From the NCBI GenBank assembly GCA_021432655.1, contig MU271236.1:1-64000 (forward strand): DNA of 64,000 nucleotides, in the 5' to 3' direction. The notes below the pieces were generated by a model. That model did no database searches. It saw only the letters and a list, made by a program, of their open reading frames with translations, and was not told the DNA's origin. Shown here piece after piece: positions 1-64,000 of the stretch; position 1 is the first letter of the stretch, and each line of letters starts with the position of its first letter. Both the position numbers and the translations under genes were made by a program. Source of the DNA: Atractiella rhizophila (taxonomy: Eukaryota).

Positions 1-1841
1 CCCTAAGCCTTGCCTTTGATTGTCAAGTGATATATTACGCACACACAACCCTGTATGAACGAATCTCTTTCACAAAGGACATTTGAGCCAGAGTCGTCAT
101 GACCTCAAGGTCCATTTGGAAGCACGTGAGTCCAGCACATCTTCTACTCGCCACTAGCCGGATAGATCCTTGACTGACATCATTTCAGGATGTACACTTG
201 CCTGTGGAGGTACAGCAGATCCAAAGAAGTCACAAATCGCCTGCACGGACCCTCGAACTTTATTTAAGGTTCGAGGTTGACGGGAGAAGCTTCGAGAGGC
301 AGCTGCAGGGAGCTGAATTTCCCTCGTCGACTTAGCAAAGACGTTCCAGTTGATGGAAGGGTAATTGCAACCGGAGTTTCGAACCACTGATTGAGCTGAT
401 CTTCAGACTTCAAGAGTCAAGTTCAATGAAAATGACACAGACCTACCCACGAACATTCACATTTGCATTGAGTCCTTGCGGATGACATCCTCGTCTCCTC
501 TCAACAAAACCCAGGTCGATCATCCAAGATTTCTAATGAGATCCCGTAGCGGAAACGAGACTCCGAAATTTGGGGATAATGCTCTCGAAAATTGTTTTAA
601 AGGTACGTACCATTCCTACATCACGCTTTTACAGCTCTAAAACCTCTAGAAACTAACATCACCTCCGTCTTGAAGCTCTTCGAAGCTTGAACACGAAGAA
701 CGTAACAATAATCTCTTCTCAACTCTCTATCCTCCATAAAAGCAGCCACAATGTCTACACTACTCACCATCAACTCACACTCGATTCCTGCTTTGTCTTC
801 AGTTGCCAATCCACAGAACTACTACTCAGTCGAACAAATGGAGCCATCCTGGGTCGGGTAAGTAGCTAGTTCATCTGCCCGCATTGTACCCTGACTCTAG
901 GCCAGACAAATTACGAGCGAAAATGATGCTTTAGTCATAGTCGTGCGTTCTTCGATCTCACAGACAAGATGTCTCATTGACCCTTTGCAGATGGCCGCTT
1001 CTCAAGGTCTTTTAGGCCGCCTGACGGATTGTCCTTCAGTGGACGAGATGAGAGCCATGGCTTGGTCTGGTGAGATTCTGCTCACTCGTTAAGTTGACGC
1101 TGAAATTGGCGACAATAGGTGCTGTTTATGTGTATGTTATCTCTCAACTCAAGTTTCTCTTCTGAAACAGAAGTGGCAGTTGGGAACAGAACGAGGCGGA
1201 ATTTTCTAGATGGGCGGATGGACTCAATTGGCAGGTCTTCCCCCTTTTCTTTCATTCGTACTCTGATAATAGCTTGGAATCGTAGGGCATCTACACAGCG
1301 TCAAGGCTCCTTTACTATTAGCACTGTTGCTTCTCCAAATGTTTTATTTGGGGATATTCCTCTCATACTGATTCGCTGTAGGCATCAGCTTCTCCCGCTG
1401 GAAGCCGGTTCATGAAGCAACAAATTCGGTGCACGACATCTGATGGACATATTCTATATCTCGTGGCATATATTTCAACTCGTGAGCATCTTTCAAGCCG
1501 TGCTCCTGCTACAGCGCTAACCAGTGAATAGGTGACATTCCAACGGCGCAGAGGGTTGCGGATGACCCGCTTCTAGGTTCTATTCGTGTCCCTCCCGGTT
1601 TCTTCACCACTAGGGCGGTTTAAATTTGCAAGAAAGCGGCAATTTGGAAGATAGACGTATCAACGTTGCATGACTGCATGGGATTCATAACACTGAAAAG
1701 TTCATAGGATCATCCGTCATTTCTTTTCATTATGTAACCTCATCGTGCGCAGTGCACTTCAAACTCCAATATTGTTTCAATGGTTGTTTTGCAATACAAC
1801 ATTTCAGTTCACTCTATACATCACTGCTTCTCTACGACTTC

Positions 1842-3104
1842 TCAAGCATCTAAAGACTCCAAGGATGACCCAGCCTCATCGATATCCAGGACGCGCCAAC
1901 TTGCCTCAATCTGACTCGTCGCACCTGGCATGGGTGTATCTCGGAAAATGCCCACCACCGCTTCGCCTATCGCTTCAAAATTGTCCGTTGCAAGAGCGAG
2001 GATAGTTGGACCTGCACCGGAGAGACAGATGCCCAACAGTCCAGGAAGAGTGTCTGGGGAAAGCGATAGGATAATTGGAAGCGCTGGGATCTGTACAAAT
2101 AATTTCAGTTCTGGGACCTGAAGAAGCTCAAGACAAACGTACCAGGCCTGCGCGGAAGGGTTGGTGGAGACGATCCTGCATCCCTTCGTATATTACCGCT
2201 GCATTCGGTGGAGCAGTAGCGAGCGCAGTAGTCAACACTGCTAAGCGTTGAAGGTTGAAAACCTGCACATGTGTTGTCAACAGTTATGAGCAAGGATGGA
2301 GTAGAAGGACGGACTGTATCTGCCCTAGAGTATTGGGGTGGGAGGACATTTCTAGCTGCTGCCGTCGACACCTCAAATTTAGGAATTACAACTATGGCCT
2401 TAATAGCGTTGTTAATCTGGTATTTAACCCAGTTTCCAATCCTCCCCGGCGGAGCTGGAGGCTTTGGAATAAGGCCCCAACTCTCATTCGCGTCGCTCGG
2501 AAACTCGGGAAGGACTTCAGACAGGGGGACAGAGGTAGCAGAAATCTCTGAAGGGTTAAGAGAGCGGATGAAGGAGCCCACGAAACCGCCGAGAAGTGCA
2601 GCAGTAACGTTGTCTGGATGACGTTCCACCATGAGGGTGAAATCGAGCGCTCGAGAGCTCGAGAGAGATAGATCGCCAATGGCTGATGCAAGAAGGACAC
2701 CAGCGACTACCGCCGCGCCGGAGGAGCCCAGACCCCTCCCGAAGGGGATATCATTGGTCACGTCCACCTCGAGCTGAGTCTTTGTCGCTCTAGGAAGGTC
2801 AAAAAAGGACATGATACCATGACATCGAAGGACATAAAGTGCCACTCGTGTGATGAGGTTCTTGTAAGGATCGAGGGGAGCTTCTGAAGAGCCTTCGCCG
2901 CTATATCGCAGCACTGGATGAGACGGCTGCTCCATGGCGATTAACCGTATGTCAAGGGTGAGGTAAAGCTTGTAAGCCAGTCCAAGAACGTCAAATCCTG
3001 GCCCAATATTTGCTGAAGTGGCTGGTACACGTATTCGCCATCGTTTCTAAAACGCTTTGTTGAGAGCATTGCATGGGAAGCAGTGGACTCACTTCTGCTG
3101 TCAT
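1842..3104 (-). CDS. THR1: Homoserine kinase (GHMP kinase family), spliced
   Basis: ATG at 3104, a 12-nt first exon, then a GTGAGT..TAG intron (3047-3092). The spliced product contains RIRVPATSANIGPGFD, the GHMP motif IPFGRGLGSSGAA, ERHPDN and GICLSGAGPT. Stop at 1842. Confidence 0.95.
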
Positions 3105-3235
3105 TTTAGATTCCAGGCTATGCGGCAGCTTTAAGGTAAGATATATACACCTCTAATCGTTTCCTAGCCTGTACAGCTGCGAGAGAGAGACTGAGGTGAA
3201 GAGATTGATCGAGTCGAGGAGGTTCCTACTGATTG

Positions 3236-3242
3236 TGACTCA
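3236..3242. promoter_or_regulatory. Perfect Gcn4/CPC-1-type site (TGACTCA) in the divergent THR1/permease promoter
   Basis: Exact TGACTCA about 130 bp upstream of the THR1 ATG; a CACGTG E-box lies at 3302-3307. Both flanking genes are amino-acid related. Motif match only. Confidence 0.4.
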
Positions 3243-3674
3243 CGTCAGAAAGCTGAAGGAGCTTTAGGGGCTTCGTGGTTTTGGTTTCCTTGGCCCCTCA
3301 TCACGTGAGACCCTCTTGGAGTCCTCACTCTGTCTGTCTTACAAGAACCTAGTTCGGGCTGTATTACTTCTGCTGTGAGAAGTACATCAGCTGATGAGAG
3401 CCCACAGCTGCTCAACTTGAAAGCATTACAATAAAGTTCTCCTCCACCGGATCGCGTTCAACGGTCCCCGACTTTGTAAACTTTATGGGCTCATGCTCTT
3501 AGTGCAGCCTTATCATCATGCGCTCTGTTCATCCATCAATTAACTCTGTGCTTCGGATGTGGACTTCCGAAGATAAGCATTATGGACCTTTTAAAACACT
3601 TCCTCTGTTCCCTCCCTACCTCTCCTCTCCGGTTTCCGACCTAGTTCGCATTTTGGAGTGATTGCAGTTTGGAA

Positions 3675-6336
3675 ATGTCACACGACACGGATAAAAAGGC
3701 TGTTATTACAGATGATGAAGCTGAGCTTGCTCGGTTGGGATACAAGCAGGAGTTGAAGAGGGATTGGTCTTTGTTGTGCGTTTCCTCATTCTTCTCTATC
3801 CTTCTCTACTTGCTCCTTGATTCTCTTTTCATTCTCGCTCGCTTCATATTCTATTTCGAAATCTAAAAGATGTAGTAAACTAACATTTGATTGGAGGGCA
3901 GGCAAAACTTTGGCGTCTCCTTCTCAATCATCTCCGTTATCAGTGTGCCCGCCTCTCTTCCTCATTCTCTCCATACTGACCAAACCAATAGCGGGGATAT
4001 CAACTCTCTTCCTCTATGGTCTCACAACCGGCGGACCAGGTCTGTCCCTTACTTTTCCTTCGATGATGAGAGGCTAACCTGTCTGCAAACTGCAATGAAG
4101 CGGTAATGTCGATAAGCTGGATAATCGTCGCCTTCTTCACTCTCATCGTCGGACTGGCGATGGCTGAGATCTGTTCTTCCATTCCTACTTCTGGAGGTCC
4201 ATACTGTTCGCGTCTCTCCTTTCTCCTTTTCCAGATACACTCTGAGGAATACTTTGCGTGGTGTGCAACAGTTTGGTCTGCCATGCTCGCATCCCCAGGA
4301 CAGTCCGCGATTGCAGCTTGGATCACAGGATGGTTTAATGTCTGTCTTTCTTGCCTTCGCCTGGAGTTCGTGCTCATGTCTCGGGTACAGCTTTTAGGAC
4401 AAGTTGCAGTGACCACTGGGATATCTTAGTATGTCGCTGGCTATACCAGCATTGAGGATGCTGAGAAGAGGTTATAGTGGATGCTCCAACTTCATCGCAA
4501 CAACCGCGGTATGCTTTACTCTCACCATCGAGCCGCCCGCTTGTCTGACTATTTTGTGCATGATATAGACACTAGTACGTCTTACTATTATGATTTCGCA
4601 GAGTGCAAGCATTGAGGGATGGATAGCATACCGGATTTGAGCCTAACAGTAGACATGTCATTGGTATTTATGCAGGAGTACTGGTCACGCAAGGTGCTCT
4701 CCCTGCATCCTTCCCAACTCTTCCTCCTTCACTAAACTGACTCCGTCCTGGATGAAAAGGATTAATCAACACCTTCGGCGTCCACCTCCTCAAATACCTC
4801 AACAACGCTTCCGTCGTGTTCCACAGCGCCGGCATATTCAGTATCGCTGTTGCGGTCCTGGCGAAAGCTCCAAAGCTTCAAAGTGCTAGCTTCGTGTTTG
4901 GGAAGTTTGTTGATGCGACTGGAGTTGGAGAAGACGGAGTGGGATGGGGAAAGCGGGCCAGCAAGGCTTATGTGGCAGTCATAGGTATGACCCTCTCCCC
5001 TCTCTTCCATCTCTGTCAAGAGAAACAGAGGCTTATGTGATGTCGGATAGGTATCCTCGTTGCTCAGTACACCATGACCGGCTTCGATGCCTCCGCTCAC
5101 CTTTCAGAAGAAACACATAACGCTGCCCTTCGCGCTCCGCAAGGGATTATCATCTCCATCCTCTGTTCAGCTGTCTTCGGATGGTTCCTCCTCCTCTCCC
5201 TCCTCTTCTCCATTCAGAACCTCGATGGCGTTCTAAATAGCGCAACCGGTCAGCCCGTCGCACAGATTTACATTGATGCAGTAGGCACCAATGGTGCGAT
5301 TGCTATGCTCACGGTCACAAGTTCGTTACCCCCCTTCTCGTTGTTGCTTTGGAGAGAGCGCATTCTGACAAAAGTGACTGACAGTCATTTGCATGTATCT
5401 CTGCGGAACTTTCTCCATCACATCCAACAGTCGAATGATGTATGCTTTCTCAAGAGATGGAGCTCTTCCTCTCAGCCGATTCTGGCACCATGTAGACGAG
5501 AAGCGTAAAAGCCCAATTCGCACAGGTTTGTTTTTCGCTCATCCTAGGTATCGTTGAGTCCAAGTTCAAACGTGACTTTAATGGATAGTGTGGCTCGCCG
5601 TCCTGCTCTCATTCTGCCTCGGACTCCCATCCCTTGGTTCTGCCGTCGCCTTCTCAGCTGCGACTTCAATAGCTACATCTGGACTGTACATTTCTTACGG
5701 TGCTTCTTCTCCCTATCGATTCCGCCTTGATCCACCGCTGAGTTGATTATGATTGGGCTACTAGTGATACCTGTAGCGTTCAGGATGATTGAGCGCAAAA
5801 ATTTTAAGAAGGGTCCTTTCCATTTGGGGAGAATGAGTATGCCAGTCGCTTTCGTGGCTATTGCATGGGTGTGTTTCATAACCATCGTCTTTGTCTTGTG
5901 CGTCTTTATCTCCGTTTATCAAATCTTCTCGTTGAATGATTGTGGCGTCGTTAAAAAGGCCAGAACTCAATCCCATCACATCACAAACGCGTCCGTTTCA
6001 TCTCCTCCTCCATCAAATATTGCTGATTCGCAATGATTCGCGAACGTTGTCACACTAACTGCAGTCAATTATACGCCTGTTGCTTGTGGCGCTATCCTTG
6101 TTGGCTCTCTCATCTGGTGGTTCCTTGATGCCAGGAAATGGTTCAAGGGCCCAATACGGCAGATCGAAGCTGAGAGACTCGTGCGTCCTTTTCACATCCT
6201 TTTTTGAAGGCAACAGCGTTGATCCATACTTTGGCTCTAGGGAATTGATATAACCGAGCCTGGAGCGTTAGAAAAAGCGGAGAGAGAGGGAAGGTTGGGA
6301 AAAGAGGATAGCGTGAGTGAGGAGAAAGCAGCTTAA
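3675..6336 (+). CDS. APC-superfamily amino acid/GABA-polyamine permease (UGA4/TPO5-like), many exons
   Basis: LARLGYKQELKR, NFGVSFSII, LAMAEICSSIPTSGGPY(F)WS, GFDASAHLSEET, SNSRMMYAFSRDG and GPFHLG are spread over short exons. Stop TAA at 6334-6336. Confidence 0.9.
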
Positions 6337-9300
6337 TCCCGTTAGAGTGGTAAGTTCTCGTTCAATTCTCAGAGGAGTTTGAGAAGAGCTTGAGCGGTGG
6401 AACAGTTTTATGTCTTGGGATTCAAGGATGGGTTTGGAGCGTCTCTACCTTCAACTCTGTGCTCCTATCGGTGCAATACACCTCTTAATTTCTCGTTTCT
6501 GATATTTTGCGTCCCCGAAAGTATAGAATCATCGAAGTGTGATCGCGTCCGAACATTGCCTCAATATGTCTCAAGGATTGCAAATGCAGCAAGGAATGCG
6601 AACGCATTGTTTGTTTATTGCCTCCTTGTTTTGCCGCAGCAAACCTTCTATGCAATAAGGTTGGTCATATCGAAATCATTCCAAGTTTGCCGTTGGTATT
6701 GGACACTTGAACCAACTTGAACCTGAGCGCTTGAACTTGAAGAATAAACCAGATTTGCGCGGTGAGAACGTGGTGAGAACGTGCTACTCGTGCATCCTAC
6801 AGAGACAAGAGGTGCGTCTGATTCCACTTTGCCAAACTAACTTGGAGCTTTCATAGTCTTGGTTGACAGAGTATTCAAGGTAAGAATTGTTTCTAATGGA
6901 AATGTTTATGTAGAAACCGAGAAATCGGTCTGTTTTTGCCGTGTACGACCCGGAGGAGGGTCTAGTGAATGAAAATCAACCTCAGTAGAAGAAACTGAAG
7001 ACTTTGCGCCGCGTTCAAACGCGTCATTTAATATTTAAGCTGTTGTGAAGGTGGAAATATACTAGGACGTTTCGTTCTCTTTCTGTATCACTACGCGTTG
7101 CTGTTCACTTCGCTTGACGGAAGGCACGAGAGCGTTGAATGCTTCAGGTGATGAGAAGCGTACAATTGAAGCGGGGAGAAGATGTGTGAACAGAAATTCA
7201 GTGTTTGGATTCTCACTCTGATGGCCCCCTGCTGCTTCCTCCTGGAATATACGCTCACATTCTATCTCTGAAGCAAGGAAAACGGAAGATGCGGTTTCGA
7301 ACAGAAGTCTCAAACATCCAAACCTTTACACGTGTGTCCTTGTCCCTTCCTCCTTCATATATGGAGACGTCGATTGAAATGAAATGAAACTTACAGGTCT
7401 TGTCGGATCCCTCGTACCTTTCTCTCCTGACGCTGCAATTCTCAAACTCACTCCTTCCAAGGTCTGCCTCGGCCCATGGTCCCACTGCTTCCGCGTCTTT
7501 CTAGGCAGTATCGCTGATCGTTGGGCCATGATAGATTCACTTGATTTGTGCCTCGCCATCCGGGACTGGTTTAAATGATGAAGAAGAGGACGAACTCGAG
7601 AGGTTCCAGGGAGAGAGCGTGAGGGGAGGAGGTGGGGGTTGTCAAGTATGGAGGTCAGTCTCTTTACTCTTGTCTCCCCCTCTCGCTTCCTGGCTTTTAT
7701 TAATTTTCTCTTGTGACGGGTTGGATGGATAACAAGTAATATCAACGAATCACTCATCTTCTCCGATTATCGAATAGAATCGAACAACCAAAATGAGATA
7801 TACTTGGAGATTCAATCGCTTGACTCTATGCACGTACGACGTCTATATCATCATTCTGCACTTGATTCTTGTAAACTGAGGAAGCGAATAGCGAGCTCTG
7901 AAGTCAGCTGCCGAAGCTTCATGGCTCATAATGCGACTGTGCAAAAAGGGAGGGAAACCGATACTCTCCCTAGATATCAGAGTAGCGGTGCGTCACCCTC
8001 CGCTGTATCCCTCAATTGCGTCTTTCTTGGTTTCCATGCCTCATTCTGACCTAATATTGGCACGGGAAAACAGACGATGTCAAATCGCGAGACTCTGATT
8101 GTCCAAGATATCGCAATAAAAGTCCTGAAGCCATCGGAGATGAATTCTTTTACCGAACCATTGTGCCCAGAACCCCCGGTGCTTCCCTCTCTCCTATTCC
8201 ACTCACCGCCGCAAAGAACAAGGAAGTTAGTGCTGACGGTCTGCTGTGTCATGGGCTGAATCGTAGGTCTATATCGTACTCCCGCCTCTCGAGAGCATGA
8301 AATCGGTAATCGAGAGACTGAAAAACTTGGATGGCAAGATTCGCATACGAATGAACCGCGCCGGCGAGCTGCGGTGCGCCGCTCTTTGACTCTTCTAACA
8401 TTTCTGGAATCGAAATTGATGTATAGTTGGCGATAGGTTAAAGACGGTTTGTGACCCAGCCGTCATTGAGGTGGAATGGCGAGGGTGCAACAACCCCAAT
8501 CTCGGTGCGTCGCCTTCAATGGAGAATGAACGCTGTCGTGAAGCGGGAAATAGCGGCTGAAGAGGATGAGGAGACAAGAAGAGCGAGGGAAGAAGAGCCG
8601 CCTAATACTTTTCATTCGGTGTCCATCGCGAGTAAGAATCTCGCCAGATTCTTAACCAGTTATGCAATGGGGAAGGTGTGCATTGCCTGTGCGTTTCTCC
8701 ACCAACTTTCCAGTCATATCGAGACGACATAACTGTTGGTATAACAGGTGTATGTCCGGGACACTCTGTCATCTTCTACGTCTATATTGGCAGTTTCAGA
8801 AACCCTGGAGGTATTATGACTTTCTATGTGCCTGCGTTTGACGATGAAGATGATGAATGACTTATTCTGTTTCTCTTATCCCCTCTTATCCTTTTCTCTT
8901 CTGTATGTTGGCAGTAATGCTAGTGATATGGAAGTCTATAATGAGAATTGTTAGATGTTTTCCGAACCGATCAGCCGATCAGCGCCAATAATGAGTACAT
9001 ATCCTTGCATTCTTATAATCACATTTATTACTCAATCACAACCTCGTTTGAGGTGAGTTGACGAACAAAGAATATTAGATGATGCTTGAACGACAGGAGA
9101 CGTACATGTGCCATGCGTCGTACGGACCGGGAGGATTCTCTGTGGAATCAGCACCGCCGCTCCCAATCCGCAAAGGAATCAAGGGTGGACAAAGGTTTGC
9201 TTTGCTCAGGCAAGAAGCGAGCTGCAGAGGTAGAGTAAGTTACACTTTCTTACTTTTTTGCAAGACTAGCTGAGACAAGCCTTTTGGTAGAAACTCAAGG

Positions 9301-9501
9301 TTGAACCGGGAGTCACGACATTGTGAGAGTTGGGAAGGACCGCCAAGGACTGTAAGTCACCTTGAAGGCTTTATCCTCGGTTCGACGGTAAACGTTTGAG
9401 GACTTTTCTGCGATAAAGCCAAACAGGCGCCTTGAAGTTCCTGGGGACACCAAATCCACGCTCATTTTCTGCATTCGCTAATCCAGATCTTATCTTGCAA
9501 G

Positions 9502-12500
9502 ATGTCGAATTCTTCACCATCCCCTCGAACTCGCCTACGCCTCCTCCTCCTCCTTTTCATCCTTCTCTCTTCCCCCGACTTCCACTCCCGCCGAGTCTCC
9601 AGCTCATTAGCTCAAGCAGCGCCGACGGAGCAGGACGCTACCGTCTCACACCTTCTGGCCCGAGGCATGGACGGAGTGGGTAGCGCTAGCGAGCTGGAGA
9701 AAAGGTCATGGAACTTTGGTTCCTTTTTTTCATCTAACTGGCACACGAACGACGAGGGGGGAGATGAGAACGACGTGGACAACCTAGTCGACGGTGAGAC
9801 CGGGAATAAGGCGACATCGTTGAAGGGTTTGTTTCTAAGCTTAGCCCGTGGATCGTCACTCACCGATTGATTGGGATACAGAGGATGTGACCCAGACGGG
9901 AGACTCAGGGGACTCGGGGGACGGTTCGAAAGGAGATTCTGGTTCGAGTTCAGGAGGCGATTCGAAGGGTGGTGATGGATTCTTCACCATCCCCTCGAAC
10001 TCGCCTACGCCTCCTCCTCCTCCTTTTCATCCTTCTCTCTTCCCCCGACTTCCACTCCCGCCGAGTCTCCAGCTCATTAGCTCAAGCAGCGCCGACGGAG
10101 CAGGACGCTACCGTCTCACACCTTCTGGCCCGAGGCATGGACGGAGTGGGTAGCGCTAGCGAGCTGGAGAAAAGGTCATGGAACTTTGGTTCCTTTTTTT
10201 CATCTAACTGGCACACGAACGACGAGGGGGGAGATGAGAACGACGTGGACAACCTAGTCGACGGTGAGACCGGGAATAAGGCGACATCGTTGAAGGGTTT
10301 GTTTCTAAGCTTAACCCGTGGATCGTCACTCACCGATTGATTGGGATACAGAGGATGTGACCCAGACGGGAGACTCAGGGGACTCGGGGGACGGTTCGAA
10401 AGGAGATTCTGGTTCGAGTTCAGGAGGCGATTCGAAGGGTGGTGATGGGAATGGAAATTCGGGTGGAGACGGGAAAGGAGATTCATCATCCAACGGCGAC
10501 GGAAAGGGAAACTCGTCCTCCAATGATGATGGAAAGGGAGACTCTTCATCCGGCTCTTCAGGCGGCGACGGTAAAGGTGGCTCGTCTTCGAGTGGCGATG
10601 GGAAAGGAGATTCATCTTCGAGCGGAGATGGGAAGGGAGATTCGTCATCCAGTTCTTCGGGTGGTGATGGCAAAGGTGATTCCTCTAGCGGAGATGGAAA
10701 GGGGGACTCATCATCTTCATCCGGTTCCTCTGGTGGGGATGGAAAGGGAGATTCTTCCGGTGGGGATGGAAAGGGAGACTCCTCGTCTTCATCTGGTTCT
10801 TCTGGCGGAGGTGGGAAGGGAGATTCTTCAGGCAGTGATGGCAAAGGAGATTCCTCTAGTGGAGATGGAAAAGGAGACTCCTCGTCCGGTTCCTCCGGTG
10901 GAGATGGCAAGGGAGATTCGTCAAATGGCGATGGGAAGGGTGACTCTTCTAGTGGTGATGGAAAGGGAGACTCATCCTCCGGTTCTTCAGGCGGTGATGG
11001 AAAAGGAGATTCTTCCTCAGGTGGAGATTCAAGTGATGGCAAGGATAACTCTTCTAGCGGCGATGGTAAAGGCGACTCTTCCTCAGGTGGCAATGGGCAG
11101 GGTGGCTCCTCGTCGGGTAGTGAAGGGAAAGGAGACTCTGGGGATGGCGATGGCAAGGACGACTCATCTGGCAGCGGGAACGGTTCTGGCTCGGGAGGTG
11201 ATGGGTCAAGTGACTCTAGTCAAGGGAATGGAGGTGGTGACGGGAAGGGAGATGACGGAGGAGATCAAGGCATCATTCCTTCCATTATATCTGCCCTTTT
11301 TCCCACGACCTCGCAGGGATCGAAAGATGACTCCCCGACCACCAAACACACATCCAGTCCGAAGCCTACCAGTACAACAGATGATGATGATGACCCCCCT
11401 ACCAAGACAACTTCGAAAGATGGAACGCAGACGACGACGTCGAAAGATGATACAGGAGCATCGCCGACTACGACGAAGAACTCGCAAACGACTTCGTCCA
11501 AGCATTCCACCACCACGTTGAGTGAGGATCAAGGTATTTTGCCATCGATCATCTCAGCGCTCTTTCCAACCACCAAAGCATCGGATGAACCGTCTCCCAC
11601 CAAAACGTCCAAAACAGCTTCGCCTACCACAACGAAGGACGACGACGGGACTACGTCCTCCATTCCCGACGATGCTCCAACCGCGACTTCAAAACAGCCC
11701 CAAACCACAAGTAAAGGATCGGAGACGACGGATGGGAAGACTGCTTCGACTTCTACGTCCACATCAACTTTATCTTGGATTGGAATCCCCATTCCCACAG
11801 GTCAGACCTCAACATCAAACCCTTATTCTGCTTCCTATTCTCCTACCAGCACACATTCCACCTCAACAACGCTCAGGTGGGGAGGGGAAGACCCTTTCAC
11901 TTCGAGTGCACATACTTCTTCCTATCCGTCTAACTCTCCTTCTTCCTATTCTGGCTCAAATTCAGATTCAGTGACATTTGGCTCCATTCAACCTCCGGGG
12001 ACCTCTCCTTCTCCACGTCCCACCGGAACTGCCACTACCACCAGCTCCGTCATCTTTGGTTCAATACAGAACCCATGGGATATACTTACCCTAACGCGGA
12101 CAGAAACTAGCACCACGGCACTACCTGGGACACGGAACGTGAGCGTTGTATACTATGTCCCCACCCAACAAGGGTACAACGGTATCCCAGGTGCTCTCCA
12201 AAACACCCCTACTAGCTCAGGTTCACTACCCAACTCCTTCGTCAACAATGGCCTTTCTGTTGACAGTGGGAAGACTAGCGCTCCGGCATCGACATTTGTC
12301 CCAAATCCAGCAGCAACAAGAACAGCCAAGAATGGAGATGGCGACCAGGGAAGTACCGCCATCCCTCCAATGACTGGTGTGACACATCAGATCGCAGTCT
12401 CAGATATGGCTGGGGATTTGATTTTCGATCCTCCCTCGGTGAATGCAACCCCTGGGGATCTGGTCGAATTCGTGTTTATGTATGTGGACTGGGGGAGTGC

Positions 12501-13216
12501 GCTTTCGAACTCAACGGGAGGGTCGGGGAAGAATACGGATGGGTCCGGTGATGCGTTGCAGATGAGGGACTGGGCAGTGACACAGAGCGATTTTTGGACC
12601 CCATGCACTTCGCTCAAGGGAGGGTTTGATTCTGGATTCTGGGTGAAAGGCAACTCCAAATTCGAGGGAATCGATCACCACTATAACGCATCCTCACCGT
12701 TCACATCCTTCTCGAACTCCAATGCTCCAACCTCCGTAACAAGCCTTAATCAAAGCGGGACAACAACATCATCACCACCCACGACTACAATTGTAGGCAC
12801 TTCAGGTGGGACAACCACCAACGGCAATTCCACAACCATAGCTGGAAGAAGGACATATTCTATCATGATCGTTGACAACTCCCCTCTCTGGTTCTACTGT
12901 CGACTGAATACGACGGAGCAGACTGCTTGCAAGAGTGGAATGGGTATGTTTTCCTTTCTTTGCCCTTCGCAATGCTGACCTTAGATGCCAAACAGTTGGC
13001 GCCATCAATGCTCCTAGTACGTCCTATTTACTATCCTCATCTCGAGCTAATCAACGGACTGTGGTACTAGCGACGGGCATGACATACACGTCTTTCATTA
13101 ACATGGCGAAAGGTACTGGAGATACCCCAACGCCTGATTCCTCTTCGACAAACACTGCAGCTTCAACATCAATAGTAGCTTTTATCTTTGGCTTAATGCT
13201 CTTACCCTATCTTTAA
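9502..13216 (+). CDS. Secreted/GPI-anchored Gly-Ser-Asp- and Ser/Thr-rich cell-surface protein with a C-terminal cupredoxin-like domain (5' end tandemly duplicated)
   Basis: Signal peptide (RLRLLLLLFILLS), Kex2-like LEKR and GDGKGDSSS repeats. The segment FDPPSVNATPGDLVEFVF..VTQS..PC..GFDSGF..PLWFYC..C..GM(V)GAIN is typical of fungal extracellular serine-rich cupredoxin-like proteins. The C-terminus is hydrophobic. Confidence 0.8.
9509..10448. repeat. Direct tandem duplication, 2 x 470 bp (9509-9978 / 9979-10448)
   Basis: The copies are identical except for one visible intronic substitution (ttagccc/ttaaccc). Confidence 0.95.
10440..11262 (+). repeat. Coding low-complexity minisatellite (GDGKGDSSS-type units)
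   Basis: About 20 imperfect GGxGATGGxAAxGGxGAxTC units in one open frame. Confidence 0.9.
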
Positions 13217-15482
13217 CGTCACAATCCATCCTTTAAAGGCTTCAAGGGACAATTACATGAGACTTCGGGTTCACTGATGTACAAACTTGCTCTGGATTAG
13301 GAATTCAACCATGCTTTGTTTTGAAACCTTTACTACGAATACGCGACGAGATTCATCTACGACCCCACTTCCAGAAATTAAAACCACTGAGACTATTTCA
13401 TTCGCAGGATGCATTTTCATGATGTCATGGACCTGTGATAAGCCATGGCTGCTCGCGAATTCTTCTCACAGCACTCGTAACCAGCGCAAACAGTTACCTC
13501 CCAACTCTGCATTCACTTGGCAAATATTCCACTTCCCTGAACACCAGTCAGCTTCTTCTGGCCTCAAACAGGTGCATGTTCCATCAACATGCATCAACTC
13601 CTCCTCCAAAACCAGTGACTCGGACGGACATAAATACTCGTCAGTTACGGAACACCGATAGGGACAAGTTTTGTGAAGGATTAGCGAGAAAGAGCGAGAG
13701 CGCTGAATGCTTTGGTGGGTCGGTTTTAATCAGACCGCTTCTTAGGACTCTAGCTCGTCACGCCGCTTGTTGAACTACGTGGCTGCCAGAACTTGAATTC
13801 GCTCCCCCCGCCAAAGAAGCCGCTAGATTACTTCAGGATTTGGATGCCTTAATTTCCATCAGAATCGGTGGCAGTAGTGTACCACCACTCTTGTCAGATT
13901 TCGACGCTATTCCTGTTCACCAGCAAACGTTGAGAAGTGTGATCAATAGGCAAAACAAAGGGAAAGATGACTTACACTGGTATAGAGGGACATGCGAAAT
14001 CAACCTCAGAATCCTCCTGGATTCAAGAAAATGAGTAAATAATTCATTTGAATGCAGACATTATGTACCCTAAGTCTCGGCTTCCGTGAAAGAGTCTTTA
14101 TCACCATACAAGAGACTTTCAATGGCAGGTCACGACAGTCACGGGTGCACGATAGCGAAGTGCTCCCGTGTCAACAGCTCTGCACAGAATTCCCTGCCTT
14201 AGTTGCCTGCTCCTCTCCACAGATTGTGTTCGTATTCAAGCAATTTCATCCTACACTACACAACTGTTCCTTGCAGAGCCTCTTATCTGATTATCTTCAG
14301 CAATTATCGTTGTCCTCAGTATTGGTGAACCAAGGAGTTTTAGGACTGTGAGATACCGACAGTTAGTTGGGTACAGCTTTGAAAGTTGAACTCACATAGT
14401 AATCTCAATATCTTGATAGACGGCAGTACCGTTCGCAGCCGTTCCAGTGGTTACCCACCAAGACTGCTGGTTGAATGACACCGTGTTACTACGTCACCAT
14501 TGCCAAATACCTGAGCGACTCTAGGGACAGAATTATAAAGATATTCTCACGCTGGGACGGTGGGGCACGCGAAGTCGACCTCCGAATCCCGCTGATGTTT
14601 ACCATTACTCAGAGTACTTTGTCTAGTTTGAGAAACTATACCTGAGGAGTAGTGAACGACTCCTGCCCTCCATATAAAGTGCAGTTATTTTGAAAACCGT
14701 ACGAGAACCTCATAGTGAGACCGTAACAGCCAGGACCAAGAAATTGGACACGTCCGGACCATGGACGGGCGTTGTCTGCCTGCCCAGGCTATCATCGACC
14801 ATCAGTCATGAGAACCCTGTGTTGCAGTATACTGACGACGGCAAGTTGAACCACCTTGGTGTCGCAATTCGTGACCTGAGCAGTAACTGCTGTACCTGTA
14901 GTAACAAGAGCGAGGTAAACGATTCTCTTCAGCATTCTGAAAGTCAGCTAGAGAGGACAGGGTTCGATTGTCTGTACCTTCACCTACTGCTTCTTTTATC
15001 TTCCTTGACCCTGCCACCTCTTGCTTCTACCATTCAAATTCTCACTTGCGGTCTCACGCCTGGTGTGCCACTCCACTCCGTAGCACGCTTGAGCTTGGTG
15101 CGAAGGAAGCTGCTTGTTCTTTTGGCGTCATCCAAAGCGTGACATTGGAATCAAAGCATGTATTAGATTTTACCGGGATGTCTCCGGAATTGTTCAATCT
15201 CTCCGCTCGCCACTCCTACGTGTTCGTGGACAATGCCAGTGGAAGGATACAAGACACCGCGGACCTTTGACCCCTCTCCTCCTGCATGTTTTCGTGTAAG
15301 CCCTGTCACGTCGATCGCAGCTTGAGGTTGCCACAAATCCGATCTGTGCTGCTAAGAGAGCTACGAGCAGCGGAATTGATGACCCTCGTATTTTGAGATT
15401 TTGCCGGAATAATGAAGTGTATGTGCACATAGTAATATCTGCAGGGGATAGACCATAACTACATAAGGTTGATTGTCACCTC

Positions 15483-16052
15483 TTATTCGCCATTGTTAAG
15501 GAACCAGGGACTGCGAGGCTGAGTTATCGTGAGGAAATTGTAAACCTCTGTCCCGTTTTCAGCTGTCCCCGTGCTCCACCAATAGACGTGCGAATTGAAG
15601 TTGACGGAGTTTCTGGAGCAGCAATTGTCAGTTGGACTTTTCCATGAAGAGAGAATCGACTGAGCACTTACGCTGGAACGGTCGGGCAAGAAAAGTCAAC
15701 CTCGGAATTTCTCTGGTTGGGCTGGTCAGGAACATCTCTGCATAGTTTAAAGAACATTACGATACCTGGGGGGTCGTGAAAGACTCCTGCCCTTCGTATA
15801 AAGTGCACTGTTGTTGCGAGCCATAGAAGAATCTCATCGTGAGGCCATAGCATCCGGTACCAAGATACTGAACTCGCCCAGACCACGGACTCGTATCGTC
15901 CTGTTGCCCTGGCTTTGGAGAGCATCAGCTTGAAGAACTCTCATGAGATAAAAACTGACAACGCGAAGTGAGACAATCTTTGTCTCACAATCTGTCACGG
16001 CAGCAGTAGCAGTTGCAACGGCGACGGCGAGAGGTACAATTGCTTTCAGCAT
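15483..16052 (-). CDS. Small secreted protein (~136 aa, 4 Cys, 4 exons), unknown function
   Basis: Signal peptide MLKAIVPLAVAVATATA. Three canonical GT-AG introns join MLK..SLRV / PGQQDD..FTTPQ / RNSEVDFSCPTVPA / NSVNF..NNGE* in frame. Confidence 0.75.
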
Positions 16053-16515
16053 TTTGGTGTTATTTGTAGTGTCCTTTGAGGAGTGAATGTCTCGTCAATC
16101 ATTATTTTGCCCTCCTTTATATGTCGCCTTTCTCACCCTCTCGCGCCCTTGCTTATTCCACGGGGGACATTGGCATCACATAGTCGGAATCGTTGTCGTC
16201 ACAAATTAGTGCCGCGAGGTCTGGTCACTAAGACCCTAACGCTCTCAGGTCCGCCAGCCCATGTGAACCGCCATGACATCGCAATCGCAATTCTTGAATA
16301 TTTAACCGCATACACGCAACTTTTGTTTGCCTCCACCCTGTGGACGTTGGTGTTGATGCATCGCAGTTCAAAATGTATCTAGGTGTTGAAGCAACGTTTG
16401 ATATTCGTCAAATCTTCACTCGCAGCCAGCAATCATCGATTCGAGTACATTGCATGGAAATGAGGATGGTTGTTAATACAATATGACCTGACGTCCTTTT
16501 TATTCCCTATTTAAA

Positions 16516-19500
16516 TCAATTACTTTCTTTTGTGCTTCGATCAGGCGCTGTACCACAATCAGCGGGTGAGAAAGGGGAGAGAGTGTGAACTCACTTGAAG
16601 CGGCTTTCTTGTCAATCGCCTTGAACTGCCATGGAAATCTTGCAGGATACAAGAACGGCCGCAGATCAAAACCTGTAGATAGCGGATAGAGTCAGTTAGC
16701 TCATTTTCGAATTGGGGCGGTGGGACAGACGATTGTCGTCTGGTGAGTAAGATTCCTGGCATGACTGATGAGTTGAGGATAAGAAGGATGTGGAGCGTAC
16801 AGCGTGATATGCTGGTGTAATGGTGGTCATTTTGTGTCTATTCCGCGCATATTCGAAGAAGAACAGTTTGACCTTTCTGGCGATCTACAATCAGACAGGA
16901 CAAAAGTGGTGTCGGTTCATTATCGAAAGAGTGAGAAAAGAGCTCTTTACCTCCAGAGGCGAATACTTAGCGCCCCATTGAGCTAACAACTTGGTGTACA
17001 TGCTATACGGTCCACACTTTTCTTGCTTTCTCAATCGTCCGAACATACTTAATTCGTCGTAAGTCATGCCCATGTCTGCCTAATCACAGCATAGAATCAA
17101 CTCAGAGTCAATGGACGGGAAGATGTAGGCAGGATAGCTCACCTCATCTGCTTGCACATATTGTTCCGTGATGGGCTCGAGTTCGGCAGTAGGTACAGCA
17201 TTCAGGAATTCATCCAGGACGGGGAGGTCAAAGTCATCTCTTGCGAAAGCAATGAAACGCTTCAGGTCCGTCTTACTTATCGCTCCAATGGGATTGATAT
17301 CAGCCGACGAACAGTCGTACTTGGTCAAATAGCCTCTTAATCTGCAATGCACTCATCAACACCGTGACAGGAAGAAAGGGACGGGACCATACGACTCATC
17401 CACGTTTGCGCTTCCAAGAACGAGCAAGCCACCAACTTTTCCTCGTACCCACGGTAGGAGCTGAGCGAAGAGGTAGGCGAGCAACATCCGTAACCGGGCT
17501 TGGATGTTCTGCAGCGCCAAATTCTCCGCTTCTGTTCCTCCATGCACCTTGAACCGAGGTTTCTGACCCGTAACGTATGCGAAGAGATTTCGAATAGAGG
17601 TCACAATTGTATCCATATTGAGATCAACGTGGTAACTACTCGTTCCCCTCTTAGCATGGCAAGGACAGATGAGGGTTAAGAGGAATGCGTACGCTCCGAT
17701 AGCTGCTGCAAGATCTTTAGCCCTCTTCCGTGTATCGTTTGACGAGTTCTCTGTTCCCATATAGCAAGTGTGGAAGATGCGACCACAGAACTCTTTTGGG
17801 TCTGTCGGCTCATAGTTGGAGTCTTCAGGTTCGCCAGCTATTCGTCGAGCATCAACAATGACCTGTTTGTCTATACTCATATCCGTCAGTACCTCCTGTC
17901 CGATGGAGGAAGAAAGCAAGCTGAGCGTACTTTTTTGGCTTACAGCTTTCACCACCTGCCGACACATCGAGTAGGTGATCACTGCCGTTGCACAGCTGTC
18001 GATTCCTCCGCTAAGTGGGACGAAGTAGCCTGCTGTCCTTGAGCGGCGCAGATAATCCCAGAGCCAACAAGCTGGTCCTAAACTAAACATAGCTACAATA
18101 AGTAACGATTCTAGACAGACGCGAAGTGATACAGACGCAATCTCCTCCTCCGGTCGATGGTATCTCACCTCCTGCTTCATTCCCAGTTCCATCACCAGCA
18201 AATCTTCGCTTTTTCCCGTGCTGAGTGCAAAAGGTACCTCGATACGCTTATAACTCTCCGCTTTGTCCGCTTGCTGTCTCCAGCTGTTCATGCCGTTCCT
18301 ATAGCTCCTAATATCTTCAAGGTCGATGGTAGAAGTCACGACTTCCACATCTTGTAAACTGAACTGCGAGCCTTGAGCGAGGACCGCTCCATTCATGGCG
18401 ACCAGTGCACAACCGTCATAGTACAATCGAGCGTCACCATCGCATCCTTGCTGATTAGAATAGAGATAAACGCCTCCCAACTAACCTCCCTATTGATCAT
18501 TAATCCTAGCGGAGGAGAGATAAACCAACTTTGGTTGTCGCCTCCAACATGAGGTTTATTCGCGTGTCCAGTTTTCGAAGCTCATGATGTGATCCTGAAG
18601 AATTCGTAAAGATTTCAGCACCGTCAAGGCCCATGAGGATGTGTGGCCTATCCCAAATCCAAAGAAATGTTAAAGCGATGACAGAGAGGAATTTACGTGG
18701 ACAAACGCACGAGGCAGGCGTGAACAATTCTTCGCAGAGCTCGATACCAATGCAGGTGTCATAGGTGGAGATGAGAGCATCTCCAAAGGGTACTGTTGTC
18801 TACCGTCCAAATAATGTCAATGTTGGGTCCACTGAAGATCTCTCCCACATCCATGAAATATTGGACGACTTCATTTGGTCTGACATTGAGAGAGAAGGCA
18901 TCGCACTCGCCCCTCTCTATCGTGTCACTGCATTGTGAATAGAAAGACTTGCCTGGCCAGTAACCTCCTTTATCATCCTCGGCAAAAAAGTATCCTCCAC
19001 CTGTCTATGTTTCCCCCAAGGTGTAAACCACCTAAGCTCTCTATAATTTCCCGAATTCGCCATCCACATCTTCGGCCGAATGAGCAATATCTTTCCATTA
19101 AACACGATAATTCTACAGTTGTAAATCACATTCTTATGATTCACCGGCATGCCTGTGTCGATTATGATTTCATCGCCTGGTTCGCCGGGACGGGTGAAGA
19201 GGAGCAGCTCTTTGAGAACTTCGAAGGAGTGAAGGATCGTGTCTCCTTCGAGAAAGTGGTCCGCGCAACCGTATCCACTGAAAGAGCAAAGCAGTCAGTA
19301 TATCTCTCTCACTCAGCTCAGCTCTGAGAAGCTGCAGGTTGGCAAATGTGCTACTGTTCAATAATGTGCTATGTTTAGACTGATCCGCCTGATGCAATAG
19401 TTTGAGGAGGCTGGCTCATCTGTTCCTCTCAAGCCAACACAAGCAACAGTTTGAGCAGAGCAGCAACTCCATCGAAGTCGATCGAACCTCTTTTGAGGGT

Positions 19501-19704
19501 CCCAAATCATCATTTCAAAAGACCAGCACTATCCCTGGAAAGACCTTAGGAGGCGTACCAAATCTCAAGCTCAGGGCCCACCCTTAACCTCGCTCCTCTT
19601 TCCTTAGCAATAACGATAGACGACTTGATCCGTTCGAGGTTGCCCTCGAAGTCTAGAGCCCATTGGTTCAACGAGCAGGTGGCGACTACAACTAGATGTC
19701 CCAT
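16516..19704 (-). CDS. QNS1: Glutamine-dependent NAD+ synthetase
   Basis: [82 protein letters not shown] and PTAELEP are all present; multi-exon. Confidence 0.97.
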
Positions 19705-20421
19705 CTTCTGCTACTACGACCAGTGGAGCGGAGGCGAGCTGGGCAACAGTGAGTTCAGAGGGATGGATCAGTGATGAGATAAAGCGAACATCAACGACAT
19801 CAAAACGGTACGTCCTTCCGATCCTGATCACGTGCAATTTAGACCTGCAGAGCGAAAGGGAGAAGATACTCTTTTCTTTTCATTTTTCATTTTCGGTCCT
19901 CCACGGCATGAAAGGCTCGAGGCGTTGTGGTTCGCCATGGCCATTTGTCCCAGGATGGTTACTCCACGGTTCAAGCTGTGTCACCAGCAAACAGTGCAAA
20001 GGCAACCGAGGATGATACCTCTAACACCCTGCTGATTTCTAAGTCGAGACTTCTTATCATGAACACAACCGCATTCCCTATCAATTTCAGCGCAAACATT
20101 GGCCATAATGCGGCAAGGAGACGGCAGAGAGCTTTCATACATATCCGGAGCTCACGTTCTCGTCATGTCGTGGAACGTGCCTCGTCTTTCACGACCTAAA
20201 CCCCCAGAGCGCAGAGTGAACGTTCTCTCGTAATCTTGAGCTTGAGGGAGCCCCTTACTGCTCATCTCGATCAGCCTTTCCTTCTACATACCATTTCTAG
20301 ACTTGCCTTTTCAGCTAAAGTGGCATGGGTCGAACGTTTTATATGCTGGAAGTACTTATAGATTGGACCGTGGTGCCTCCGGTCTGTCACCAATTGGTCA
20401 TATTCCTATTTCCCGTACGGA

Positions 20422-22367
20422 ATGACTGCCTTTACGCCACTCGTAGCTCCCAGCTACTTTGATGTCCAATTTACGAGTCAAAATGACAACGACGCTGTTG
20501 ATTCCCCCATCCTCTCTCCCGCTTCTTCAACAATTACTTCCTTCTCAAACTACGCTGCATCCGTCACTGCTGCGACGACTATCGATGGAGAAGATGATAA
20601 TGCCTCTGGGGGCGGCAAGCTGAAGATTGTGATTATCACTGAGAACTTCTTACCGAAGACTGGTACGCACCATTACTTCTCGTCATTGTTTCAACTTTCT
20701 CAAGGAACGCGGTAAGTTTAGACGGCGTGACGAGGACACTGTTCATGCTTCTGTCACACTTAAAATCTCGGGGTCATAAAGTGTTGGTCATTGGACCGTC
20801 AGGAGGGACGGTACGTCTGACAACCGTACCTTGCGTAAATTGAAGGTGACTATTTCGGTGAACAGGAGAGCAGAGACTACGAATACATGGGCACGCTCGG
20901 AATCCCTCTTTCTCTCTTCAACATCTACGGCGAAGGTCTCAAGCTCAATTTCTTCACTCCTTCCATGATTCGGCGAATGAGAGCATTTGGGCCTGATGTA
21001 ATTCACTTTGTTGACCCGATTTGGTTGGGTGTCCAGACGTTCGTTGTTTTTCCCTTAATTCCTAGTGCAATTTTAAAGGTGTGCGATTAGGATACCTTTT
21101 GTTCGAAGAGCTTTCCCAAACATTCCCCTCATCGGATCATATCACACGAATATCGCGACGTATCTGCAGCTTTTTGGTATGCCACGGATGAATGGTCTCT
21201 GCTGGTCCCTCCAAAAATGGGTGTATCAAACGTATGGATTTCTTCCATCAGTCCTCTCTCCTTCGTCCAAAATCAAAGCTAATCGTTACTGCTCGAGCAG
21301 TTTATCATTGACTCTTGTGCCGTCCGCCTCGACTGCCCAAGTCCTCTCAGAGAGAGGCATTTCTCCCCACAACTTACGAATCTGGTCGCGAGGTGTATAC
21401 ACCAAGATCTTTTCCCCATCTCGCCGTTCACTTTCTCGCAGAACAAAATGGTTCTCTTCCTCCTTCTCTTCTACCTCACAGAGTGGTACGGTCCTGCTTT
21501 ACGTTGGCCGATTGAGCTGGGAAAAGAATCTGCGTCTCCTCATAGAAGCTTTTCGACTACTCTCCTCCTCTTTGTCACAAAATGACCTCAGACTCGTTCT
21601 CGTAGGCGATGGACCAGCAAGAGAAGGGATGGAGGCTCTATGTGTGGAGTTTGGGCTGCAGGAGAAAGTGACGTTTGAAGGATTCAAGAAGGGGGAAGAG
21701 CTCGCAGAGATATATGCCAGTTCGGACATCTTTGCATTTCCCAGTTGGACCGAAACCTTTGTGCGTCCTGCCTTCTCTTCCACTTGCCAAAGTCAAATGT
21801 TAATGCTCTTAGTAGGGCCAAGTTGTCCTGGAAGCTCAAGCTAGCGGTCTCCCCGTCGTCGGCCTTTGCGCAGAAGGGGTCAAGGACCTGATTTCAAGGG
21901 AACGAGGGCTGCTGCTCAATTTACCAGAAACCGAATTTCTTCCCGGACTTTTCAAACCAGAATCATCCACCTTTCTGCCTCTCGCCTCCGAATACGCATC
22001 CCTCTGTCGAGAACTCATCGAGGACTCGCCGAGACGGCAACGTATGGGGAAACTTGCTGCCGAATTCGCTGCAACGATGACATGGGAAAGGTGCATGGAT
22101 ACAGTGATCGAGGGTTATAGGCAGGTGATTTGTGAGAAGCAGTCGGAGCTGGTCAAGAAGCAGGAGATGAATGTTAGACGACCTGACAGGCTCAGATTGC
22201 TCAACAGAACACTTTTCTTCCCTCGACGAACGCTTCTCAATGTTGAGCTTCCCGAACAACTTTCAGCAAGCGCGTTGATGAAACCCATCGTTTCTCAAAT
22301 ACCGGATTTCTTGTGTATTTTCCTTTTCCTTCTCTCTATAGTTTTCACTGTCGTTCGCAACGAGTAA
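20422..22367 (+). CDS. Glycosyltransferase family 4 (SQD2/PimB-like), with a C-terminal hydrophobic segment
   Basis: KIVIITENFLPKTDGVTRTL, YVGRLSWEKNL, LVLVGDGP and the GT4 ExFG motif FAFPSWTETFGQVVLEAQASGLPVV (across an intron). Confidence 0.9.
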
Positions 22368-23045
22368 GATAGATGTTAGATTCGGTTGGAGTGTTCAAGT
22401 TTATCTTTATATTCCCAGTCCTGCTTAAGCTCTTTGTGTTGGTAGCGATTCTCTGTAGTTGTTTGCGGTCTGACCTTGTTTAACGGCTCTTGTCGTAACG
22501 AGCGGTCTTAAAGTTGAACATGTATGATGCATCCAAACAAGCCGCTTTGGTCTCGATGCCGAGTTTATATTACTCACTCACTGAAGAGGTGAAATGAACT
22601 TCTCAAACAAGGCTACAAGAGATAGAAGCTCGCAACACTAAGAACGCAAGAACGCTGCTCTCTGCGATGGGCGCCCCACGGGAAGCTGGAAAGACACCAA
22701 ACGATTCGGCGGTTGTTGTAAGGCGAAAACACGCATTGAGAACTCAATCCCGAGGGAAGATTGGGAACGATACAAGGGTAAAAGTGGAGCAGCGAAAAAT
22801 GGCAAACTGAAGCAGACATGAACAACCTAAGAAGAGTGAGCTAGATCAAAAGCTTTGCATTCTGCGAAGGCTCCCTCTCAACTTTGATGTCGCAACTGCA
22901 ACTTTTCAGGACCAAAACCCCAGCGATGCTGTCATTCCTGAGTCACAACTGGAGCCGTCCGAGTCAGCATTCTTGCCACACACAAGCTGTGCGAAGACGA
23001 CACAACCAGCAGGTCATTTTATCCGTGTGATACATCGCGACACCA

Positions 23046-24233
23046 ATGGCCACTTTTCTTTCTCTTCCAAGGGAGGTCATCCGAGTTATTTTCCAGCACG
23101 TCAATTCCTATCCCGAACTAACTAGCCCAGACTTTTGCAATATTCTGACTCTCAACAGAGACCTCTATCCTCTGGCTCTTTCCGTGCTCTACGCCGACGT
23201 CGGCGTCACTCACCGGAAGATGTGGGCGTTTGTTCAGCCGCTGAGACACAATACAGGTGTCGCCAAATACTTGCGACACCTTACACTGCTTCCTTCAACA
23301 CCTAGTCAGCGTTCATCAGACATCGAGTATTGGGTAGCAAACTTTAACATGATCCCTACTGAGGCACGATCCGTCTTGTGCAGCCTTATCGTCCTTGTAG
23401 GTGACCTGGAGATGAAGCTCCCGATAATACCTGCCCTTTCCAACCTAAACCTGCTCCATCTTCAAGCTGCACCCCCTTTCAACCTCTACTGGTATGAACT
23501 TTTCGAAGTTATTCCTCTCTTTTATACCGGATACCCCAAGCTACGCCATCTTGAGCTCGAAAATTTCCCCGTCCCCGCGATGTCTATTTTAAACGGACGC
23601 TTCGAAGCTCCAGGGGTGACCACTCTCCTTTTGAGAGCTGAGATGGGGGAATACCTTTACACAGGAGTCCAACGCCCTTTTGTCCCTTCCACCTCCGTTA
23701 TAAGATCGTTGAGGCATCTTCTGCTTGACGAAAGAATGCTCTCCAATCTGGATGAACTCTCAAACATATTACGTTCTCTCCCTAATCTGATCCATTTTGG
23801 GATGTTGACGGTGGACCATCTGGTGCTCCCAATTTTACCTCGACTTTGTTCGCTTCGTCTGGAGGCTGCTTTGACGTCTATCACACTAGATCAGATAGTG
23901 CCGGAACTCGACAAGTTCGCGGCTCTTCAGACTCTTGATATCTCAAATTTCTCTATCCATTACCCTCCATCGAAAGCCTACGAATTTTTGTTGTCTCGCT
24001 TAGATCTCACTTCTTGCCACATGCTAGGCTCGCTTGCTGTTGAGATGCTGCTACAGTCTACCATTTGTTTGAAGCTTCAAGAATGCATTTTGAGGGTCGA
24101 CTGTGCTCTCTCCCCCATCCCGACCCTTCTCATACTGCAATACTCTGGTAGCCTACCGCTTTTCTGCAGTCTTCAATCTTTAACTCTGAAGTTTGCAAGC
24201 AATGTCACTGTTCGGCAATCAAATTCAAGTTGA
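23046..24233 (+). CDS. F-box-like/leucine-rich-repeat-like protein; coding appears to continue in a shifted frame to ~24444
   Basis: N-terminal FLSLPREVIRVIFQHV F-box signature and repeated LRHLxL/LQxLxL motifs in a 395-aa ORF. Confidence 0.7.
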   Translation: MATFLSLPREVIRVIFQHVNSYPELTSPDFCNILTLNRDLYPLALSVLYADVGVTHRKMWAFVQPLRHNTGVAKYLRHLTLLPSTPSQRSSDIEYWVANFNMIPTEARSVLCSLIVLVGDLEMKLPIIPALSNLNLLHLQAAPPFNLYWYELFEVIPLFYTGYPKLRHLELENFPVPAMSILNGRFEAPGVTTLLLRAEMGEYLYTGVQRPFVPSTSVIRSLRHLLLDERMLSNLDELSNILRSLPNLIHFGMLTVDHLVLPILPRLCSLRLEAALTSITLDQIVPELDKFAALQTLDISNFSIHYPPSKAYEFLLSRLDLTSCHMLGSLAVEMLLQSTICLKLQECILRVDCALSPIPTLLILQYSGSLPLFCSLQSLTLKFASNVTVRQSNSS

Positions 24234-24720
24234 CGATGCCTTGAATCAGGCCTTGCGTTTCGTATATCCAAAGCTGCAGGTGTTAGACTTAGCCATCGCT
24301 CTGCCCACATCTTTAGCGATACGTGGCCTCGACGACATATCGAAGGCAGTTGAAACTGGGACACTTCCGAAACTCAAAGACGTTGGTGTTAAATTTGACA
24401 CGCCCGTGAGTTCCATTGACCTCTCGTTGCTGTGTTGTGATTGACGGAGAGCCAAGCTCGACCCATCTACACAAGCAGCAGCTGACATTGTGTTTCAGAG
24501 GCTCAAGACAACAGGCGTGGGTTGCAACGAAAGAACTTGGGACACGTGGACACGCAGCGTCATTAATTCGTAATAGCTTTCGACGCCTTCAAAGTTAAGT
24601 GGCGAGTGTAACTATCTAGAAAACAGTTGCTTCGCTTCATGATGTCAACGGTAACATTCTTTGGAGAATGAAAGGAGCAAAAAGCTGAAACGGAGTTCCA
24701 TGAAAGCACATAAAAAGAAA

Positions 24721-24802
24721 TGCTCTCGACCGGATTCGAACCGGCGATCTCTCCCTATTAGTAATACTAGGGGAGCGCCTTAGCCAACTTGGCCACGAGA
24801 GC
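24721..24802 (-). tRNA. tRNA-Thr (anticodon AGT) with an 8-nt intron
   Basis: Acceptor stem GCTCTCG/CGAGAGC, D arm, anticodon stem CTCCC/GGGAG and T loop GGTTCGAATCC. Intron TTACTAAT (24757-24764) follows position 37, and a T-rich Pol III terminator lies downstream. Confidence 0.95.
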
Positions 24803-25005
24803 TTGTTATATTCGGGAGCTCCGAAATTATTTCTATAGTTTAACTTTGTCCAATGGTGCTCCACCACCAACTCCTAACTCCCAAGTTCTGCCTCTCCTGA
24901 AGGACAACTGCTAAAGAAACTTGCTTGAGAGTTCAGTGTGCCGTCTGTGTTCATAAAAATACCGTATCGAACATTGTTGCTTCAAACTTCTTTCCTTTAT
25001 CGACG

Positions 25006-26944
25006 ATGGCGGTAACAACGGGCCTGGATGACGGAGAAGACCTTGAAGGCATTGAAGTGCCTCCAGAAGCTGAGGAGGACGATGAGACACAAAATTTCAC
25101 GCCGTTTTTGCTACAGCTAGCTTTAACAGCCTCTCTAGGTGGTAAGCAACGTCTGAGTGTGACCTATGCTGCTGAATTAACCGCTGCCTGTAGGACTACT
25201 TTTGTGCGTTGATTCTTTATAAACTTACAAAAACGTCTATTCAGTACGAATACCAGTGGTTTCGACACAGGAATTATCAGCTCTTCTCTAGTGTTGCTCG
25301 CGAAGCCAGGCAGCTTGAATGGGGACAGCGCGGCGCTGACCAGCTTTGAGGAAGTAGGCATTATATGTGCGGTGTCCCAGAGCACATTCTCATCTCTTTT
25401 CAATAGGAGCTTATAGTTTCGTCCACAACCTTTGCCGCCCTGTTCTTTGCTCTCTCAGCAGGACGGATGGCTGACCTCTATGGCCGTCAACGCGTCCGTT
25501 GTCTCTTTATCTGTACGACGCTGAAACTTGACAAAAGAGATAGACGATTCTCCTCTCATCGATTCTATTCAATGCTGGAGCAGTGGTTCAAACTGTCTCG
25601 CACAGCGTTCTCGTTCTTGTCCTGGGACGAGCCATAGTGGGCGGTGGTGTTGGATTGGTCTACCTCGTTTGCTTTCAATAACTAGGGGCTGACTTCCTTG
25701 CAGGCAAGCATGATTATTCCAGTCTATCTATCTGAGATCGCCCCAAAGAACGTCCGTGGTAGATTGGTCACTGGTCTGGTTGTCTGCATCACATTTGGTC
25801 CGAGGTCTCTTTTCTAATGAAATCTAACTGACATATCTTTATGTTACCAAGGTCAAGTGGTTTCATACCTCGTCGGTGCACTTTTCTTCAATTTCCCACA
25901 GGGTTGGCGTTGGATGTTTGCCGCCTCACTTGTCCCCTCTCTCTTACAACTCGTCCTCACATTATCTCTCCCCGAATCTCCGCGCTTCTTAATCCTCAAC
26001 GACCGTCTCTCCTCCGCTCGCGAAGTTCTCTCGCACGTCTATCCCGGCTCACCAAATATGCCAGACAGGGTCATCGCTCAAGTCATCTCCTCCTCCAGGG
26101 AATCATCCCGCCAGGTTTCTAAATGGAAACTCCCTCCCCTCCGGCCACTTGCGCTTAGCGTATCCTTACAGTTCTTTCAACAATCAACTGGATTCAATAC
26201 TCTCATGTATTTCTCAACATCTCTCCTCGCGTCATCAATCGATGGCGATACGACAACTTCTATTCCAGCCCCTATCCTCTCGTTACCAGTCGCCATATCC
26301 AACTTCCTCTGTACTTTTGTATCCTTTAGACTCGTTGATGGAGCATTAGGCAGGAGGGGAACAACTTTATTCAGTTTAGCGGGAATGGCTATTGGAATGG
26401 GTGTCATGGCTCTGTTTTGGGATGCTGGGCTGTTGGGAAAGGTGGGAGGTATGATTGTTTACGTTTCAAGCTACAGCGTTGGCATGGGTAACATAGTATG
26501 CCTCCCTGTTCCGGCCCTGTTTCTTCTCTGACGCTACAGGTATCAACAGCCTTGGATAGTTCAATCCGAGATCTTCGCTTATGAGGATCGAGCAACCGCT
26601 AACAGCATCGCCACGGGCGTGAACTGGGCTTCCAATGCTCTCGTTAGTATGACTTTTCTTGAGCTCTTGCGGATTTTGGGGACGAGAGGAACCTGGACGT
26701 TATATGGTGGGGTTTGTGTGTTGGTGCGTACATTTCAGGAATCTTGTCCCCATCGTGAATAATTGCTTACTACACATGACTGGAACAGGCATTCTTTTGT
26801 GTCTTTGCGCAGATGCCAGAGACTCGCGGATTGAGTGTGGAAGAAGCTAGAAAGTTGTTTGAAGATGTGAAGGTTGCGAAGAGAAGCGAATATGAGAGGC
26901 TCCCTATAAGCGCAGCGGATGCTGTAGATGATGAAGATCTTTGA
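25006..26944 (+). CDS. MFS sugar porter, myo-inositol transporter (ITR)-like
   Basis: GGLLFGFDTGIIS, ADLYGR, PVYLSEIAPKNVRGRL, GWRWMF, LPESPRFL, FQQSTGFNTLMYF and PETRGLSVEE motifs. Confidence 0.9.
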
Positions 26945-38789: not shown

Positions 38790-39900
38790 ATGTCCAACCA
38801 CGAAAGACCTTAATATCGACCACGCCACACCGTCACTCCCACTCCATCAACTTGGCCATTGACACCTGGCTGCCTCCATAAACAACGACAAATCCCTGTG
38901 CTCTATCCTTCGGCAGATCCATGAATATCCTCCTCCTCAAGAGTTCCGGCGCTCCATCCGCGTAGAAAGGTGCAAGAGCTGTGACGGCGGCTCAACAAGG
39001 ATTTGATGGTCATCTATTGATCCCTATAAGCATCAGGACTTTTGTTGATGAAACAAGGCGAGTAAGATACGAACCAAAGCGTTCAATCATGTCCACTACC
39101 CTTGCGTCTTCAACTACCACACTCCTTACGCCTCCTTTTGTGAGTAAGACCACGTCTTATGCATTCTTTCGAGACAGTCTTTGCGCCTAGCGAGCCGGCA
39201 ATGGAGGTTATTGCTTCCAATGACACGAGTTGTGGAGTCGGCGCACTGTGGTCCGCGTATTAGGCTAGGAGGAGGGGCGGAAAGAGGCGGCTTCGCTCGT
39301 TTCGACAGCAGCGACTGATACTGTTCCATTTTGTTGAACGTATCAGCTGTGAATCTCAATCTCATACAGAGGAGGATAAGGAATGGAAGCGCACCGTGAA
39401 CCCAGCCTACTTCTTCAAGTCCCTTAAGCATACCTCCAAGCAATCCACCACCTGTTCAATCTGGCTTGAAGCCCTCTTACCCATTGGTCTTTGATTTCCC
39501 GCACCAGACTCGCATTTCCCTCGTGGTTCAAAGGCGACACTTACGCCGCTCCCCTCTCTCCCTATCCGCCCTCCTTCAACCAGTCGTTTTTAGCGAGTTC
39601 GTTGCTCGCATCCTAACTGGCTACGTGTCGTTCAAGTCGACGGTCGTGATTGGAGTCCCACAAGTTGAAGACGGGAGGAGATGGACGATGGAGTAGGGAC
39701 GGGAACGAGGGTGGTTGATAGTCTGAGTGCACGGTTGGAGGCGCAGGCAAGAGGTGGATGTTTGGATGTTTGGATCCGTTGCGTTGGGAGCGGATGCAGT
39801 GGTCGATGCCGCAACGTCTCGCCGAGTTGCACGGAGGAAGTTTGAAGGGAGCGAAGCAAAGAACCGTGTTGAGTTGAGGGTGTTGAGGGTGGAGGGCATG
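38790..39900 (-). pseudogene. Degenerate L-serine dehydratase paralogue
   Basis: Colinear homology to 49777-51063 (e.g. LLGGMLKGLEEVGWVHG, PSSISSRLQLVG) with many frameshifts and stops. Confidence 0.85.
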
Positions 39901-39956
39901 ACTCAACACTGAGGCACCGATCTTTGTTCACGTTTAAATTTGACCTCGACGAAAGA

Positions 39957-41786
39957 TTGTCGACAGTGTTCCCACCGCTGCCTTTTCACTTGCAGTAACC
40001 TCGAGTTTCCTTCACGATTCCACCATCACTCGGCTCTGCTCCTCATCCAGCAATTCTTTCTTCAGGCAGTCTCCTATCAATCCAGGTACTTTCGATGTGA
40101 ACAAAGCAGCAGAAATGGTCCCAAGCGAATAGGAGGGATGGTACGACGGAATTCTCGCAAGGAGTGTTGTGGAATCCACGTTGAAAAATCTGAGTCAAGG
40201 GGGGTGGTGAAGGTGTGTTTCCTCTCTTGAGAAGAAACTGAGAGAAGTCGCACTTCATTGGACATCCCTGTAAACTTGAATGGTTTTGATGACATTTTGG
40301 GTCTATTTACCAATGGCAGAGCACCGTCTTGGACATACCCCTGCTGGCTATTAAATGGCTTAGACCAATATTCAACGCGGTGGCTTTGTCCCAACCCTGC
40401 AACGTCATTGGGCATGTAGGAATTGGCTTTCCCTGCTCCCGGAGATTCCCTTCACAACTTGTCACATAAATTTATCTGCAATCTTAATCTTCATTTTGAG
40501 AAATATCGGCTGAAATGCCGCCTAGCCAGATGCTCCTGCTTCACTGAAAGCATTCACGGACCGTTGTCGTTAATTTTCTCTCCCTCGCAAGCCACGAGGC
40601 AAACCCCTTCTCAGCTGGGAAATCGATGGCAAAGGAATCAGGGCAACGTCATCTTCACACTTCATCCCCAGCACCTCCAAAACGTTCACTGGCGGCTTGC
40701 CCCATGGCATGTCTCCGAAGAAAGCGCATGAAGTCGATCGCTTCATCGCACTTGCCCAAACGCTCCTGTCCAATGAACCACAGATTAAGAGCGCGATTGA
40801 TATTGGATCCGGACGAGCACATCTCTCTGTTGCTGTGACCGGAGAGCCACTGCTTCTTGATGTCTGTGCGATCGAGAGCAGCTCCTCTCAAGTCATTGGG
40901 GCAGAGAAGTTAGTTTCAAACCGACTGAAATATAAGAAAAAGGAGGAAGAGGAACATAAGAGAGGGATGTTGACGTTGAAAACGGAAGTGTTGGATGAGA
41001 ATGGCATGAGAAAAATTCTGCAGGAAGGACGTGCGGAGAAGGAGGAGGGAAGACTCGTTTGTGCTTTGCACGCCTGTGGAGATCTTACTGTCGACACGTT
41101 GCGTGCTTTCGTTAGCTCAGGAAGTGCGGAACGTTAAGATGTTGTTGATCGCGATTGGGTATTGCTACAATCTTACTTCCTCTTCCAGTGCGTGTCTTTC
41201 GGGTCAATCTGTTGTAGAATAGTCTCATATGTGTTGTTCAAGACTTCCCATTTCATCTATCCAACATTTCTCCTACTTTCACTCACAATCACCTTGTTCT
41301 CGCCACTCAATCTCCCATACTGTGGTCGTCTCAGCGTCATCCTGGGAAGCCGCCAAACTATCCATGCGCAAACTTGTCTATCGAGCACGTCTTCAAGTAG
41401 AGCTCGACGCATCTCGAGGTCCTTCTCCTTCTGAGAATAGGGTCGGTAGACTGGCGGACTCTCGTTTTCTTTCATACGAGACCTTTCGCTCAAAAGCGTT
41501 GAAGAAGATGCATCTCAACGAGAATGATGTTGCACGACTTGAACCTCAAGGAGAATGGGAAGGATTCGAGAAGACGTTCATGTTCTTTTGGACACTCAGA
41601 TGTCTTCTCGGACCAGTGCTGGAGAGCTATATTGTGTTGGAGAGATTCACTGGGCTTGCTTTGCTGTTGCAAGAGCGACTGGCTGCAGACGAGAATACGG
41701 GCAAGGAGCTTAGGCTGGAATTGTGGAATCTGTTTGATCAGGAGGCAGGCGGTAGTGCAAGAAACCTAGCTATCGTTGTACGTTGA
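39957..41786 (+). pseudogene. METTL25-like copy 2, disrupted
   Basis: Start ATG changed to TTG, exon 1 is frameshifted, and CAA>TAA gives an in-frame stop at ~41135. The rest is highly similar to 29406-31227. Confidence 0.85.
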
Positions 41787-41865
41787 AAGATTTCATTGAA
41801 AGAACACAAGACCCGCTAAATCTCGAATTTAGAAGAAGCATTGCACATCATTTCTCCGGGATTTC

Positions 41866-42243
41866 TTAACAAGTTCCGGTGCATTGGCAGGTAACGCAAG
41901 AGCAGCATCTACCGCAGCTCTGTAGAGATCGTTTTGGCGTCCGCGACTCAGATTATGAAAAATGCTTACCACGGAGCACGCTCCGCAACCTGTGGAGATA
42001 TTTCAGTCAACGTTGAGGCAGTCGAAGTTTGACTTACAAGCAGTGTCAATGGTCAAGTTTCCAGTGGCCCAATTAGTCCAAAACTTGGCTTGGCTATCAG
42101 TTTCGAATAGGTCGGTGGAAGCAGGAGCTTATCTCCTCTTGGGAAACCATGATAGGACCAGCACTACCAACTGCCGGGGCAGACGAAGCGCAGGATATCA
42201 AGGAGAATGCCATGACGCTGTAGAAAATTGCAGAGATTTGCAC
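41866..42243 (-). pseudogene. Cys-rich peptide gene copy 2 (start GTG, intron-1 donor GT>AT)
   Basis: Offset 10558 from copy 1. All 10 Cys codons are retained (CCGACSVSCGRCCSCVTCQCTGTC) with several synonymous differences. Confidence 0.75.
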
Positions 42244-44002
42244 TTTTTCTTTTGGACTGCTGAGTACCCTTTTGTGACCGGAAAAATGCTTGGTCCTGAA
42301 GCAGCCAGGATCGAGAGCTTTTATATTTCCTACATCTGCATGCGGTGCTCTCGCGGTTTCGCCAAACCTCAAGAACAAAGGAAACGGACCAGTAGCTCAA
42401 TAATGTTGAGACGGAAGGAGCGCTGGAGAACAATGGTTCCTTTGACCTTTGAGGGGTGTGTTCCTCGGATGATTGGTAGTTGGCATCCGTCTAGCGGTGT
42501 ACCCTGAGGCACTGTTGCAAAGAAAGCATCATACAATGCAAAAAAAAAACAAGCAAGGGATCAGATATTTTCCGTCACAGTGAAATAAGAACACAATGCA
42601 AGGGAACTTGCATTCACCGCCAAAAAATGACACAGAAGAACCAGCAACTTGCTGATTCCAAACGAGCACAGCAAAGCTTTATCGGCTTTTGCAATTCTGC
42701 CCTGGCTCAGTCACGTGACAGAGAGAGGTAGCCTCTTGAAAGTCACAGACCTCATCGCTTTCGCAGAGCAGTTCCCATTATTGTTCTAATCGCAGTCCTA
42801 AGTCCTTCGAATGACCATCGGCGGGTCGTCTCATACCTTCTGTCTTTGGTAAGAAAGGCGTTTCTCAAGTCTACCTATTGAACCTTCCTAAGCTCTGCCT
42901 AGCACAGGCCAAAGATGGCGTAGTATCGGGTAGCAGAGTTCAAATGTTTCAACGACGCTATTTCGGGGTCCGTATGAGCAAATCCTCTAGTTCTTCTGCT
43001 ATCCTAACCTCCGTATACCAACAGTTACGTTGAGCTTCTTAGCATCATACCCTCCTACCCACGTAACTGGCTTCTTAGGAAATACGCTTTCGCTCAGTTG
43101 CTGCACTAGATTCGTCGCTCTCGTCGCTTCAGCAGGAATCGACGTCCTCCTCGAGCATCCGCCACGAGGTCAGTTCCATTCCCCCTGAATCAGCCCCCTC
43201 TCAAAGTTCCAACGTTGCGCGTGGCTTAGCCCGAAATCAGCTTGCTACTCGCCTCTGCCGAGTCCCACTCCTTTCCCTTAAAGAACCGGCATTAGGAGGG
43301 AGGGATACCAGTTAGAGGTTATGTGCTCGAAGTTGGGGTGGAGAGGGCGATTGATAGGAGGGGTTGAAGGGAACTGAGCGGTGGAAAAGTTGTTTCAGTT
43401 GGCGGCTGCTTTGGAAAGGGAAAGTGCTACTTGATCAGAGATGCAGGTGCGTTCAACTCTTCTTAGGATGTGACAAAATTGTGCTGATTAACTCTCTGTC
43501 CCTCCAGGTATTAATTGGCCTTTGGATGTTTTCAATTACCAAAGGGTGATGAAGCGACAAACAATGGAAGTGGTCCATGGAAGTGGTCCAAATCTAGCCC
43601 TATCCTTGACGCTTACCGTCTCGACGACGCTCATCTCCTTTTGTCTCCAATATTTCTATCAACCCCTGGGGTCGACCAGCGCCTCACCTCATCTATGCCT
43701 CATGACATAAGTACTACTAACTCTCAATCCCATCGCCTGATGGAGTGAACACGGTGGGATCAGGAGTGCCAGCGATTGGAGAAGAGAGGAATCCGGAACT
43801 TATTAGGGAAAGAGCAGTGGCGGCGGGACGGATCTAGGGTTGGCTAACTGGAGTTCCTCATAGGCTCATAGGATTCGTCGTAGGCAGAAGAAGGCGGCGA
43901 CGCGAATCAAGAAGTAGGGTTCACGCGTTCACGCGTCACGCGTCTCAGTGAGTTAGGGTTAGTTGTGGGTGTGGAGACATGGAGACGAAAGAGTTGGAAA
44001 TT

Positions 44003-45027
44003 TATCGAGAAAGTCCAAGGCAGCTCAAGAAGTCCGTAAAATTAGAACAAGTTGTTTGGGATATTATAACATTGAGCGACGACAGCTTCTGGGCTGGAGA
44101 GAGCTGAAGTGTGATTTCGTAAATTCGTTCGCTTTCGGATGTGAGTATTTCCTCGTTTCGCCCCAGGAAAAGCACAGAAATCATAGTGATGTGGCTTTGC
44201 CGTTGTCTCGAAACTGCTCTTCAAAAGAGAGAGAAGAGGCACTCGCGATTTGGCTTTCTTGATTTCGTCTGCTTCCAAAGCGCACGTACGATGGCAGAGT
44301 TCCAAAAAGACTTAACAGGACTTAATTCATTCTACAAAGGGAAAGAGCTCCTATGTACAGTTTAGAGAGAGGTACTGTGCCAGTTTTGACGGCTCAAGGG
44401 AACGAACTGAGTAGCAAAGCACGCCGTTTGGCGAAGTTGCGACCAATCGCTCTCTCGAATTTTAACAAAGCTGGATTCATTTCTATTGTATCCAAGAAAC
44501 GCACAGAAGCAAGGATATCGAGAAAGTCCAAGGCAGCTCAAGAAGTCCGGAAAATTAGAACAAGTTGTTTGGGATATTATAACATTGAGCGGCGATAGCT
44601 TCTGGCCTGGAGAGAGCTGAAGTGTGATTTCGTAAATTCGTTCTCTTTCGGATGTGAGTATTTCCTCGTTTCGCCCCAGGAAAAGCACAGAAATCATAGC
44701 GATGTGGCTTTGCCGTTGTCTCGAAACTGCTCTTCAAAAGAGAGAGAAGAGGCACTCGCGATTTGGCTTTCTTGATTTCGTCTGCTTCCAAAGCGCACGT
44801 ACGATGGCAGAGTTCCAAAAAGACTTAACAGGACTTAATTCATTCTACAAAGGGAAAGAGCTCCTATGTACAGTTCGGAGAGAGGTACTGTACCAGCTTT
44901 GACGGCTCAAGGGAACGAACTGAGTAGCAAAGCACTGCGTTTGGCGAAGTTGCGACCAATCGCTCTCTCGAATTTTAACAAAGCTGGATTCATTTCCATT
45001 GTATCCAAGAAACGCACAGAAGCAAGG
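44003..45027. repeat. Direct tandem duplication, 2 x ~513 bp, immediately upstream of NLR copy 2
   Basis: 44003-44515 and 44516-45027 differ by only a few substitutions and indels. The homologous region upstream of NLR copy 1 is single. Confidence 0.95.
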
Positions 45028-45153
45028 CTAACAAAAGTGTGACTAGATTGTACCAGACTCAGGCAGCTCCTTCCTTTTCACCTTTAACCACGATACCAAT
45101 CGCTGTTCTTCCTCATTAATACTACAATCGAACAATCTGTTATTTTGCCCTAC

Positions 45154-48100
45154 ATGCCCTCGAATTCCGTCAAGGTGTTCAAAGTTCCTGAAGAGATCAA
45201 GAAAGCGAACCCACTCGGACTACGGATCCTTTCTATCGACAATGGAGGCGTCGGTACTTTCTCAGCAGCCTACATGCTCGAACGCATCATACATCAAGCC
45301 GCACATCTTCTCAAAGTCCCGGAAGACGAAGAGCTTCGGCCTTGCGATGTCTTCGATCTCATTTGTGGGACTTCTACTGGCGGTTGGATCGCACTTATGC
45401 TCGGGAGGCTCGGGATGACAGTACGTCAGTGCATTACAGCGTACGAAGAGATCGCGCGAGACGGCTTTCTGGAAGAGGATTCGGACCCCACTGGCGAGTA
45501 CTTGTTCTCGGCGAAGAAGCTCGAAGAGACTTTGATCTCCATCATCCAGCGACACACGCCCCCGCCTGAAGATGCTTCGGAGCCACTTCCTATGAAAGAC
45601 CCTTCTCCGCAGGATAGGTGCAGGACGTTCGTGCTCTCTAGCTATCAAGCCAGCGTTGTCGTCTCCACGGAGATGCGCACCTACGACATTCATCATGCTG
45701 GATCTACCTCTCAATCCGCGTCCCCATATTTCGTCTGGCAAGCCGCAAGGGCTACGTCTGCCTGTCCTCCTTTCTTCCCTCCCATGAACGAAGATTCCAC
45801 CGGCTATATTCAGCTTAGCGCCAACAACCCTACATCGGTAGCTGTCGACGAAGCCAAGCGGATTTGGGGACCCAGCAGTGAGATTGCCTGTCTTGTGTCT
45901 CTCGGCTCGGGAGTTGCACGGGCTGTCAATTTGAGCCACATTCGGGGTGACATCCAAGAAGCACTGAAGGCGATAGTCGCGAATTGCATGAACGTTTCGA
46001 AGTACGTGAAGGTGCAGATGCAGGACCGTGAGATGGGTCATTGTTATCATCGCTTCTCGGTTGATACATTTGGAGACTTCAAGTGGGAGGAATGGGAGCG
46101 AAAGGAGGACGTTGTGGGCTGCACGAGGGCTTACATGGAGGCAATGAATCATGAAGTGTCATCCGCGACGAGGTCGCTCGTGCAAAGTATTCTCTTTGTT
46201 GCGTGATTGATGGCAGCATGCTCACTTGCCCTTGGTTAGGCTGTAAACAACGCATTGCTGTGCCCAAAAAGCTTCCGTTGCCTCATACAGGAGATTGTTA
46301 TGGAAGAGATGACGAAGTTGCGACGGCAATCAAGTGCATCCTCACCGACAAGAAACATCTTGCGATCATCGGTGGCGCTGGCAATGGGAAGTCTACTGTG
46401 GCCCGACAAATCTTGCATGCGAAGGAAGTGAAGGATGCATTCACGACAATTGCGGATGGTGAGGAGGAAGACTTTCGGTTCTGGGCCCGATGCGATGCTT
46501 TCTCTACATTTTCATCACTTGCCACATATGTTTGCCGGCAGGTCTTTGCAATAGCCCCTCGACCAGGTGAAAGTGAACTTGGTGCTGTTGCTCGATATTT
46601 TCACCGTCACAAATGTCTCCTTATCTTGGACAATTTTGAAACCACCGCAGAGCGTGACACGGAGCACCTGCAGCCATTCTTTCAAGCTCTTCTTTCTGCA
46701 AACAATACACTGGGGTCCATTCTCATCGTGGCACATCGGGGGCATCGAATCTATCGAGTGAACGTCACAGATGTGGAATTTCGAGAGCTGACAATTAGAG
46801 GCTTATCTGACGCTGCCTGGCTGGACTTGTTCAAGCACCTGTACACGGGAAGAAAGATTTGTACGGAACAGGTGCTCAAGACCATCTTCGCTAAGCTGGA
46901 TCATCACACTTTGTCAATCAAGCTCTTTGTTCTTCGTGCCAACGCAGAGTCAACGAAACATATTTCAACTCTGTTAGAGGAGTGGGAGGCAAAGAAGACA
47001 AAGGTGCTATGGGACAAGGACAGCGAGGAGACTCCAACTCTTGCAACATCGATCTCTTTTTCACTTAGCTTACCTCTTCTCGAAATGCATCAGGACCTAA
47101 GCAGGTTTATACTTGCCGCTCTGTCCTGGACACCGGATGGGCTTTTAGACAATGACATTGTGGCACTTGCAGAAAAATCCAGTCTTCCTGATTCAGGGCA
47201 GTCCTACGAGGTCATCACCTCAATTTTCTCCGTCGGACTCGCTGAAACTGACGAAGACGGCCTGACAAACTCAACACGATTGCGGATGCTTGCGCCAATT
47301 CGTGAACATGTCAACTACTCTGTCTTACATTCCGATCCTAGTTTTAAAACCATTGTACCCTCCCTTGAGCCTGTTACTGAGCGTCTCATGCACAAAGCTC
47401 GGGACAATATCCAAGGATTTGAAGTTGGGGGCAAACGGATAGGGCTGTTGTGTTTCCGCAACGACCATCCAAATCTTGAATACGTGCTTCTGGCTGGTTT
47501 GGAGCATCTTCAAGACCCAACAACCATGGTTTATTTCATGGGAGAAATATGGTACTTTCAGTATCAGCAGCACCTTCTATCAATCGAATTACTGCATCGT
47601 GCTCTGTCCATCAAACAGTTTATGAGCTTACCAGCGAAATTGACTGCCAAATTGACTATGGCTATGGGATTCGCAGTCCGGCAGAAGCAGGCACCACAGC
47701 AGGCATTGAAACATTTGAAGGATGCGAAGGAGTTGTACCATGTGGTAGAAGATCGGCTTGGGCAAGCCTACTGCATTCAAAGCATTGGGGAGATTGAACA
47801 GCTTCAGGGTCAGACAGATGAAGCGCTGAGAAGTTTCAGAAAGGCAAAGGAGCTGTACCAGATGGTAGAAGATCGGCAGGGGAAAGCGCACTGTATTCGC
47901 CTCATGGGGGAGATCGAACAGCATCGGGGTCGGATGGACGAAGCGCTCAGAAGTTTCGAGGAAGCGAAGGAACTGTACCAAGTCGTAGAAGATCAACAGG
48001 GGAAAGCTCACTGCATTCGCAGCATGGGGAAGATCGAGCAACATCGAGGTCAGATGGAGGAAGCGCTAAGATGTTTCAAGGAGGCAAAGGAGCTGTACCA

Positions 48101-49667
48101 GGTTGTAGAAGATCAACAGGCGCAAGCCCACTGCATTCGCAGCATGGGGGAGATCGAACAGCGTGAGGGTCAGATGGAGGAAGCACTGAGACGTTTCGAG
48201 GAGGCAAAGGAGTTGTACGATGTGATAGAAGATCAGCTGGGGCAAGCCCACTGCATTCACAGCATGGGGGAGATTGAACAGCACCGGGGTCGGATGGAAG
48301 AAGCGCTGAGACTTTTCAAGGCGGCGAAGAAGCTGTACCAGGTGGTAGAATTTCAGCAGGGGCAAGCACACTGCATTCACAGCATGGGGGAGATTCAACA
48401 GTCGTGGTCGGATGGAGCAAGCGCTGGGATGTTTCCAGGAGGCGAAGGAGCTGTACCAGGAGGTAGAATATCAACAGGGGAAAGCCCACTGCATTCGTAG
48501 CATGGGGGTTATCGGTCGTGGTCGGATGGAGCAAGCGCTGGGATGTTTCCAGGAGGCGAAGGAGCTGTACCAGGAGGTAGAATATCAACAGGGGAAAGCC
48601 CACTGCATTCGTAGCATGGGGGTTATCGAGCAGCATCGAGGGCAGATGAAAAAAGCGGTGAGACTCTTCGAGGAGGCAATGGAGCTGTACCTGGCGGTAG
48701 AAGATCGGCAGGGGCAAGCACACTGTATTTACAGCATCGGGAAGATCAAGCAGCATCGCGGTCAGATGGGGGAAGCGCTGAGATGTTTCAAGGAGGCAAA
48801 GGAGCTGTACCAGGTGGTAGAAGATCAACAGGGGAAAGCCTACTGCATTCGCAGCATGGGGGAGATCGAACAATGTAAGGGTCAGATGGAGGAAGCGCTG
48901 AGATGTTTCAAGGAGGCAAAGGAGCTGTTCCAGGTGGTAGAAGATCAACAGGGGCAAGCCCACTGCATTCGCAGCGTGGGGGAGATCGAACAATGTCATG
49001 GTCGGATGGAGGAAGCACTGAGACGTTTTGAGGAGGCAAAGGAGCTGTACCAGGTGGTAGAAGATCAACAGGCGCAAGCCCACTGCATTCGCAGCATGGG
49101 GGAGGTCGAACAGCGTCGTGAGCGCAAGCCCACTGCATTCGCAGCATGGGGGAGGTCGAACAGCGTCGTGGTCACATGGAGGAAGCACTGAAATGTTTCG
49201 AGGAGGCAAAGGAGCTCTACCTGCTGGATCAAGACTTAGGATGTCAACTTATTTGTCTTTTCAATATAAGTGCGGTTTACACTGGAGACTCCCAGTCCAA
49301 AAGTATGTTCAAAGCAATCGCGGTACTTGAGGAAGCAGTCAATTTAAGCAAAGCAGCTGGCGGCTATTGCGAGGCTCGGAGCAGAGACAGGCTGGCTCAA
49401 CTCCTCTTCCAAGCATCCCAATACCCCGTCGCGCGAGAGGAAGTTGGTCGCGCCCGTCATCTTTACGCCGCCTGTTTTGCCACTTCCGATGTACATAATT
49501 GTGACAATCTGCTGCTGAAGATTGGGCAAGCGGAAACGAGGCGTCGGTGGAAATGGTTTTGGTACTGTCCCTTCCCTCAATGTCTTGTACATGCTGACAT
49601 CCTTGGCAGGATTGCAACATTGTGCATAGGAATGTTGTCTTTTATCATAAACAAATGGAGGACATAA
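45154..49667 (+). CDS. NLR-like protein: patatin - STAND NTPase - TPR - C-terminal hydrophobic tail (copy 2; frameshifts in the TPR array at ~48400 and ~49121)
   Basis: Same motifs as copy 1, with intron 46187-46239, ~12 TPR units and a terminal 48-nt intron (49562-49609). Confidence 0.9.
47710..49225 (+). repeat. TPR array, 120-nt units (~12 units plus partial duplications)
   Basis: A(H/Y)CI(R/H/Q/Y) recurs at ~120-nt spacing from ~47767 to ~49078, with internal 114-nt and 50-nt duplications. Confidence 0.95.
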
Positions 49668-49776
49668 TGATTCGTATTGACACGATGTATTGGTATTCGG
49701 AAGCTCAGATCGGATGCAGCGATACCATTAAACCAGATTTTGACGCGATCTGGCTTGGGGAAATGAAACGACGCCT

Positions 49777-51063
49777 TCACCCATTCAACCCACGAAAGAG
49801 CTTTATCTCCCCCAACGCCACATCCTCAAACTGTCTCTTCCACTCCATCAACTTCGCCATCGACACTTGATTGCCTCCGCAAACGATAACCACAAACACT
49901 GGTGCTCTATCCTTGGGCACGTCCTTGAATATCTTCTTTAAGAGTTCCGACGCCATATCTGCATAGAAAGGCGCTAGAGCTGCGACGGCGGGTTCAACGA
50001 GGATTTGATGATCATCTATCAGGTTAGACGATTTTGTGATGAAAGCAAGAAGGTAGGAAGACGAACCAGCAAACCGTTCAATCATGTCCACTACCCTTGC
50101 GTCTTCAATTACCACACTCGTGACGCCTCCTTTGTGAGTAAGACAACGTCTTATGCATTCTTTCGAGACAGTCTTTGCGCCCAGCGAGCCGGCGACGGAG
50201 TTTATTGCTTCCAATGACACGAGTTGTGGAGTCGGCGCAGTGTGGTCCGCGTATGAGGCGAGGAGGGAGGCCTGAAGAGAGGCGGCTCCGCTCGTTTCGA
50301 CAGCAGCGACTGGTACTGTCCATTTGGTAGAACGAATCAGCTGGTGAATCTCATACAAAAGAAGATAAGGAATGGAAGCGGACCGTGGCCCCAGCCTACT
50401 CCTTCAAGTCCCATCAACACACCTCCAAGCAATCCACCACCTCCAGCAGAAAGAAATATTCCATCAGGTTTCAAGCCTACTTTCCCCAATTGCTTTTTGA
50501 TTTCTCGCACCATACTCGAATTCCCCTGCATGATAACCTCATGGTCGAAAGGCGACACATAGGCCACTGCTTTTCCACCGGCCCTCCTTTCTTCAACCAG
50601 TCGTTTCGCGAGCTCGTTGCTCTCGTCCCAACTCGCTCCGTGTTGTATCACTTCGATAGTCGTGGTTGCAGAGGATCCGACAAGTTGTAGACGGGAGGAG
50701 ATGGACGATGGAGTGGTGACGGGAACGACGACGGTGCACTTTGATAATCCAAGTGCACGGGAAGTGTAAGCGCAAGCGAGTGCTCCGTTGCCTGATGAAG
50801 GAATGATTGGATGTTGGATGCCTTCAGAGCGAATGAAGTGGGAAATGCCTCTACATCTCGATCGATGAGTATCATTCGAGTTTGCAAGGCAGTGAGAGAA
50901 GAACAGACCTGAGCTTGAAAGATCCGCTGGGCTGGACGTTCTCGAGCTTGAGATAGACTTGAGCTCCGGAGTTGGATGAGAGGAAGGGAGAGTGTTGCAG
51001 CGGTGTTTGGATGTAGAGTTCCTCCCCAGCCGCTGACTTCGCAACTTCATCCTTCCATGCCAT
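49777..51063 (-). CDS. CHA1: L-serine/threonine dehydratase (PLP fold type II)
   Basis: YIQTPL, VYLKLENVQPSGSFKL(R)G (PLP lysine), YVSPFDH, LSAGGGGLLGG, ILVEPA and VIVCGGN motifs. Confidence 0.88.
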
Positions 51064-51554
51064 CGTATCAAGTGAACTGGTCTTCAACACTTCGACGACC
51101 GCGGTGAGACGTCGCCCAGTCGACGATTGTGATCTCAAATATGGACATTGGATAAGTGGAAACAGCTTATCGTCGAGTCAGCCTGAGCTCTTCAAGTTTG
51201 CAATGCTAAAATACAAAGGACCCGCTTTCAAGTCATGTCGCGACGCATAATAAAATAATTGAAATGAGGAAAATGCTAGAAAAGTACTGAAGTACTGAAG
51301 GGTAAGGATGGTACGTGCAACGCGTTCCTACCCCAGATTGAAGAGTTCTTTCTTTCGGATTGGAGATTCGGAACCTTCGCTAGCTGTAGAATCGTGACGT
51401 AACCCCGAATATCAAAAGCACCCTCGCTTGCTGCCTGCTTCTCAACTTCAACAACTTCAGCATCTACTTTCAGTCTTACTTCTAAGAAACGACAGAAAAT
51501 AAAGAGTAACACCAACGAAATCGAACTACGAAAAGAAAAGAAAGAACGAAAGAA

Positions 51555-54500
51555 ATGACGACTCCTAGTCCACTCTCTTCCCTGCTTCCACCTCCCCATC
51601 CGCCCCTCCAAATCCCTCTCTCCTCCCCGTCCTCCCCACACTCAGCACCGAAGTCTCTCCATCCTCGAATCCTCCTCCTCATCTCACGCGAACAGGTGCC
51701 TTCGGAAATCAGGGATGGGTTGGACGGCGTAGTGGGGAGGTGCGTGAGGGGTAACTTGAAGTGGATCGAGGATTATGGAGAGCAGAGGGGGTGGGATGAG
51801 ACTTGGAGGATTAGGTGAGTGGTTTGTCTTTCTTTCGTAGAGAAAAGAAAGATGGGATGCTTTCATTGCTTTGTGAAAAAAAACCACGGGTGTTTCTTTT
51901 GTGTGGTGTGAGGATCTTAGAGGCCCGACGTTTGTGTCACCGAGGAGCATGGGCAAATACTTCTCTAATGAGCATTTCACGACCATCGCTCTCTCTCTTG
52001 GAGTTTTCTCCTGAGGTGTTTTTGTCGGGTGAGGGAAAACGGAGGTCTCGATCTGTTGGTCGCATTTTGACGAGTATGTTGGTGTTCAAGTGTGATACAG
52101 TTCTGACAGTTCTGATTGTCCCGTCTTACCCCTCGCAAGAAGGCGAAGAGCCGCTCTTCTTTTGACATGGCCGAGTGAAAATGATGGAGAGGTATCAGAC
52201 TTGTGCCCAATGGTTCAGATAATTAGAGCCATGATTTCAATATGGACGGAGCTGGAGAGGCTGAATCTAGAACTTGCTGTTTGAATTGTCTGCATTTTCT
52301 GAAGGCATACATCTCAATTCCGATAAAGAATTGATAAATTGATGCTTCACATGGGGATGCAAATTTATTGTCTTTCCTTTGCTTGCAATTCGGGATCACT
52401 GCTGGGCAACCATATGGTAGTATTATCGCCTCGAAAATGAAGTACACGCCGTCGATTCCAGTTGTATCTGCGTTCTTGCACATTATTTGTCAGGACTGAG
52501 GTAACCCTCTCCCAAGTGATTAAAGAGTGCGAGATATTCGACGCATACAAAGATACAACTCCCCCGTATCTCATCTTGGTCTGACCCCACGTAGCTAGTC
52601 ACAGGAGAAAGAAGACTACTTGGGGTGCAGCAACTGTCAGTCAACCAACTTGTCGCGTGTTAATCTCCTCGTGTTTGCGCGGCAAGATTGTTTCTATACA
52701 GAGATTGTTAAATGGTTGGAATCAAATATCGGTGACAGATTACGCAACACTTTCTTTTGATTGAGGAAGTTGGCAACTATCCACATGGTGTCCAGAGCTC
52801 TCTTGCTGTTGAAGTTCTCCTGCATCCCCGCCTCCGAATCCAATATCAATTGTAATGTGGCAGTCTTGACACCTTCTAATAGATTTCACAACGATTGTGC
52901 ACAACCCCAACTCGAGATCTCGACGACTCACCAGGACTTCTCACAAGTTCCGGCCGATGAACAATTCTTCATCGACATTCACTATGGCAGGAAGATCGAG
53001 GGTGAATTGTCCTCTTCTACTCATTATTCCTGCTGCTCACTGCTCCGCTAGCGTTTCGAGCATTGGGACATGTCTTTGGAGCTACGAGAGCGCTTGTAGA
53101 TATCAAAGATGTAGACGTCTCGAGAGGAGAACGACGTTGGAAGACTGACGTTCAGAACTTGTTGAATCGTCAGGAAGTTTGTCAATTTGAGACACATGGG
53201 TAAGTTTCCCTTCTTAATGGCGTGTACTTCTGAGGAGATTGAATAGGATCATGATTGACTGTTCGCGTAATGGAGTCTTGCTTCGAACGAAGGTGGAGGA
53301 GATCTTGGTACAGATGGCACTGATGGGGAGCAACATGCTCCAGCTTTATACTGAGGATACGTATCAGGTTTGTCGCTATCATCTCTGTCATCTCCCTCCG
53401 TTAGACTGAAGGGCTTATTTCGTGGACAGATTGAAGGCGAGCCCTTTTTTGGCTACTTTCGTGGCCCATACACGCAAGAGGAGCTGAAGACGATTGACGA
53501 TTTTGCATTCAATTTGTAAGTCAATCGCGGCGGTGGATCGCTATTGCTTCTGAGTACGGGAATGAAGACTCGATTAGGGGAATAGAAGTTATTCCATGCA
53601 GTAAGCAAACGCGTCGATCGATGCACAACCATGCCAAATAAATTGGTTAGTTCAAACATTGGGTCATCTGGGTCAAATCCTTCAGTGGTCCGCGTACGGT
53701 GGAATTCGAGATACGGCGGATGTGATGCTTCCTCAATGGGAGGCCACCTACGTTCTCATCGAAAAGGTCAGTCCTGTTGTTTGCTACTGGTGCCTTGACA
53801 AGCTGATGCTGTTGCGATAGATGATAAAGACAATCACTGAGCCTTTGCGCTCAAAACGTATACACGTTGGGATGGACGAGTCTTACGGAATGGGATCTGG
53901 ACGATTCAGACAAATTTTTGGGTATAAGGATAGCATTCAAATTGTGAGATGTCATCTTCATTCTAGCATACCACAAGCTCATTGTGGGTAGTTCGTGGAA
54001 CATTTGGCACGAGTGAAGAAAATCTGTGAGCGCATAGGGGTGCAACCTATGATTTGGTCCGACAGTGAGCCTATCTTCTTGTTTTCAGATGATTGACATT
54101 TAGACTGGTGCAGTGTTATTTTGTTTTGCGGCAAAAAATCTCAGTCTGTCGGCTTACTATGATGCTAACAACCCTACAACGGAGCAAATGACGGAAAATT
54201 TACCTGATGAAGTCGAATACGTTTAGTAAGCCGCGATTATTCCCGAAAGAGTAGAAACAGTTGACTAAACCTAACAGCTGGGACTATTACCGTACGTTAT
54301 CATGGTCATCGTTTGACGAACTGGTTTGCTGAAGGTTTCCTTTTCTGTCAGACACGCTCCCACAGGGATACTCGAATAAAATTCGACATCATTGGGAACT
54401 GTCGGGAAAAGCACCATGGGTGGCCACGGGGATTTGGACTTGGAGTCGGTACGATAGCTAGCGTTCCATGATCTCATCCTGACAAGGGCACAGCTTCTGG

Positions 54501-55846
54501 ACAGGTTTACCATTTACGTTTTCTACAATCAAGGCATGCCTCAATGCATGCAAACGTGGATCCGGCGTTAAACATACCATGGCCACAATGTGCGCTTGTT
54601 AACTTGCCCAATAGGACAGTTACTGATTGACGCTACAGATGGGGCGACGAAGGGAACGAGTACGATGTGTAAGCCCGTTGTGTCGTTTTCAGACAAAGGT
54701 CGTGACGACATATCAGATGGTCGGCATTGCCTGGCATCTTGTATTTTGCGGAACAGGTTCGTCGTCCCTCAATCTCGTAACGAAGTGGGTTTATGGCAAA
54801 ATTCATAGTGTTACACTCTGCAGGAGGAAGTTGACGCGAACATTCTGAAAATGAAGTTCGGTATGCTCACCGCCTGAAAACTATTAGTCTAGATTTAAAA
54901 TATCCTTCTGTAGACGGTATCAGTGGCGGAGATTGGGCAGACTATCTCTACGCCTGCAAAGTCGAGTGAGTCTATCCGAAATTTTTGATCGTACCTCCCA
55001 GTTAATCCCTTTTAGCGATCTTCGCCCTGAAGATCAGCCCATTGGCCCTGGTACCACCTCGACCCCAAACCTTGGCAAGTGGTTGCTCTGGGAAGGTGCG
55101 CTATGCTCTGCTACTTGCTGCACTACTGATCGGTAACTCAGAACCGTTCTTTGGACTTTTCACCCGACAATACGACGAGTACGACCTTGAGAGCCACTAC
55201 ACCTCCCTGGCGCGGTATCTTGAAGATTGCCTCTCCACCAATGTTTCTTCTATGAACCCAGACCATTCGCTGCCAAAGGCTATCGAGGACTTCCCTGCCA
55301 ACCGACGGCTCAAAGGACCTTACCTTCTAGCAAAAGTGCTTGCTCTCAAAGCTCATCTACGGCAGCACCTCAGCTATTATTACGACAGGAAGGACATGAT
55401 CGAGGTCGCCGCACTTGCTGGACCTGAACCGGAGTCTCGCTTAAGTAGACTCATCGTTGCAGTGGACGAGTTGTGGAAATATCATCGAGAAATGTGGATG
55501 TCGACTTACAAACCTTTTGGTTCGCAGTTTACTCCTTTTTCATGGTCTCCATTCTTCGCTGACTGGATGCTTAATCCAGGATGGGAAATCCTCGAAATTC
55601 GATACGGGGCTTTGAGGTCGCGACTGGATACTATGCGTTGGAGAGTCAGCAAGTATTTAGACCCGACTGATCCTAGTGTCACTTCTCTGGAAGAGCTCGA
55701 GGTACCAAATGAAGATCTTGGGAATGGACAAGGTGTGACAGTGATGGTACGTTCGGTCGTCATCTCCAACAATGGGCTGACGCTTTCCTCGTTGCATCAT
55801 CCTCCAGCTCGAATGGCACAGGGTTTCGCGGGCGACTGCTTATTAG
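51555..55846 (+). CDS. Glycoside hydrolase family 20 N-acetylhexosaminidase (GcnA/HEXD-like), many exons
   Basis: MIDCSRNGV, LQLYTEDTY, EPFFGYFRGPYT, IPCIQTLGHLGQILQW, catalytic IHVGMDE and WMSTYKPFGWE motifs. The first exon (51555-51814) is less certain. Confidence 0.88.
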
Positions 55847-56208
55847 GTTCTCATCTCAAAATGAATTGGACACTTCTGGAAGGTCTCAAAAGACAAGCTG
55901 TAAATACATGTCGTCACAGTGGTGGTGTAAATCAATCAACATTGGGTATCAGCATTGGTTCAGGTCCCATTAATTCGTTCAGGCTCCTTCTGCTGACCGC
56001 TTTGAAACGGAAGATCCTACTAAGGAACAAAAACCGATTCTTATGGCAGCTGGGGATACCTCTGGATTAAAAAACGTGAGAGATCCTGTGAGAGACCGCA
56101 GAAGAATGCGAGAGAATTGATGGGTCGATGGACTTGAAGCACTGACGGAGTGCGGCTATCACATTCTAGGAATAACCATTGGCTACTTGACAAACGCATG
56201 CAGATATC

Positions 56209-58729
56209 CTATTCATCCTTGTTCCGTTTCTTCTCGTACGCCTGATATTTCTGGAAATCGCGGTTCGCTTTCTGCGCTTCCGTAAGCTCTTTCTTCTCTT
56301 TCGACTTGATGCCTTTGAATTTGTCCTTGCGCTGTTAAAAAGGTCAGCCTTTCCGGCTGTCGATGCAGAAGCTTTGCATACCGCTTTACGCTTCTCATCC
56401 CTTTCTGCAGCGTCATCTAGCGACAACAACTCTTTGATAGACGGCATGGAGGAAGAAAGGCCTTCCAAACGCGTCACCATCGAAGACGATTCAGCGCTGT
56501 ACGGGTTGTACTCTTTCTCAGGCTGCTTCTCCTCTTCCGGAGGCGGTCGTTTGGAAGTAAGCCAGTCTGGCAACTTGATTTCATCCGCCTCCTTCCCGCC
56601 TTCCGAATCGCTTTCGGCGTCGTCGTCAAAATATTTGTGAGGAACGTCTGGCTCCTGTTCTGGAGGAGGATTTGCGACTGTGGGCTTTTGAGGAGCATCT
56701 TCCTCTTCTTCGTCTGAGAAATCTGGTTTCCATTCGGTCGCATCCGCAAAAATATCAGCATCTTCGAACCCCTCAAGATCGATCTCTGGCTTAGTCGATG
56801 GCTTCACAGCAGCAGTGGGAGCAACCGGCTCCTGGGCTGGGATGGGAGTTGGGTCAGCGACCTCTGGCTCTAGAACCTTTCGTTTCTTCTTCTTCCGCTC
56901 GGTTCCATCCACCTCCTTTTCTCCTTTCCGCTTCTTCTTCTTCACCGCAGGCTCCTCCTTCTTGCCAACAGCTTTGAACAGCCCTTGAGCCTTTGCTCGC
57001 TGAAGCGATTGTTGTTCCTCCTCTGCTCGTTTTGCCTTGAGCTCTTGGATGATCTGAAGCTTCGTCTTCTTCTCTGATGGTTCATTTGGTGCTTGGAGGA
57101 CACCCTCTAGCTCGTCGTCCATCTCTGTCTCTCCATCATTCATCATCAAAGCCTTATTTCTCTCCAGCAACGCGAAATCAAGCCCTTTCACCAAAACCGT
57201 ATGTTCAGCGTCACCTCCCTATAATCAATTTATCAAGATGATGAGGATTTCATCAAAAAAGCCTACCAGATATTGACGCTGTTGCTCCAGTACGGCTCGC
57301 TCAGAAGGATCGGACGCTAGCATTCGTTCCTGGAAAGACTGCAAAAGCACCCAGTAAGTGTCACTCAGGAAGGTCGCGTCTAGAGCAGGACATCATAGAA
57401 TCGAAAGTGCTGGTAATCTACACCGATGCGAGAAGGATGCATAAATGTGCTTCGGCGAAAGGGATCACAGGGATGTTTAGAAGCCATGTGGCGATCCAAA
57501 GATGGGAATGAGCGAAATGAACTCTTTCAGCCAAATCAGGAAATATAGATGTTCAAAAGCTTTAAGAGCCTCAAATTAATGGGTGCCCGGGTTCAATAAA
57601 CTGATCTCTGGAAGCATGTTCTTCTGTTCCTGATTTTTAACATGCAATTTCATAAATGCTTGACGATGCAGACGTTCATATCACCTGTTCCAAGAAATAA
57701 TGCAAGAAGTCCAACAGCCCCATCAGGTGCGGAACAGCCACCATATTAGTTACGAGGATGTCAGGATCTCAGAGTATCCCTTCTTTGCACAACCTATAAT
57801 CAATAGTGCACGGTATATTGAAAATGTTATGCACTGACCCTGATTCTTCTCCAGGTACTACAGCGGGAAGTACATGCATATCCATTCGAATGTAAGAGCA
57901 ATATAGCTCCATTAGCAATTCGCCTTTGTCAGTCGGGAACTGAGAGCGCTGTGTCTGCGTCTAACAAAACATGATGAAAGCAATAAACTTTGGTTCACGG
58001 TACAAGTGTAGGAACTGATGTTAAGGGCTGCTTCAAAAAACACAAGGATCTGTGTGCAGCTCACAAACACTACTCGTGACAGTGAAAAGGCAGAGAGTCC
58101 TCTCTTGGTCATCTACGGCCATTATTTAGCTAGTATAGTTTTGAAGCCCAAACTTCAATCCAGCAGTCGTGCTGATATCAGTAGTGGCTGAAGGTATCTT
58201 CCTCGCGAGCACAACTGTGGATGATAGACATTGTAAACAAACCTGATACATCGACATTGTAAGAAACAACGCGAGATCTGAGGTCGACATTGCTCCATTC
58301 CTTCGCTCTTCATTTCTGACAGCAACATTGCACTGAAAGCCAAGCACCACAGTATACGCCCATTTAAGCCTCACGAAACACAAATACGGCCGCAGATGTA
58401 ACAGCAAGACAAGTCTCCTCTCCTTACCAATCTCAATACAGAAAGCATACCTTCTGCACCCCTTCTACCTCTTCCCACTCTCCTCTCCTCCCCAACCGCC
58501 TCTCTTCAGCTCTATCCCTGTACCCCTTCTCCTTCTTATTCTTCAAGTTGCGCGGCACCATCCCATTCCCTCCTCCTCCTCCTCCAGACTTTCCATCGCC
58601 AGACTTCTTTTTGGAAGAGGAAGATTTGGAGGAAGAACCTAGGTACGGGTTGGAGGATGTTGATGCTTGCGATTGCTCGCTGGTGTTGCTGGCGAGGAGA
58701 GCGCGGAAGTCAGATTGCGTTTTGGACAT
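56209..58729 (-). CDS. RED/IK-like (RED_N domain) spliceosomal protein
   Basis: MSKTQSDFRALL, YRDRAEERRLG and QYLGGDAEHTVLVKGLDFALL (RED N-terminal signatures), with a charged low-complexity C-terminus. Confidence 0.88.
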
Positions 58730-58994
58730 TGTGTTATGATGCTGTGTACTGAAATAATGAAGCTTCTTTCTTTGCGCAAAGACGCAGTGCCTATTCACCA
58801 ATTGCTGGGTTCGTTGACTTATGCTTTTGATGAGTTGGTGTTTGTGCTCGGTTTGTGGCTCCCCCATTACCCTTGCTTTGTTAACGTCAACGACCACTTC
58901 CCAATCATCATTTCACCCAATTGCATCCAACTCTCCCCTTCCCTTGGCTTGACCCTCCACCACTGACATAGCCCCAAGAAAGGAAACAAAGAAC

Positions 58995-60860
58995 ATGGCA
59001 GCATCCTCCTCCACCTGGCCCGACTCACTCAAGTCAGTGTTCCCTTTCTTCATCAAAACAGTCTCCTATTACTTCAACAAACTCCACTCATCAAACTGAC
59101 CGATGGAACAGACAATTCGTAAACACGACCTTCGCAGCATGCACAGCTGCGAACAGAGCGGCAGTGGAAGAAGAGTTGAAAGCGAGGATCTATAAGGCCT
59201 ATGAAGCGGGAGAGGTGTGGACTACTGATTGGTCTAAAGTTGAAATTGAAGCGTAAGTGTTTCATCTGGGATGTGTGGAGAGATGTGGTGTGTATGGGGT
59301 GGAGAGGGTTGAAGGCGGAGTTGTCCCTACGGAACACATCCCGCTCGTCATGGCTTTGAAATATGGATATGGAATGAGAGGGGTCGGCGCATCCCCACTC
59401 TAGGCGAGTGGAGAGCACAGTAGCCATTGTTTTGCCAAGGTGGTGGAGGTGTGGCCATTTATTGATGAAAAGATCGTTTTCTTCTTCTTGACCCCTTTGT
59501 CTTCCCGATCCAAAGATTGCCACTAATACATCCCCTTCATGTCATCAGGCTTAAGCCCCCTCCGCCCGCAACGCTCTCTACAACCAAATCGAAAAAGAAG
59601 AAGAACAATGCCGCTAACATGGGAGGTGGCAAAACGTTCGAAGACACCGAATCCCTCCAACGACGCAAACGTCGCTTCGAGCCCTACCCCACCCACTCCA
59701 ACTCCACCTCCTCAAGTTCCTCTCCCCCCTTCCACTCGCACACAAACCACAACGGGTACGCCCAGGACTCCAACCCAACTTCCACACTCCAGGACCGGCT
59801 CCTGTTGCCGGAGAATCAGGCGATTGTAGGGACGTGCCAGAAGTTGGATAAACCGTACCTTAGGTTGACGGGTATCCCGAATCCGAGTACTATTAGACCG
59901 CTGGATGTGCTTAGGAAGGCTTTGGATTGGATTCTTGAGAAGTGGAGGAGTGAGGAGAATTATGGGTTTGCTTGTGAACAGTTGAAGAGCGTGAGACAGG
60001 ACTTGATGGTCAGTTTTTTGGTCCGGGCTCTCCTCTCGTTCTGAGTGTTTACACATCAGGTCCAACGGATTCGTGAACCTTTTACGGTGAGAGTATACGA
60101 AAATCATGCTCGCATCGCACTTGAAAAGGTTGGTCCTTATGCACCCATGTCTTCATAACACCGTTTATGACTCTCTGTACAGAAAGATCTCGGCGAGTAC
60201 AACCAGTGTCAATCTCAGCTCAAGTTCCTCTATCGTATAGGAATAACCAAAGGTGCTCACCCTATGGAGTTTAAAGCTTACAAGATCCTCTACCTTCTAC
60301 TCACACGGAACAAAACCGGTCTGTTTGCCGTTCTTTTACTCAGAGCCTTTGGAGCTGACGATTGGATCAGAACTGAATTCAGAAATCTCGTCACTGACCC
60401 CTGAAGATCGAAACGATGCTGGGATAGCCCATGCATTGCAGGTTCAACGAGCGATATCACTGAACAATTATAAGAAACTCTTCGAATTATATGCTATTAA
60501 CCCGCCACGAATGGGAGGGTATATCATGGATCATTTCGTGACTCGAGAAAGAGTCTACGCCTTGATTACGATCTGCAAATCGTAGGCCCTTCTTTTCCAG
60601 TGAGCTCGCCATGTCTGATAGGAAGGTGTAGGTATCCAGTTCTGGCGCTTGATTATGTCCAGCGGTTACTTGCGTTTGAGTCCATTGAACAACTGACAAC
60701 CTTTCTCGAAGAACGACATGCCCTCATCTATAAAACTCAGCCGACGCCTCTGGGAGGAGGAGGTGAGAGTTGGGGAACCCTCGATTGCAAGATGGCCTAC
60801 GGCGTCTTGGTGGAGGCTGCAAAGGAGTTCCGAAAGGTCGACCTCAAAGGCCAAATCTAG
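58995..60860 (+). CDS. THP3: SAC3/GANP/THP3-family PCI protein (THP3/LENG8-like)
   Basis: WPDSLKQFV, IVGTCQKLDKPYLRLT..P.PSTIRP, CEQLKSVRQDLMVQ, VYENHARIALEKKDLGEYNQCQSQL and VDLKGQI* motifs. Confidence 0.9.
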
Positions 60861-63022
60861 GCGGGGGATGGGGAACAGGTTCTTTCTTCGCACACACACG
60901 CGCAACCGTAAAGGAAGTCTCGGCCCAGGTCTCGCCGTCTCGCTTTTTGTCACGTTGCCTCTTGAGTCAGTTCGCTCGACTTGTCGTGATTCGTTTTTCT
61001 TCTGTTCTCACTCCGTTATCCTCTTACTCGAGTTCCCTTTCTTCATCAAAACAGTCTCCTATTACTTCAACAAACTCCACTCATCAAACTGACCGATGGA
61101 ACAGACAATTCGTAAACACGACCTTCGCAGCATGCACAGCTGCGAACAGAGCGGCAGTGGAAGAAGAATTGAAAGCGAGGATCTATAAGGCCTATGAAGC
61201 GGGAGAGGTGTGGACTACTGATTGGTCTAAAGTTGAAATTGAAGCGTAAGTGTTTCATCTGGGATGTGTGGAGAGATGTGGTGTGTATGGGGTGGAGAGG
61301 GTTGAAGGCGGAGTTGTCCCTACGGAACATCGCGCTCGTCATGGCTTTGGAATAGGGATATGGAATGAGAGGGGTCGGCGCATCCCCACTCTAGGCGAGT
61401 GGAGAGCACAGTAGCCATTGTTTTGCCAAGGTGGTGGAGGTGTGGCCATTTATTGATGAAAAGATCGTTTTCTTCTTCTTGACCCCTTTGTCTTCCCGAT
61501 CCAAAGATTGCCACTAATACATCCCCTTCATGTCATCAGGCTTAAGCCCCCTCCGCCCGCAACGCTCTCTACAACCAAATCGAAAAAGAAGAAGAACAAT
61601 GCCGCTAACATGGGAGGTGGCAAAACGTTCGAAGACACCGAATCCCTCCAACGACGCAAACGTCGCTTCGAGCCCTACCCCACCCACTCCAACTCCACCT
61701 CCTCAAGCTCCTCTCCCCCCTTCCACTCGCACACAAACCACAACGGGTACGCCCAGGACTCCAACCCAACTTCCACACTCCAGGACCGGCTCCTGTTGCC
61801 GGAGAATCAGGCGATTGTAGGGACGTGCCAGAAGTTGGATAAACCGTACCTTAGGTTGACGGGTATCCCGAATCCGAGTACTATTAGACCGCTGGATGTG
61901 CTTAGGAAGGCTTTGGATTGGATTCTTGAGAAGTGGAGGAGTGAGGAGAATTATGGGTTTGCTTGTGAGCAGTTGAAGAGCGTGAGACAGGACTTGATGG
62001 TCAGTTTTTTGGTCCGGGCTCTCCTCTCGTTCTGAGTGTTTACACATCAGGTCCAACGGATTCGTGAACCTTTTACGGTGAGAGTATACGAAAATCATGC
62101 TCGCATCGCACTTGAAAAGGTTGGTCCTTATGCACCCATGTCTTCATAACACCGTTTATGACTCTCTGTACAGAAAGATCTCGGCGAGTACAACCAGTGT
62201 CAATCTCAGCTCAAGTTCCTCTATCGTATAGGAATAACCAAAGGTGCTCACCCTATGGAGTTTAAAGCTTACAAGATCCTCTACCTTCTACTCACACGGA
62301 ACAAAACCGGTCTGTTTGCCGTTCTTTTACTCAGAGCCTTTGGAGCTGACGATTGGATCAGAACTGAATTCAGAAATCTCGTCACTGACCCCTGAAGATC
62401 GAAACGATGCTGGGATAGCCCATGCATTGCAGGTTCAACGAGCGATATCACTGAACAATTATAAGAAACTCTTCGAATTATATGCTATTAACCCGCCACG
62501 AATGGGAGGGTATATCATGGATCATTTCGTGACTCGAGAAAGAGTCTACGCCTTGATTACGATCTGCAAATCGTAGGCCCTTCTTTTCCAGTGAGCTCGC
62601 CATGTCTGATAGGAAGGTGTAGGTATCCAGTTCTGGCGCTTGATTATGTCCAGCGGTTACTTGCGTTTGAGTCCATTGAACAACTGACAACCTTTCTCGA
62701 AGAACGACATGCCCTCATCTATAAAACTCAGCCGACGCCTCTGGGAGGAGGAGGTGAGAGTTGGGGAACCCTCGATTGCAAGATGGCCTATGGCGTCTTG
62801 GTGGAGGCTGCAAAGGAGTTCCGAAAGGTCGACCTCAAGGGCCAAATCTAGGCGGGGGCTGGGGAACAGGTTCTTTCTTCGCACACACACGCGCAACCGT
62901 AAAGGAAGTCTCGGCCCAGGTCTCGCCGTCTCGCTTTTTGTCACGTTGCCTCTTGAGTCAGTTCGCTCGACTTGTCGTGATTCGTTTTTCTTCTGTTCTC
63001 ACTCCGTTATCCTCTTACTCGA
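59039..63022. repeat. Direct tandem duplication, 2 x ~1.99 kb (59039-61031 / 61032-63022)
   Basis: Near-identical copies with roughly a dozen differences. Copy 2 starts inside intron 1. Confidence 0.97.
61032..62851 (+). pseudogene. 5'-truncated duplicate of the THP3-like gene (no promoter or exon 1)
   Basis: The translated exons are identical to copy 1, but the ATG exon is missing. Confidence 0.8.

Positions 63023-64000: not shown

Follow-up and report, generated by a model that had tools for sequence, protein, structure and literature searches.

Two Patatin-NACHT-TPR genes

The window (the whole 64,000-nt stretch analysed, positions 1-64,000) carries on its forward strand two neighbouring, related genes, copies 1 and 2, which are 82% identical in nucleotide sequence. 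Domain matches support both as NLR-type genes with three parts: a Patatin domain; a NACHT/NB-ARC-like P-loop; and TPR_12 repeats.

Copy 2 opens with exon 1 (45154-46186), which runs from the ATG and encodes the Patatin-like phospholipase domain (Pfam PF01734, E 4.3e-15; 56.8 bits, cut-off 27.7). The Patatin exon is 85% identical between the two copies, while the nearest named proteins match the domain at only 29-55% identity. Intron 1 (46187-46239; 53 nt, GTATTC..GCTCAC..TAG) links the Patatin frame to the NACHT frame, and is conserved in copy 1 at 36071-36123. The NACHT/NB-ARC-like P-loop NTPase and a helical linker follow (46240-47719). In Pfam, NACHT scores E 2.9e-08 and 34.2 bits against a cut-off of 26.7 (residues 69-221 of ORF 46155-48497), and NB-ARC scores E 0.0042 and 16.8 bits, below its cut-off of 23.5. 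The TPR array (47720-49118) comprises 11.7 units of 120 nt, 83% alike; TRF counts of these units are 11.7 (copy 2) and 5.2, and the TPR_12 matches reach E 9.8e-37 and 3.4e-38. Next comes a C-terminal domain of degenerate TPR-like helices (49212-49538), which occurs in Atractiella rhizophila proteins too (alignments A1 and A2).

The Patatin-NACHT-TPR frame of copy 1 (35038-37889, with the intron at 36071-36123) ends at a TGA (37887-37889). Its C-terminal domain lies in a separate ORF (38233-38556) that ends in LLMLGGPKD at the stop 38554-38556, and the linker beyond it (38565-38584, HWSKWFW) is out of frame with that domain and holds 8 extra bases. Between the copies, NG86 dN/dS is 0.22 in Patatin (344 codons), 0.21 in NACHT (490 codons), and 0.29 in the C-terminal domain (104 codons).

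PLP-1 of Neurospora crassa and HET-Z of Podospora anserina are Patatin-NB-ARC-TPR NLRs that mediate allorecognition cell death (PMC12881547; PMC13449251, in the passages available). By description, their architecture resembles that of the window copies: an N-terminal patatin-like phospholipase; a STAND P-loop NTPase; and a C-terminal TPR array, for which the internal likeness of the copy 2 units counts as a further resemblance. The window genes differ in having an extra C-terminal domain and a spliced hydrophobic tail, neither of which is mentioned for PLP-1 or HET-Z in the passages available. They differ also in being basidiomycete genes and in scoring NACHT over NB-ARC; the central domain is a STAND NTPase, not clearly of PLP-1's NB-ARC type. 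The partner of PLP-1 is a t-SNARE. Pfam found no SEC9/SNARE-type neighbour among 36 ORFs of at least 130 aa in the window and 129 ORFs of 55-129 aa around both genes, a scan by ORF that intron-split exons could escape.

The terminal intron and tail exon

The last bases of copy 2 before the terminal donor read AGG CGT CGG TGG AAA TGG TTT TG (49539-49561), and encode a basic, Trp-rich linker, RRRWKWFW. A 48-nt, phase-2 intron follows (49562-49609, GTACTG..GCTGAC..CAG), and then a tail exon of 19 codons (49610-49667), which reads (W)IATLCIGMLSFIINKWRT and closes with TAA at 49665-49667. Spliced, copy 2 ends in RRRWKWFW joined to IATLCIGMLSFIINKWRT; a longer reading of this end is QAETRRRWKWFWIATLCIGMLSFIINKWRT. 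Copy 1 has the matching 48-nt intron (38585-38632, GTACGT..GCTGAC..CAG) and tail exon (38633-38687, (W)IIILCIGVLSFIIKWRT plus TAA). Its spliced tail reads HWSKWFWIIILCIGVLSFIIKWRT up to the stop, in a frame that differs from the upstream one. An initial annotation had reported both pairs, and both are there as it described: the intron and hydrophobic tail behind copy 2; and the same intron and tail behind copy 1, out of frame after the stop that ends the C-terminal domain. (Its start for the copy 2 feature, 49540, lies one base inside the first Arg codon.) The copy 2 intron is a multiple of three and free of stops, so retention would only insert 16 residues (YCPFPQCLVHADILGR).

The motif of this intron is weak evidence when taken alone, since the forward strand of the window holds 570 GT..CTRAY..AG candidates of 40-80 nt. 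Three further lines, namely conservation, a gene model, and RNA, give independent support beyond chance, and together they support the terminal intron and tail exon as real. The two introns are identical at 37 of 48 positions, with GTAC, CATGCTGAC and CAG kept. The tail frame shows four synonymous and three conservative codon changes between copies, along with a one-codon indel; the other two frames of the exon show one synonymous to six non-synonymous and one to five, and one of them contains stops. This pattern supports the tail frame as the only one that the substitutions fit. NG86 dN/dS across the exon is 0.21 over 17 codons, similar to the values for Patatin, NACHT, and the C-terminal domain.

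The gene model is P0007, an annotated A. rhizophila paralogue (69% identity, 99% coverage) that ends in WKWLW joined to IVTFCIVLSFDIEKWRTY. Aligned to copy 2, it lacks exactly the 16 intron codons, although this model may be ab initio.

RNA comes from run X3, which is RNA-like in that its CT..AC joints are missing from the DNA runs. (Run X4, with a share of 0.10 and nine short pieces, was left out.) The first 133 letters of a 150-nt X3 contig fit 49430-49562, its last 17 depart from the intron, and the next X3 contig begins at 49629. These ends match the arithmetic of a junction between 49561 and 49610, a hint of splicing in which the contig supports the donor side only; the junction itself is absent from the listed X3 joints. 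Three introns of a neighbouring gene (51, 68, and 60 nt), skipped only in X3, belong to the same size class as the terminal intron. RNA covers 49202-49605 at a depth of 5-36, against 70-200 in the neighbouring gene.

Interrupted frames in the window copies and their relatives

As assembled, the tail of copy 2 is in frame with the last 146 codons only and is cut off from the NACHT part. Two lesions break the TPR array of this copy. The first is a 2-nt deletion relative to neighbouring repeat units, near 48403 (48400-48404), which shifts the frame; read from the ATG at 45154 with intron 1 removed, the protein comes to 1,097 aa and stops at TAG 48498-48500. The second, where the array ends on its 3' side, is a 50-nt stretch duplicated perfectly in tandem (49072-49171; TRF period 50, 2.0 copies, 100% match). 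The TPR frame then stops at TGA 49189-49191, and as assembled the frame is shifted a second time at 49122. The open stretches are a 280-codon TPR ORF (48349-49188) and a 181-codon last ORF (49122-49667). Hence the continuous receptor plus tail that had been proposed for copy 2 does not exist as assembled: the stop at 48498-48500 falls far from the tail. The initial annotation had missed both breaks in this array.

No contig listed for the DNA runs skips the 50 nt at high identity; a duplication-free form occurs at about 90% identity only, and paralogous TPR units make up most of the contig depth at 49000-49200. Two splicing routes around the lesions were considered and rejected. Removal of one 50-nt copy (GT at 49105, AG at 49154) is unlikely: the donor, GTCGAA, is poor, a branch motif is missing, and no joint was seen. 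Excising about 48404 to 49121 as one intron would bypass both lesions but leave the frame broken.

Copy 1 breaks off in the array and a second time in the linker. Its stop at 37887-37889 sits inside a degenerate TPR unit, and the second stop is that at 38554-38556. The frame loss is real, not a read error, because an independent 78-residue ORF, P0003, is identical at 75 of 78 residues and ends at the same GGPKD stop. Copy 1 has the look of a pseudogene rather than of a soluble paralogue.

The family is tiny, with five clusters among 1.84 billion representatives, and conservation of the tail would therefore reflect recent paralogy. Homologues, which the initial annotation had named as a check on the tail, answer both ways. 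Of the members with a readable C-terminus, just two have it in frame (the last ORF of copy 2 and P0007); it is out of frame or in another frame in three (copy 1/P0003, P0001, and P0008) and absent from the gene models P0002, P0004, P0005, and P0006. The A. rhizophila models are split at the arrays, the N-terminal pieces being 626-731 aa long and the C-terminal ones 160-198 aa; four models in the latter range start at an internal Met of the array. Among 434 candidates for longer proteins with the C-terminal domain, P0006 alone was found. It was set aside as a witness to the tail: its model leaves the C-terminal domain early and fuses to a downstream Methyltransf_32 gene. A metagenome scan with alignment A1 gave 23 pattern matches, none confirmed by tblastn, and a second one, using 30 letters of the tail exon as a degenerate pattern, gave no match. 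Beyond the family, P0032 of Rhizoctonia solani, an unrelated Patatin-NB-ARC-TPR protein and one of 35 hits, has a hydrophobic C-terminal stretch with a short basic end.

The tail exon has a second reading. P0001 and P0008, both automatic gene models seen as protein only, end in QCCQLS, that is, CQLS preceded by Cys, which looks like the +1 frame of the same exon with a lipidation-box-like end. In that frame the exon of copy 2 ends in ECCLLS (CLLS), and that of copy 1 in YHLS. A Ras-type CCaaX box has a Cys four residues from the end and an adjacent palmitoylatable Cys; the CaaX rule places two mostly aliphatic residues and a permissive last residue after the Cys. The QCCQLS ends of P0001 and P0008 and the ECCLLS of copy 2 resemble such boxes, with the difference that the frame in the window copies is blocked; in P0001 and P0008 the Cys would be a putative prenylation site. 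The +1-frame end is unreachable in both window copies because a stop lies just upstream; a downstream CATAG acceptor, tried as a route to it in copy 2, leads into the third frame. The hypervariable linker differs by 8 bases between the window copies, and the linker of P0008 by a further 11, a figure obtained by back-translating the protein. It is conceivable, if a long shot, that the mini-exon is dual-coding, for a transmembrane anchor and a +1 lipidation box, and that linker indels toggle transmembrane-anchored, lipid-anchored, and soluble forms. If true, this would be a frameshift toggle for localisation in an immune-receptor family.

A candidate tail anchor

By hydropathy, the sole basis on which transmembrane grade was judged, the tail is the only such segment of either gene. 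Its uncharged stretch spans 16 residues, with a GRAVY of 2.11 in copy 2 and 2.74 in copy 1; five residues (copy 2) or four (copy 1) follow, with an end charge of +2. Windows of 15 residues as hydrophobic as this (KD of at least 2.31) number 78 among 73,854 stop-free six-frame windows. Elsewhere in either gene the maximum KD over 15 residues is at most 1.71, and no signal peptide-like or other membrane segment lies upstream of the tail. The sequence itself is conserved (WKW.WI..CI..LSF.I.KWRT). In P0007 the hydrophobic core is 13 residues, followed by D and E, for a net end charge of 0. AlphaFold2 renders P0007 as all helical, with a tail pLDDT of 55-70 and the tail continuing the last helix, 158-197.

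Tail-anchored proteins include SNAREs, Fis1, PEX26, and ACBD5, and MAVS is a tail-anchored innate-immune adaptor. Like them, the present tail carries one hydrophobic segment, the only one in the protein, right at the C-terminus, with a positive end of very few residues. It differs in that the putative anchor stands behind the sensor repeats of a STAND/NLR of more than 1,000 residues, is short (16 residues), and belongs to a receptor frame that is broken in the assembly. Plant and animal NLRs at membranes use N-terminal signal anchors or acylation, as in palmitoylated NOD1/2. They offer a precedent for membrane-held NLRs, but one built on N-terminal anchors or lipids; to our knowledge, none has a C-terminal transmembrane tail from its own exon. 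Full-text literature searches found no description of a tail-anchored fungal NLR, and reviews or papers, in the passages available, are silent on the subject.

We give about an even chance to the following reading: the exon is a genuine one, the closing mini-exon of a Patatin-NACHT-TPR NLR family, PLP-1/HET-Z-like and lineage-specific, in an Atractiella-like basidiomycete, and a candidate tail anchor of its ancestral or intact-paralogue state. The 48-nt phase-2 intron would be spliced out, and the exon would add one C-terminal hydrophobic helix directly after the last TPR-like helices, with 16 uncharged residues set between Trp and Lys/Arg and a 4-5-residue end of charge +2. In an intact member this helix would most likely be a tail anchor, inserted post-translationally, that tethers the sensor end to the cytosolic face of a membrane and so holds the phospholipase effector beside its substrate. 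The tail-anchored receptor is plausible as an ancestral or intact-paralogue state, and is not a demonstrated product of these loci, because the assembly has no full-length receptor joined to the tail in either copy. Accordingly, the initial proposal of a tail-anchored NLR stands in part: the tail exon is real and a plausible ancestral anchor, but the receptor frame is broken upstream of it in both copies.

Could copy 2 in fact be intact, both array lesions being assembly errors, and encode a tail-anchored NLR of about 1,450 residues? This is somewhat unlikely, though several observations fit it. Outside the two lesions, copy 2 is all open and well formed. The lesions sum to +48 nt, so that the NACHT and tail frames coincide, and the perfect duplication sits exactly at the edge of a repeat array, where mis-joins occur. 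A dN/dS that is 0.2-0.3 throughout speaks for function in the recent past, A. rhizophila models of the family likewise split at arrays, and the 3' part of the gene is transcribed, at low depth. However, no listed DNA contig skips the 50 nt at high identity, the roughly 90% variant being the sole duplication-free form; a 2-nt CA deletion is atypical of homopolymer errors; array units that differ by about 17% should assemble; and the real frame loss that copy 1 shares with P0003 indicates that the family does decay. Less likely again is production of the C-terminal piece only, some 150-200 residues (last TPR units, C-terminal domain, and tail) from an internal start, a doubtful reading. The last ORF (49122-49667) is open and has Met codons, four A. 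rhizophila models of 160-198 aa have internal Met starts, and RNA lies over 49202-49605. Yet truncation at array breaks or gaps explains the short models more simply, the RNA is low in depth (5-36 versus 70-200), and contigs cannot show transcript ends.

The tail may also be translated without serving as a membrane anchor, by capping or packing on the TPR solenoid or by mediating receptor self-association; we consider this unlikely. TPR solenoids usually end with an extra capping helix, which such a role would fit. So would the shortness of the hydrophobic core (13-16 residues), a conservation that extends to the sequence beyond its hydrophobicity, and the AlphaFold2 tail that continues the last helix. 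Against it, the segment has no polar face, being hydrophobic all round and edged by Trp/Lys belts at either end, as a transmembrane helix is; it comes after a complete C-terminal domain; and a continuous helix of 40 residues, as modelled, could probably not pack wholly on a domain of about 100. Recent paralogy would explain the conservation of sequence. Least probable, and indeed very improbable, is that chance produced both the GT..AG pair and the hydrophobic frame, in 3' flanking sequence that decaying genes leave untranslated. The 570 loose intron signals on one strand of 64 kb and the disabling lesions in both genes speak for it, but it leaves unexplained the frame-specific substitutions, the identical junction in P0007, the break of an RNA contig precisely at the donor, and hydrophobicity with a base rate of about 0.1%.

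For the candidate anchor, membrane insertion, target organelle, and functional rationale are inferred. Tail-anchor targeting depends on the hydrophobicity of the membrane segment versus the charge of the end, and in yeast the tail-anchored proteins of the ER are marked by a GRAVY above 1.75 (cited in PMC5450235, in the passages available). The mitochondrial or peroxisomal destination first suggested from the basic flank is not favoured at a GRAVY of 2.11-2.74 and an end charge of +2; these GRAVY values exceed 1.75, and by hydrophobicity the ER appears no less probable a destination than mitochondria or peroxisomes.

Fungal NLRs are catalogued by N-terminal effector, NTPase, and repeat type; in the literature passages available, they are treated as soluble. 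Repeat arrays routinely break up the gene models of this family, which makes it easy for NLR surveys to miss small terminal exons. If the candidate anchor is genuine, a phospholipase NLR anchored at its sensor end would hint that, for some fungal NLRs, targets resident in membranes are guarded where they lie. Such a receptor would also execute cell death locally, and the place where it sits could then be tied to its target in a testable way.

Two patatin-type NLR genes in a tandem duplication

The window is fungal; the closest named proteins all come from the basidiomycete Atractiella rhizophila and show 55-82% identity, none being identical to it. It contains a tandem segmental duplication of ~10.5 kb (~29384-39206 and 39935-50200; units 77-89% identical), each unit comprising a Methyltransf_32 gene (29973-30659 in unit 1; 40574-41134 in unit 2) followed by an NLR gene. 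One A. rhizophila model, P0006, fuses the NLR C-terminal domain to such a methyltransferase, and therefore this gene order also exists at the P0006 locus. Elsewhere in the window, a 470-nt tandem duplication (9509-10448, 99% identical) adjoins an ORF of 887 codons (10315-12975) full of 27-93-nt Ser/Gly/Asp-rich repeats, for which there was no Pfam match.

Both NLR genes encode, in order: a Patatin-like phospholipase exon, ended by a 53-nt intron; a NACHT/NB-ARC-like P-loop NTPase; 120-nt TPR units, 79-83% alike (5.2 in copy 1, 37598-38242; 11.7 in copy 2, 47720-49118); and a C-terminal domain of ~110 residues with degenerate TPR-like helices. This domain order is that described for PLP-1 and HET-Z in PMC12881547 and PMC13449251. 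The C-terminal domain is rare, with five clusters at E <= 0.001 among 1.84 billion representatives, and with 1 of 434 and 4 of 34 candidates in further searches. Summed contig depth in DNA runs at 49000-49100 is ~100-fold above the single-copy flanks, which suggests many similar TPR units across the genome and thus a large paralogous family.

The terminal intron and tail exon

The initial annotation placed a spliced tail at the end of copy 2, and its coordinates and translation are right: ...QAETRRRWKWFW, a 48-nt intron at 49562-49609 (GTACTG..GCTGAC..CAG), and then IATLCIGMLSFIINKWRT, ending at TAA 49665-49667. The intron motif alone is weak evidence, since the loose definition GT..CTRAY..AG has 570 matches on one strand of the window. 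The two copies of the intron are identical at 37 of 48 positions, with GTAC, CATGCTGAC, and CAG kept. In the tail frame, four codon changes between the copies are synonymous and three are conservative, alongside a clean indel of one codon; the other frames have one synonymous and six non-synonymous changes (with stops), or one and five. The tail exon NG86 dN/dS of 0.21, from 17 codons with very few sites, matches those of the Patatin (0.22), NACHT (0.21), and C-terminal (0.29) domains. Moreover, P0007, an annotated protein of A. rhizophila (198 aa), aligns over 99% of the query, and what it lacks in alignment A2 is precisely the 16 codons of the intron. The intron is stop-free and a multiple of three, so its retention would insert only 16 residues.

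Among the sequencing runs compared, X3 has the behaviour of RNA, being the only one to skip three short introns in the adjacent PALP gene (minus strand, 49780-51083, convergent with the NLR gene), two of the three with clean CT..AC ends. In an X3 contig of 150 letters, letters 1-133 match 49430-49562 and the final 17 do not match the intron; a 49561|49610 junction would take them to 49627, and the next contig (X3, X1) begins at 49629. A DNA contig from run X2 is uninterrupted over 49430-49919. The RNA check envisaged for this intron thus finds a contig that leaves the genome at the donor, with fitting arithmetic: a good hint rather than proof, as the 17 letters are not displayed and the junction is too near the contig end for listing. 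Overall, the spliced coding exon is very probably real.

RNA contig depth reaches ~80 at 49629-49912, similar to the PALP gene, versus 5-36 over the NLR 3' part; the PALP 3' UTR therefore probably overlaps the tail exon in antisense. At 49629-50080, 50343, and 50870-50911, one sample's DNA runs contain two forms, which differ by SNPs, 1-nt and 10-nt insertions, and a deletion of 1 nt at around half depth; the sample may contain two haplotypes, as in a dikaryon or diploid, or its strain may differ from the assembly.

Reading frames of the two copies

Copy 1 does, as annotated, retain the intron (38585-38632) and tail in a frame other than that of its C-terminal domain, which stops at 38554-38556 after ...LLMLGGPKD. 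The other frame reads HWSKWFW, the intron, and then IIILCIGVLSFIIKWRT, ending at TAA 38685-38687. The copy 1 linker has eight extra bases, and the suspected frame loss is common to an independent ORF, P0003 (75 of 78 identical, same ...GGPKD end). A degenerate TPR unit contains a further stop at 37887-37889. The best reading of copy 1 is as a pseudogene rather than a soluble paralogue.

Copy 2, read from ATG 45154 with intron 1 removed, has 1,097 codons before TAG 48498-48500. Near 48403 a repeat unit lacks 2 nt, after which the TPR reading spans 280 codons in a different frame. At the 3' edge of the array, a perfect tandem duplication of 50 nt (49072-49171) causes another frame shift, and the tail shares its frame with no more than the final 146 codons before the donor. 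The lesions together amount to +48 nt and all else is open, so they either arose very recently or are errors in the assembly. No high-identity run contig skipping the 50 nt is listed; the one form that lacks the duplication is ~90% identical. Such a variant of the 3' part (X2 record 9, over 49000-49444), in which 35 letters stand in place of 85, may represent either a third paralogue or an allele that has diverged strongly. We consider it rather doubtful that copy 2 is intact. Of the tail-anchored NLR first proposed, then, the tail exon stands as very likely real, but the frame as assembled stops at 48498-48500; whether the window encodes such a protein hangs on whether both lesions are real.

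A candidate membrane anchor and its relatives

The tail has an uncharged stretch of 16 residues (GRAVY 2.11 in copy 2, 2.74 in copy 1), with RRRWK or HWSK before it and NKWRT or KWRT (charge +2) after it. No other segment of either NLR gene exceeds a KD15 (15-residue hydropathy) of 1.71, and only 78 of 73,854 six-frame windows of 15 residues reach this hydrophobicity. A rough sum on a biological hydrophobicity scale comes out below zero for the core of 15 residues and close to zero for 17. This pattern matches a short tail anchor, a role that is plausible at about even odds. In yeast, according to PMC5450235, a GRAVY > 1.75 characterises ER tail-anchored proteins, and the peroxisomal class requires an end of high charge; by this rule, the ER would be at least as likely a target as the mitochondria or peroxisomes guessed initially. 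In P0007 the tail is weaker, with 13 residues before D and E and a net charge of 0. In the AlphaFold2 model, the tail extends the last helix (pLDDT 55-70).

The tail is in frame in the last ORF of copy 2 and in P0007, and its DNA is present out of frame in copy 1 and P0003. P0002 ends just after the C-terminal domain; P0004, P0005, and P0006 (the methyltransferase fusion) continue differently; and the last residues are RQCCQLS in P0001 and KQCCQLS in P0008. Translated in its +1 frame, the tail exon gives ...A-stop-ECCLLS-stop in copy 2 and ...A-stop-ACYHLS-stop in copy 1, so QCCQLS, judged from the proteins, is almost certainly tail-exon DNA in a reading shifted by one base. This end is exactly the same in P0001 and P0008, and their linkers are unrelated. 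It resembles a CCaaX lipidation box (CaaX-like with adjacent cysteines), a candidate lead.

Of the 35 longer homologues of Patatin, P0032, a Patatin-NB-ARC-TPR protein of Rhizoctonia solani (full-length model, 1,167 aa), is the only one to have a hydrophobic C-terminal stretch and short basic end: ...KWTYYLTGTLVALLSIAFMRFYTL, with 18 uncharged residues, GRAVY 1.41, and end charge +1. This may be a separate, independent instance of an NLR with a tail-anchor-like end.

Full-text searches, supplements aside, found no paper on a tail-anchored or C-terminally membrane-spanning fungal NLR; in the passages of PMC13449251, PMC10197012, and PMC12881547 that use it, "transmembrane" refers to N-terminal effector helices or a figure key. 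The genes are read as a PLP-1/HET-Z-like NLR family with its own tail exon. One stretch of tail-exon DNA may specify two distinct membrane anchors, each in its own frame.
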